The position numbers and the translations under genes were made by a program. 64,000 nt of DNA from Malacoraja senta. Taxonomy: Eukaryota. Below are positions 1-64,000 of this stretch, piece by piece (position 1 is the first letter of the stretch; the number at the start of each line of letters is the position of its first letter). Under the pieces are notes generated by a model that worked only from the letters and a program-made list of their open reading frames with translations, was not told the origin of the DNA and made no database searches. The DNA lies in NCBI GenBank assembly GCA_038087875.1, contig CM075996.1, positions 4,280,001 through 4,344,000 on the forward strand, in the 5' to 3' direction.

Positions 1-26
1 CGAGTAATCCTTCTTTGTAAGAGTTA

Positions 27-237
27 AGGGCCTGTCCCACTTGGGCGTCATTTGCGCGCCACGCAGATGGCGCGCGACGATTTTGTACATCCCAAAATCC
101 TGGGGAGCCACGCACGATCGCGCGTCACTGCCAACGTCACCACGCACCATGCACACGTAATGCGCACCATCACGTGCACGGCACGACATGACTCGTAAAT
201 GATGTTGCGTAAATTACGCCCAAGTGGGACAGGCCCT
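27..237. mobile_element. PIF/Harbinger-type MITE
   Basis: TIR AGGGCCTGTCCCACTTGGGCG; TTA TSD 24-26 and 238-240. Confidence 0.85.
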
Positions 238-796
238 TTAAACATCATCCATTCTAACCCAAAGACACAACCACAACTTGCCATTATGTTAACAACAGTG
301 AAAAGTGTTTTACCTCAGTGTTTTTTATACCCAAAGTTAATACAAATCAAAGATATGATATGTGATCTAAGGCTTGGTCACAAATATACATTTTATAGAA
401 TCAGTTTAGCTCCCCCTGCTTCCATTATTCCAATGATGGACCTGGGCAAGGCAGATGGGAACTACTGCTTAGAGTCATACAGCCTGGAAACTGGCCCTTC
501 GGCCCAACTCGTCCATGCCGATCAAGGTGCCCCGTCTAGGCTTGCCCCATTTGCCTGCAATTGGCCTAGCCTTTCCTATACCATGTACCTGTCCAAATGT
601 CTTTTAAATATCAGATACGTAGAGACAGGAGGGATATGGATTAAGTGCAGGCAGATAAGAATTGGTCTTGGCATCATATTTGGCATGACATTGCGAGCCA
701 AGGGGCCTGTTCCTGTGCAGTACTTAATGCCAAGTGCATGCTTTTAATTGATGCAAAAGACCTTCGAAATAGAGGCAGGGAGCAAGCACAACTCAC

Positions 797-934
797 AATT
801 TCTTCACGAATGGAATAGTCGGCCGTTTCCAGGTAGCTTAACATTTCAGCCACAATCTGCGGTGCGTTTGTTCGGTCACACATGGCGTACAGAAGGTCTG
901 CGGCTCGCTGGCGCACACTCACATCCCGCTCGGT
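797..934 (-). CDS. AP2A1: AP-2 alpha exon 10 ([46 protein letters not shown]); gene continues beyond the left edge
   Basis: ORF 674-922; AG/GTGAGT; 138 nt. Confidence 0.92.
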
Positions 935-1574
935 CTATTCAACACAGAAAAAGAACTCGATGAGCAAACAAATGCATCTCGACATATCTGCGTGGGTGGC
1001 TTTGTGCTCTGGAAGGCCTTTACGTAAAATTATAGTACGTGGAACACGCAAAGATAGAAAATTATGATGCCATATAATAAAATGGTGGACGAGGAGAATT
1101 TATTCAAACCTCTGCACATAAGCATTAGTATTAAGTGATCACATCCTTCCTTTTGCTGTGGTTCCAAGGAGGCAGGAAACTCTTCAAAGCCGCGCCTAAA
1201 ACCGCAATGCTTCAGTTTTGTGAGCCTAGACACTCAGTTACTGAGCCACGTGTGCTAACACCTAAGTGCGACCTGACTTCACCAGGCATCTATCACATGC
1301 ATAATCGAGAATGGCAATTACGAGCAGATATCGGTACCAACTGCAGATGCTAGTTTACAAAAAAAGAAAAAAAGTGCTGTAGTAACTCAGCAAGTCAGGC
1401 AGCATCTTTGGAAGACATGGACAGGTGACGTTTCGGGTGGGGACCCTTCTTTAGTTGTGAAGCTTCAAACTCCATTACATTCTCCAAATGTGTCAGGGCA
1501 ATCTCACCCAGTCGCAAACTGATTTGAATCAGTTTCGGGTCGAGACCCTTCTTCAGACTAGATGTAAAAGATGT

Positions 1575-1862
1575 TTCAAAGCTGCCACAGCCAGACATAA
1601 AAACAGTTTTATCCACGAGTAGTTGCTCTACTCAACAGCCAAAAATCTGTAGCCTCCCTTTGATCTGGTATTTTGTTGGTTCACATGCTTGATCAATGGT
1701 GTTTTATCATTAATATCTTATTATTATTATTATTATTATTAATGTTTAGTGTTTTCTGAGTCATTCGTAACTGTCACTGTATGTCATGTCGTTACTTGTG
1801 GGCGGAGCACCAAGGCAAATTCCTTGTATGTGAATACTTGGCCAATAAACTTACTTACTCAC
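1575..1862 (+). mobile_element. LINE 3' end (Rex1/Babar-like) with (ACTT)n tail; near-identical copy at ~38740-38941
   Basis: Two matching copies; AATAAA plus microsatellite tail. Confidence 0.65.
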
Positions 1863-3262
1863 TTTCTTTTATGGGGGTTGCAAAGCTAGGGACTACAAAT
1901 ACAAGATGTAGACTCGGGAAACTGCAGATTCTAGTTTACAAGAACAAAAAGACAAAGTGCTGGAGTAACTCAGTGGGTCAAGCTGCATCTCTGGAGAACA
2001 TGGATAGGTGACATTGAGTCGGTAGAAGGGTACTGACCCAAAACGTCACTTATCCATGTTCTCCAGAGATGCTGTCTGAAGAAGGGTCTCGACCCGAAAC
2101 ATCGCCTATTTCCTTCGCTCCATAGATGCTGCCTCACTCGCTGAGTTTCTCCAGCATTTTTGTCGACCCACAAAAAGCTAGAGTAACTCAGTAACACAGG
2201 CAGCATCCCTGGAGAGAATGAATGGGTGACGTTTCGGGTCGAGATTTTTTTTACAAATACAAAAAATAGCCACAAATAAATTTACTAGAAGCCACTGGGA
2301 AAAATATCTTTACATGAGCAAGTGGTAATCATCTCACAAGGAATAATTGAGGCAAATAGGATTTAGGCATATGAATCAATAGAATCAAAATAATTATACA
2401 AAGGTGAATGATCCGAAGTCGGGTGCGAGGAGAATGACAAAGGGTATAAGTCAATAGCAAAGCACCAGAGGGCCAAATGGCTTGCAATTGTGCTTGAAAG
2501 GTCTCACTGTACAGTAACAATCTTATTCTCGTACAATAAAACCACTCGTTTGGCACTTGTGAAATCAAACTAGACAAACCAGTGCAGACTCTTTTCAATC
2601 ATATAAGCAAACTGCATGATGCTCAGGAGCTCAAGGAGACAATGACAGAACACCAATGATGTTGGCATCAATAACGCCAAGAAATAAAGTTGACAAGGTA
2701 AGAAAGTCTGGAGACAAAAGGGAGAAGGAAAATATGGCCCACTGAGACATCAAGGGACCTTCGCATGTTGGAATTCAATTAATTGCTAACTGGGATAATA
2801 GGAGTCACAAGTAACTGCTGGAATCCTGAACAAAAGACAAAGAGGAACTTAGCAGGCCAGGCAGCATGTGTGGAGTGAATAGACATGGGACCCTTTTTGC
2901 AGACTGTACACCACATGTATTATGCATCCAGCTTCAGGGGTATTCAATGCTCCGTTAAGAGATTAATTTAGAACCGCTACTCGCCTATGTTCATCTATTA
3001 CCTGCCATGCTTTGTCTTACCCCTCCACTCTTCCAGCTTTCACACCCCCCCTACAATCAGTGTGAAGAAGGGTCACGACCCAAAGAGTCACCTATCCATG
3101 TTCTCCAGAGTTGCTGTCTAACCCTTTGTGTTACTCCAGCACTTTGTGTCTATTTTTCTCAAACTAGAAAAAAATGGTTTCTGTCTCCTGTACCCCCACA
3201 TCCTTTGCCCTGATGGGCTTAAAGAAAACTAAACTGTATCTGCTTCAAATCAAGCTGCTTAC

Positions 3263-3431
3263 CTTCAGTGCGTTGATGACAGTTTCGATGTGGGTTTTGA
3301 CAGCCTCGTGGGAGAATTCGGACCCGGCCAGCAGGCACATGCTTTCCAGGGCGAGGTACCGCAGGTTGGTTTCACGGTGCTGCAGAAACTGGCCAAGTTG
3401 GTTGCACGCACGCACCAACAGGTTAGGTTCG
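3263..3431 (-). CDS. AP2A1: AP-2 alpha exon 9 ([32 protein letters not shown]...TVINALK)
   Basis: ORF 3245-3496; AG/GTAAG; 169 nt. Confidence 0.92.
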
Positions 3432-4777
3432 CTGCCAGGAAATTTTAAAAAAGTTGCTGTTAAAAGATTAATTCTCAAAAGCAAGTCAATCTCCACCCCG
3501 ATATTGCAGGGATGCTTGCTCTCAATAACTTGAACAACTAATCTTGCTCATGAATCAGGAGCACCCATAGCAACAGAAACAATTTGCAGGCTAGCTGCTC
3601 AGAGGGTTCACAGTCGTTCCACTTCTGTTTGTCCAGTTTACTTTTCATCCGTGTTCCATTTAGTCACAGCTGGAATCAATGATCTCACTAGTCTAAGACA
3701 TAGGGTATGTTTTATCCCAAGTCTTGGTTTCTCATCTATACTTCCATCTTGGAGATCAGATCCAACTCTCTGAGGATAGACACAAAAAGCTGGAGTAACT
3801 CAGCGGGACAGGCAGCATCTCTGGAGAGAAGGAATGGGTGATATTTCGGGTCAAAATCCTTCTTCGGAACCCTTCTCGCCAGAGATGCTGCCTGACTTAC
3901 TTGGTTACTCCAGCTTTGTGTCTATCTTCGGTTTAAATCAGCATCTGCAGTTCCTTCCTCCACAGGTCCAACTCTCTTTTCCATGCTTATATATGGATTA
4001 CAATTCTAGATTCAGGGACAGCACACCTCCAGATTCAGGGACAGTTTCTTCCCAGTTGTTATCAGGCAACTGAATCATCCTACCACAACCAGAGAGCAGT
4101 GCTGAACTACTATCTACCTTATTGGTGACCCTTGGACTATCCTTGATCAGACTTTGCTGGCTTTACCTTGCACTAAACGTTATTCCCTTACAATGTATTT
4201 ATACACTGCAAATGGATCGATTGTAATCATGTATTGTCTTTCTGCTGACTGGGTAGCACGCAACAAAAGCTTTTCACTGTACCTCGGTACACATGACAAT
4301 AAACTAAGTCAAGTCAATTTTATTTCTATAGCACATTTAACAACAACTCTCGTTGACCAAAGTGCTTTACATTGGTGCATGTACTAACGTGCTACAAACA
4401 GTGGTACATAGATCAACAATACATACATAAATACATACATACAGCGCTCCCTCAGAGGACCTCAAGAAACGCTTGTGAGTAGAAATAAGTTTGAAGTCTA
4501 GACTTAAGAGTCGATGGAGGGGGCAGTTCTGATGGGAAGGGGGATGCCGATAAGAGTGTCACTTGCTTTCACTCAATCGGCCGATTGGGTGATCAAATGG
4601 GGGTCCGGGGGAGGTGAGGGACAGTGACCCGGGGGTCGGGCATCGGAGCGGAGCCTTAGCCCGAGATAAATACGGAAAGCATCAATGCCAAATCCTCTCA
4701 ACCAACGTCCGAGCTGCATCATTTACATCACAAGATATCTATGCCATTAAGCCGTACATGATCACCGTTTCACCTAC

Positions 4778-4928
4778 CTGTCATAATGTATAATCAGGCT
4801 GATGGCTTCAAAAAGAATCGCATTCTTAGCGTTGGAGTGTTGAACCTTCTTGGATTTTGGTGGCTCCTGAGCTTTATTCAGGATTGTCTCCATACATTCA
4901 ATTAGGCGGCCCTTCACTGCAGTGTCCT
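4778..4928 (-). CDS. AP2A1: AP-2 alpha exon 8 ([50 protein letters not shown])
   Basis: Manual translation; 151 nt; PPPED, KGRL, NAILFE and HYD favour AP2A1 over AP2A2 (paralog call from memory, moderate). Confidence 0.9.
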
Positions 4929-5680
4929 CTGCAAGAGGATGCAAAAGCAACCTGGTAAAACAATCACCCTCGCCGACTGATTAAAGAAGTTCCAAGCATT
5001 CATCAGCGTGCAAGCAATCTGACCCAGGTCCGTCTGTGCGACTTAGTTCAATATCCATTGCAAATCAAGCAACCTAACGTTTTTTTTTTTTTTTAAACTT
5101 ACCGTATTTCTGGATCCAGGAAACATCAGCTTTTAAGGGACATTCCTAATTGAGTTACAGAGTCGTCCAGCATAGAAACAGGACCGACAGCACAACCCGT
5201 CCATGCCAACCAAGATGCCCCACCCAAGCCAGTCCCATTTGTCTATGTTTGGCCAATAAACCTTTCCTATCCATGCATCTGCCCAAATGTCTTAAATGTT
5301 TTCATTGTTCCTGCCTCAACGACTTTTGAAAAGAGTGCATTTCTAGGCCAGCCAACTCTGGCAGGCCAAACAGGATAAGATGACAGATCTACGCACCCCC
5401 CCCCCCTCCCCGCCCCCTTGTGGAGCATCAGTGAACCCCAATAGGTTCTTGCAACATTCCCGTAACTTTATTTTTTTTTAACTGGTCGATGGTAAATTTC
5501 CAGATTATTAACAGGCTTCAAACTCCACACCTGGACTAACAATCTAGATTCACAAGTTCACTTGTTGCACTAGGTTGCTAGTCCAGGCCTGAGGATAAGT
5601 AGACAAAAAATGTTGGAGAAACTCAGCGGGTGAGGCAGCATCTATGGAAAGAAGGAATTGGCAACGTTTCGGGTCAAAAC

Positions 5681-5800
5681 ATGTGTGTGTGCGCACGCGT
5701 GTGTCTGAGTATGTGTGTGTCTGTGTGCACCCGCATGCCTTGTGTGCGCATGTCTGTGTGTATATTACATATATACACACACACACACCAAGTATATACA
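5681..5800. repeat. (TG)n/(CA)n compound microsatellite
   Basis: Direct reading. Confidence 0.85.
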
Positions 5801-6152
5801 TATATTTTGTACACATTCATACAAAAGCCAATGTATGAATGTGCGTACATACGTTCGCTCATACGAGTAGCAGAACTAGTTTCCTCTATCTCCGCTTGGA
5901 GTAATTGATCTTCACTATCAGTGAGTGTTATGTGCCATGGATGCCATTTATTACAATAGTGTGGAGGTACGGTTACCATATCTAACATATTTTGTGCATT
6001 TTCTGATATACAGACAAAATAGACTTCCAGACATCTAAAAAAACATAACCCATTGGTTACCCGTTGTATATGTGTATGTGCTGATCGATGGGCAGAGACA
6101 GATTTTTCTATCACAACACAGGGCACAACCATAAGCAGTGAGAGTGCCTTAC

Positions 6153-6261
6153 CGGGTGGCGGATAACACTGCAGGAGTCGCAGCAGCTTCACAGAAAGCC
6201 AGGGTGCTGGAACAAAGTAATACGTGTAATCCTGTAGATCCGTGGAGGCCGATGACACAAT
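6153..6261 (-). CDS. AP2A1: AP-2 alpha exon 7 ([36 protein letters not shown])
   Basis: ORF 5674-6258; AG/GTAAG; 109 nt. Confidence 0.92.
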
Positions 6262-9094
6262 CTACAACAAGCAAGGAACAAGATCATGAAAAACTAGTTG
6301 TTCCATGTGGGGAAAGCACCTCTAAATCAAGCGGAAGAACATAATAGGCCATATAATCTCTTTCTGTTACAATGGCACTCAATATTATTGTGAATCTGAT
6401 CTTTGACCTCAATACTTTTCTCTCCCGCTGTCATAACCATCGATTCTCTGACAGTCCAAAATTCTCTCTCAATCTTAGCCAAGAATATTTTCAATGACTC
6501 ATCGCCTATTATTTCCTGATTCCAAAGCCCGACTCAGTACGAGAAAACAAACTCCTCCTATCTGTGCCTCGTGAGCGAACCCTCTTTCTGAGACAGAGCA
6601 GGTCATCTGCACACATCTAGATTTTGACAAGAATTTTATATTCAAGTGTGAAATGTTGATTCCATTCCTGTGAACTCTCTTCATCGTGGGCAATTGTCTG
6701 CATTGATCATTCCCAGGTCACTAACATTATGCTTGTTATTTTGCTTCAACTGTCTGCCCTGACCCCAGTTTCAGAACAGTACCGCATTGTGAAATGTGTA
6801 ACATTTTGCAACTGGGTGGGAGTTGCAACTAATTCAGGGAGTTTGATTTGAAATTTGGAAGTCCTTTTACATTGAGGGCCAAAGTACACTGCTTAGAGAA
6901 GAGGCACAGGGTGCTGGAGTAGCTTAGCGGGTCAGGCAGCATCTTAGGAGAACATGGATAGGTGACGTTTCGGGTCATGGTCCTTCCTCAGCCTCTGCAG
7001 TTTCTACACTACTTGGTGGACTGAAATCTAATTTCACATAGAATGAAATACATGTATATTCCGTATCCGATTGCAGGGATCCCGTTAGCTTGGGCAGGAT
7101 ATCAAGTTGATGTCCACTGATGAAAGACCAGTGTCTAATCCATTGCACCATTTGGATTTGAATTGTAAACCAACACATCTAAAGGCGAGTGACATTACTG
7201 ATCGAGGACGTTGGAGGAGGAGTGTGGGGCACAGGGCTCTAAATAAGCATCTGATGGAAAGTACATTAATATGGTTGATGTGACTTCCCCTATTTTTAAC
7301 GAGGTGAGGGTAATATAGTTGCACTCAGCATTTTATCCATCCTCAAATAGCGGTGATCTAAAGGTGAACCCGCATCGAAGCAAGCATGAATGCTGTCACA
7401 TAAGAGAAATTGTCTACACTACCATTTGTTTCCTTACCACCCCATCCATCACTTGTCCCACTGAAAGAACGTTCACTGGAATACAACCCCACAGAGACAG
7501 TACATCCTGTGACATCCTGCCAAAGCCGCCAGGTGCAAGTCTATTTGTGTGCTTTCCACGCTACAAGGAGCGTATGGCACAGAAACAGGCAATTCAGCCC
7601 TGGTCGCTGCCGTTTTTATATTCCACTCGAACATCCTGCTGTATTTCCATATTTATCACTACAGCCCTCCGCTGCCTTCCCTCTAAATGCATCTATTCAA
7701 TCACAAACCGTCTTTACCATAGCAGCGAGTTTAAAATTCTCACCACTCTTCATCTAAAGAATTCGCCACGAGGCTTTCAGTGACGAATTTATATTGAGGC
7801 TCTCGAGTTTGCTCTACCACAAAGCAGAAATTGTGTGCTATCTTAAACAGAAACTCCATCATTCCAAAAGAATGCTATAATATGTAGGATGAAACTGCAG
7901 ATGCTGGCTTACACCAAAGATAGACATAAAATCCTGGCGTAACTCAGCGGGACAGGCAGCATGTCTGGGGAGAAGGAATTGGTGACATTTCGGGTCGAGG
8001 CCTTTCTTCAGAATTTTATAATAGATGTGTGTGGCTACTAAAAGATAAAGCAGCTATTTGACATCTGCTAGTAGACACCAATCCCAGTAAATACTTGCTT
8101 CCCTCCTTTAGCGTTTCTTCATCCTTTCGATAATATGGTATAGAGTACTGCACACAGGATTTCAAGTGCCATCACACTAAGATTTGATATACTTAGCATA
8201 ACCTCTGTACGTTCTGTGTCTCTAGTAACAAATATTAAGCACATGGTTTGCTTTTCATGCCCTGTGCCAATAACCATGGCAATCATCTTTGCGTTTGTTC
8301 TCACAGGCCCTTTCCTTATTTTAGATCCCAATTTTCCAAGTAAATGCACATTCATTTTATTACCAAAATGCAATACCTCACATGTGTTCAATTTATTTGC
8401 CAGTTAGAGGCCCAGTCGACATTGCTGTTGCCTTGCAATTAATTACTGTCCTGAAAGATGACCAACCAAGCCAAACTGTACGTTTGTAGGTCTGAAGAAG
8501 GGTCTCGACCCAAAACGTCGCCTATTTCCTTCGCTCCATAGATGCTGCCTCACCCGCTGAGTTTCTCCAGCATTTTTGTCTACGCCAAACTGTACAATGT
8601 TTTCCAGTTTTATGACTGAGCCCATTAGACAAAATGTGCAGGAAGGAACTGCAGATGCTGGTTTAAACCGAAGATAGACACAAAAATCTGGAGTAACTCA
8701 GCGGGACAGGCAGCATTTCTGGAGAGAAGGAATGGATGACATTTCAGGTCGAGACCCTTCTTCAGACACATTAGACAGCAGCTTCATCAATGGGGACCTC
8801 TGAAGTCTCAAGTCAATGGATATTTTTAAGGCAGAGATAGATTCTTGATTGGTACAGGTGTCAGGGGATGGGGAGAGGCAGGAGAATGGGGTTGAGAAGG
8901 GAAGATAGATCATGGCGAAGTAGACTTGATGGGCTGAATGGCATAATTCTGCTCCTATCACTCCTGAAGGTTAGCAGTCAGTGCAGTAAGCATGATTTCC
9001 ACAAAAACACAGCAAAAAGATCAGCTAACAGAAATCAATTTTCATAAATGCAAGGGAGGCTTCAATGTGAAGACTCCATGATCCCATGACTTAC

Positions 9095-9196
9095 CCGACT
9101 AAGTCTGGAGACGGCCAAGGAGACGCACGTCTTGAATTCATCAGGGTTCTTCTTGCTCAGACTGGTGATAAGACTGGTAGCAGCTGTTACTACACC
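9095..9196 (-). CDS. AP2A1: AP-2 alpha exon 6 ([34 protein letters not shown])
   Basis: Manual translation; AG/GTAAGT; 102 nt. Confidence 0.92.
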
Positions 9197-9269
9197 CTGC
9201 AATGAACAGACACACCAGTGAAACAGGTTTAACACATGTAGATGCTCCAGCCCTTAACTCCCTGAAAGT

Positions 9270-9726
9270 GGCAACACAAGCAGGTCGAGTGGTAGAGAAG
9301 GAATACGGTATGTTTGCTTTTATTTGTTGACGCATAGTCAGGAAGTCACGAGCAGCTTTAAGGGGCTTTGCTTAGACCCCATCTGGAGCACTGCTTACAG
9401 TTCTGGTCGCCTCACTACAGGAAGGATGTAGAGGCTTTGGAAAGGGTGCAGAGGAGGAGGCTTAGAACGGAGACGAGGAAACACTTTTTCTCACAGAGAG
9501 TGGTGAGTCTGTGGAATTCTCTGCCTCAGAGGAGGTGGAGGCAAGTTCTCTGGATGCTTTCAAGAGAGAGCTAGATAGGGCTCTTAAAAATAGCGGAGTC
9601 AAGGGATATGGGGAGAAGGCAGGAACGGGGTACTGATTGGGGATGATCAGCCATGATCACATTGAATGGCGGTGCTGGCTCGAAGGGCCAAATGGCCTAC
9701 TCCTGCACCTATTGTCTATTGTCTAT
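9270..9726 (+). mobile_element. CR1-type LINE fragments
   Basis: [29 protein letters not shown] joined to the 3' end and tail. Confidence 0.85.
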
Positions 9727-10367
9727 CAGAATGATGTGTGCTGCCCCCTTCATGTTCCTTGCCTTCAACTTCCAGAAGTCATCAATGACCAGAAATATTA
9801 CATAAAGACTGCAGCTATAACATCGGATCAGAGGCTGGGATCCTGCAGCAAATGGCCTACCTCGTGCCATCCCAAAGCCCTCTTGCCATCTCACACCCTT
9901 CCCACCATCTGCATGGAACGTCAAGAGAATTATGGAATTCTCCCTCTATACGTCTGGAAGAGTATAGCCGCAACAGCATGCAAGAACCTAGAAACAATCC
10001 CACTTCACAAGCACCACAGTAAGTATTCATTCACTTCACCACGGGCACGCTGTAGCTGCAGTGTGCAGCGCACACAACTGCAGTTGCTCGCCTTTGCTAC
10101 TTCAACAGTACATCCACAACATCACCACTCGTAAGTACCCCTCCAAGTCACATACATTCCGAATTGGAAATATTTCACCGTTCCCATGTTCAAATCCTGG
10201 AACACTGTACGCTGCAGCATTGTGGGGGCACTTTCACCAGAAGGACTGCAGTAGTTCAAGGTGGCGACTCCCATAACGAGTCCTAACCTCAACAACAAAG
10301 GTCACATCCTCAAAGATCAACAAAGGCCAAGGCTAGAGTATCCTGCACCAAGCTACCCACTTCCTAA

Positions 10368-10574
10368 TGGGCCTGTCCCACTTAGGCGACTCTTTAGGCG
10401 ACTTCCAGGGACAAGTTTTAATAGAATTCACCTACCACATCTGGGGACAACCTACGACAGCACCTACATCAACCTACGACAGCAAAAATTGTCACCACCG
10501 TCGCCAAAGATTTTTCAACATGTTGAAAATTTTGCGGTAGTCGCCCAAAAAATCGCCTTAGTGGGACAGGGCCA
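10368..10574. mobile_element. PIF/Harbinger-type MITE
   Basis: TIR TGGGCCTGTCCCACT (imperfect); TAA TSD. Confidence 0.8.
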
Positions 10575-10941
10575 TAATGCCCTCAAATCATCTGCGAGGC
10601 ACATCCAGATAGACAATAGACAGATATGATGGAATGATCTCCAGTTGCCTAGATTAGTCCAACTCCACTCTCGTCTGCAAACCATCTATCATACTTAAAT
10701 TTCTTTCCACCAGTAATAGATCTGCATGGATGCTTTTTTGATGAAAATATTCACAACTAGAGCAAAGGGCATGGAGATCCGATGGGAATGAGGACTCGAG
10801 GTACAAGTTTGGTCATGATCCCACTGAATATTGAAACAGAGATGGGTTCATTGTGCCTGCTCCCGTTCTTCAGACTCCTTCCAGTGCTCAAAATGAATGA
10901 GACCCCATGACCAACTAACATATCTCCCCTTTGGTGAGTTA

Positions 10942-11339
10942 AGGGCCTGTCCCACGGGCATGCGACTCCATGCGGCAAGCGTGACCTAACCGGAAGCGGG
11001 GGCCGTGCGGAGTTCGAGTGATCCCCGTACAGGGCCGGTCCCACCAGCGTGCGGCTGGTTCCGGCGTCGAGGCGGTGCGCACGGCCGTCGATGCGGCGCG
11101 CACGGCCGGCGATGCGGCGCGCACGACCTCGATGCGGCTGCGGGGCGGCAGGCCGTTACTGCGCGGAATTTTTGAACAGTCAGTTTTTCGGAGGTTCGTG
11201 CGATGTCGGGACCAGCTCCGCACAACTCCATACGGCTCCCGCGATCGAAGTGGGACCGGCCCCGCGACCTCCGCGCGGCCCCCGCTTGCGGTTAGGTCGC
11301 GCTTGCCGCATGGAGTCGCATGCCCGTGGGACAGGCCCT
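10942..11339. mobile_element. PIF/Harbinger-type MITE, GC/CpG-rich, long TIRs
   Basis: AGGGCCTGTCCCACGGGCATGCGACTCCATGCGGCAAGCG inverted at both ends; TTA TSD. Confidence 0.88.
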
Positions 11340-11482
11340 TTAGTTGGGTAATTACAGTTTTTGGCAGAAGAACCACCAAATGTCGGGTCTTACTGTTTGG
11401 CACAGCTCTATTATACAATGGAAGAATTTATTATATTAATCAATTTATACAAAAAAATAAAAGCAGAGAGAACATTGTTTAC

Positions 11483-11612
11483 CAGATGTTGGTCATTCAG
11501 TAGATGCACGACTCGGGATGTCCACTCTCCCATGGGCACCAAATCTGGGGAGGTTTTGTAGAGACGCAGCAGGCACAGAGCAGCACTCTGCTTCACACTA
11601 TCCATCGTATCA
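11483..11612 (-). CDS. AP2A1: AP-2 alpha exon 5 ([43 protein letters not shown])
   Basis: ORF 11411-11605; AG/GT; 130 nt. Confidence 0.92.
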
Positions 11613-12584
11613 CTGGCAACACAAAGCCAACAGATTCAAGGTCAGAAATGAATCCTGCTGTTGAAAGTAAATCAAAAACAAACAAAGATGCTGCAAATTG
11701 CTAAATTACTAAAACAGAAATGCTGGAAACATTCAACAGGTCAGGCAGCATCTGTGGATAGTGAAACAGTGAGGTTTCAGGTCTTTGCCAAAATTGGAAA
11801 AGAGGAGATGAAAAGATAGTTAAGATGTAGCGAAGGTGGCAGAGAGATCGATAGGAGTAAGTGAATATATGTGATAGGACACACAAGGGTTACCATAGGC
11901 ACAAGATGTACGGACCATCTAATTAAGTGGGTTATAGGAGTTGTTAGAGGGGTAATATTGCAGGCAAAGATGTGTAATGGGCACATTGACGCATTCAATG
12001 CTACCTCTTGTTCTCTTTGCACACATGCTACCAGATCTGCTGAGTTTGTTTCCAGCATTTTCTGTTTTTACTGCTTTGGAACATCCTAGTTAGCCTTTGC
12101 ACACAAGAAAAAGAATGCAATAAATCGAATGTTATTTTTAAATGTAATATTTAGTTAAATGAAATAAGATTTTCACAGTAGGCACGAAACACACTTATAT
12201 GGATACTCAAAGGTAGACAAAAATGCTGGAGAAACTCAGCGGGTGAGGCAGCATCTATGGAGCGAAGGAATAGGTGACGTTTCGGGTCGAGACCCTTCTT
12301 CAGACTCTCAATCCGAAACGTCACCTATTTTCCTTCGTTCCTTAGATGCTGCCTCACCCGCTGAGTTTCTCCAGCATTTTTGTCTACCTTCGATTTTTCC
12401 AGCATCTGCAGTTCTTTCTTAAACATATATGGATACTTGAGGTCTAATCAACGCTCCTTGAGCTGTCTCAAGCATTGGTTAGTCAGTATCTCAGTAGTTC
12501 GCACCCCATTCTTAACCAAATCTCTTATTTGTGCACACACTAAAATATGGACCCTCCACCCACCCCAACAAATACCTGGCAACA

Positions 12585-13110
12585 TTACAAAATGCTGGAG
12601 TAACTCCGCGGGACAGGTAGCATCTCTGGATAGAAGAAATGGGTGACGTTTCGGGTAGTGACGCTTCTTCAGACTGAGAGTCACATTGAGGGAGACACAG
12701 AGATAAGGAAGGATAAGGTGTGAAAACAAGACAACAAAGATAAGGAAGGATAAGGTGTGAAAACAAGACAACAAAGGGGATGGTGCTTCAAAGAACATGT
12801 AAGATACATAATTGTTAGCTAGGAGAAGGTGACAACGAAGCATACAGCGATAAAATGTAATCAGGGGGCAGTCAGACTGGTCGGAGAACTGGGAAGAGGG
12901 AGGGATGGAGAAAGAGAGAGAGGGAAAGCAAGGGTTACTTGAAGTTAGAGAAATCAATATTCATACCGCTGGGGTACAAGCTGCCCAAGCGAAATATGAG
13001 GTGCTGTTCCTCCAATTTGCGCTGTGCCTCACTCCGACAATGGAGGAGGCCCAGGACAGAAAGGTCAGTGTGGGAATGGGAGGGGGAGTTGAAGTGTTTA
13101 GCAACCGGGA
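12585..13110 (-). mobile_element. Penelope-like element 3' end: GIY-YIG C-terminus, 3' UTR and pseudo-LTR
   Basis: Minus strand encodes PVAKHFNSPSHSHTDLSVLGLLHC..RKLEEQHLIFRLGSLYPSGMNIDF; stop at 12935; runs into the window's most common repeat. Confidence 0.85.
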
Positions 13111-13714
13111 GATCATGTCTCTACTTTTTAATGAGTTACAGCTTTGTCATGGACCCCAGGCCAGCTAACATGCTGAGTATATTTATATATATTTATTTTT
13201 CTGTTTAGCCCAATATTATTGAAGTATCCCAGAACCCCTGCCCACCTCTCCCAAATAACCAGTGGATGAACAGTGGGGGTGTTAAGTGAGGAGTTCGCAC
13301 ACATTAGGTTAGGAACTATTGCTCAATGTTGTCTCATCAAACACTTCCACGCCTGGTACAGATTTGGTTAGATAATTAAACAATTCATCCATTTCCCCAT
13401 TTCTGAAGAACAGGTTTTAGTATAATTGTTCAAGTTCAAGTTTGCGTTTATTGTCACTTAACCAACTAAGGTACCGTGAAATTTGAGCTATATGTTCTAA
13501 TAGCATATAGGTATTTCTTTACAGCAGAAACTACTCAACCTCTTTGGTGGAAATGTTTATTAGGAGTAAATGGAGAATTGTTTAAATCTGCAGAAAAAAA
13601 GGTTGAAGTACTCAATTCCATTATCTATAGCGCCACAGCAATCATTTTCCAGATAATGTATTTCATTACAAACAAAAATATCAATTGCAGACTGCAGTTG
13701 AAGGACTTACATAC

Positions 13715-13908
13715 CCAGCCACCAGGATTTTGGGAATCTCAGAAGCAAATGCCTCTGCCATTTCCCTGCTGCCGACATTTGCAATGCAGTGCAGAGCGAG
13801 ACACATGAAGATAGGGTTGCGGCTGGCCAAGTCGTTCTTGATGGCATTGTTAATCAGACGGATCAGCTCACTGTTTGAGTTCACCAGTACAGAGATGAAA
13901 AGGTAACC
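13715..13908 (-). CDS. AP2A1: AP-2 alpha exon 4 ([32 protein letters not shown]...PKILVAG)
   Basis: ORF 13681-13959; canonical splice sites; 194 nt, phase-compatible with neighbouring exons. Confidence 0.92.
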
Positions 13909-14151
13909 CTGAGAAGACAAAACACACGTCCAAGCTGGATTCACAAAAAACTGCCACAATACAAATGATGACCATTGGAGTCTTGGAAGATTTCATGCTT
14001 GACAATGACCAAACAGAAGTTGAAACCTGGAGGAAATTGTAAATTAACTACAAAGGTCCTGTTACATAACACAATTTGGATACTCTGACGCTCGAGTTGA
14101 TACAGGGAAGAATCACAAACTGATCTCTCATGTCCAAGCTTTGACAAAGCT

Positions 14152-14452
14152 AGGGCGGCATAGTGGCACAGCCTTACAGTGCCAGAGACCAGCGTTCGAT
14201 CCTGACTATGGATGCTGTCTGTACGGAGTTTGTACGTTATCCCCGTGCCTGCCCGAGTTTTCTCTGGGTGCTCCAGTTTCCTCCCACACTCCAAAGACAT
14301 ACAGGTTTGGAGGCTAATTGGCTTGGTAACATTTCAAATTGTCCCTAGTGGGTGTGTAGGATAGTGTTAATGTGCGGGGATCGTTGGTCGGCGTGGACTC
14401 GATAGGCTGAAGGGCGTTTTTCGCGCTGCATCTCTAAACTAAATAAACTAAA
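14152..14452 (+). mobile_element. tRNA-derived HE1/V-SINE-like element
   Basis: B-box GTTCGATCC, V-domain-like core, (CTAAA)n tail; other copies near 20715, 27780, 29645(-), 44180(-), 54641, 57460(-), 57960. Confidence 0.78.
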
Positions 14453-14857
14453 CTTTGAATTACCAGGAATGAATTGTTGGCACCTTTGGAGATTTGCTAC
14501 ACAAATTTTCCAAAAGAGATAAGAGCACAAAAAAAATGTAAATCTGGAGTATTCATTTAGATCAAATCATGGTACGGGGGTTAATGCTAACAGAATCAAA
14601 TAGTTCATGATAAATAATCATTGATGCACAGGAGAAACTTCTGTGGCCCATGTACCATGTTCCGCACAATTGCAATGACGTACACCAAAGTACACCTCAT
14701 CAAAAACCTACGGGGCTGAATATCAGAAATTTACGTTCACATCAATAAATGAGTTGATTTGACTTGTGAATGTATACACTCAAGGAAAGTTTAAGAAAGC
14801 AGCTTTCCCTGCTGTCATGGCCAATATTTCTCTCTCAAACTACAGTACTTAAATAGT

Positions 14858-15143
14858 TTTAAGAATAAGGGGTAAGCCATTTAGAACGGAGACGAGGAAA
14901 CACTTTTTCACACAGAAAGTTGTGAGTCTGTAGAATTCTCTGCCTCAGAGGGCAGTGGCGGCCGGTTCTCTGGATGCTTTCAGGAGAGAGCTAGATAGGG
15001 CTCTTAAAGATAGCGGAGTCAGGGGATATGGGGAGAAGGCAGGAATGGGGTACTGATTGGGGATGATCAGCCATGATCACATTGAATGGCGGTGCTGGCT
15101 CGAAGGGCCGAATGGCCTACGCCTGCACCTATTGTCTATTGTC
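14858..15143 (+). mobile_element. CR1-type LINE 3' end
   Basis: Same family as 20162-20688. Confidence 0.85.
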
Positions 15144-15799
15144 ATTGATGTTTAAGAAGGAGCTGCAGATGCTGGAAATTCGAAAGTAGATAAAAATGCT
15201 GGAGAAACTCAGCGGGTGAGGCAGCATCTATGGAGCGAAGGAAATAGGCGACGTTTCGGGTCGAGACCCTTCTTCAGTCTGAAGATGTTGCCTCACCCGC
15301 TGAGTTTCTCCAGCATTTTTGTCTACCTTAGTTGACACTGATGATCATTTCATTATTGTGTCTAGGACTTCACTGTGCTCAAACTGGTTACAACCTCCTC
15401 TTGCATACAGCAGCGAGCACACACTTGTTTTGTGATATTAAAGGAAAGTATTTAAAGGAATGGTCCATCTTAAGCAAGTCTGTGTGCAGCTTAATTATAG
15501 AATCAGTTTGGCTATGTTATCCTCGTTAGTTGAAGGATTTGTGACCCCCTTGTTTTTGGTTGAAACATCGAGTACAACCAGATTTCATAAAGGTAAATTC
15601 CTAATCATAAATCTTGTTCAATAGTCACGAGCTTTTCCCGATCTCTGAACAGTGAAGCTGAATGGGGTTACAAGAGGAACTAACTTGTTGACTGGTGTTT
15701 ACCAGACCCGTTTCCTTTCAATCTAACTTTCTCTGCATATAACGACCACAGCACAATGACCCTCCCCACAGTTCTAACCGAGCACAAATAAATACTCAC

Positions 15800-15942
15800 A
15801 ATCTGCTTCTCTGTGTACTTATTGGAGCTGAGCAGATTGACTGCCTCCATGTGGCCAAAGTCAATGTCATGGCCAAGCAGGAAGATGAAGAGAAGCTTGC
15901 AGACGTATTTCTTCTTGCTGTAACCATCCAGCGCCTTGTCTC
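15800..15942 (-). CDS. AP2A1: AP-2 complex subunit alpha, exon equivalent to human exon 3 ([48 protein letters not shown])
   Basis: Manual minus-strand translation matches the alpha-adaptin N-terminus; AG/GT boundaries; 143 nt. Confidence 0.9.
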
Positions 15943-16118
15943 CTATACCAGAAAAAAGAGTTTCTCAGAGGTGTACAGAATACCTAACGCAGCCACAGCA
16001 CCATACCCCACCTCAGGGAGAAGTGGATGGGGAGGTTAATTACCCCAAATTCATAATCCTGATCACTCTGCAGTAACCTCTGGTGGAAATTATGTGGACA
16101 TCAAGAGAGACTAAGAGC

Positions 16119-16685
16119 AAACGCAGAGTGCTGGAGTAACTCAGCAGGTCATGCAGCATCTCAGGAGATCATGGATAGGTGATGTTTTAGGTCAGGACCC
16201 TTCATTAGACTGATTGTTGGGGGATGGGGCGGGGGGTGCAGAAAGAAAGCTGGAAAAGAAGAGGGGCAGATCAAAGCCTGGCAAGTGACAGATGGATGCA
16301 GATCAAGAGGTTTTTGATAGGCAGGTGGTTGGACAGAGATGAAAAAACAAAAAGGTATGAGATATGAATGAGATGAGTTATGAATTGTAAAGCCAGAAGG
16401 ATGAATATAAGGGGATGAGGGGAGGGGATCAGGAGGGGAGGAATGGGCATGAGTGAGTGGGTCATAGAGGAGGGGGAGGGGGGGGGGGATGAGAAGGAGT
16501 TTGGTTATTTACCTAAAACATGACAATTCAAATGCTCATACCGTTGAGTTGAAAACTACCCATGCGGAATACAAGGTGCTGCTCCTATAGTTTGCATGTG
16601 GCTGAACTCTGGCAATGGAGGCGGCCCAGGGCAGAAAGGTCAGTGTGGGAATGGCAAGAGGAGTTAAAATGGCTAGCAACCAGGA
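16119..16685 (-). mobile_element. Degenerate Penelope-like element 3' end
   Basis: Homologous to 12585-13110. Confidence 0.7.
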
Positions 16686-16770
16686 AGTCCATTAAACCAT
16701 GGCCTAACAAAAAAAAATTGGCTTGTCTATAATACCTTTTTGTTGAATAAAAAGATAGGAGTCAAGGGAT

Positions 16771-16980
16771 TAAGAAGGAACTGCAGATGCTGGAAAATCA
16801 AAGGTAGACAAAAGTGCTGGAGAAACTCAGCGGGTGCGGCAGCATCTATGGAGCGAAGGAAATAGGCAACGTTTCGGGCCGAAACCCTGAAGAAGGGTTT
16901 CGGCCCGAAACGTTGCCTATTTCCTTCGCTCCATAGATGCTGCTGCACCCGCTGAGTTTCTCCAGCACTTTTGTCTACCG
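16771..16980. mobile_element. Penelope-derived fold-back insert (inverted pseudo-LTR pair)
   Basis: ~85-bp near-perfect inverted arms; 14-bp TSD AGGAGTCAAGGGAT (16757-16770, 16981-16994). Confidence 0.85.
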
Positions 16981-17058
16981 AGGAGTCAAGGGATATGGGG
17001 AGAAAGGCAGGAACAGGGTACTGATTGTGGATGATCAGCCATGATCACATTGAATGGC

Positions 17059-17258
17059 NNNNNNNNNNNNNNNNNNNNNNNNNNNNNNNNNNNNNNNNNN
17101 NNNNNNNNNNNNNNNNNNNNNNNNNNNNNNNNNNNNNNNNNNNNNNNNNNNNNNNNNNNNNNNNNNNNNNNNNNNNNNNNNNNNNNNNNNNNNNNNNNNN
17201 NNNNNNNNNNNNNNNNNNNNNNNNNNNNNNNNNNNNNNNNNNNNNNNNNNNNNNNNNN
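17059..17258. other. Assembly gap (200 N)
   Basis: Run of N. Confidence 1.
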
Positions 17259-17310
17259 GAACGTTATTCGCACTGAAAGAATCATCGGATTGTGGAAAGG
17301 TGTCTCTCCG
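17259..17310 (+). CDS. SLC25A38: SLC25A38 mitochondrial glycine transporter, partial exon cut by the gap (NVIRTERIIGLWKGVSP)
   Basis: Solcar motif GLWKG followed by donor GTAAGA. Confidence 0.85.
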
Positions 17311-17401
17311 GTAAGAGAGTGATGGATCAGGTCCTGCTGTGATGTTCTGCTTTGTAATAAATGTTGTTAAAATGGTGTGTCTGCTGTTCACTTGCTATGG
17401 G

Positions 17402-17765
17402 ATAGACAATAGACAATAGGTGCAGGAGTAGGCCATTCGGCCCTTCGAGCCAGCACCACCATTCAATGTGATCATGGCTGATCATCCCCAATCAGTACCC
17501 CGTTCCTGCCTTCTCCCCATATCCCTTGACTCCGCTATTTTTAAGAGCCCTATCTAGCTCTCTCTTGAAAGCATCCAGAGAACCCGCCTCCACCGCCCTC
17601 TGAGGCAGAGAATTCCACAGACTCACCACTCTCTGTGAGAAAAAGTGTTTCCTCGTCTCCGTTCTAAATGGCTTACTCCTTATTCTTAAACTGTGGCCCC
17701 TGGTTCTGGACTCTCCCAACCTCGGGAACATGTTTCCTACCTCTAGATCCCCTCTCATCCTTTTT
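17402..17765 (-). mobile_element. CR1-type LINE 3' end
   Basis: ORF 17492-17758. Confidence 0.88.
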
Positions 17766-17940
17766 CAATGAGATATCCTCTCATCCTTATGAATTAATCG
17801 GTTGGCCTCAGTATCTCTGAACGGAGGGCTGGTGGAGGATTGTGCCAACATTTGTTGGTGGTATTGTGGTTCAACATGTGTACCCTTGGGGGCATAGGCT
17901 GTATATCAGACTCAACCCTTCTTTTCCTTCCTCTTTGCAG

Positions 17941-18014
17941 TCATTTGTCCGATGCATCCCTGGTGTTGGGATATACTTCAGCACGCTCTACTCCACCAAG
18001 CAGCACTTCTTCAG
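17941..18014 (+). CDS. SLC25A38: SLC25A38 exon ([24 protein letters not shown])
   Basis: Polypyrimidine+CAG acceptor, GTGAG donor; [10 protein letters not shown] signature; 74 nt. Confidence 0.9.
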
Positions 18015-19075
18015 GTGAGCTGGCAAGCTGACGATATCCTACCACGTTAACCATCTACCTCTGGAACTGGAGGACAGATCTAACCCGGGATGAAGCCAGT
18101 GTCCCGACAGACTTTTCAAGCTCAACGTGAAATTCTGCTTCACTCAAACGTTCATGGGTGATAGTCCACAGAATTAGGCCATTTGGCCCATCAAGTCTAC
18201 GCCATTCTATAATGGCTGATCTATCTTTCCCTCCGAACCCCATTCTCCTGCCTTCTCCCCATCACCCCTGAAATGTTTTGGGGGCTGAGGCACTCGGGGA
18301 CCTTCATGCCACAATCCAACCCGTGCTATGTCTTCTGACAGTGTAAAGGGAGTTTAAACCCATGCATTGTCTCCCTGGGACCTCTTAGTGCTTAAATAGG
18401 CAAACTGGAAGAAGCTTTGTTCTGTTTCCTAATTCATGTTTTATCTACCTTGGGAAAATTAGATGGGACAATGTCCAGGGAGCTTTACTCTGAGAAAATC
18501 CCATGTAGTGCTTGTGCTGGGAGAGTATAACGGCACAGTGCATTGTACCTGCCGTGAGCGTGTTTGATAAGACAACCAAGAAAATGCTTTAGTTTATTAG
18601 CCGTGGGGGGGGGGGGGGGGGCTTTGATGAGGACATGCAAGGGGAGCTTTACACACCCAACATTTTTTTTCTACTCTAAAGACACTAAATGTTGGAAACA
18701 CTCAGCAGGTCGGGCAATACTAGTGGGGATGCAAGTTTGTGAGTTGGATTACTTTCATCAAACATCGATTCAACCTCTCTTCCCAGATGTGCAGCCTGAC
18801 TATCTCTCAAGATCATCTGTTTTTATGTCAGTTTTCCAGCATCTTTTGGTTTTTTTCTTTAGCTTTTCATTCCGTGTTTTGTCTACCCTGGATGTATTTT
18901 GTGGAAAAGGGTGGAGGCTCCTTCACTCCTGGTGCGTAGACACGGGGAGAGTTTGCTTATGCAGTTTTGCACCAGGGGGTAGTAGGACCTCTGTCTCCTG
19001 TGTTGGTGGTGGTAGTAATCTTGAGGTTGAGAGCGTCTCCAGAGGGGAGGGCTGGTGGTCTTCTGTTTTTAGCTT

Positions 19076-19108
<33 letters not shown>

Positions 19109-19454
19109 CATGTACAGCTCCTGTGGGTGATGTCTGATGGTGGTTTCCACACGCTGTTGGACTGTAACAGTGAAATATTTTACTGAAGGAAGCTGCGTCA
19201 CTCCCAGGAGCCACGTGGGAGGGATGTAGGGAATGCTGTGGGCAATATTCCCACACAGCCTTGTGAGTGAGCACAGATACTGCCTCGTGCTCAGCGGGGA
19301 CATGGCTGCAGCCATTCTAGGCTGCGTCGAGGGGCATTCGGTGGCGAGTGGCCATGCTCCCAGGGCGCTGTGTACCACGAGACCCCCTGCCATCCATCCT
19401 CTCGAGGGGGTGACGCTCCTACCATGTGTCTTAAAAACTGTTTTTCGTCTCCAG

Positions 19455-19560
19455 CGAGAGGAGCCCCTCGGCACTGGAGTCGGTGGCTTTAGGCGCCAGC
19501 GCTCGCACAGTAGCGGGCGTCTGCATGTTGCCCATAACCGTGGTGAAGACGCGATACGAG
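19455..19560 (+). CDS. SLC25A38: SLC25A38 exon ([35 protein letters not shown])
   Basis: AG/GTGAGT; carrier motif [10 protein letters not shown]; 106 nt, in phase with previous exon. Confidence 0.92.
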
Positions 19561-20161
19561 GTGAGTTCCTCCCCGGGTGCTGGACGGATTTCACGACCGT
19601 TCGATGGATGTCCCTCAGGCACTGGTGGGTGGGCCAGGGCCACGTTTACCCAATGCTCCTGCACATGTGGCTGCTTGACTCAGTGTGAAGGAAGACCCCT
19701 CATCTGTAGAGTCATCCGTGGCCTCTGAACGCTCCAAAACTCTTTGACAGCCAAATGGAACATCTTAAGACACAAAATGTTGAAGTAACTCAGCGGGTCA
19801 GGCGGTATCTCTGGAGAACATGGATAAGTGACACTTCAGACGTTCCTTGTTAATGATATTTTATTTTATGTTCTTGCTGGGATTCCAGTGTCGCCTCTTG
19901 GAACAACGGGCAAGAACTTTTGAAATTTTTGAAACACAATGTTTCAGGACCCCTCAAATTCCAATCAATCGGCTGCATTGGGTTTGAGCCTCACGGCAGA
20001 GACTTGATTATGTAATCCACATTCAGAGACATTTTGGGATGTAAAGACTTGTTTTACGGATCGACCTGGCAGCCAAATAATACACCAAATCTGTTACTGT
20101 GTTTTGGGGGATTTTGTCATAAATGCTGGGTAGACTCTCTGGATAGAATCTGTGGAATCTT

Positions 20162-20688
20162 TAAAACATTCTTGCTATTGAGGGAGTGCAGCGTAGGTTT
20201 ACAAGGTTAATTCCCGGGATGGCGGGACTGTCATATGCTGAGAGAATGGAGCACCTGGGCTTGTACACTCTGGAGTTTAGAAGGATGAGAGAGGATCTCA
20301 TTGAAACATATAAGATTGTTAAAGGTTTGGACACGCTAGAGGCAGGAAACATGTTCCCGATGTTGGGGGAGTCCAGAACCAGGGGCCACAGTTTAAGAAT
20401 AAGGGGCAAGCCATTTAGAACGGAGACGAGGAAACACTTTTTCTCACCGAGAGTTGTGAGTCTGTGGAATTCTCTGCCTCAGAGGGTGGTGGAGGCAGGT
20501 TCTCTGGATGCTTTCAACAGAGAGCTAGATGGGGTTCTTAAAGATAGCGGAGTCAGGGGATATGGGGAGAAGGCAGGAACGGGGTACTGATTGGGGATGA
20601 TCAGCCATGATCACATTGAATGGCGGTGCTGGCTCGAAGGGCCAAATGGCCTACTCCTGCACCTATTGTCTATTGTCTATTGCCTATT
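20162..20688 (+). mobile_element. CR1-type LINE 3' end with (CTATTGT)n tail
   Basis: ORF 20186-20590 CR1 RT C-terminus (TRGHSLRI, FFS.RVV..WNSLP); near-identical copies near 9460, 14860, 17402(-), 58866. Confidence 0.9.
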
Positions 20689-21354
20689 GAACAAGGACAC
20701 CAAGTGTCATTTTAGTGGGCAGCACAGTGGCTCAGCTGTCAGGGCAGGTGTCTTAGCGCCAGACCATTGCAAGTCTTTCTACCCACACCAACTCCTCCTC
20801 TCTTCATGTGGTACATACGGTGATGTAGCTATTAGCGCTGTTGCCTCACAGTTCTAGAGACCTGGGCTTAATTCTGACCGTGGGTGCTGTCTGGGTGGAG
20901 TTTGCACGTTCTTCCCGTGACCTTGGGTGCTCTGATTTTCTTCCCACATCCAAAGCCATGTGGGTTTGTAGGTTAATTGGTCTGTGTAAAATGCTCCCAG
21001 AGAGTGGTCAACATAGAACTAGAGTGAATGGGTAATCAATTGGTTGGTGTAGATTCTAGAGAAAAGGAATAGGTGACGTTTCGGGTCAAGACCCTTCTTC
21101 AAACCAAAAGTCTCACCTGAATGTTCCATAGATTGTGGATTATGTATTCAAGCCTCCCCCCTCGTACAAAATGCTTCCACTTGATTGGGATTTGAAGGAC
21201 GTGTATCCTTGTGGTAAAGATCTAGCTGGTTGTTCCAAGGGGGACAACAGTAGTTTCCTGCAAGGACACTGGAGGACACTGGCGCCAGGAAGTGTGTTTG
21301 GAGTTCAGGAGAGGGGAAAAGAAAATGCCTTACGATTTACGTCTGTGCCTGCAG

Positions 21355-21523
21355 AGTGGGAAGTTTCAGTACGAAAGCGTGTTCAGTGCTTTGAGAAATA
21401 TCTACAAGACTGAGGGCGCGCGGGCACTGTTCAGCGGACTGACGGCCACACTCCTCCGCGATGCCCCCTTCTCTGGGATTTACCTCATGTTCTACACACA
21501 GACCAAGAGAGCAGTGCCCGAAG
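21355..21523 (+). CDS. SLC25A38: SLC25A38 exon ([56 protein letters not shown])
   Basis: ORF 21292-21630; RDAPFSG motif; AG/GTATG; 169 nt. Confidence 0.93.
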
Positions 21524-21968
21524 GTATGTGTGGATGTTCGATGTACGGTGCTGGAGTGGGTGTGGGAGGGGCGGTTAGGGGGAGGAGAGTGGAGTCATTG
21601 TTTGATACAGGCTTGGTTACAATTGCATAGAAGAAACTGCAGGTGCTGGTTTAAACCGAAGATAGAAAAAAAAATGCTGGAGTAACTCAGCGGGTCAGAC
21701 AGCATCTCTGGAGATAAGAAATAGGTGACGTTTCAGGTGGAGACCCTTCTTCAGACCCTAGAGTGCAATATTGTTGTGCTAAGAGTAAGGCAATGATCCA
21801 CTCTCTCCATTTTACCCTGAGTATTCGAGCACATCTCCTAAGTTCTGGTTCTGGAGTTGGTGTTATTGTTGTGTCATTTATCATGAGGAATTTCTTGCAA
21901 ACTTGTCACATTGTAATTACAGGGGCTGGAGAAGGCCAACTAATCTAAATTTTCCCTTTATTGTTCAG

Positions 21969-22135
21969 ACCGGTACCAGACACCAATTCTCCCTCTGATC
22001 AACTTCAGCTGTGGCATCTTTGCGGGCATTTTGGCCTCCTTGGTGACGCAGCCAGCAGATGTGGTGAAGACACACATGCAGCTCTCTCCCGAAAAGCATC
22101 GGCAAGTTAGACACACCATCGTCTTCATCTTTGAG
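21969..22135 (+). CDS. SLC25A38: SLC25A38 exon (DRYQTPILPLINFSCGIFAGILASLVTQPADVVKTHMQL...FIFE)
   Basis: QPADVVKT carrier motif; AG/GT; 167 nt. Confidence 0.93.
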
Positions 22136-23627
22136 GTACAATTGACTCCAAATGTTCCTCCCTATGCTTTTAATGAATCTTCAAATGCTTTCTCTTCAGA
22201 GGTACTTGAAAATATGCTTTTCATTTCCCTGCCTCAACTGTTCTGTCTGCAGACCGGTGTAAACTTAATTCTGAAATAGTGCTGGAGCCCCCAACACTGT
22301 CCCTTGCCCATTGGCCTCCATGACCTCTTGTCAACCTCCAGCTTTGACAAGAATGATCCCAGGAATGATTGGGTTAACATGTAATGTGTGTTTGACGGCA
22401 CTGTGCCGCTACTCGCTGGAGTTTAGAAGGGGGAAGGAGGAGCTGATTGAAACTTACTGAATAGTGAAAGGCCTGGACAGAGCGGATGTGAAGAGGATGC
22501 TTCCACTACTGGGAGAGTCCAGGACCAGGGGGCGCAGTGATTACCTTGGTGGTCTCTGAATGACCACAGACTGTGCCCCCACAGTGCTGCTGTTGCATGA
22601 TTTGGACTCGACGATAATGAAGCATATTAGTGAGTCGGGACAGACTGTGATGTGGAGGAGAGCTTGGGGGGGTGAAGGTGTGGCTATATGGAAGCTGCTT
22701 TATCATTGATAGTGGCAGAGTTTACGGGTTTGGGAGATGCTCTTGAAGTAGCTTTGAGTTGTTGCAGATGGTGCTCGCGTCAGCCATTGTGCACTGGTGG
22801 TGGAGGGAGGGAAATATTCAGCGTGCAGAGAGCCGATCGATCCCGTTGCGTTGACCTAGAAAGCTGCACTCGGCCCGGCAGCCAGTGAGTTTTCCACCAC
22901 GCTTCCAACTTCTTTCGTAAACAGTGCAATGTACAGTATGGAATTCTAGAAAGTAAGGCCTCAGCATCTAAAGCATTGGCTGCTCATGTTGGAATGAAAG
23001 ATTGGGGTAGGCTAGTGGAATGGACAGAGGTGAAATGCTGGTATCTCAGAGGTTGGAGGTCATTACAAAGAATAGGTTGGGGCAAGGCCGTGGGGGGGGG
23101 GGGTTGATAACAATAGTGAGAATTTTTAAAAAGTAGGTATTTAAAGAATGAATACCAATCCTATAGAGGAGTGAAGAGTGAATGACACAGGCAGTAAAGT
23201 TCCTGGTGAGTTGGGAGAGGCAGTTTAGTGGAGCGTTGGAATAATCCTCCACTGAATGTAGAATGGGGAACAGTTAAGGGTTGGACTCATTGGTGACACA
23301 TTGTTGCTTTGATTCAAACTCAAGACAAGACAAGAGAGTTCATTGTCATGTGTCCCTGATAGGACAATGAAATTTTTGCTTTGCTTCAGCACAACAGAAC
23401 ATAGTAGGCATTGACTACAAAACAGATCAGTGTGTCCATATACCATTGTATACGTAAATACACACATGAATAAATAAACTGATAAAGTGCAAATAACAGA
23501 TAATGGGCTATTAATGTTCAGAGTTTTGTCCGAGCAAAGCTTAATAGCCTGATGGCTGTGGGGAAGTAGCTATTCCTGAACCAGGTCGTTGCACCAAAGT
23601 ATTGACTCTCCTCTCCTTGCTCCCCAG

Positions 23628-23750
23628 AACCACGGCTTGGTGGGGTTTTTCCGCGGCGCCGTTCCTCGATCGTTGCGCCGATCCCTCATGGCGGCCATGG
23701 CCTGGACGGTCTACGAACAGATGATGACCAAGCTGGGCCTCAAGTCGTGA
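23628..23750 (+). CDS. SLC25A38: SLC25A38 last coding exon ([40 protein letters not shown])
   Basis: Acceptor CCCCAG; characteristic C-terminus; TGA at 23748-23750. Confidence 0.93.
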
Positions 23751-26360
23751 AAAGCCGAGCAGCTAAAGGAAGAACCGTTGGATAATGGAGAGAAGGGACA
23801 ATCTCACTGGAGTTTTGTGTGCTGAGACTTCAAATGGCTTGCAGCCTTTTGAGTGTGAACAGTGGTACTTTTTCTATGGTTAAAAAACAAAAACTGGCTT
23901 CATAGCAGAGTGAAGTTTACACAGTGTTTCCACGAGCCAGCGAATTCCTGGTAGAAGTGCACATTTCTCCGTAACTTTGAACTCTGTGCCGTTCCACTGA
24001 TGTTATGTAACAACCAGGAACCACCTGCTTGTAACTGGACCCTGCCTGATCTTTTCCCGATTAGCTTGTGTTTCTCAGGGCTGTTGGCCTTGAGATGGTG
24101 GAAACCAAACAGCAGGCTGTTAAAATACTCCAGGCCTAAATACTTGGCCGAGGCTGAGCTTGTTACTCCTGTTGATTGCGACAAAGTCCAGTTAACTACA
24201 GAGTGGAGGAGCGACTTCACCTTGCTTGTGTGAGACAACACACACACACACACAGAGCTGACCGTGGCAATCTTCACAACGCTAGCCATATTAAACAATT
24301 GCAAGTTATTAAAGAATACCTGTGTGCGAATACGCTGTCTTCTGCCATCCCAAGCTATCCGGATCATAAAAGACCTGGTCCACAGTGTGAGATGAACCGT
24401 CAATGGGATGGCTACAGGTGTCTTCTCCTCCCCTGACCTGTGAAAGACGGGGGGAGGGGGGGGGGAATGAACCTCGGTTTCCTGCGAATTGTCCTCCTGC
24501 GATCACCTGCATGTGTGTCGCTTGTGATTCCCGCCAAGGTTGCATTGTCTGCATGTCTTTCCAGCTTAATCATGAAGAATGGGACTTAGTGAGGCTTGCT
24601 CACTCAGGGATGAGGGTGCATTATCAAGAACTGACTGGGGAAGTTGGAGATGTAGGTATGGCAGCCTGAAGAAGGGTCTCGACCCCCCAACATCACCCAT
24701 TCCTTCTCGCCAGAGATGCTGCTGCCTGTCCCGCTGAGTCACTCCAGCTTTATGCGTCTATCTTGGGCATGGTAGCCATTGGGTGGGTTGGTCTCTTGAA
24801 CGTGGGGTTGATATTTTTGGGTCACGGCGAGAATATGCCCACCACATTGATCACAGTTTTCGTTGTAGCGGCCAGTCTCATCCCCAGTGGTAGATCCCCC
24901 AGCTCCAGAAGTGTGATTCATAGACAGTTGTCCCTGTTTAACCCTAACCCCTGAGCAGTGGGAGATGGGAATCCCCTACCCATCCCCACCTCACTGCTGG
25001 CCGGCTGGGTTTCAGCGTTTCCCAGGTAGTTAACCAGAGGTCATCAGCTCTCCTCAAACCATACACCCCCCCAAGCTTTGGTAAAGAGTTCTACCTTTGG
25101 ATTCCTGTAATCTCCCCCACTCCTGCCCCAAGGCTTATTTTCTTCAGAGAATAGCCTGTCCTTTTATTAACACACCCTCTCCCAGCGCATGGCCACCTTT
25201 CCGTGCAAGTTTCATCTCCAGGGTACAGAGAGGATGGAGAGTTGTGTAGAGTTATCCTTGCCTCACTCCCACTGGGGCAAAGAGTGACAAGAGCTCGACA
25301 ACACCAAGCAGAAGGCAGAGGCAGCAAAGAGCAGGTGGGAAGGAGATGGTTCCCCCTCCACCTTCCTCCCTCCTCACTTCCTTGCCCCATCCATCTCTCC
25401 CACTACCTCGCTCTCCTTTTCCCGTCCCCTTCCACCGATATCCCTTCCTCGAGCCTCGCATTTCATTCTTCTCACTATCTTGCATCCTTTTTGTCTCCTT
25501 TATATCTCCAGCCTTTAGAGTCATTGAGTGATACAGTGTGGAAACAGGCCCTTCGGCCCAACTTGCCCACACCGGCCAACATGTCCCAGCTACACTCGTC
25601 CCACCTGCCTGCCCTTGGTCCATATCCCTCCAAACTGTCTTATCCATGTACCTGTCTAACTAAATTTGTCGGCTACTCCGTCCATCTGACGATCAAAAAC
25701 CTTTCTCACCCGTACCCACCTATCACTTGCCAGGCCTTGTCCCACCCCCAGCTCTTCCAGCTTTCTCCCCCCACCCCACTCCCATCAGTCTGAAGGGTCC
25801 TGACCTAAAAACATCACCCATCCATGTCCTCCAGAGATGCCGCCAGACCACCTGAGTTTCAACAGCAGTTTGTGTATTTTTCTCTGCTTTTATTAGAAGT
25901 CTGATTTATATATCTTCCAATTGTGTATTCTTATTGCGGCATAATTAATCTCAGTTCGTGTTTGCTGAATTATGAGTTAACGCTAACTATCATTGTGCTG
26001 ACTGGAAAGTGTTAAAAATGTTTGGAAAGAGAGAAGTGTAATTATAATCCTCCTTTCCCTGTGAGACATTAACCACAGTTAATAGACTTTTGGATGTTAT
26101 GCAATCGACTGTGTTAGCTGTAATGTTCCAGTGACGCAGAATGAATGGTTCTTTGAACAGGAATCGGCTTCATCTGGCGTGGTGCCAGTGCTGGTTACTG
26201 GCACAAAGGTGAAGTGCCTGCAGTGAGGGGGAGAGTTGGGGTGAGCTCGGCTTTCCAGTACTGATGATTGGAAGGTGTTTACTGGAGTGGGGTTTGCAGA
26301 CTGACACAGCCAGTGAGGGGCTCTGTGTGGGGGGGAATGTTGGAGGTTCTTGCCATGCTT

Positions 26361-26478
26361 CTTCTTCTTGCGTATGGCGTGCACAGCCTAAAGTTGTAGG
26401 ACAACTTGTTCTATTTGATCTTATTTGATTGTGCACGCCGGATTGATTGCATTCGTGAAGGTTGCAATCTTCCACCCC
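26361..26478 (-). mobile_element. Second copy of the HDV-headed retroposon, ribozyme internally deleted
   Basis: TSD CTTGCCATGCTT at 26349-26360 and 26479-26490; near-identical body; same 5' start GGGGTGG. Confidence 0.85.
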
Positions 26479-28113
26479 CTTGCCATGCTTTGTTGACAGC
26501 ATTGTAGCATCACGGAGATGTTTGAGCTGCTATTAGCTACAGTCCAGTATTGAGCTTTAAAGCTGTGATATTCCTGCCAAGTACCATGTTATCTCCTGAA
26601 CCTGCCCAATCCAATCCACCATTGCCCAGGCAGTTCCAGTTGCTCTATGCTTCTTGCTTTCAGAGTGAATCAATGAGTCAGGTTGACAGGAATGGGCTGT
26701 TTTTGGTGTTGTTGCCTCGTGAACTGGGAACATCAAACTTGTGATCTCTGGCTGTTCCTGGGAAATCTGTATTGAACTTTTATTTCTCTGCTGCCACACA
26801 ATGCTCCCAAACACCCCTTTACTGGAAAAAAAAAGCTTCACAATGGCATGAGAAATAAGTTGCAGATGGATCTGAAGAAAGGTCTCAACCCGAAACATCA
26901 CCCATTCCTTCTATCCAGAGATGCTGCCTGCCCCGCTGAGTTACTCCAGCATTTTGTGTCTGTCTTTGGTGTAAACTAGCATCTGCAGTTGCTTCCTACA
27001 CAAGTTGTAGGTTTTAAGTTTTTAAATTCTTGTTTAGTACTAACGCAGCTGTCTCATTATACCAAACCTAGGTATTGTTATCATGCAGCCTGAATATGTG
27101 GTTTATTCTGGGGGCGGTTGCTAAATCTCCACCCTTTCTGCATCCCAATGTTCCCGAGCTAGCCTGGCCCATCCAAGTATCATTCAAGTGGGCTCAGTGC
27201 TGTGTGGCGGCATAATTGGGGTCCCATACCTGAGCCTTGGTGATCTCCCGTGAGGCTGCTGCAGAGATCATTGCCATGATGCACTCAATCTAAGCCTGAT
27301 CATTAAGGACACACTCCCCAAGCATACCTATGACTCGGCTTTTTTTAACTGATTATTAATTTTAATGTTCAACATGAAATGTTCCAATGTTGAATGAAAC
27401 CACCAGTATAATGTTGAATGGTTCTATGTGCCTGTAATGCTGCTGCAAGCAAGATTTTCATTGTACCTGTACCTCACTATACTTGTGCATAGGACAATAA
27501 ACTCGACCTGACAAAACGTGCAGTAACTATCTCTGGGATAACACAGTAAATGATATGACAAAAGCAAATGACTGCAGCTAACCAGGAATAAAACAAGAAA
27601 ATGCTGAAAATACTCAGCGTTTGTAGAAATGAATGTTTCACGTCAGTGATCTTTGACCAGAAACATTCAGTTTCTTCATGGATGCCGCCAGACCTGTTAT
27701 GTATTTTCAGCATCTTATGTTTTTACATTGGTGTGTGATATGAGTTGCTCAAGGTCAATTGATGGAAACTGAAGGAAAACACACAGGTGGCGCAGCGGTA
27801 GAGTTGCTGCCTTACAGCACCAGGGACCCAGGTTCGATCCTGCCTACGGGTGGTGTCTGTACGGAGATTGTACGTTCTCCCCAGGACCTGGGTTTTCCCC
27901 GGGTGTTCCGGTTTCTTCACTCATTCCAAAGATGTACAGGGTTGTAGGTTAATTTGTCTTGGGTAAAAATTGTGAATCGTGCCTAGTGTGTAGATAGTGA
28001 TAGCGTACTGGGATAGCCAGTCAGCGCAGACTCAGTGGGCCAAATGACCTGTTTCCTCATTGTATTTCTAAACGAAATGGAGCAAATGGATAGGTGACGT
28101 TTTAGATCTCGAC

Positions 28114-28465
28114 CAGTGGTGGGGAACCTGCGGCCTTCTAGGCCATTAAGTGCGGCCTTTTGCATTAATCCAAATTTTGTAGAACAAATCCTTTTATTTT
28201 TATTAATATTTTTGTTCGTCTTTTATTATTTTAATTTTAATCTTAAAATGAACTATTTAAAATACCAAAGAGTAAAAGAAGATTCAACGAAAGAATCCTC
28301 CCCGACTGACGGCCACAATTAAAAACATTAGTAAGTCATGAGGGCTATTTTAACAAAAGAATGTACATTTTGAAGCATATCTGATTGAAGTATCTTGGAT
28401 GCGGCCTTATTAGATTACAGCTAACTTAATGTGGCATTCCAACATGAAAAGGTTCCCCACCCCTG
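28114..28465. mobile_element. hAT-Charlie-type MITE
   Basis: TIR CAG.GGTGGGGAACCT; 8-bp TSD ATCTCGAC/ATCTAGAC. Confidence 0.85.
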
Positions 28466-31400
28466 ATCTAGACCCTTCAGGAGACTTTCTCTGCCATTTT
28501 TGATTAGGTTTTGGAAAGAGTTTATCTGTCTGTATGTCAGGGGTTGCCCCTAGTACTCTTACCCCCAAGGATTCTAATGGTGAAACGTACCAGCAACAAA
28601 CATGAACTGAGTGCGGTGCTGGCTATCTCTGAAGTAAAGGAGAGAGAGTAACTAAATCTAATCATCCCCCACCCATAATTGTAATAAGAGTACAATAATG
28701 TTGGTGATGCTGAATTATTCCAATACAAATCTGTTGTATAATTCAGTGAACAAATTTGACTGATGCAAGAGTGGATTAACATAATCGTATGTTCTCCCTG
28801 ATGCAAATAATTTTGCACAACTCACCATCCTTTGCATTTACTGAATATTACCAAATGAGTCCAAGGTTCAGTTGACAGAAGTCAGTCAAAGGTCTGTATT
28901 AATCACCTTTCAGATAATCTATTGTTAGAAAGTGCAGCCAAAGGTACCTTTTACTGAACATCTTATCAGACTGGTAGACACGAAATGCTGGAGTAACTCA
29001 GCGGGACAGGCAGCATCTCTGCGGAGAGAAGGAAGGGGTGACCTTTCGGATCGAGACCCTTCTTCAGACGTCTCGACCCGAAACGTCACCCATTCCTTCT
29101 CTCCAAAGATGCTGCCTGTCCCGCTGAGTTACTCCAGCATTTTGTGTCTACCTTCAATTTAAACCAGCATCTGCAGTTCTTTCCTACACATCTTATCAGG
29201 CTTCCATACTGACTCAGGATTACCAGTCTCACAGGCCAAGCTGACGACCTGAACACATAACAGACTGCAGATGATGGAATGTGGAGTAAAAAAATAAGCT
29301 GCTGGAGAAACTCAGCAGGTCAGGCATCATCTGTGGAGGCAGAGGAATGGTCAGAGTTTTGGGCCAACATCCCTGAATCAAGCTACATGTTTTTTTGTTG
29401 AGTACCTAAGAATGATCTCTTGTAAATGTTTTTAAGGGGGGGGGGGGGGGGGGAGACTTTTATGGAGCTGCAAACATAAAATATGAAAGGAAAGAGAATT
29501 AAATGAGAGTCAATAGGGTGGCAGAGAACGCATCCCAAGATAACAGACCAACAATTGGCTCAATATGCCCCCATCTCCTCTTCCAAAAATAAAGGAAAAT
29601 TAAAGACGAAACTTTGTTTAGTTTAGAGATACAGAGTGGAAACAGGCTCTTCCGCTACCAAGTCTGCACTGACCAACGATTCCCATGCACTAGTTCTATC
29701 CTACGCAGTAGGGACAATTTACAGAAGCCAACATTAACCTACAAACCTGCACGTCTTTGGAATGTGGGAGGGAAGAACAAAAGCATCAGGAGAAAACCCA
29801 CGCGGTCACAGAACCTACAAACTCCCACAGGCAGCACCCATAGTCAGGATCGAACCCAAGTCTCTGGCGCAGTAAGGCAGCAACTCTACTGCTATCTCTA
29901 CTTGATCTGCTTAGTTCTCTGGCCTTGGTGAGAACCTTACTGTGAGTTCACCAGTCACCTCTGGGTGCTAACAGTCTTCCTCCTTTATCGAGGATACATT
30001 TAACCTTTTTCTCTATCCCCTGGGTGGAGAAATACGGAGCAAGTTTTCTAAGCAGAAATGTTGGACCAATAGACCTTCCCGGGTGGACAATTGCTACAGA
30101 TTTCAAAACTTGTAAAGCCTCTCCCAGAATTAAAGAATTAATGGAAGAAAATAAACTCATGCTTAACAGTGTGATTAAAAGTTTTGCAACAGTCATCATC
30201 AACTTTGTTTGTGTTCTTTTGATCAGTCCAGTTGACTTAAGAGTTCCTCTGTCCCATGGGAGCTGGCCAAGAACACGTGAATTTGTTCATGTCCACTGAG
30301 GCTCGGAGGAAAACATACACTCAGGAGAAAAGCACTGTGGCACTGCAATAGTTCAAGAAGGCACATTGCTAATCTGCCCAGGGAATGGGTGATAAATGAT
30401 CTGCAGCCCACAACTTATAAATTGGTAAAAACATGTTTTGGTGATGCTTATTTAGGGATAGTTATTGGTTACAATACAGCCAATAGTAATCACGCTGATC
30501 CACTGTAAACCTGCCATTCATTCCCTTTACCGTCATTGTACTGACTAATGTCAATATTGGTTTATTGGAAGCTTTGTCCAAGTGACCATGTTAATACACG
30601 AGTCCATTAGAAAAGAAAAAAACTCTTACATGGGTCCATTAGTTGGGAGGGGTGGAAGTTGCTCACAGTGAGTGCCACGTCTATGAAGCTAAAAGCCATG
30701 AGTTCCTGTTCCACGCTAGGGACTGGAACACCACAGAACGAATGCTGCTATGTCAGAGCTGAAAACATTTAGATGTGACATTATTTCCTTTAATACGCTC
30801 AGTTGCAAATCTAAAGATAAACATTGGAAAAGAGCATTTGAAAACAGAAAAACTGCAGATGCTAGATATGTGAACTAAAAACTAAATTTGCCTTTTCAGG
30901 TCAGACGACATCAATGGAAAAATTCATGTTTTAAGTCACAAATGCTGTCTGATCAGCTATTTCCAGTATTTTCTGTTTTTAATTTTGCAGAGTTTGGGGG
31001 TTCTCCCTTGTATTCTGGCCAATAACTATCCCTGTACAGACTTCATCAAAACAAGTTGTTATTGACTCATAAAATGTGGACTGCAATCTGAGCCATTTAT
31101 TACACATTCCCTGAGCAGATTAGCGAGCTGCCTTCTTGAACCATTGCGGTTTTATAGGTTGAAGGTACTCCCACAGCACAGGAAAAATGCCTTCCATTTT
31201 TTCGCTGCCTTTTTCAGAATTCACTGGAACTAACCAACGTCAACATCCTCTCTCAGGGCAACATTTCAAAGTGGAGGTTACACACAGCCAGCTGTGATGG
31301 GCACAACAATGTCACTCACATGCCAGGCACCAGATTCCTGGAGAATATGCTCCATTCAGAGAAAGACACAAAGTGGTGGAGTAACTCAGCAGGTTAGGCA

Positions 31401-32349
31401 GCATCACTGGAGAACATGGATAGGTGTTTCAGGTCGGGACTCTTCTTCAGACTGATATTGTCTCCAGCATCTTCCCTCAGGAGCCTCAGGCCTTTCTGCA
31501 CTGCCCACTGCCTGATGGACTTGTGGTCAAAGATGTTTTGCTGCAGAGACATTTCTACAAAGGACAGATAGTGCAGTGAGGTGTAATGGAATGAAACATT
31601 AAGTGGCAATGAGGCCAGGACTATCCTTAACAACACAACCCTCTTTGTGTACTGGATTAGAGAAGACCTGGTAGAAGAAATTTAGAAAACAAATCGTTTT
31701 TTAATTTGGAATTCATCTTTTGAATGTCAAACATCTGCAGTTAGACCTGGAGAAATAAATAGATACAGATGTTTCCAAATGGAGATTATGTGGATCAGAT
31801 TTTAATGATTCTATTTTTTTTAGTTAGTGCAGGGGCTGACTGCTGTTTGTTAAACCCTAAATCTGTGTCTAAAGCTAGGCAATAAAGTGAACATTCTCCC
31901 TCTGCTGCCTGTGAGATTATAAGGAAAAAAAAGACTGATGTACCAGCCTTTAGGCATAGAATGTCACATGAATAGCATTACATTGAGAAATCCAATCCAA
32001 TTCACGGAAGATAATGCAGGACATTGAAGGATTGCCTAAAGCAAACAAGCTACTGCTATAAATATTCCAAGGAGGAGGCGATGTCGAACAGAAATGATGA
32101 AATAAATGGATGAGGCAAAGATGGAAAGGAAAAAAGCACAGCAACAAATGTAAATCACAACAGCTGTAGACACATCTGTATCTAGTTATTTCAGCAGATT
32201 TTCCGCGCAGAAGTGACGAGAAATTTACAGCCAATTTGAGCATATTTATATGGAGCACAGACAGCGCTGGTCTCCAATTGCAAAATGTAAACAATATTCA
32301 TAATGATGACAGCAGAACTAAGCAGTTACAACTGTGAATAGATTAGGTC

Positions 32350-33303
32350 TCTTTTATACAGAGGCTACATTGCAAGATGCAAACCATTGGTTGGCCGCAA
32401 AAATAGGATGGCTGGGTTACAGTTTGCCAAGAAGTACTTATAAGAGCAACCACAGTTCTGGAAAAAGGTCTTGTGGACAGATGAGATGAAGATGAACTTA
32501 TATCAGAGTGATAGCAAGAGCAAAGTATGGAGGAGAGAAGGAACCGCCCAAGATCCAAAGCATACCACCTCATCTGTGAAACACGGTGGTGGGGGTGTTA
32601 TGGCCTGGGCATGTATAGCTGCTGAAGGTACTGGCTCACTTATCTTCATTGATGATACAACTGCTGATGGTAGTAGCATAATGAATTCTGAAGTGTATAG
32701 ACACATCCTATCTGTTCAAGTTCAAACAAATGCCTCAAAACTCATTGGCCGGTGGTTCATTCTACAGCAAGACAATGATCCCAAACATACTGCTAAAGCA
32801 ACAAAGGAGTTTTTCAAAGCTAAAAAAATGGTCAAATCTTGGGTGGCCAAGTCAATCACCCGATCTGAACCAAATTGAGCATGCCTTTTACATGCTGAAG
32901 AGAAAACTGAAGGGGACTAGCACCCAAAACAAACATAAGCTAAAGATGGCTGCAACACAGGCCTGGCAGAGCATCACCAGAGAAGACACCCAGCAACTGG
33001 TGATGCCCATGAACCGCAGACTTCAAGCAGTCATTGCATGCAAAGGATACGCAACAAAATACTAAACATGACTACTTTCATTTACATGACATTGCTGTGT
33101 CCCAAAATGGGGGGACTATGTATGAACACTGCCGTAATTTCTACATGGTGAAATCAAAATGTATAAAAATGGCCTTTATTACAATCTGACAATGTGAACT
33201 TTAACCACATGTGATTTTTTTCTATTACAAATCTCAAATTGTGGAGTACAGAGGCAAATAAATACATGATGGGTTTTTGTCCCAAACATTATGGAGGGCA
33301 CTG
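32350..33303 (+). mobile_element. 5'-truncated, frameshifted Tc1 transposon of a second family
   Basis: ORFs 32471-32878 and 32730-33065 (WTDE, KHGGG, QQDNDPKH, SPDLNQIE); right TIR ends GGAGGGCACTG. Confidence 0.9.
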
Positions 33304-35581
33304 TGCATTCTGCATAAAGTCTGCGTTAAACTCTGGAGTGGGTTTTGAATTCATGAACTGCTGACTGCGAGACTGGTGTGATTCCATTTGAGCCATGGTT
33401 TATACTTGATTCCAACAACACTGCAATGTAAATGTCATGGAGTCATTGAGCAGGGAAACATGCCCTTCAGCCTAATGTGTCCATGCCGACCGGGGTGTCG
33501 TGACAACTCTAAGTGTGATTATCTTGCTGGCCCACGAGGTTCTGTTGAGCTAAGATATGTTGACTGTCATTGATCCACTTGATTTATCGCGACGTTGTTG
33601 ACTTTAAGCTGCCTCCTTAGTTCCTGGGAAATTATGAATATATATAATATATACCAGTATTGCCAGTGAGGCCCGCAGCCATAAATACATTTCCCTTCAC
33701 CTCAATGAAATTAAAGATGCAAAACAGGAGTTTAGGATAGCCAGTCCCTTGGGTGAGGTTTCAAAAGAACATAAGCAAATGGAATGTATCTTGTACTATT
33801 TTCTGAACTTCGTGTACTGTGGCTGTTGCAACGGGGGGGGTAGAGAACAGGTATTTCGAAACACAGCTTCCTGGAGATGACCGACAGGCAGAAAAACAGG
33901 ATGGTAATTCACCGAACAGCTTGTTAAGGGTTTGAGCAACCTTTTCAGTTTTGTACTTTGAAGTAGGACTCTCACTGGCAGGCATTCGAGATCAGCTGAT
34001 GCGTGTCACAAGCGCGGCTGGTGAATTAGATTATCACCGGTCCTCAGACATATAGTACGGGTGGGATCAGAGGTTTGTAAAAGAAGCATTTAGAAATGGA
34101 ACAGCCTTGCTCAATTCAGCGACTGCTGTGCAAATTAGGGGATAGAGTATATGAAGAGAAGAGTTGGATTCAACACATATGTTTAATTGCTCATTCTAAA
34201 AACCTAATAAACTTAAAGTGCATATGCAGGCTTCAGTGAGTTTGTTAAGCAGTGAAAGAAAGATGAATTTATAATTACAGATGATCCCCGCATTATGGAT
34301 GGTACACAAAAATGCTGGAGAAACTCAGTGGGTGCAGCAGCATCTATGGAGCGAAGGAAATAGGCAACGTTTCGGGCCAAAACCCTTCTTCAGACCCGCA
34401 TTATGGATGTTTGGCTAGTAGAAATTTCCTCTAAAATAATTCACAAATCACTACCCGATATAGAGTAAAATTCACTCTTACAGAATTTATGTGAGAAAAA
34501 TTAAATAAATAAAACCAACATTTATTATTGCACCTCGTGTTTTTTGACGCACGTGGAAATGGCACGGTTTATGGTACAGAAAATATAGTTATGGACTGTT
34601 TTTTATCAATGCAACCCTTCCCTCCGGCCCCCCTTAACATGAGGGTTACCTGTACAAAGCTATTTTCACAAATTTAAAGAACCCCAAAGTGCTTCTCATT
34701 CCACAAAATTATTTTGAAATGGTATTGAGTTACTGTAATGTAGTACTGCAGTAATAATAAAATACCTTACTAATGGAAGTTCTGTTTTAATGAAAAAAAT
34801 AAGGAATTGCAAATGGTTGATTATATTGCAAGATACAGCCCTTCAGCACACTATTAAAAGTATTTTTGAAATCTAAATATACTACTGGTTCCCCTTTGTT
34901 CACTCTGTTACATACTCAAAGAACTCTAGCAAATTTATCAAACGTGATGTCCCTTTCATAAAACCACTATTTCGCCCTTAGTCTGTTGAATAATTATTGG
35001 AATCTAGCCAAGGTACAAGGAAGACATACGGGTCAAATGAAATCTCTGGGACTGAAATTGCTACATTTTTTTCAGTAATTCAATTAACTTCAAAGTAATA
35101 AATACAAAGAGGCATTCACGATTAAATAATCTAGTATATGAAAGAAGATAATCACTGCCTCCAACATTCAGAACATAGCCTTGGGAACATCAGGTTGCTT
35201 AACAGATTGTTTACAGCTGATGGATGTTGCAATAAACTATGCAGTGAAATTCTTTGCTCCAAATAAGATCATAAGTGATAGGTGCAGAATTAGGCCATTC
35301 GGCCCATCAAGTCTTCTCATGACTGATCTATCTCTCCATCCTGACCCCATTCTCCTGCCTTCCCCCCATAACCCTTGACACCCGTACTAATCAAGAATCT
35401 ATCTATCTTGGCCTTAAAAATATCCATTGACTTGGCCTCCACAGCCTTCTGTGGCAAAGAATTCCACAGATTCACCACCCTCTGACTAAGGAAATTCCTC
35501 CTCGTCTTCTTACAAAAGGAACGTCCTTTAATTCTGAGGCTATGACCTCCTGTCCTGGACTCTCCCACTAGTGGAAACATC

Positions 35582-37185
35582 CAGTGACTTGCAAAAGTTT
35601 TCATACCCCTTGAACTTTTCCACATTTTGTCACGTTACAACCACAAACGTAAATGTATTTTATTGGGATTTTATGTGATAGACCAACACAAAGTGGTGCA
35701 TAATTGTGAAGTGGAAGGAAAATGATATATGGTTTTCAATTTTTTTTACAAATAAAAAACTGAAAAGTGTCGCGTGCAAAAGTATTCAGCCCCCCTGAGT
35801 CAATACTTTGTAGAACCACCTTTCGCTGCAAGTCTTTTGGGGTATGTCTCTACCAGCTTTGCACATCTAGAGACTGAAATTTTTGCCCATTCTTCTTTGC
35901 AAAATAGCTCAAGCTCAGTCAGATTGGATGGAGAGCGTCTGTGAACAGCAATTTTCAAGTGTTGCCAGAGATTCTCAATTGGATTTTGGTCTGGACTTTG
36001 ACTGGGCCATTCTAACACATGAATATGCTTTGATCTAAACCATTCCATTGTAGCTCTAGCTGTATGTTTAGGGTCGTTGTCCTGCTGGAAGGTGAACCTC
36101 CGCCCCAGTCTCAAGTCTTTTGCAGACTCTAACAGGTTTTCTTCCAAGATTGCCCTGTATTTGGCTCCATCCATCTTCCCATCAACTCTGACCAGCTTCC
36201 CTGTCCCTGCTGAAGAAAAGCATCCCCACAGCATGATGCTGCCACCACCATGTTTCACAGTGGGGATGGTGTGTTCAGGGTGATGTGCAGTGTTAGGTTT
36301 CCGCCACACATAGCGTTTTGCATTTAGGCCAAAAACTTCAATTTTGGTCTCATCTGGCCAGAGCACCTTCCTCCACATGTTTGCTGTGTCACCCACATGG
36401 CTTGTGGCAAACTGCAAACGGGACTTCTTATGGCTTTTTTTCAACAATGGCTTTCTTCTTGCCACTCTTCCATAAAGGCCCGATTTGTGGAGTGCACGAC
36501 TAATAGTTGTCCTGTGGACAGATTCTCCCACCTGAGCTGTGGATCTCTGCAGCTCCTCCAGAGTTACCATGGGCCTCTTGGCTGCTTCTCTGATCAATGC
36601 TCTCCTTGCCCGGCCTGTCAGTTTAGGTGGACGGCCATGTCTTGGTAGGTTTGCAGTTGTGCCATACTCTTTCCATTTTCGGATGATGGATTGAACAGTG
36701 CTCCGTGAGATGTTCAAAGCTTGGGATATTTGTTTATAACCTCACCCTGCTTTAAACTTCTCCACAACTTTATCCCTGACCTGTCTGGTGTGTTCCTTGG
36801 GCTTCATGATGCTGTTTGTTCACTAATGTTCTCTAACAAACCTCTGAGGCCTTCACAGAACAGCTGTATTTATACTGAGATTAGATTACACACAAGTGGA
36901 CTCTATTTACTAATTAGGTGACTTCTGAAGGCAATTGGTTGCACTGGATTTTATTTAGGGGTATCAGAGTAAAGGGGGCTGAATACTTTTGCACGTGACA
37001 CTTTTCAGTTTTTTATTTGTAAAAATATTTGAAAACCATGTATCATTTTCATTCCACTTCACAATTATGCGCCACTTTGTGTTGGTCTATCACATAAAAT
37101 CCCAATAAAATACATTACGTTTGTGGTTGTAACGTGACAAAATGTGGAAAAGTTCAAGGGGTATGAATACTTTTGCAAGCCACTG
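35582..37185 (-). mobile_element. Full-length Tc1 DNA transposon with long (~210 bp) IR/DR terminal repeats
   Basis: CAGTG..TTGCAAAAGT TIRs at both ends; transposase ORF; inserted in a CR1 fragment. Confidence 0.95.
35800..36807 (-). pseudogene. Tc1 DD34E transposase (MKPKEHTRQ...), premature TGA at codon 22 (36742-36744)
   Basis: HTH, GRPPK, W.DETK, QQDNDPKH, SPD.NPIENLW motifs in ORF 35800-36717. Confidence 0.9.
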
Positions 37186-39339
37186 TATATCTCCACATCT
37201 ACTCTATCCAAGCCTTTCACTCTTCTGTACTCACAATACTGTGAGACCATTCTCGGAAAACACCCGATTGCTCAAATTCACAGAAAAGTTAAACTAAGTA
37301 TGACTGCATACATTAAAAAAAATCTAGAAATCTGAAATAAAAGTTTAAAAAATGCTGGAAGCACTTCCGCAGGTCAGCAACAGTTGTGGAAAGAAAAGTA
37401 GAATTAATGAATTGGGTTGAAGTTCCCTCATCAGAACTGTTTTTATTTATAATATAAGGCCGCCCTGGCTCATCCAAAAATATCCATCTCAGGATTTTTT
37501 TAAACAATTGCTCATCTATACGAGTGTTGCAAGGACTGGCTTTTCTGTAAAGAACTTCCCTTTTTCAGAATTAAAAGGATTGGACTATGATGACAGTTTG
37601 CACGGTTTAAATTCATCATAATCTAAACCTTTTAGTTCTGAGAAGTGCTTTGAGAGCTGGATGTTATGAGGTGGTAAGAATAGCCTTCTACTGCCATAAA
37701 TAAAAATAGCTCAAATGAAAGGACTTGAAGCTGATACATTCATTTCAGACTAAAATTGAAAGAGGTAACTTAGACAAGTTATTGGTAAAAAGGATCTGAT
37801 GGTCTGGAGAAATTGCAACAGCCCCTCAAAAAATGGTTGAGTCTAGGGAAAATTAAATCTACAAAAAGGAACAAAATGCAAAATACTGGAGAAATTCAGT
37901 GGGTCAGGCAGCAACTGTGGAAAGAATTGATAGGCAATATTTGGGGTTGGTATCATTCTTCAGATTCAACCCTGTGCATTCACTCTAGATGCCATCTGAC
38001 GTGCTGAGTTCCCTTTGCATTTTACACAGGACTCCAACATCTGCAGTTCCTTGCGTCTCCAATCAAGAGAAAGTGCTTCGATTCGGTTTCACTCCCTGCA
38101 AATGCTGCCTGATCGGCTGAGTTATTATGTGCATTTTTTCTTCCAATGCTATGTCCTGATATTATACTGCAGTGGTATTGGTATATTATTGTTAGGTGCA
38201 CCAAGAGGCACTTTGTGTAGGAATGAACTGCAGATGCTGCTTTACATCGAATGTAGACACAATAAATACTGGAGTAACTCAGTGGGTAGGGCAGCATCTC
38301 TGGAGAAAAGGAACAAATGTTGTTTTGGCTCGAGACCCAACTTCAGTAAATGAAACATTTTTGTTTTCCATGTTACCTGGAAATCATACCGTATTATTAT
38401 TTTATAATAATTATAATCACTATTGTTTATTGTACAATTATTGTTTAGTTGGACTATAATAGTTTATTTAATTTAATTAGTTTTTTTATATTCTGATCTC
38501 TATTGTTGTTGATAATGGGGTTTATAAAGTATTATGTTATGCTGCTGCATGTAAGAATTTAATTGTTCGGAACATATGCCAATAAAACACTCCTGACTCT
38601 GTTGACTACGAAGACACAAAATATTGGAGTAACTCATTAGTAAGGGTAACGTTATTGATTAGTACGGGTGTCAGGGTTTATAGGGAGAAGGTGGGAGAAT
38701 GGGGTTAGGAGGCTGTAGCCTCCCTTTGTAGCCTCCCATCTGTAGCCTCCCTTTGATCTAGTATTTTGTTGGTTCACATGCTTGATCAATGGTGTTTTAT
38801 CATTAATGTTTTATTATTATTAATGTTTAGTGTTTTCTGAGTCATTCGTAACTGTCACTGTATGTCATGTCGTTACTTGTGGGCGGAGCACCAAGGCAAA
38901 TTCCTTGTATGTGAATACTTGGCCAATAAACGTACTTACTTAGATCAGCCATGATTGAATGGCGGGAGTGGACTTGATGGGCCGAACGGCCTAATTCTGC
39001 TCCTATTATTTATGACATGACCTTATTAGCACATCATGGAGTGCAAAATAGAAAATTGTGCAGAATACTGTGTTAAAGCTACAGAGAAAGTGTAGATAAA
39101 ATAAAAATAAGGTGCAAGTACCTTAATGCAACTTTTGCACTTTTTTTTACAAGTGAATTGAACACGTAGGACATCGGAGCGGTGGTGTAGTTTGTAGTTT
39201 GTTCTGTTTGCTGTTTGTAGTTTGTACTGTTTGTAGTTTGTTTGTTTGATTTTTTGCACAAAGTCCGCGAGCATTGCCACTTTTCATTTCACTGCACATC
39301 TCGTATGTGTATGTGACGAATAGACTTGACTTGGTGAGT

Positions 39340-39393
39340 GGGGTGGGAGATTGCGACCTTCACGTGGTCCGCCCTGTTTCGACCAACGCAATC
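39340..39393 (+). ncRNA. Compact HDV-like self-cleaving ribozyme (predicted)
   Basis: P1 GGGGUGG/CCGCCCU with G1-U wobble; P2 GAUUGCG/CGCAAUC; P3 ACC/GGU; L3 UUCACGU; mini-P4 U(UUCG)A; J4/2 CCAA. Confidence 0.78.
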
Positions 39394-39490
39394 AACCCGG
39401 CGTGCACAATCAAATAAGATCAAATAGAACAAGTTGTCCTACAACTTTAGGCTGTGCACGCCATACGCAAGAAGAAGAAGAAGAAGAAGT
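39340..39490 (+). mobile_element. ~150-bp non-autonomous retroposon with HDV-like ribozyme head and (GAA)n tail
   Basis: TSD CTTGGTGAGT at 39330-39339 and 39491-39500; second copy at 26361-26478. Confidence 0.85.
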
Positions 39491-39614
39491 CTTGGTGAGT
39501 GTGGAGGATGGAGCTGGGTGCTGGGGCTGGTGCAGTGGCTCAAGGCTGCCCTCTGCCGCCGCCTCCCCAAGGCCGCAAGGCCCGCGCTGCCCTGGCAACC
39601 ACCCGGACGTGAAG

Positions 39615-39690
39615 AACCACCCGGAAGTGACCGATCCCCCCCCCCCTCGCCTATATAAACGCGTCACTTCCTGTGCGCGGCCTCTTCCAC
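39615..39690 (+). promoter_or_regulatory. RPSA: RPSA core promoter: ETS/GABP site CCGGAAGT (39621-39628), TATATAA (39652-39658), reverse ETS CACTTCCTG, TCT/5'TOP initiator CCTCTTCC (~39681), in a CpG-rich region
   Basis: Motifs read directly; typical ribosomal protein promoter layout. Confidence 0.8.
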
Positions 39691-39717
39691 GCCATACTTC
39701 CACACGGCGTTGTTCAC
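39682..39717 (+). other. RPSA: RPSA non-coding exon 1 (5'TOP UTR)
   Basis: Pyrimidine start, ACGGCGTTGTTC resembles vertebrate RPSA exon 1, GTGAGT donor at 39718. Confidence 0.75.
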
Positions 39718-40854
39718 GTGAGTCCCGGCGCGGGCCCGCGATTCATTCATATCGTCGTTAAAGAGGGTTTGAAAAAACACACGGGGCCGGATAATCCCGA
39801 GATAATCACTGCTGGTCCCAACGTTAACCATCTAAACGGAGGGAGGGCGGGGTGCGAGCTGAGCTGAGGCGGAGCAGACGGGGTAGGCCGCAGGCCTGGG
39901 CCTGGGCTGGCAGTGATGGCGGCTCTGCGTGGCCCTGTGCCCGGCTCCCCGGATGGAAGCCGCTCCTTCAGGCCCCGGGTTCGGAGCACGGCGCTGGCTC
40001 GATTGTAATCTAACCCTAACCCTAACCCTTTTTAGTTTCTGGTGCCCTAATCAACAATTGTCTTTCTGCTGAAGATAAAGCTCACAATCAATGATTCATG
40101 GAGCAACTGAGCGGGACAGGCAGCATCTCTGGAGGGGAGGGGAGGGGGAATGGGTGACGTTTCGGGTCGAGACCCTTCTTCAGGCTGCCTGGTTTAACGC
40201 GCAACAAGAGCTTTTCACTGTATCTCGGTACACGTGTCAGTAATAATAAACAAAACTGGCAACTGAGTCTGAAGAAGGGGCTCGACCCCAAAATGACACC
40301 CATTCCTTCTCTCCAGAGATGCTGCCTGTCCCGCTGAGTTACTCCAGCATTTTGTGTCTTCTTGGCCCACAACTCGCACCCCCCCCCCCCCCCCCCCTTC
40401 AGCATCGATCAGAGGGCCGACCATTCATTAAACCCTGCTGGCAACGGGCTAGGAATGCCACAGGATTGGTGTAATAACCGTAGCTGGTTAGTTCTGAGTG
40501 ATGGGTGCTATTAGATAAGCTAAAATGACAAGAGGGGCAGCCATAAGTAAAAACAGCTGTCCTGATTTGGAGAGGGATGGCGAGGATAAAAGGACAACCT
40601 TGGGTGAGACCAATGTGACAGTTACTAGCAGATTGTGCAGACATAAGGAACTACACATAATGATTTGGAAATGGGTCCAAAGAAGGGTCCTGACCCAAAA
40701 CACCCCCTATCCATGTTTCCGAGAGATGCTGCCTAACCCACTGAGTTACCCCAGCACTTTGTGTCTTATTTTCACTAACAGATTATGCCATGCCCATGTC
40801 AAATCTCACGATTCTACCTGCAAATTTGCAGCGGTCAATTAATCTTCCAATCCA

Positions 40855-41060
40855 AGGTACACAAAAATGCTGGAGAAACTCAGCGGGTGCAGCAGCATCT
40901 ATGGAGCGAAGGAAATAGGTAACGTTTCGGGCCGAAACCCTTCTTCAGACCCGAAACGTTACCTATTTCCTTCGCTCCATAGATGCTGCTGCACCCGCTG
41001 AGTTTCTCCAGCATTTTTGTGTACCTTCGATTTTCCAGCATCTGCAGTTCCTTCTTTAAC
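40855..41060. mobile_element. Penelope-derived fold-back insert in RPSA intron 1
   Basis: Inverted arms; 14-bp TSD AATCTTCCAATCCA (40841-40854, 41061-41074). Confidence 0.85.
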
Positions 41061-41405
41061 AATCTTCCAATCCAGATGTCCTTGGGATGTGGGAGGAAAC
41101 ACGTCACAGGGAGAAGGTGCAAACTCCAGTTGAGATCGGGATTGGATGCTGGTTTCTAGCATTGCGAGGCAGCAGCTTTACTAGCTGAACCAGGTGACTT
41201 ATTTGGAGACCCGGGTTCTGTAGCCTGGGTTTTCAACCTGCAAGGTATCTGCTCTAAACAGAATATGTCAACCACATGACATTCTGTTAATTTTAACAGA
41301 AAAGGCATTTCAGCTAATTTTAATGGTAACAGAACAATCTACCTCCTGGTGGCATGGTTTGCAAGTAAAATTGTTATCTCTGTGGTTCTGCTCGGCACTC
41401 CTGAG

Positions 41406-41792
41406 CAAAGATCCTATAGCAAGCAAGATAGATCACTCGACGAAAAAGACGTACGGTCATGGGCAGATTCATGGGTAATTTAAGGCCCCATTTCCGTAAC
41501 CGGCTTCCGTCTCCGCACCAAAGATCCCATAGTAATAGTGCGGAGACGGAAGCCGGTTACGGAAACATCATCGTAAAAATAAAAGTTATTTGGTAAAAAT
41601 CTTCTCATTTTCAGAATTTTAATTTATGAACACGAACTGATCCCCCGCAATGCCTATTACACTGCGAGTCGCGTCCGGTCCGGTTACTGAAATGGATGAA
41701 AATAAGGCCCACGTCCCGTTTCGTTGCGTGCTACATGTCAGCCCATTGCATTTAGCAGGAGTGGTCTATCTTGCTCCGTTATAGGATCTTTG
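41406..41792. mobile_element. hAT-type MITE in RPSA intron 1
   Basis: TIR CAAAGATCCTATA; 8-bp TSD CTCCTGAG/CTCTTGAG. Confidence 0.82.
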
Positions 41793-41878
41793 CTCTTGAG
41801 TGTTGTACATTTCAGCTTCCTGGTCTTTATTTCACGCATTGGCCTCTCGTCCCTCAGGTTACCCGTCGTAACTTTTAA

Positions 41879-42160
<282 letters not shown>

Positions 42161-42279
42161 TAACCCAGTTATGTTTTGGGACGGTGTCTGTTTCATTTTT
42201 GTAGTGTTCCTAACTATCCTGAAAGCGTATCTTAATGATCAGACTAACATTTTCAATGTTCTTTTTTTTTTACCCCTCC

Positions 42280-42434
42280 TGCACATTCTTAAAACTCAGT
42301 GCTACGGTCAGTTGCTGGCCAGTGAACTCTTGAGTGTCGGAGATGTGCTACAGTAAAAGTGGCAGGTATTTCGCTAACACCACAAGAGTCCTCGACTTGA
42401 TGAGTGGGGTTTGATGATACTTCCTGCCACAGAG
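42280..42434 (+). ncRNA. SNORA6: H/ACA snoRNA, SNORA6-like (RPSA intron 2)
   Basis: TGCACAT...ATGTGCT 5' hairpin with TTAAA/GTCGGA pocket; hinge ACAGTA; GGCAGG...CCTGCC 3' hairpin; terminal ACA; known host gene. Confidence 0.88.
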
Positions 42435-43559
42435 ACTCTAGAAGTGAAGTACGGCACTTGATGCTGCATATAGAGGTTCTGCTGACAAGTGGATTTGAGT
42501 TGTGAAGAGATGGCATATTTAGCTTTAAACCATCGTGGTGTGATTGGAATATGGATAAGACGATTTACATTGTTGAATAATTCTTTAACTCCATCTTATC
42601 CCCAAATTGTGTGCACTCTGAAATTTTTCAACTCGTGTGCAAGGCTGTTTGACCACCAGAATTCCACGGTGTAATCTACTAGACAAATTTCCATTTGTAA
42701 AATGCATATCATCCTGAGTGCTTTGTATTCCCATCACACTGCTCCATTGGCTGATGTCCACCTTTAGCACTCCTTATGGGAGATGGACTTAAACTTTCAT
42801 TGAATTCTCCAATCCCTCTCTTAAAAAACACTGTAACGTTGTGTGACCATGTGACAAATTAATCTCTTTCTGTGGCTTTTCCGATTTTATCTGGTAATAG
42901 TTTGCAGCGTTTTGTGTTAAAGGTGTATTGTATTTCCAATTGGTTTTGAGACCGCCAGACGATCATAAATCCTGTCTCAAGGGTTTCCTAGCATCTTGGC
43001 CCATTGTATTCCCAGAGCTTTACTGAGCTTCTCAAACATCATGAGCAAATACATCATCTCCATATGGAGAGTTACTCGAGTATCTGCACCCACCTCCCCT
43101 TCAGGGAGTGTATTCCAGAACAATGAGAACATAACTGTGTGCAGCCTTCATGGACGGTGTAGTTCATGGAGTTGGTGGGGGATATCACACACCATGTTCA
43201 TGTTTTCCAAAGGCAAAAATAATACAGATAAACATGATGTCTGATTTGCATTCTGTTGTACTTTTAGCATTCTGTTCATAGATCTTAAGCTGCCATCCAT
43301 CAATGCTGGAATTTTGATTAAGAACCTACTCTTTCCAAAGTTCAGCCATTGAAAACGCGCACGTGTGAAATGAATGGCAATGGAGCTTTGGGACCTGGTG
43401 CTGGAGTGGATGGAGGGACAGTAAACTATTGCCCAGGTTGTCAACAGAAAGCTGGCTGGTTAGAGTTAGCGAGGGGGACAGAGAATCATACTGTCGGATG
43501 CCCACTTTTGGTGGATTTGTACCGTGTTCAAGAATTGGTTCCGCTTTGTTACGTTTTGA

Positions 43560-43909
<350 letters not shown>

Positions 43910-44788
43910 TATGTTTTTGTACCTGATCCACATTTAGATGCTGATGACACAGCAGTATCAGTGTGTGAAGAAGGGTTCCGACCCGAAACGTCACCCTTTC
44001 CTTCTCTCCAGAGATGCTGCCTGTCCCGCTGAGTTACTCCAGCATTTTGCGTTTATCAGTAGTATGAAGTATGAAAATATTTGAAAGCTAATAGTCGCAG
44101 CGGATTCAATGGTGATTCCTACTGAGCGGGAATTGCATGATTGAAGTTTATGGAGATTTAAAGAATGGGATATTGGGTTTAGTTTAGACATACAGCATGA
44201 AAACAGACCTTTCTGCCCACGGAGTCCATGTTCACCCGTTCACACTAGTTCTACGTTATCCCACTTTCTCATCTACACACTACACTGTAGGGGCAATTTT
44301 GCAGCGGACAATTTTCATCCACAAACCTACACATCTTTCGGATGTGGCAGGAAGCAGGAGCACCCGGAGGAAACCCATTCGGACACAGTGAGAATGTGCA
44401 AACTCCTCAAGAACAGTACCCGATATCAGGATTGAACAAGCATCCCTGGCGCTGAGAGGTGCAGAGAACAAGAGGTGCAGCTCTAGCAATATCATCATGA
44501 TGGTACTTTAAGGTGCCTTACAGTAGATAATTGTAAATGAGGGCTCAGCAGTGTAGAGAGGAGATGTTATACATGGATACAAAATGCTGGAGTAACTCAG
44601 GGGGACAGGCAGCATCTCTGGAAAGAACGAATGGGTGACATCACCCATTCCTTCTCTCCAGAGATGCTGCCTGTCCCGCTGAGTTACTCCAGCCATTTGT
44701 GTCGACCTTTGATTTAAACCAGCATCTGCAGTTCTTTCCTACACAGACATGTTATACAATTGTTTAACGACTGGCTTTCTGTCCTCAG

Positions 44789-45034
44789 CGCGCGGTCCTA
44801 AAGTTTGCTGCTGCCAGTGGTGCCACCCCGATTGCTGGACGGTTCACCCCAGGTACATTTACCAATCAGATCCAGGCTGCTTTCAGGGAGCCCCGCTTGT
44901 TGGTTGTAACCGATCCTCGCCAGGACCACCAGCCCTTGACCGAAGCATCCTATGTCAACATCCCCACTATTGCCATGTGCAACACCGACTCGCCCCTCCG
45001 CTATGTGGATATCGCTATTCCATGCAACAACAAG
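44789..45034 (+). CDS. RPSA: RPSA exon 4 ([38 protein letters not shown]...IPCNNK)
   Basis: AG/GT; 246 nt. Confidence 0.96.
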
Positions 45035-45707
45035 GTACAGTCTTTCATTGCAATGACTTCGCCTTTGCAGTTTTTACATGGTTGGAAACTTGCTCCTTGG
45101 GATAACGCAGTAAATCCCCATCTTGATCAGTACGGGGTGTCAGGGATTATAGGGAGATGGCAGGAGAATAGGGTTAGGATGGAGAGATCAGCCATGATTG
45201 AATGGCGGAGTAGACATGATGGGCCGAATGGCCTAATTCTACTATCACTTATGATCCTTCTGGCAATGTTTTCTCTGACTAGTGCTGGCCAAGATTATAA
45301 ACACTCCCCCTCTCGCTTTTGAGTAGCCGGATCAGCTGAGACCTTTCAGCAATCCTAGCTGGAATAAAAATATAAGATAAATCCTATCAGACAAGCGCTG
45401 GTGAGGAAAATGGATGTGTTCTGTGTCAATGTAGCATCCATTTTCAAATGCAATGTTAGCATTTGTACCACGGTTAATTTATTGGCCATTGGCAGCACTG
45501 TAATCGATTGAGCATGAACGTACTAGGAAATGCAATATCATTGAACGCAGCGAGTTCATGGAATTCTGATGTGAAGAACTGACAGATGTTCTGCATGCAG
45601 ACGTTCGGGATGTTGTGCTGCATTGTCTCCAAACAATTTCATAGCCTCAGGACTTGGTTTTAGAGAGAGGGTAGCAGTTTGGGTCGACTCTGGTTTGGAG
45701 GCAGATT

Positions 45708-45857
45708 TGCACATTGTTAGAACCTGGAGCTGAGGCCAATGTGGCCGATGAACTCTGGGTGTAGGAAATGTGCTACATAATCATGCAGGTACCTTTAACA
45801 TTGCTCGAGTCTATATGGCTCACTCAGTGAAGCTTTGTAGTAATACCTGCTACATCA
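45708..45857 (+). ncRNA. SNORA62: H/ACA snoRNA, SNORA62 (E2)-like (RPSA intron 4)
   Basis: TGCACATTGTTAGA...GGCCGATGAACTC..GTGTAGG..ATGTGCT as in E2; H box ACATAA; GCAGGTA...TACCTGC stem; ACA 45852-45854. Confidence 0.85.
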
Positions 45858-46511
45858 CCAATGTCGTCTTTACTATGTGTGGGTTCACATTAGGCAATTG
45901 GCTGAGAGACCTTGAGCTGCTCAGGAACTATAGAATAAAGACCTTGTCAATAGTGGTGTGGAATGTTTTAAATTAGTCCTTTTAAATGATACTCTTTAAA
46001 TTGTAGTGGTAGATAATAATTTACAGAATTTACCCAAAGATTGGGGTGTTATACATGACAATAGGGACTGTTTGTGGCTGTAAAGCACTTTGGGATGTTC
46101 TGATGTGACCCAGGTCCATATAATGCAGATTTCCAGGTGTATTACAGTGACCTCCACCTTGGTCCAGGTGGGTGGTTACTAGAGTAAGGAGATTGGCTGT
46201 GAGACGGCTCCCTGATCAAGAAAAATGACACAGCCTCTTAATAACTATCGCTGAGCTCTCTGCACCAGGTGAGTGGGTGCAGAGTAATCCCTGGAGTTGT
46301 TCTGCCCTTGTGTAACGTGACAGTGAAGGTAAATTGACATGGTTTAGGTTGTAACCACATTGCAAAAGCCCACTTATTCTCTGTATGTCTTTTTGTTCAT
46401 TACTGTGCATGAATTAAACCTATCTAGCTGGGTTTGTTGTTTTGATGCAACTGTACGAGAGAGGACAATGGTAGTGAGAAACTGTTTTGTAACAGGTGTC
46501 TTGAACACTAG

Positions 46512-46730
<219 letters not shown>

Positions 46731-47729
46731 TAGAGTTTTTGCCAGACCTGCCTAATTCAGCGACACAAGCACAGAACATCAGCCACGCGGGAACGTCTGC
46801 TCGTCTTTTGTCAGCAAGGAGATTCATTTTTGATCAGTGAGAAATCCCTACAAATGAGGTTGTTTCTGGCCATTTACGGTGCTATGATATCCAGCTCCCA
46901 GAATGTTCATTGCATCCACTACTAGTGAGTGCACTGCAGTTATAATGTGCCCACCACAAAATGCCTTGCAGTGACTTGGCTAGGCTGTTCCGACAGCATC
47001 TCCCGTGACCTCCGCCACCAAGAAAGACAAGGAGAGCAGGTACATGGAAATGTCACCACCTGACGCCTATATCCCTGCTCCTCTTCAGTTGCTGAGTGGG
47101 TCCTTGAGCTCCCTCCCCAATCGCACATTGGGAGCACCTACCTAGCAGTTCACAATCTCCTTCTCAAGGGCAGTTAGAGTAGAGCTACAAATCCATGTCC
47201 ATGCTGGTGATGGCCAATACTTGACGAATAAAGGGGAAAGTACTTGGATTTCTCACAGCATTCTCATTTTTGTTGTTCCTCAATCCTTCCGTTTGGATTT
47301 TGCCCCCTTTTGAAATCAAAACTAAACCTTGTAAGTGTACATTTGAATTGTTGGACATCTGATCATCCATAAACTTTGGAATAGACATCAGAGTCCGGTT
47401 TGAGTAAATATTACATGGGTTGATTTCTTGCTCCATTTCCTGTAACGATGCTGCTGTTCATCGTGGCGTGTGTAATTTGATCCAAAAGGCAGCGCTGCTT
47501 ATCTGGCTGTTGGCAGTTTATCTGCTCAATACCCAGTCGACCTGTAGAAATGAAGTTGGAGAATCTGGATGTGCCCATTGCTGATACATCCCACTGTTGC
47601 CTCATTTGTCTGACTTGTCAGCTGGGTGCCAGAGTGTGTATCCTTCCAAGGGGCTGTAGTCTTGCTGTAGGACAACAGAGTATCTGACCCATTGGTTAAC
47701 ACGTGCTTGTCCTCTGCTGTGTGTTACAG

Positions 47730-47898
47730 ATCGAGAAGGAGGAACAGGCTGCCGCAGAGAAGGCCGCTGGCAAGGAGGAATACCAGGGAGAATGGACTGC
47801 TCCTGTGGCCGAGTTTGTTCAGCCTGAAGTGACAGACTGGTCTGAGGGCGTGCAGGTCCCCTCCGTGCCCATCCAGCAGTTTGCTGCTGCTGCAACTG
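47730..47898 (+). CDS. RPSA: RPSA exon 6 ([25 protein letters not shown]...QQFAAAAT); possible alternative donor at 47979
   Basis: ORF 47703-47990; acceptor TTACAG; two in-frame donors. Confidence 0.88.
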
Positions 47899-49018
47899 GT
47901 AAAAACATGGCGGAGACGCTGGAGGCAGCAGTCAACCCCTACGCCAAGCCTGCAACATTCACCCCTGAGACAGCGACAAGTGAGTTCTAGGCTGAGCAGT
48001 GTGTATGGAACGATTGGCTTGGGCGAGGAGAGAGAGAGTGTGTGTGCGTATATGTATGGATGCATTTGGAAACTTGCAACGGTCTTGTGATAATGAAGTG
48101 ACGATACACGCCTGGGCCGCTCATGACACCCCTCCCGTTTCTCGAAAACACCATAGAGTACTGATGTCTCCTATCCATGTTGTCCAGAGATCCTGACCTG
48201 CAGAATTAATCCAGCAATTTGTATCCGTTTGTCTATTAACCTTCATCTGCCGTCATCGGCAATAACACACCACTCCCTCGGCTATGGTCTGTATTCAGTC
48301 AACCTTCGCTGTAGCATCCCCTCCCCTTCATCAGCCATCTGGTTGTCTCCTCCCCTCCCCCAGCCCTCGGGCTCCTCCTCCGCCTTTTTCCTTTTTTTCC
48401 TTTCTTCTCCCCACCCCCTATCAGTCTGAAGAAGGGTTTCGGCCCGAAACGTTACCTATTTCCTTCGCTCCATAGATGCTGCTGCACCCGCTGAGTTTCT
48501 CCAGCATTTTTGTGTACCTTCGCTGTAGGCAGGTCATTCAATTCACATTTCAGTTTACAATGCCAACTGTGGCTGCTCGGAATTTCAACTGAGCTCTCGT
48601 AATTGTGTCTGGAAGATTGGGGGGGGGGGGGTGTGTGGGGGGGACCATCAGTTGCAGGAACATTGTTGTTGTCAAAGTATTTGGCTTGTTTTTTTTGTCT
48701 TGGTTTGTTTGTTCACATTTTTGGCCACTTAAATCTGAGGAAAGACCCAACCATATTCAGTATTTAGCATAGTGTGGAAAAATGCCGTGGGGGTGGGGGG
48801 GGGGGGGGTTGCGAGAGAAAGGGTCTCGAACAACTGCAGCTGAGCACCACATGTTGGCTCAAGGAAAGGCACCATTTCAGTGGTTTAAGTAGCGAGATGA
48901 TTTGAATGGAGCCCAAATGAATGACGTGTGCTGGGAATAAAAGTTGCCACTAGACTGCACTTAGACTGTCGTTCTCCGCGATGGATAGATTTGCTCATGC
49001 TTTTCTTTCTCTCAACAG

Positions 49019-49113
49019 AGGACTGGAGTGCCCAGCCTGCTGCTGAAGACTGGTCTGCTGCTCCAACGACCCAGGCTCCAGAGTGGGGTGGTGCCACAGC
49101 TGATTGGTCTTAA
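49019..49113 (+). CDS. RPSA: RPSA last exon ([31 protein letters not shown])
   Basis: DWS repeats; TAA 49111-49113. Confidence 0.95.
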
Positions 49114-49154
49114 AGCTCACTGGCCTCTCCTTCCTACATTTGGGGATAGAATGA

Positions 49155-49160
49155 AATAAA
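49155..49160 (+). terminator. RPSA polyadenylation signal AATAAA
   Basis: About 40 nt after the stop, followed by T-rich sequence. Confidence 0.75.
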
Positions 49161-52100
49161 AGAAACAGATTTCTAAATGTCTTGCTTATTTAATAATCTT
49201 CTTCTTGCGAATGAAACATAAACCAAAGGAATAGTTAGATCTCAAGTTGGGTGTTGAGCAGCCAGGTTGTTGTCTCTGTGTCAATGTCTGCCAGGCACTG
49301 AGCTCCATTTGGTGGGTGTTAGAGCGGGCACCCAGAGATGACATGGTTGTTCTGCTCTGCATTCACAGGCTGGGCTCTGGCGGAGCCCCCATCTCCACAT
49401 GCTGGCATTGAAACACCCAACTCCAGTACCAAGTCAGTTGAGCTTCACGTTTCGGCCCGAAACGTTACCTATTTCCTTCGCTCCATAGATGCTGCTGCAC
49501 CCGCTGAGTTTCTCCAGCATTTTTGTGTACCTTCTGAGCTTCACCCATGCTCCTCTGGGGAGGTCAGACCCTGGACAGCTTTTATCTGGTGAAGAGATGT
49601 ACCTGTGTAATGGAGATGAGGATGACTTATTTAATGACTGAATATCTCACCGTACTCTGGGGGACAGGCCTCGTGGTCGGCTGGCCACAGTGTGACATAG
49701 TTCTTCAGTCTGAAGAAGGGTTTCGGCCCGAAACGTTGCCTATTTCCTTCGCTCCATAGATGCCGCACCCGAGCTTCTCCAGCACTTTTGTCTACCTTCG
49801 ATTCTCCAGCATCTGCAGTGCCTTCTTGAACACAGTGTAACATATATCGGCAACTGGGTTCTTAGTCTCTGTTAACAATCACTGTGAGGTCAGGCATGCA
49901 AAGAGTGATTGGCAAATGCGGTGAATTAGTTTGAAGTGTTCCTTGATCCCAACAATAGAGATACCTTGGGTGGTTTCAGTCTCGTGGGTATATCTGATCA
50001 GATAGTGAGGTCCGGCTCTCCACTCATTACTCAATTAGTACTGGTACTGTCTCAATGCCAGTCACTTCCTGCAGTCTGTCAAGAGGGTTTTATTGTCATA
50101 CGACTAAACACAACAACATAAAGGTTCTATATATATAAAACAAACAAACACCTGTCCCCTGAGCCTTGGTTTGCATTCCCTTACAAGACTTGTCGTGGCT
50201 GAAGGGGATGGCTCTTATATAAGGGAAGTGGATCCCACCAGTGTGTTAAGGCCCCTTGGCTTTGAGGGTGGAGAGTGTTTATCTGGAGTCTCATGACTTA
50301 AAACAGAATTATTTCTGAACAGCACAGCCTGGTATTTTCAACTTGATTTTCATCAGAAGAGAACTGGTTGAATCCAGTGCGGTATGGCAGAGGTCGCCGG
50401 GAACCTGCTGAGTGGTACCAGTGTTTTTGTCCCACTTGTCCACATCAACAGGCAGAGGATGTATACAAATATGGATCGTCTGCAGTCAGCAGCTGGCTAT
50501 AACGGGACTATCTCATTACATTAGCAGATGGCTGGGGTGACACAGTCAAAGATCAATTATAAATATAGCAACGTGTACACGTGGATAGCTCGGTGCTTGA
50601 TTGAACTGGTTCCACTGCATGAAAATGCAAGCTGCTGCTTAGTCAAAAAAATTGTGCATCGCGTCTGCAAGATGCCGCGGGTTTGAACGGCCGTTGGTGT
50701 CACAAGTTGAGTGCTGTAGTTGTGGGATTGAAGGCTTGTAATGTTGGGTGTGCAAGGTTACTGCTTGGCACGTCCTGGCTGTATCGCTATTAATGGGGCA
50801 GGTTTGCTGACATTTCTTCACCTGCTTGGGTTACTTTCTCTTCCAAAGTTAGGAATCTAAATGCGTTTTCAGGTGATTTGTGAGGACGGCCTTTATAATT
50901 AATTAACTAACATCTCTGGTAAATTGAGAAGGGCTTTTATATTAACGAACATCTCTGGTGAATATCGGTATAATAAAGACCCATTGCAGTAATTATACAA
51001 ATTGCAAAGGATCAGATGCTTATGAACTGCTTTTAATTTCACTCTTTCACAGTAGTCTACATTCACAGTGATATGAATATTGATTTCTCTAACTTCAAGT
51101 AACCCCTGCACTCCCTCTCCATCGCTCCCCCCCCCCCCAAGTCGCATCAGGTTCCTGTTCTCACCTAGCAATGGCTAACAATACCGTTTCCTTTATCACC
51201 ATTACTTTTTTGCATATCTTTCATTCATTTGTTTTATATCTCTACATCACTGTCTATACATCTCCGTTTCCCTTTCCCCAGACTAGTCTGAAGAGTCTCG
51301 CCCCATTCCTTCTCTCCAGAGAGCCTATCCGGCTGAGTTACTCCAGCTTTTTGTCTATTAAGCCCCATAGTCTGCAGGTTATCAATAGTTGAAGTGGTTT
51401 TGAAAAGACAATGGTTTATTCAGCCTTATCTTCTTCAATAGATAGTGATAAAGGGCACTGCCCATTCCACCTCCTGTCTCTTCACAGTAAATGACTGCGA
51501 GTGTGTTAATGTCGAGTTAACCTCATGGTCCCGACACAATGCGGCCAGCCCCGTCTGCAGAAGAGGACCTTGGAAGAACTGTATTCCGCTCGCCACCAGC
51601 CCGAATCACATCCATTCTTTTGCGCCTTGCAATATAGAGCTGGAAAGTGGCAAGGATGAGTGTGAGGGGAGTGGAGAAGCAAAGGACAATAATGTCTGGT
51701 TGGCATCTTCTACATTCTCCTTTCCAGCATGGTAACCTTTCATCCAAATAGAGAGAGCTCCCAGGATATTTAAACAGGGAATCATTGTCCATTGCTGGTT
51801 GTTTTTTCATACTTGTACCCACATTGCAAATGAGGCTTGGAGCACTCACACTCACACTCCCTTGTCTGTTGTTAATGAATGGAGAGTACTTTTGTCAATG
51901 ACCTGTGCAGACCGAGCAAAGACACAGAACCATCCCAGCTTGGGTCAGTTTCAAAAACTGGGCCAAACCTCAACCATTTGTGCAAAGACCCAAAATTAGA
52001 CCCCGACTTCAGGCAAGGACGCCAAATGCTTAAAGCTGGTAGGAATGTAGTTTAATATTTCACCTCTTTTAAAGGTGTGCATCTGTTAATCACCACACTG

Positions 52101-52829
52101 TACAATCTAAGCAAACGCCACAACTTTCTCCAAGGAATGCAACTGCTTGGGTACAGATTAATGAAACGCCTCGTCAGATTACATCAAGAAACCCAAACAT
52201 TCGAAATGTATGCCCCAATTAAAAAGTACAGGAATCTTCCATATCCAAAAAAAAGCAGGCTGGTGTTGCTAAAAGAACAGCCACATAACCAGCAGTTAAA
52301 CACAGTCAATGTGACACAGTCTGTCTCGTCAGCAGAAGATGCATCCCAGTTTGAAAGAAAAGAAAGATTGAACTACATCGGAAGTTGATTCTGGGCTGAC
52401 AAAAGCCCATCACAAAGTGGTAAGTACAGTTCTTCCCACTCCCTGACACCCAGCTACCAATCAACATTCTGCCTGATCTGCAATATTGCTAATCACATAT
52501 CAATAATCAAGTTCTGTTCTTGGGGGCATTCCCACCACTGTCTGACCGACTGGAGGATGGGTTAGAACGTCAGCACCATGCCGGGCACATCCAGTGCCCA
52601 CGAGGTTAAGGCATCGACCCTTGCCCACAGCCCCATAAGCAATCAAAAAACACCCAAACTTCCCCAAATGTCATTTCAAGGTCTCAATGCTATTCTGTAC
52701 ATAAGGCTCACTGGGTATTGGATTAAATAAAAGATGTAGTAAACAGTCATTTGTCTTTAAGTCCCAATTTAACTCTCAGCCTTGCCCTGCAAATGTCCTT
52801 GGGCCTCGCCGTCCTTTTGGCCCAAATCT

Positions 52830-53510
52830 TCCCTGCACACCCCCATCCCCTCCTTCATCAGCCGCTGCCTCACCCTTGGGTTCGACCACGCTCTCACTCT
52901 CCAGGCACCCACACACCAGCCACCTCTCTCCCTGTAGCACACTACCTCTCCCTATGCCCCCCCCCCCCACACACACACTCTCTATCCCTCGCTCATCCCT
53001 AGTATGCTTCTGTCCCTCAACCCTCCCGCACCTTATCCCTCCTGAGGCTCCCTTGCCCAGCTCTCCCCAAAAACCTCACCCATGTCTGCCCCCTTCTCTC
53101 ATATCCATCTCATCACCCGCCCAACATCATTTCCCCACCTACCTCCCCACTCTATTTCATCACCCACCTTCGACTCCGCCACCCATTTCCCCACCCCTCC
53201 ATCTTTCTCCCCTGTCCACCCCTCCGATCCCCACTCTCCCCTTTCCGTTCCTTCCCCACACACTCTCTCTCTCTCTCTCATCACTCCTCACGGCTCCCAG
53301 ATTATGTCTCCCATCAAGCCTTTGGGCTTTACACTGTCCCTTGATCCCCCCCCCCCCCCCCCCCCCATCATCCACAGTGCCTTTGGGATCCTCCCCTCAA
53401 CTCTCCCCTCCAATCATCGTGCTTCCCACCATTAAACGCTCACCTTTCTCTCTGGCCCTTGGACTCCCCTTTGTCTCCTTGCTCCTCAGCCTCCCCTCCC
53501 CCATCCCTAA
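52830..53510. repeat. Pyrimidine/C-rich low-complexity tract
   Basis: Direct reading; yields spurious Pro/Ser-rich ORFs. Confidence 0.7.
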
Positions 53511-54225
53511 GTCAGCGCTCACACCTCTTGCAGAATAAATGCTGTGCTTGTTGAGTAACCTTTTGCTTTGGAATCCTCTTTCGCCATCTCGCCTCGCCCA
53601 TGGCTGAAGTCCTCCTGGTCAGCAGGTGAGCTCATGGACAGGTCTGCCTGCCCAGCCCCAGCTCAGCTAGGTCCCGGTTCCAAATCAACTTGGTAAAATA
53701 TGTTCCCTTTCCCCACAGTGCTCTGGGTCTGACGTTTTATAAACATAACAAAAGGGAAAAGCCTTCAGTCGAGTACCCAGCAAGAAGAGGCCTCCGAATG
53801 GAGGTAGATGGACCACTCAGGAGACTTCAGTCCAACATGTCCTGTCTCACACTGTTCCTTGGGGTCACTGTGGTTTACGCTGGACTTTCGAAGAGTCTCC
53901 CTGGTTTTGGTTGCCATCTGAACAGTGGAAGAAAGTGTATTAACAACGGATTTTCATACTTTCCCTCACGACATTAACTATTCATACCTTAAAAGTCACA
54001 ATTTAAAATAATAAGCAGATTGGGAACTGTAGAGGAAAGCTACCTTACCTTATGACGCAGGAGACAGCCATTTGGCCCATTGGCCCTGCCAGCCCCCAAT
54101 CCCCTTGGCCACTGCAGTCCCGCACCTTACTTCTCTCTCAATGCCTAGCAACTCCCTTAAGATTCTATATGCTCACTATGCCATGGCAAGATTGGTATTT
54201 TTTTGACACAGTGAGAATTGCAGAG

Positions 54226-54640
54226 GTAACTTTGAGGGTATGAGACGTGAATTGGCCAAGATAGACTGGCAATTGATTCTTAAAGAGTTGACGGTGGAAA
54301 TGCAATGGAAGGCATTTAAAGGCTGCATGGATGAACTACAACAATTGTTCATCCCAGTTTGGCAAAAGAATAAATCAGGGACGGTAGTGCATCCGTGGAT
54401 AACAAGGGAAATCAGAGATAGTATCAAAACAAAAGATGAAGCATACAAATTAGCCAGAAAAAGCAGCCTACCAGAGGACTGGGAGAAATTCAGAGTCCAG
54501 CAGAGGAGGACAAAGGGTTTAATTAGGAAAGGGAAAATAGATTGTGAAAGAAAACCGGCAGGGAACATAAAAACTGACTGCAAAAGTTTTTATAGATATG
54601 TGAAGAGAAAAAGATTAGTTAAAACAAATGTAGGTCCCTT
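54226..54640 (+). mobile_element. CR1 ORF2 internal fragment (EN-RT linker)
   Basis: ORF 54240-54647 MRRELAKIDW...KSFYRYVKRKR. Confidence 0.85.
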
Positions 54641-54910
54641 GCGGTAGAGTTGCTGCCTTGCAGCGCCAGAGACCCGGGTTCGATCCCGACTACGGGTGCT
54701 GCTTGTACGTTCTCTCCGTGACTAGCGTGGGTTTTCTCCGAGATCTTCGGTTTCCTCTCACATTCCAAAGAAGTACAGGTTTGTAGGTTAATTGGCTTGA
54801 TACAAGTGTAAATTGTCCCTCGTGTGTGTTGGTGTGCGGGGATGGCTGGTCGGTGCGGACTCGGTGGGCCAAAGGGCCTGTTTCCGCGCTGTATCTCTAA
54901 ACTAAACTAA
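54641..54910 (+). mobile_element. HE1/V-SINE-like element
   Basis: GGTTCGATCCC B box; CTAAACTAAA tail. Confidence 0.78.
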
Positions 54911-55278
54911 ATCAATATTCATACTGCTGGAACAGCACCTCACATTTCGCTTGGGCAGCTTATAACCCAGCGGTATGTGTGACCCATTCCTTCTCTCCAG
55001 AAATGCTGCCTGTCCAGCTGAGTTACTCCAGCATTTTGTGCCTATCTTCGATGTCAATCCACAATCTGCAGCTCCTTCCTTTCACATTTCATCCTTGAAG
55101 CCCTGCTGACAACTGGCTAGGAATGGCAGATTAATAAAAAAAAACAGGAAATGCAGCAAACCGTCGCTGGTTAGTTCTGAGAAGCGATTTGAGAGATGGA
55201 TGTTGTTAGATGAACTGAAATGACAAGAAGGATAGCCTTCTACTGTCATAAATAAAAACAACTGTCCCGATTTGCAGA

Positions 55279-55478
55279 NNNNNNNNNNNNNNNNNNNNNN
55301 NNNNNNNNNNNNNNNNNNNNNNNNNNNNNNNNNNNNNNNNNNNNNNNNNNNNNNNNNNNNNNNNNNNNNNNNNNNNNNNNNNNNNNNNNNNNNNNNNNNN
55401 NNNNNNNNNNNNNNNNNNNNNNNNNNNNNNNNNNNNNNNNNNNNNNNNNNNNNNNNNNNNNNNNNNNNNNNNNNNNNN
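55279..55478. other. Assembly gap (200 N)
   Basis: Run of N. Confidence 1.
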
Positions 55479-55889
55479 AAGGGCCTGTTTCCACATCGTA
55501 TGACTCTGTAGAACAGAGGTGACAATCACAGTGAACTAGGTAACCGTGACCTTTATGTCAGACATGAGCTTCTTATTTTGTTTTGTTTTTGACTCTCAAT
55601 GTAAAGCGACTTTGAGTCCTTGAAAAGCGCTATATAAATAAAATGTATTATTATTATTATTAATCATTGAACGTATTTCTCTGCGGATGGTCAAAGACTG
55701 CTACGCAGGAAGGGTTGGTGCATTCTTTGTTGTAAAAGACCAGTTCACACCCCGACATCCATGAACTCACTGACTGTTCTCTGTACAAAAGCAAATGGTT
55801 TTGAAATCCTCATCTCAGTTTTCATACCAATGACTTAAATCATTGCAACTACCCCCAGTCCTATAACACTCAAGACTTTTAAATTTAAT

Positions 55890-56140
55890 TAACATTGACT
55901 TCTCCAATTTCAGGTAGTCCTTGCTTTCTCCCACCTTCCCCTCCCCTTCCCAGCTCTCCCACAGCCCACTGTCTCCGCCTCTTCCTTTCTTCTTCCCGCA
56001 CCCCCCCCCCCCCCACATCAGTCTGAAGAAGGGTCTCGACCCGAAACGTCACCTATTCCTTCACTCCATAGATGCTGCCTCACCCGCTGAGTTTCTCCAG
56101 CATTTTTGTCTACCTTCGATTTTTCCAGTTCTTTCTTAAA
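55890..56140 (+). mobile_element. Penelope-like 3' end with hammerhead-like core CTGAAGA-A-GGGTC TC GACCC-GAAAC-GTC (56023-56050)
   Basis: NIDFSNF remnant followed by the pseudo-LTR repeat. Confidence 0.75.
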
Positions 56141-56222
56141 GACTTTAATGACCTATTATTTGAAGCTTTGGGCAGCACTTGGCAGAGAGCATTTGGGGGA
56201 AAAGGTGGAAGAGTACACGTAC

Positions 56223-56341
56223 TTGGCAAACCGGGCCTGTGTATGTGCTTGGAGCTCCTCCTGGTATTTTATCAGCTGTACCGGCATTGCATTTGCCACC
56301 GCTTCCTTCAGTTGCTGAGTAGGATCACGCAACCGCTCATC
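56223..56341 (-). pseudogene. Ubinuclein-like exon ([40 protein letters not shown]), locally open frame
   Basis: ORF 56156-56422; TTGCAG acceptor, GTACGT donor; continues the UBN domain from the 60.5-kb exon. Confidence 0.8.
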
Positions 56342-56419
56342 CTGCAAAGGCAACACAGACATCGAGAAAGGAATACAACTATTTCCATCTTGCATTTCAG
56401 GATTCAGCACCTCCCACAG

Positions 56420-57372
56420 CAAGGCAAGGCAAGTTTATTTGTATAGCACCTTTCAACCACAAGGTAATTCAAAGTGCTTTACATAAAACATTTAAAGCAT
56501 TTGAAAGAAACACATATAAAATGACATTTAGATATAAAATGATTATTAGATTATTCAGATAAAATAATTACAAAATTAAAAACAATCAAATAAAATATTT
56601 AAAATAGAATAAAACCAGGAATAGAAGTTACAGTGCAGTATAGGTAATTAATAAATTGTATTGTTTACTGAAAGGCAGCGGCAAACAGAAAAGTCTTCAG
56701 TCTAGATTTAAAAGAGCTGAGAGTTGCAGCAGACCTGCAGTTTTCTGGGAGTTTGTTCCAGATATGTGGTGCATAAAAACTAAATGCTGCCTCTCCATGT
56801 TTAGTTCTGACTCTGGGGACACAGAGCAGACTTGTCCCAGACGATCTGAGAGGTCTGGGTGGTTCGTAGCTAAGCAGAAGATCAGAAATGTATTTTGGCC
56901 CTAAACCATTCAGTGCTTTGTAAACCAACAGTAGTATTTTGAAATCAATTCTTTGACAGACAGGAAGCCAGTGTAAAGACCTCAGAACTGGAGTAATGTG
57001 ATCTACTTTTTTGGTCTTAGTGAGGACTCGAGCAGCAGCGTTCTGAATTAACTGCAGCTGTCTGATCGACTTTTTAGGGAGACCTGTAAAGACACTGTTA
57101 CAGTAGTCGAGCCTGCTGAAGAGATAAATGCATGGACAAGTTTTTCCAAATCCTGCTGAGACATAAGTCCTTTAATCCTTGATATATTCCTTAGGTGATA
57201 GTAGGCTGACTTTGTGACTGTTTTTATGTGGCTGTTGAAGTTCAGGTCTGAGTCCATGACTACTCCTAAGTTTCTGGCTTGGTTTGTTGTTTTTAGCATT
57301 ACCATTTGAAGCTGGGTGCTAACTTTTAATCGTTCTTCCTTGGCTCCAAAAACAATTATTTCAGTTTTTTCA
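56420..57372 (-). mobile_element. L2-clade LINE 3' part with (CCTTG)n tail
   Basis: ORFs 57048-57449 and 56665-56928 ([47 protein letters not shown]). Confidence 0.88.
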
Positions 57373-57459
57373 GCACAGCCAATGAAGTGATTTTGAAGTA
57401 CGGGTGCTGTTATACTGGGTGAAACATGGTGGCCAACGTGCACCCACAAACAACGAGGT

Positions 57460-57760
57460 TTCGTTTAGAGATACAGCGTGGAAACAGTCCCTTCGGCCCA
57501 CCGAGTCCGCGCTGACCAACGATCCCCTCACATTAACACGACCCTACGCATGCTCGGGACAATTTTACATTTATATCATGCCAATTAACATACGAACCTG
57601 TACGTCTTAGGAGAGTGAGAGGAAACCAAAGATCTCGGACAAAACCCACGCAGGTCTCGGGGTGAACGTAAAACTCTGTAAAGACACGCACCCGTAGTCA
57701 TGATCGAACCCGGGTCTCTGGTGCTGTAAGACAATAGTTCTACCGCTGCGCCACCGTGCC
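57460..57760 (-). mobile_element. HE1/V-SINE-like element
   Basis: Reverse complement of the same SINE. Confidence 0.75.
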
Positions 57761-58865
57761 TCCCTTTAAATTTTATTATTAATCATCTTGATTCATTTTT
57801 AATTGATTATTACTGATTGCCAGAGGCATTGACAAAGGTCAATGCCAAGTTGTCAATGTTCAAGAACAAAGGAGGTTGCAGAAAGTGGTGGACATTGCCC
57901 CGTTTATTACAGGTACTGACTTTCTCACCAAAGCATCGACAGGAAGCATGGCGTGGCAACATGGTGGCACAAGAGTGGCAACATGGCGGTGTAACTACTG
58001 CCTTATAGCGCCAGACACGACTTGACTCTGACTACTGGTGCTGGTCTGTACGGAGTTTGTACGTTCTCCCCGTGACCTGCGTGGGTTTTCTCCGAGATCT
58101 TCGGTTTCCTCTCCACTCCAAAGACGCATAAGTCTGTAGGTTAATTGGCTTGGTATAAAGGTACAATTGTCCCTAGTGTGTGCAGGGTTGCGGGGATCGC
58201 TGGTCAGTGCGGACTCGGTGAGCCAAAGGGCCTGTTTCCACGCTGTATCTCTAAACTAAAGGCAGCTAATTGCATCAAAGACCTACACCAGCCTAGCCAT
58301 GCTCACATCTCACTGCTGCCATTGGGAAGAAGGTAAAGGAGCTTGAGAACTGTTCAAGGTTCTAGGTTCATGAGCAGTTTCTTACCATCAACCATCAGTT
58401 TCTTGAACCACCCTGCACAACCATGACTATGGAATGAGTGTGAATGGGTGATTGATGGTCAGCATATACTCGGAGGGCAGAAGGGCCTGTTTCCCCAAAA
58501 CTCAACTAAAGAAGACGGCCTCAGTGGTGAAACAGGCGGAGGATTGTGGCTGACCAGTGGGTGACACACCACAATGGTTGAGATGGCGGAAGGAGACTGC
58601 AGCAGGGAGAGACGCCTAACCATTGTGGAGTCCATGCTGTGGAACCTCGGACCAACCTGTCAAGGCTGTCTCTGTACCAGTCTCCCAACATTACAATGTG
58701 CCACTCACAGGGGAATACCACATGCACATCCCTGGAACCAACAGCAAGAACCCACCAGAAGGACAATCATACTCGACATCGAGGGATCACCAATGATGAT
58801 ACATAATTATAAAATTATTTAAATTATATAATAATAAAATAATAAAATTAACAATAATAAAACTG

Positions 58866-59237
58866 CATAAGATTGTTAAGGGCTTGGACACAATACAGGC
58901 AGGAAACATGTTCCCGATGTTGGGGGAGTCCAGAACCAGGGGCCACAGTTTAAGAATAAGGAGTAAGCCATTTAGAACGGAGACGAGAAAACACTTTTTC
59001 TCACAGAGAGTGGTGAGCCTGTGGAATTCTCTGCCTCAGAGGGTGGTGGAGGCAGGTTCTCAGGATGCTTTCAAGAGAGAGCTAGATAGGGCTCTTAAAA
59101 ATAGCGGAGTCAGGGGATATGGGGAGAAGGCAGGAACAGGATACTGATTGGGAATGATCAGCCATGATCACATTGAATGGCCGTGCTGGCTCGAAGGGAC
59201 AAATGGCCTACTCCTGCACCTATTGTCTATTGTCTAT
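58866..59237 (+). mobile_element. CR1-type LINE 3' end
   Basis: ORF 58884-59147. Confidence 0.88.
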
Positions 59238-60461
59238 AAACAATTTCAATATCAATGCCAGAGATGTGAATAGTCAGTTCATAGATAACACAAAAAATGT
59301 AGGCCACGAGGAGAGTGGTCTTGGTATACAATGATAACAATCAGTTGATTAGATGGGCAAAGCGGCGGCAGATGAAATTTAATCCTGATAAGGTGATGTA
59401 CTGAAGAGGATGAATAAGGCTAAGATGTAGTCAATGAATGGAATGCCCCAGTGGTTCTGAGGAACAGAGGGAAGCCAGAAAAAGCTGGAGTAACTCAGCC
59501 GGTCAGGCAGCATCTCTGGAGAAAAGAATAGGTAGATGTTTCGGGTCGAGACCCTTCTTCAGACTGAACAGAAGGACTATAGTTTACATGTCCTAGGATC
59601 GCTGAAGTTGGTAGCATTGGTAGAGAAGTTGGTTGAAGAGACAGGTAAGATGGTTAAGACGGCCTATGTGATAGTTGCCTTCAACTGCTGGGATATGGAA
59701 TATGGCAGCAGAGACCATAACCGCTATATAAAACAAGGGTAAGGCCACAGGAGGAGCTGCATGTGCAGTTCTAATCTCCACACAGTAGCATGTGGATCAC
59801 ACTGGAAATAATGCAGGGCTACCAGGATGCTACCGGAGATAGAACTCTTCGGTCATGAGGAAAGCCTCCGTAGGCTGGATTTGTTTTCGTTGGAACAGGG
59901 GAGACTGAAGAGAGCAGTAGGGAAAATTACGAGGAACACAGAGAGGGTAGAAAGTGGAAAAACACTCCCCCTTAACACAGGTGCCTAAAACAGAAATCTT
60001 AAGTTTTAATGAGGTTTAAAGGGTTTCTGAGGAAGAACGTTTGCTCCCAGAGGTCGTTTGTATCATGGAACACATACGATGAGCATTCGAATTGCCGCAG
60101 CATAGGCTTTGAGCTCAAGTGCTAGAAAATGGGATTAGCATTGACAGGCATGGACATGTGGACTTAAAAGACTGTTTCTATTCTGCATGACTTTAACTTA
60201 CATACTCAATTGCCTTTTGAAAGCAACAAAAATATCCACTTCTTATGCATTTCATTAATTCTCTGTGGAAATTTCTCTTGAGTTTCCTCCCTCCGGGTCT
60301 TTTGCCAACTCCTTTGAATTCTTAACGGGCACGGTGGCCTTGCCAACTGCATCTCTTCTTTGAACTTGTTTTATTAGGGAGGGAATGTACACAAAACAAA
60401 ATTGCCTGCCCTTGGAAAACACAAACAAACTTCTGTTTGTTTGTTCTTGAGCTTTATGTAC

Positions 60462-60587
60462 CTGCTCATTGAGGTGTAGCTTCTTCAGACGTTTCATTAG
60501 CGTGTCCTTGCTGGCAAGAAGGAAGCCAGATAGCTATACACTCCAGAACGCTGAGTCAGGTTTAGCTCCTGCACCTGCAATTCAATT
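60462..60587 (-). pseudogene. Ubinuclein-like exon (IELQVQELNLTQRSGVYSYLASFL / SKDTLMKRLKKLHLNEQ) with an apparent 4-nt deletion
   Basis: AG/GT; RSGVY..L..F and KRLKKLHLN are ubinuclein signatures; frame break gives an in-frame TAA. Confidence 0.8.
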
Positions 60588-61300
60588 CTGCACAGACATA
60601 CCGGATGGTTAGCCCCATGGCGTCAATAATAAAACCTGCATCCAGCAATGCCCCCACCCTCCAACTCCCACAACATACGTGGCTTCTTGCCTAAGCAGCT
60701 TTGGTTCAAAATCCGAGCTTACTGTCTCGCTGAATTTGTCATCTTCAGAGTGCGCAGTGAAGGAGAAGTCACCACATAGTATTTGAGCAGTCTCCAAGTT
60801 TTAGCCTAGTCGTACACTGTGGAAACAGACTCTTGAGCCCAACTTGCATATGCTGAGATGTCCCATCTACTCTAGTCCCACATGCCCACGTTGGCCCATA
60901 TCCCTCTAAACCTTTCCTATGCAAATACCTGTCCAAATATCGGTTAGGTGCTGTTATGGTACCTACCTCAACTACCTCCTCTGACACCTCTTCTATATTC
61001 CCACCACTCACTGTGCGAAAAAGATGCCCCTCAGTTTTAGCATATTTAGCATCTTTTATGTTTGCACAATAATGGTTTTGGACAACCTGATGTCTTGAGC
61101 CATTTCATTAGGTCGTGCCATATACCGTGGCAGTATTAACATTATCCACCAACATGAACATAGACAGCGCAGAAGCACGCCCTTCAGCCACAACATCTCT
61201 GCGTCATTCTCTAAAATTCTATTAACTTTATTGTGTGAAAATTGTAAAGCAAGGGTCTTGCTTGCGATCTTATACGTTTGAAGAATGCAAAATTACTTAC

Positions 61301-61372
61301 TCTAGCAGGATAGTGTTGATGTCTGAGGTGAAGAATTTCTTTTTTTCCTTCCCCTTCAGAAACTTTGCCAAC
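61301..61372 (-). pseudogene. Ubinuclein-like exon (VGKVSEGEGK / KKFFTSDINTILLE) with a +1 frameshift in an A7 run
   Basis: CAG acceptor, GTAAGT donor; KKFFTxDINxILL matches the UBN1/UBN2 middle domain. Confidence 0.75.
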
Positions 61373-61915
61373 CTGAGTAAACAAATGTCAGTTTTAAAGA
61401 AGGTAGACAAAAATGCTGGAGAAACTCCTCTATGGAGCGAAGGAAATAGGCAAAGTTTCGGGTCGAGACCCTTCTTCAGTTTTAAAGATGCAGATTATCA
61501 AGAGTGTTTCATTTTTATATGTACAAACACAACACTGAAATTCTAACTTGCAGCAGCTTAACAGGCTTGTAAGCGCAATGTAAACTGATAAATAAAACAT
61601 TCAATATATTCAATAAATTGATAACCGTAATAACAAAAACAAAATGGACATCCATAGTTCACTGAAAGTCGCAGTGTTAAACGCATAGGCTACCTTATAA
61701 TAAGTTTCTGGATATTAACTATCTAATTTATAGTTAGAATCCAGGCCCAAAATTTCCAATTGGTCACCGTAGATTTTAATATAGGAGTGCAATAATGTCA
61801 TATAATTTCAGTGTGTTTTCACAGTATTTTGTTACACAGTTACAGTATTTTCACGACAATATACAATCTCCAGTTTCATACCCAACAAGTTGTGCAACAT
61901 TTAAAAAAAGTCTTA

Positions 61916-62222
61916 AGGGCCTGTCCCACTATACGAGTTTACCCAAAAGCTCTCCCGAGTTTTAAAAAAAATCAAACTCGTGGTAAGTACATAGAATGAA
62001 CGTAGCGGGTACGTCGGAGCTCGGGACGTCTCTTAGCGGCTCGTAACGTTAACGGCAGGGACTTGGGAAATGCGGTAAGCTCGGGATGTTTTTTCAACAT
62101 GTTGAAAAATGTCCACGAGAGCCCCGAGTACCTACGAGCGGCTATTACCGTAATTCTCCGAGTTCGATTCAGGGGAAACTCGGGAGAACCCTTGAATTAC
62201 CTCGTACAGTGGGACAGGCCCT
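61916..62222. mobile_element. PIF/Harbinger-type MITE
   Basis: TIR AGGGCCTGTCCCACT.TACGAG; TTA TSD. Confidence 0.85.
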
Positions 62223-63821
62223 TTAAAACAATAAGCGTCGACTACTCGCACAAGATGTTTTGGAATTGTCTGGATACTCCAGGAACAGTGCAACAGATCA
62301 GTGGCGCACGAACCCTCTCTATCAGTAGCCATGAAGTAAAAATCCATGCTAATGCTTGTTCAGAACCAAGACTGTATACTGTCTTAGAAGGTGTACTGTT
62401 CCACATAGGTGCTCTGCGTCCACATGTCACAAACCTGACAAGGTTCAGGACTACAGCTGGAGATAAGAATAAAAAAGAGGCTCCTAGCTGAACTTCAGTG
62501 ACTGTAATCAACGATACGATAGGATAAATCTTTACTCATCGCCGGAGGGAATTTGGTCTGCCAACAGTCACAACACACAACAAGGTACACGAAAGCTTGA
62601 AATTAAAATTAAATTAAGAGTGAGGGAGAAAAAAAGAAAAAGACAAGCGACTGTTGGCTGGTTGCGTGTGTACGGCGCCTTCACCAAAACAAACAAACAA
62701 ACAAATGCAGGCTTATCCCCAGGGCAGAGGATTGTAAAGCTAGAGTGCCCCCCCCCACCCCCAGCCCCACACCGGGCCCCCCTTTGTTCACCCACCGTCC
62801 CTCATGGCGGTCCCCCCATGCCGTGTCCTCCATTATTCTTCACAGCGGTCCCGCCACGCCCCATTGTCATTCCCTCCTCCCCTCACACTCATCAACCGTC
62901 GATCACGAGGCCCCACCACCGTCGAGGTTCTCGTTGCCGCCGAAGCTCACACTGCCGCCGAGGTCCCACCACTGCCTACGTCGAGGCTCCCATCGCTGCA
63001 GCCGCTGAAGCTCCTTTGGCCCAGACAGGCCTCGCTGCCCAGCTTCTCCGCAGTCCCCTGGGAGGCCTGTTGGGCGAGTCGCAGGCAGCGCAGTAGTTCC
63101 CCGGGACACTCACGCTAGACACAAAATGCTTGAATAATCGCTGAGTTACTCCAGTCTATATATATGCCTCTACTCACTTAATCTGCCATTACTGCCCCAC
63201 AACATGGCACAACATCTTTCACTGCCTCAAACTGTGCTGAAATAATAGTCATACACACAGAAACAGGCCCTTTAACCTATCTGAGTGCCCATAACATGTC
63301 ACAGCTTTATAACATCCCAGAGGCAGTACCTAGGTTTATCAGTGAAACCCTTGAGGTAAGATGTAGAAGCAAAGAACTGCAGAAGATGGATTATACACAA
63401 GACAGACACAAAGTGCTGGAGTAACTCAGCATGTCAGGTAGCATCTCTGGAGAAAAACGCTGCATGATGTTTCGGGTCGGGGCCCTTCTTCAGTCTGAAG
63501 AAGGATCCTGACCCAAAACTTCACCCATCCTTTTACTCCTGACCCGCTGAGTTACTCCAGCAATTTGTGTCTATCTATGAGATAACGCTCCGGTTTTGGT
63601 CCATCACTTTGTTAACAGGAAGGAACGTTTAAGCTATATTGACTAGGAACTAGATGGTCTCTTTCCAACAGACAGAAGCTTCTTGGACACGATGACTGAC
63701 ACACTAATCCCACTTTTCCTCTCGTGTCTCCGTCAACTCCAATCTTGGGGCAGTTTAGTGACCAGTTAATCTACCGACCAGTTTGTCTTTGGGCCGTGTG
63801 AGGAAACTGGAGCAGCTGGGT

Positions 63822-63857
<36 letters not shown>

Positions 63858-64000
63858 TTGCTGTCACAGGGAGAACATGCAAACATCACAGACAGCACCA
63901 AAGGTTCGGACAACATTTGGAGTTGCTGCCTGATATTACTGCCACAGGAGGCAAAACTTCCAATAGAAATGTAGCAAAAAATTTCAAAGCAGTGTACTTA

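Follow-up and report, generated by a model that had tools for sequence, protein, structure and literature searches.

The stretch analysed here, a window of 64,000 nucleotides, is vertebrate DNA. Its genes are represented by plus-strand mitochondrial-carrier exons (19.4-23.7 kb), an exon of the ribosomal protein S2 family (44.8-45.3 kb), and, within this ribosomal-protein gene, three snoRNAs of the SNORA62/SNORA6 family (42278-45857). The ribosomal-protein and mitochondrial-carrier genes look like RPSA and SLC25A38, and the abundant repeats of the window presumably resemble those of cartilaginous fishes. Two assembly gaps of 200 N are present (17059-17258 and 55279-55478). A Tc1/mariner transposase frame of 313 amino acids (35803-36741, minus strand) lies between 150-nt inverted repeats (35650-37116), a second DDE fragment is located at 32685-33062, and a young repeat of about 345-370 nt occurs in five copies that are 93-97% alike (9531-9726, 14776-15146, 17402-17746, 20310-20680, and 58867-59237). 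The most abundant repeat (families D1-D20) carries CTGAAGA-stem-GAAA, a minimal hammerhead-like core; this pattern matches 27 times on both strands, mostly within the same repeat (e.g., the copies at 2076, 16887, 26872, and 48426 on the plus strand and at 12303, 15277, and 40948 on the minus strand). Several of these copies are head-to-head palindromes (16823-16958 and 40877-41004). Minimal type I hammerheads have been reported in Penelope-like elements (PMC7761336).

Searches with blastn and nhmmer identified just two copies of a further short element in the window. Copy A (26361-26478, minus strand) represents a very short, abundant vertebrate retroposon, but it is dead and has suffered an internal deletion. 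It is flanked by an exact 12-bp target site duplication (TSD), CTTGCCATGCTT, at 26479-26490 on its 5' side and 26349-26360 on its 3' side; this 12-mer is found at only two sites in the window, both flanking copy A (rough chance about 1e-4). The element opens with GGGGTGG directly inside the TSD, with G1 at 26478, and ends in an (AAG)n tail (26361-26369). Copy B (39340-39489, plus strand) has an 11-bp TSD (39330-39340 and 39491-39501), the last G of which overlaps G1, so that its start is ambiguous by one base, and an (AAG)7 tail (39469-39489). The separate TSDs, of 12 and 11 bp, bear out the original prediction that the two are independent insertions and that copy A has a TSD and a GGGGTGG start of its own. 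No third copy and no partner LINE end was detected in the window, where the best other match (E 0.78, 49197-49213) is an AAG run. The elements are short, non-coding, and dispersed, with TSDs and a simple-repeat tail, as is typical of SIDEs. The insertion site of copy B is the extreme end of a different high-copy repeat (39270-39333), which has an (ACTTG)n tail. In the area that follows (39340-39700), a TATA-like box (about 39653) and a pyrimidine tract come some 160 bp downstream of copy B, which has the orientation of the downstream ribosomal-protein gene and could cut read-through transcripts.

The first 54 nt of copy B (39340-39393) contain a complete HDV/CPEB3-like fold, as judged by a structural descriptor and by pairing checks. 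All seven pairs of P1 form (39340-39346/39369-39375, positions 1-7/30-36), including a G1-U36 wobble that pairs the presumed cleavage-site G with a pyrimidine. P2 (39349-39355/39387-39393, positions 10-16/48-54; 7/7 pairs) and the 3-bp P3 (39356-39358/39366-39368, positions 17-19/27-29; 3/3 pairs) complete the nested double pseudoknot. The loop L3 (39359-39365, positions 20-26) reads UUCACGU, and U20, C24, and G25, which correspond to the conserved U...CG of the reverse wobble as stated in PMC6326823, are present in both copies. P1.1 is represented by the single pair C39361-G39376 (C22-G37), in keeping with the single pair or two pairs given for HDV-like ribozymes (PMC4908430). The presumed catalytic cytosine, C39383 (C44), is followed by a variable base and two adenines before the 3' strand of P2, so that J4/2 reads CCAA in copy B and CGAA in the family majority; C45 of copy B deviates from the CRRA design descriptor of PMC6326823. 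A P4 stem is nearly absent, as the five nucleotides between U38 and C44 leave room for no more than a single pair closing a UUCG loop, and natural ribozymes without P4, a dispensable stem, are cited in the same source (PMC6326823). Given the near-absence of P4, the single P1.1 pair, and two G-U pairs in P1, cleavage may be slow.

Copy B is the sole match to the full descriptor on both strands of the window, and 30 block-shuffled windows gave none; as the descriptor was drawn up with both copies in view, this control speaks to rarity rather than independence. No Rfam HDV or CPEB3 model matched, whether across the window (E cut-off 1) or around each copy (E cut-off 10). Minimum free energy folding of the 54 nt (z +0.36) counts neither way, as the method cannot model pseudoknots. 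We found no tRNA-related head, the first 54 nt being fully accounted for by the ribozyme fold, and ARAGORN called no tRNA gene in the window, which is a weak test for degenerate SINE heads. Downstream lies a 3' stem-loop domain (39399-39462, positions 60-123) that is strongly structured when folded on 39394-39470 of copy B (z -4.74; 0 of 200 shuffles as stable). In copy A the identical domain, with a 10-bp outer stem and a 7-bp inner hairpin, occupies 26376-26439. It is the presumed recognition site of a partner reverse transcriptase.

An alignment of 141 columns shows four point differences between the two copies (positions 8, 16, 48, and 57), and copy A has, in addition, a gap of 20 nt (columns 26-45, corresponding to a 39364-39385 junction). 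The gap takes out U26, the 3' strands of P3 and P1, G37-U38, the tiny P4 region, and two letters of J4/2. Copy A retains the 5' strand of P1 (26472-26478), now without its partner, both strands of P2 (26463-26469, and 26445-26453 together with the last two J4/2 adenines), the 5' strand of P3 with L3 positions 20-25 (26454-26462), and the whole 3' domain. With the 3' strands of P1 and P3, G37, and possibly C44 gone, its ribozyme cannot form, just as anticipated from the sequence. An explanation of this loss by a location in a sense intron was ruled out: copy A is on the opposite strand, and the last Mito_carr exon detected ends about 2.6 kb before it.

The junction itself, between 26454 and 26453, is less clear-cut than first described. 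The loss had been placed between two ACG microhomologies, and its length of about 20 nt stands. The ACG/ACG repeat, which lets the junction slide by 3 nt, exists only against the family majority G at 39384 (position 45; 52-66% of depth), whereas the letters of copy B give 0 nt of microhomology; at least 3 nt was reached in 5.7% of 3,749 simulated deletions. The canonical CGAA assigned to J4/2 of copy A likewise equals the family majority, but it spans the junction, and either L3 or J4/2 may be the origin of its CG.

To place the two copies in a wider context, we used contigs of four public runs from four organisms (of 24 runs listed) that could be placed on 39270-39560. Run X1 shares 87% of words and may stem from the window's own source; X2, X4, and X6 represent other organisms. 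The listed runs also include six of RNA or RNA-like type with small word shares (0.05-0.14), outside the four used here. Each run contributed 9,802-12,812 contigs, some of which belong to the different repeat upstream of 39333, and loose ends at 39333 pile up in all four runs. The 5' loose ends of the family itself pile up at 39339/39340 in all four (198, 278, 243, and 423 contigs, among the 24 of 678 loose-end rows listed), which extends the predicted defined 5' end at G1 well beyond copies A and B. In 580 of the 1,142 contigs of this pile (51%), the letter just before G1 matches T, perhaps through a target-site preference or an alignment effect. The family is high-copy; summed depth, which is not a copy number, gives a rough bracket of 1,400 to 55,000 copies. 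Further loose ends at 39409 and 39416, with gaps of 9-12 nt in 8 of the 32 contigs listed for this area, suggest subfamilies that differ in a 10-nt tandem duplication inside the 3' loop. Exact-pattern searches of viral, metagenome, and prokaryote genome contigs returned 0 matches each.

Variation within the family follows the proposed fold. Private variants are probably given too little weight in the contig depth shares, and rare variants are dropped. Positions 1-15 and those beyond 87 have no listed variants, for 1-15 probably because of their proximity to contig ends, so that the 5' strands of P1 and P2 lie outside this test. Within the range covered, no variant at or above 1% was listed in the four runs at P3, U20, C22, G37, or the 3' strand of P2 (49-54). 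All four variants listed in the 3' strand of P1 retain pairing (G32A at 15-21%, turning U-G into U-A; C31U at 3.6-9.9%; C33U at 0.6-1.0%; and U36C at 0.1-1.3%), a weak test in that any C-to-T change on a 3' strand still yields a G-U pair. At the presumed catalytic C44, T accounts for only 3.1-3.8% of depth, and G25, also a catalytic position, reads A in 3.2-4.5%; both levels fit decay after insertion, because C41T reaches 3.4-5.7%. Linker positions vary more (G42A at 11-14% and C59T at 23-39%). Position 45, the equivalent of which is flipped out in HDV (PMC6326823), reads G in 52-66%, T in 20-33%, A in 14-24%, and C in about 1%.

Trypanosomes and flies are known to harbour short retroposons headed by a ribozyme, and HDV-like ribozymes are also known in a lamprey (PMC8256844, PMC13635239); the mode of action of such SIDEs has been reviewed (PMC6765202). 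The 263-nt NARTc of Trypanosoma cruzi, whose partner L1Tc belongs to the Ingi clade, and RIME (PMC3383444, PMC4035085) share with our family a short, non-coding, dispersed structure and an HDV-like ribozyme in the first bases. In NARTc, cleavage falls just before +1 and the 3' end serves the LINE reverse transcriptase, an arrangement to which we liken the present family from its sequence. The latter is about half as long; its ribozyme measures 54 nt rather than 77 nt, its tail is (AAG)n where NARTc has poly(A), and its host is a vertebrate. The R2 SIDEs and R2/R1 hybrid SIDEs of Drosophila also combine a ribozyme head with a LINE-type 3' end; they show compensatory stem changes, as does our family, and the hybrids have 14-bp TSDs (PMC3414825). 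The Drosophila elements are site-specific in 28S rDNA, rare, and have a large J1/2, whereas the present family is dispersed and high-copy with a J1/2 of 2 nt. In vitro cleavage is documented for the ribozymes of both NARTc and the R2 SIDEs (PMC3383444, PMC3414825). ORF-less bipartite LINE derivatives that consist only of LINE 5' and 3' ends, such as the Vingi-1_EE derivatives and RTESINE1/2, are known in vertebrates (PMC5786205). Among the papers listed by our literature search, none describes the ~130-nt family, which may already be catalogued under another label among the named LINE/Repbase families.

In its core, the family resembles the CPEB3 ribozyme. The CPEB3 construct (PMC6326823 supplement) and the family share the G1 start, L3 UUCACGU, and the same numbering up to position 38. 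Both have a single C22-G37 pair, unpaired U21 and U38, GU after the 3' strand of P1, and CGAA before that of P2 (family majority), and L3 and J1/4 of copy B equal those of CPEB3. CPEB3 differs in its long P4, 8-bp P2, 1-nt J1/2, and other stem sequences, and is a single-copy intronic RNA. A retroposon lineage as the source of the CPEB3 ribozyme strikes us as quite improbable, convergence on a constrained core being likelier.

Taken together, the family is probably a ~130-nt non-autonomous LINE derivative of the SIDE/NARTc type, equipped with a 54-nt ribozyme for the trimming of its own 5' end. A family copy would be transcribed by read-through from a host promoter, and the ribozyme would cut just before G1 to release a unit-length RNA. 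The protein of a partner LINE would then bind the 3' stem-loop and tail, and insertion by target-primed reverse transcription would leave the 11-12 bp duplication. Copy A would derive from an intact, G1-trimmed RNA and have lost its 20 nt between two ACG trimers, either during reverse transcription or later in the DNA. RTE, Ingi, Vingi, and R2 are the clades reported to yield ORF-less bipartite elements, with 5' ribozymes reported for RTE and Ingi (PMC5786205). Since R2 is site-specific, Vingi/Ingi and RTE are left as the likely partners; judging from the literature and from tail motifs, we give Vingi/Ingi about an even chance and RTE a somewhat smaller one, with little left for any other clade. 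The window contains no autonomous partner by blastn, nhmmer, and ORF domain searches, which detected no reverse-transcriptase domain in 24 of the 62 longest ORFs or in 150 of the 152 ORFs of 17.5-39.3 kb.

A G1 5' end is by itself no proof of cleavage, as an internal promoter could fix the same base. A promoter starting at G1 might thus define the 5' end, with the HDV-like fold inherited from a parent LINE and weak or dispensable. There is precedent in L1Tc/NARTc, where the same 77 nt act as promoter and ribozyme (Pr77; PMC3383444). A 130-nt RNA would moreover be copied to its end however it was made, so that the pile at G1 does not discriminate, and copy A and several deleted contigs start at G1 without the core. 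The prediction had regarded numerous deleted copies with a G1 start as a sign that something else sets the 5' end; such contigs do exist, but the deleted forms listed (15 of 20 joints) are deletions of 32-67 nt that are each represented by one contig at single-copy depth (22.8-50.3). The amplified variants, in turn, avoid C44, U20, C22, G37, and P3 and keep P1 pairing, thus following the RNA fold, and the window holds no called tRNA gene, weak as that test is. We therefore regard the promoter reading as unlikely, although ribozyme and internal promoter are not mutually exclusive as sources of the G1 end. Less probable still is that copy A belongs to a small deleted but mobile subfamily whose 5' end is set by a promoter or generated in trans. 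Its exact G1 start and perfect 12-bp TSD would suit such a subfamily, as would the finding that outside P2 it has only two point differences (positions 8 and 57) from the family majority or copy B. However, none of the four runs shows the 20-nt deletion at or above 1%, and none of the joints listed (15 of 20) corresponds to the 39364-39385 junction, a comparison in which events below 1% fall under the threshold. Whether the deletion is private or defines a subfamily had been posed as a question, and no such subfamily is seen. Core-less forms do not appear to amplify, and private deletions are common. This pattern fits the self-trimming scheme, in which an intact RNA is trimmed first and the damage arises at the reverse-transcription step or afterwards; it agrees with the timing originally proposed for the deletion, the two times not being separable.

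The compensatory difference in P2 called for similar weighing. Pair 16-48 is A-U in copy A (A16 = 26463, U48 = 26451) and G-C in copy B, as the original prediction noted, which also took it as support for a selected fold. As a comparison of two sequences it carries no statistical weight, since 254 of 500 shuffles reach the same result. In the four runs, position 16 is A at 99.2-99.9% of depth and position 48 is T at 99.6-99.85%, so copy A carries the common pair and copy B the rare variant, and the independent variation at the two positions that would have spoken against the fold was not found. Non-majority letters amount to only 0.09-0.78% of depth at 16 and 0.15-0.38% at 48. These low shares would suit two unrelated private mutations in copy B; alternatively, G-C could be the older pair, lost from the dominant lineage by drift through two CpG transitions with a tolerated G-U intermediate, which would likewise offer no separate proof of selection. 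Both changes create or remove a CpG, and the event is single and was noticed after the fact. Against privacy, copy B departs from the majority at just three sites within 39355-39429 (16, 45, and 48), two of which form one Watson-Crick pair, and the rough chance of such paired private changes is 0.1-1.4%. Its C45 occurs as a residual 0.7-1.1% in all four runs, as expected of a minor subfamily, and the source lineage of copy B was probably a minor one. Decay of CpGs in individual copies of a G-C ancestor was excluded, as listed transitions at other CpGs reach only 0.7-39%. The change may reflect two CpG transitions fixed in the source lineage, and a path from G-C through G-U to A-U fits as well; even then it would be compensatory. 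On balance, a reading without selection on this pair seems improbable, if less so than the promoter reading. We consider the 16-48 change one real but single covarying event, of either direction, and one that is rare and lies in copy B, so that it supports the fold less than was first claimed. The family-wide pattern of tolerated variants is stronger support for a selected fold.

Copy A is in itself ordinary, a dead end, and the ribozyme-headed retroposon design is known already; the small size, high copy number, and vertebrate host are what is notable here. In the fullest reading, which we offer tentatively and consider somewhat doubtful, this would be an undescribed ~130-nt vertebrate family, shared by several related species at a copy number per genome in the thousands to tens of thousands and moving by means of an active, nearly P4-less, CPEB3-core ribozyme of 54 nt. 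It would then rank among the smallest ribozyme-headed mobile elements, would have placed very many potential transcript-cutting sites in these genomes, and would amount to a mutational scan of the HDV core carried out by nature. According to one survey, low copy numbers characterize almost all SIDEs described earlier (PMC6740152); with a minimal vertebrate example of high copy number, it would be evident that the ribozyme-headed design can expand in a SINE-like manner without a tRNA head. The many copies would also permit a direct test of whether retrotransposition needs self-cleavage: amplified subfamilies should keep the core and private copies need not, with copy A as a useful example of the private class.

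What the first reader, a model, noticed from the sequence alone, without database searches (positions are those of the whole stretch)
39340..39490. ~150-bp retroposon headed by a compact HDV-like ribozyme
Seen: directly after the 5' TSD (CTTGGTGAGT, repeated at 39491-39500) the sequence folds as the HDV double pseudoknot. P1 is GGGGUGG (39340-46)/CCGCCCU (39369-75) with the G1-U wobble. P2 is GAUUGCG (39349-55)/CGCAAUC (39387-93), P3 is ACC/GGU, and L3 UUCACGU fits the UYCHCGY consensus. G39376 can form P1.1, P4 is reduced to U(UUCG)A, and J4/2 is CCAA with candidate catalytic C39383. There is no tRNA/Pol III head and the tail is (GAA)n. Established: HDV-like ribozymes process the 5' ends of R2, RTE and L1Tc retrotransposons, and R2 SIDEs are ribozyme-headed non-autonomous elements. 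Inference: a SINE-like family released from host read-through transcripts by self-cleavage and copied by a partner LINE (the tail looks RTE/RTE-X-like). I do not know of such a family described in cartilaginous fishes.
Basis: partly seen in the sequence, partly recalled or inferred. Interest (0 to 1): 0.92.

Follow-up and report, generated by a model that had tools for sequence, protein, structure and literature searches.

The report
Ribozyme-headed short retroposon of an RTE LINE
A 151-base mobile element, present in thousands of copies in this genome, starts with a very small HDV/CPEB3-type self-cleaving RNA fold that it shares with its parent RTE-like LINE. It probably cuts itself out of host transcripts, and does not use the RNA polymerase III promoter that ordinary SINEs use.

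Summary

It belongs to a family of about 8,000-9,000 copies. Of 31 unique copies in the tail-selected loci, 27 begin at element positions 1-3.

I found the partner: an RTE-like LINE. It carries the same 54-nt head at its 5' end and shares the last ~40 nt, including its stop codon and the AAG tail. The short element is therefore an internal-deletion derivative, of the 'SIDE' type rather than a Pol III SINE.

Copies within the family show no covariation; they are young, neutrally decaying copies. Other retroelement families in the same genome carry full-size or P4-less ribozymes that match Rfam's CPEB3 ribozyme model above its cut-off. In one of these families all 10 fetched 5' ends start exactly at G1. 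Across four families, 97.6% of helix cells pair and 11 of 18 pairs change on both sides.

Self-cleavage was not shown. Only assembled contigs were available, so RNA 5' ends could not be mapped, and no intact parent ORF was seen.

Verdict: a real, well-supported new variant of a known kind (ribozyme-processed RTE plus a non-autonomous derivative). Interest is moderate to high.

The parts
39330..39339 (+). 5' target-site duplication CTTGGTGAGT
   Evidence: The same 10-mer recurs at 39491-39500.
39340..39393 (+). 54-nt minimal HDV/CPEB3-type ribozyme fold: P1, J1/2, P2, P3, L3, P3', P1', G for P1.1, 6-nt linker in place of P4, J4/2, P2'
   Evidence: descriptor hit; 3 per 10 Mb at random. (cross-family covariation).
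39340..39346 (+). P1 5' strand GGGGTGG. G39340 is the predicted first base after cleavage.
   Evidence: Pairs with 39369-39375. 27 of 31 tail-selected copies start at element positions 1-3.
39349..39355 (+). P2 5' strand GATTGCG, pairing with 39387-39393 CGCAATC
   Evidence: In one search, 6 of 7 P2 pairs change on both sides across families, and P2 is not part of the Rfam CM.
39356..39368 (+). P3 ACC/GGT around L3 TTCACGT
   Evidence: The same L3 occurs in families B, D and F and in the RF00622 consensus printed.
39369..39376 (+). P1 3' strand CCGCCCT plus G39376 (P1.1 partner of C39361)
   Evidence: The C22-G37 pair is invariant in 12 of 12 distinct rows.
39377..39382 (+). TTTCGA linker replacing P4
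   Evidence: In one search families A and D have no P4, while B and F have 8-bp or longer P4 hairpins at this place.
39383..39386 (+). J4/2 CCAA. C39383 is the candidate catalytic cytosine.
   Evidence: C then any base then AA is kept in 50 of 58 copies. Position 39384 varies C/G/A/T among subfamilies. The column is invariant across families.
39394..39438 (+). Middle part. Its first ~25 nt are shared with the parent LINE's 5' UTR; the rest is family-specific.
   Evidence: LINE 5' ends. The L083/L084 variant retains more of the LINE 5' UTR.
39439..39468 (+). 3' module shared with the LINE: the last codons, the TAG stop (39448-39450) and the ~18-nt 3' UTR
   Evidence: negated-pattern search. (the L078 ORF end ...STLDPQL, with its stop inside the shared tail).
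39469..39489 (+). (AAG)7 tail
   Evidence: Tail length varies among copies.
39491..39500 (+). 3' target-site duplication CTTGGTGAGT
26358..26478 (-). Second copy of the family in the window. A 20-nt deletion removes P3', P1', the linker and the catalytic C. It is flanked by GCATGGCAAG on both sides.

Best explanation
The element is a short, internally deleted, non-autonomous derivative of an RTE-like LINE. This is a 'SIDE' in the sense of Eickbush and Eickbush, not a Pol III SINE.

It keeps only two functional ends of its parent. The first 54 nt form a minimal, P4-less HDV/CPEB3-type ribozyme. The last ~40 nt plus an (AAG)n tail are what the LINE's reverse transcriptase would use to start target-primed reverse transcription.

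Proposed cycle: a copy lying in any transcribed region is read through by RNA polymerase II. The ribozyme cuts 5' of G39340 and creates the exact 5' end. The RTE protein, supplied in trans, binds the 3' module, nicks a target and copies the RNA. This yields full-length insertions flanked by ~10-bp duplications.

Shown here: the anatomy, the family, precise 5' ends, the shared ends with the LINE, and covariation of the fold across sister families. Inferred: catalysis, read-through transcription, and recognition of the 3' module by the RTE enzyme.
For: Family and ends:
- The head 29-mer has 8,111 hits and the tail 29-mer 8,647 hits at <=2 mismatches; reversed controls give 0.
- 29 of 30 tail-selected loci carry the head, 28 directly and 1 across a nested insertion.
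- 27 of 31 unique copies in the tail-selected loci start at positions 1-3.
- A flanking direct repeat of 9 or more matching bases was found in 49 of 58 copies.

Parent LINE:
- A search that negated SINE-specific bases found 458 hits. In roughly 45 of the 100 places listed, the tail is preceded by other, recurrent sequence.
- In L078 that sequence is the end of an ORF with a weak, sub-threshold zf-RVT match, whose stop lies inside the shared tail.
- Homologues P0001 and P0002 are 79% and 76% identical.
- One collinear copy on C1 has the ribozyme head, ~50 nt of 5' UTR and the endonuclease N-terminus, the endonuclease C-terminus and the tail.
- 16 of 18 LINE 5' ends fetched retain at least part of the ribozyme. 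Five start at positions 1-3, eleven at positions 5-43, and two (positions 63-64) lie 3' of it.

Fold:
- The strict descriptor hits only 39340 in the window and 3 times per 10 Mb at random.
- Sister families match Rfam RF00622 above its cut-off: L115 63.8 bits against a cut-off of 35. Genome-wide, 39 of 59 scored candidates are over the cut-off, and 0 of 14 control genomes ring.
- In family B, 10 of 10 fetched 5' ends with unrelated flanks start at G1.
- Across families A, B, D and F, 97.6% of cells pair against 75.8% in shuffles (0 of 500 reach it). 11 of 18 pairs change on both sides. Slid controls pair at 37-49%.

Literature:
- HDV-like ribozymes cleave at the 5' junction of RTE elements (PMC3774820 and PMC6765202, passages read).
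- P4-less minimal HDV-like ribozymes exist and self-cleave in vitro (bioRxiv 10.1101/2023.06.13.544163, passages read).
Against: - No cleavage assay exists, and no RNA 5'-end data could be obtained. All 24 runs offered were contigs, and laying four of them gave no starts.
- The window's ribozyme gets no Rfam match even when only 81 nt are searched.
- Within the family there is no covariation: 95.9% paired against 96.0% in shuffles.
- The nested MFE of the 54-mer is no better than shuffles, z = +0.28. ViennaRNA cannot score pseudoknots, so this is weak evidence either way.
- P4 is missing, and the activity of such a variant in a eukaryotic retroelement is untested.
- No intact parent ORF was seen. 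The longest open frame among the ten high-identity hits is 422 aa. The reverse-transcriptase core was not seen in P0002 or, judging by its length, in the one collinear copy. The family may therefore be extinct, or it may have been driven by another RTE.
- The cross-family covariation rests on about four lineages. Three of them were picked by a CM that already demands P1, P3 and P4 pairing. Only P2 is free of that bias.
Confidence: 0.8

Rival explanations
1. The head has the HDV-like shape by descent but is catalytically dead in the short element and in its parent, because the P4 loss killed it. On this view the sharp 5' end comes from transcription starting at G1, from an internal or upstream promoter, or from the reverse transcriptase simply copying to the end of a defined RNA.
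For: - There is no Rfam hit for the window copy.
- P4 is absent.
- No RNA end data are available.
- In L1Tc the ribozyme region also acts as a promoter at the DNA level (PMC3383444, abstract).
Against: - A second, independent P4-less family (D) keeps all helices through compensatory changes and scores above the RF00622 cut-off.
- All variation that marks subfamilies fits the fold: G-C/A-U at the P2 end, U.G/U-A in P1, and any base at J4/2 position 2.
- Minimal P4-less HDV-like ribozymes are active in vitro (10.1101/2023.06.13.544163, passages read).
- About 8,000 full-length copies imply that the head kept being selected in the source genes.
Confidence: 0.13
2. [quoted passage not shown]
For: Its size (~150 bp), high copy number and LINE-derived tail are SINE-like.
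Against: - No tRNA was found by ARAGORN, and Rfam gave no 5S, 7SL or tRNA match inside the element.
- The same head sits at the 5' end of the protein-coding parent LINE, which a Pol III head would not explain.
- The fold is far beyond chance and covaries across families.
Confidence: 0.04
3. The fold is a chance resemblance in a repeat, and the family has no ribozyme history.
For: Rfam is silent on this copy, and there is no within-family covariation.
Against: - The descriptor hits 3 times per 10 Mb at random, yet it falls on base 1 of the element.
- L3, the CCCTG stretch and the C-N-A-A junction are shared with Rfam-recognised sister ribozymes that sit at the same place in sister retroelements.
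Confidence: 0.02

Closest known systems
R2 SIDEs and R2/R1 hybrid SIDEs of Drosophila (Eickbush and Eickbush 2012, PMC3414825; abstract and passages read)
   Same: These are non-autonomous elements made of the parent's 5' HDV-like ribozyme joined to a LINE 3' end. They depend on co-transcription plus self-cleavage and on the parent's reverse transcriptase. Their 5' junctions resemble the parent's.
   Different: R2 SIDEs sit only in 28S rDNA, have few copies, are 0.5 kb long, and have a ~180-nt ribozyme with P4. [quoted passage not shown] The element here is 151 bp, dispersed genome-wide with ~10-bp duplications, has ~8,000-9,000 copies, derives from an RTE-like parent, and has a 54-nt P4-less ribozyme.
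L1Tc / NARTc of Trypanosoma cruzi (PMC3185411 and PMC3383444, abstracts read)
   Same: An autonomous LINE and its truncated non-autonomous partner share an HDV-like ribozyme in their first 77 nt, which frees the RNA from co-transcripts.
   Different: This is a protist of the L1Tc/ingi clade. [quoted passage not shown] No promoter activity is known or tested for the element here.
HDV-like ribozymes at the 5' end of RTE retrotransposons (Ruminski et al. 2011; not held, known to me only through PMC6765202 and PMC3774820 passages)
   Same: The element clade and position are the same, and cleavage coincides with the element's 5' junction. Those elements have no promoter of their own and are transcribed from host or neighbouring units.
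   Different: I could not read which species and which ribozyme sizes were reported. A P4-less form and a high-copy short derivative are not mentioned in the passages I saw.
Mammalian CPEB3 ribozyme (Rfam RF00622)
   Same: It shares the G1.U wobble, L3 UUCACGU, CCCUG after P1, and a C-N-A-A junction. Sister families B, D and F in this genome score 35-64 bits against a cut-off of 35.
   Different: CPEB3 is a single-copy intronic ribozyme with a P4 hairpin. The window's ribozyme has different P1, P2 and P3 sequences, has no P4, and does not reach any reportable score. It works like this ribozyme but is not filed as a member of RF00622.
Minimal P4-less HDV-like ribozymes (drz-Mtgn type, theta ribozymes; bioRxiv 10.1101/2023.06.13.544163, passages read; Riccitelli et al. 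2014 seen only as a reference)
   Same: They are about 50-60 nt, double-pseudoknotted, and have P4 replaced by a short linker. Self-scission was shown in vitro for that class.
   Different: They were found in metagenomes and gut phages next to tRNAs. The preprint says the origin and role of minimal variants 'remain to be determined'. Here the setting is a eukaryotic retroelement head.

Membership tests
HDV-like (delta-type) self-cleaving ribozymes | Nested double pseudoknot: P1, P2 (crossing P1), P3, and P1.1 between L3 and the base after P1 | tested here: met
   All pairs are present in the window copy. Across four families 97.6% of cells pair, 11 of 18 pairs change on both sides, and slid controls pair at 37-49%.
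HDV-like (delta-type) self-cleaving ribozymes | Cleavage site 5' of position 1, with G1 in a wobble with U at the base of P1 | tested here: met
   G39340 lies opposite T39375. The pair is G.U in 52 of 57 family copies and in 8 of 8 cross-family rows that have a letter there. This tests the sequence only; cleavage was not tested.
HDV-like (delta-type) self-cleaving ribozymes | Catalytic cytosine at the start of J4/2 | tested here: met
   C39383 is followed by N-A-A. This is kept in 50 of 58 copies and is invariant across families. Its chemical role is not testable here.
HDV-like (delta-type) self-cleaving ribozymes | P4 helix | tested here: not met
   Six unpaired-looking bases, TTTCGA, stand where families B and F have a hairpin. 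P4 is known to be dispensable in minimal variants (10.1101/2023.06.13.544163, passage read), so I do not treat it as defining.
HDV-like (delta-type) self-cleaving ribozymes | Mg2+-dependent self-scission | not testable with these tools
   This needs an in vitro transcription and cleavage assay.
Rfam RF00622 CPEB3_ribozyme | Covariance-model score at or above the gathering score (35 bits) | tested here: not met
   The window copy has no match at E<=10, even on 81 nt. It is met by sister families: L115 63.8 bits, L114 52.6 bits, and 39 places genome-wide.
SINE in the strict sense | 5' head derived from a Pol III gene (tRNA, 7SL, 5S) with an internal promoter | tested here: not met
   ARAGORN found 0 genes. 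No Rfam family matches the head. The head is the parent LINE's own 5' end.
SIDE (short internally deleted element of a non-LTR retrotransposon) | 5' end and 3' end both identical or near-identical to one autonomous-type LINE, with the coding middle missing | tested here: met
   The head and about the first 25 nt after it match LINE 5' ends. The last ~40 nt match the LINE's ORF end and tail. The L083/L084 variant is intermediate.
SIDE (short internally deleted element of a non-LTR retrotransposon) | Mobilised in trans by the parent's enzyme after co-transcription | not testable with these tools
   This is inferred from the target-site duplications and the shared 3' module.
RTE clade of LINEs (the partner) | Single ORF starting with an AP-endonuclease domain shortly after the 5' end, and no ORF1 | tested here: inconclusive
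   The endonuclease N-terminus begins ~125 nt after the 5' end in L093, but all copies seen are broken. The reverse-transcriptase core was not seen in family A.
RTE clade of LINEs (the partner) | Very short 3' UTR ending in a short tandem repeat | tested here: met
   The stop codon lies ~18 nt before the (AAG)n tail.
RTE clade of LINEs (the partner) | Phylogenetic placement of the reverse transcriptase within RTE | not tested
   Only indirect evidence is available. Relatives of sister family B are ~950-1,000-aa proteins with PF03372, PF14529 and PF00078 domains on ~3.1-3.4-kb contigs.

The most novel reading that the evidence does not exclude
This genome holds a radiation of CPEB3-sequence-type ribozymes used as 5' processing heads by RTE-like retroelements: full-size forms (families B, F and the L134 type) and at least two independently P4-less forms (A, the finding, and D).

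If so, two things follow. First, the mammalian CPEB3 intron ribozyme would be an exapted RTE head rather than a mammalian invention. Second, the ~54-nt form would show that P4 is dispensable in vivo, in a vertebrate, for a ribozyme that has supported thousands of retrotranspositions without any Pol III promoter.
Probability: 0.35. Interest if true: 0.8.

Novelty: new variant of a known kind. Interest (0 to 1): 0.6.

Why it matters
Ribozyme-processed LINEs and their deletion derivatives are known, but they are described as rare and low-copy. This case shows such a derivative reaching SINE-like abundance (~8,000-9,000 copies) with nothing but a 54-nt ribozyme and a ~40-nt 3' recognition module. 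That is close to the minimum a non-LTR retroposon needs.

It also places a P4-less 'minimal' HDV-like ribozyme in a eukaryotic retroelement. That class has so far been reported from metagenomes and phages, with its role called undetermined.

Finally, the genome holds sister ribozymes that pass the Rfam model built for the mammalian CPEB3 ribozyme. This makes the origin of that ribozyme directly testable by comparative genomics.

In the library available to me I found no paper linking CPEB3-type ribozymes to RTE elements (3 papers hold the three words; in the one whose CPEB3 and RTE passages I read, the two are not linked, and the RTE passages of the other two, draw no such link). I also found none listing HDV-like ribozymes together with sharks, skates or other cartilaginous fishes (none of the 15 top-ranked listed papers holds either 'HDV-like' or 'ribozyme'). 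The key paper, Ruminski et al. 2011, and Webb et al. 2009 were not held, so prior description cannot be excluded.

Tried and rejected
- **Rfam on the element**: no HDV-like or CPEB3 hit. I do not take this as evidence against the fold, because the models include P4 and other helix sequences.
- **Within-family covariation**: uninformative. 58 copies differ from the majority by 5.1% on average, through neutral decay.
- **DNA search with the 3' half**: returned nothing, because the tool skips very common words. I replaced it with pattern searches.
A 34-place version worked.
- **Strict descriptor on one copy each of other RTE-like families** (L111-L115): no hits. L114 and L115 have a mutated P1 in those copies, and Rfam then found their ribozymes. 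L111 and L112 gave nothing convincing.
- **L113 (family C)**: it has an HDV-like fold with one A.C mismatch and only a weak Rfam hit to HDV-F-prausnitzii (21.3 bits, E 2.2). MAFFT misaligned its 3' part, so I dropped that one row before the count.
- **Metagenome scan** with a helix-free ribozyme pattern: 2 loci, both unrelated chance matches.
- **Sequencing runs**: 24 runs listed, all Logan contigs. Laying X1, X5, X6 and X12 confirmed the element boundary at 39339/39340 and the variable sites. It cannot show RNA starts, strand or expression, and X1 is flagged as probably DNA.
- **Nested MFE folding**: cannot represent the pseudoknot. The 136-nt fold does recover P2 and a 3' domain (z = -2.0).
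- **Earlier notes of this scan**: nothing.
- **Host taxon**: not determined. Named relatives of the LINE proteins are from teleosts, amphioxus, echinoderms and insects.

Full report
**Observation.** One search shows the element exactly as described. CTTGGTGAGT stands at 39330-39339 and at 39491-39500. The 151 bases between them begin GGGGTGG and end in seven AAG repeats.

- P1: 39340-46 with 39369-75, with G39340 opposite T39375.
- P2: 39349-55 with 39387-93.
- P3: 39356-58 with 39366-68, around the loop TTCACGT.
- G39376 follows P1.
- CCAA at 39383-86 precedes the 3' strand of P2.

I wrote a strict HDV-like descriptor and ran it on the whole window. It hits only 39340 on either strand, and 3 times in 10 Mb of composition-matched random sequence. 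ARAGORN finds no tRNA-like gene. Rfam finds no family inside the element, even when given only 81 nt.

**The family.**
- A search of the window's own 1.94-Gb genome with the whole element returned 40 scored matches, all starting at query base 1. The flanks show unrelated DNA and direct repeats abutting GGGGTGG.
- A 29-mer from the tail has 8,647 matches at two or fewer mismatches, and a 29-mer from the head has 8,111. Both reversed controls give 0.
- Of 30 loci chosen by the tail alone, 28 carry the head at the expected distance, 1 carries it across a nested insertion, and 1 is a short 5'-truncated tail.
- Among the 31 unique copies in those loci, 27 start at element positions 1-3.
- A flanking repeat of nine or more matching bases was found for 49 of 58 full-length copies.
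- The 58 copies differ from their majority sequence by 5.1% on average (median 3.9%), and 29 of 58 still have every feature of the ribozyme.
- A second copy lies in the window at 26358-26478 on the minus strand, with a 20-nt deletion of the core.

**The partner.** A pattern that kept 14 tail bases but forbade three SINE-specific bases upstream gave 458 hits. In roughly 45 of the 100 places listed, the tail is preceded by one other recurrent sequence.

- One such copy was already in hand, in L078. It is the end of an ORF (...SPACDCGHPDQTISHIVNDC...STLDPQL) whose TAG stop lies inside the shared tail, about 18 nt before the AAG repeats. Pfam gives its homologues only a weak, sub-threshold zf-RVT match.
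- Homologues are a 292-aa protein from a JGI contig, which reads through the same tail, and a 496-aa 'reverse transcriptase' of an eel. They are 79% and 76% identical.
- The endonuclease part of the eel protein found about ten places at 80-86% identity in this genome.
- One of these, on contig C1, has the ribozyme from position 9, then about 50 nt of 5' UTR, an ATG, and the start of an AP-endonuclease domain. The tail lies collinear with it, about 2.8 kb downstream.
- I then fetched 17 more LINE 5' ends. Of 18 in all, 5 start at positions 1-3, 11 at positions 5-43, and 2 (positions 63-64) lie 3' of the ribozyme.

The short element thus equals the LINE's first ~80 nt plus its last ~40 nt. A rarer variant (L083/L084) still keeps more of the LINE's 5' UTR. 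This is the architecture that Eickbush and Eickbush called a SIDE (PMC3414825). The short 3' UTR, the repeat tail and the single ORF starting with the endonuclease point to the RTE clade. The reverse-transcriptase core of this family was not seen, and no tree was made.

**Is the fold a ribozyme?** Copies of one family cannot answer this, because they decay neutrally after insertion. In the 58-copy alignment, 95.9% of cells pair against 96.0% in shuffles.

The useful comparison came from other RTE-like families found:
- Rfam matched the 5' UTRs of two of them to RF00622, the mammalian CPEB3 ribozyme, well above its cut-off: 63.8 and 52.6 bits against 35.
- In that family (B), 10 of 10 fetched 5' ends, each with different upstream DNA, begin at GGGGATC, the G1 of the ribozyme.
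- A genome-wide run of RF00622 gave 51 matches, 39 of them over the cut-off, out of 59 scored. None of 14 control genomes rang.
- Six of the matched places were fetched. They revealed a second P4-less, 53-nt form (family D, four copies), another full-size form (F), and a truncated copy whose P4 start resembles the CPEB3 model consensus.

MAFFT aligns families A (the finding and its LINE), B, D and F without trouble. 11 of 18 pairs change on both sides. P2 is not part of the Rfam model and so was not selected for, and it changes on both sides in 6 of its 7 pairs. L3, the C-G pair of P1.1, CCCTG and the C-N-A-A junction are constant.

Two caveats apply. About four lineages carry all of this signal, and one further family (C, L113) was left out because its 3' half misaligned. 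A script-based comparison that included it gave 8 double changes against A and one unpaired cell.

**Mechanism.** Published work places HDV-like ribozymes at the 5' junction of RTE, R2, R4 and L1Tc elements, where they free the element RNA from a host co-transcript (PMC3774820, PMC6765202, passages read). P4-less HDV-like ribozymes are known and self-cleave in vitro (10.1101/2023.06.13.544163, passages read).

The most likely cycle is therefore:
1. Read-through transcription of a copy.
2. Self-cleavage 5' of G39340.
3. Recognition of the 3' module and AAG tail by the RTE enzyme in trans.
4. Target-primed reverse transcription to the very 5' end.

Steps 1-3 are inferred; the products of step 4 are what the genome shows.

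The 3' two-thirds of the RNA can also form a 9-bp long-range helix (39399-407 with 39454-62) around a 7-bp hairpin (39431-37 with 39441-47), as in the MFE fold. Within-family counts neither support nor reject this.

**What is missing.**
- There is no cleavage assay.
- There are no RNA ends. The 24 runs offered were all contigs, and the four laid show only that the element boundary and the variable sites recur in other data sets.
- No intact parent ORF was seen; the longest open frame among close copies is 422 aa.
- The host taxon is not established.

**Novelty.** The kind is known: RTE ribozymes, R2 SIDEs, NARTc. New, as far as the papers I could reach go, is the combination of three features: a P4-less 54-nt head in a eukaryotic retroelement, an RTE-derived SIDE at SINE-like copy number, and sister heads that pass the CPEB3 model outside mammals. 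Ruminski et al. 2011 and Webb et al. 2009 were not held, and no Dfam or Repbase look-up was possible, so an earlier description cannot be ruled out.

Noticed in passing
L115:886-969 (+), L114:866-949 (-), L118-L127: A second RTE-like LINE family starts with a full-size ribozyme that matches Rfam's mammalian CPEB3 ribozyme model above its cut-off (63.8 and 52.6 bits against 35). 10 of 10 fetched 5' ends begin at its G1. Some copies have long open frames (up to ~1,000 aa).
   Followed up: partly
L130-L133 (G000 C13, C2, C6, C20): A further 53-nt P4-less ribozyme family (D) has P3 and L3 like CPEB3 and a linker like the finding's. It is followed by a Lys-rich-looking stretch. All four copies have a T just before the GGGG start. 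What element it heads is unknown.
   Followed up: no
L134 (G000:C10:9303882-9303997): A 5'-truncated ribozyme copy whose J1/4 and P4 start (GTCAGATTCTG) resemble the CPEB3 model consensus printed. This is the closest thing seen here to the mammalian sequence.
   Followed up: no
L099, L101, L102, L105, L106, L107 (upstream flanks): Several family A LINE 5' ends are joined directly to an inverted piece of the same LINE's 3' coding region, with different junctions. These are head-to-inverted-tail arrangements that look like template switching or twin priming.
   Followed up: no
L125 and L114 (5' ends of family B copies): Three to four tandem repeats of a 26-nt piece of the ribozyme (from the end of P1 through P3') stand in front of a complete head. 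They may be products of repeated template jumps at the RNA 5' end.
   Followed up: no
L070:~790-1400 (oriented as): A ~740-bp fragment encoding a GIY-YIG-like motif (…LIYIGETKRRFGDRFAEH…) is inserted inside a copy of the short element. It looks like the 3' part of a Penelope-like element. That label is recalled, not tested.
   Followed up: no
window 39259-39333: The element is inserted at the end of another highly repeated sequence; contig depth in three runs rises over 39262-39333. More copies of a common repeat holding CTGGAGTAACTCAG-like words lie at ~40100-40400 and ~40880-41160.
   Followed up: no
P0001, P0002: The parent LINE's C-terminus is 76-79% identical to proteins from an eel genome and from a JGI contig, and the latter reads through the same 3' tail. 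This is unusually close if the host is not a teleost, and could mean horizontal spread of this RTE.
   Followed up: no
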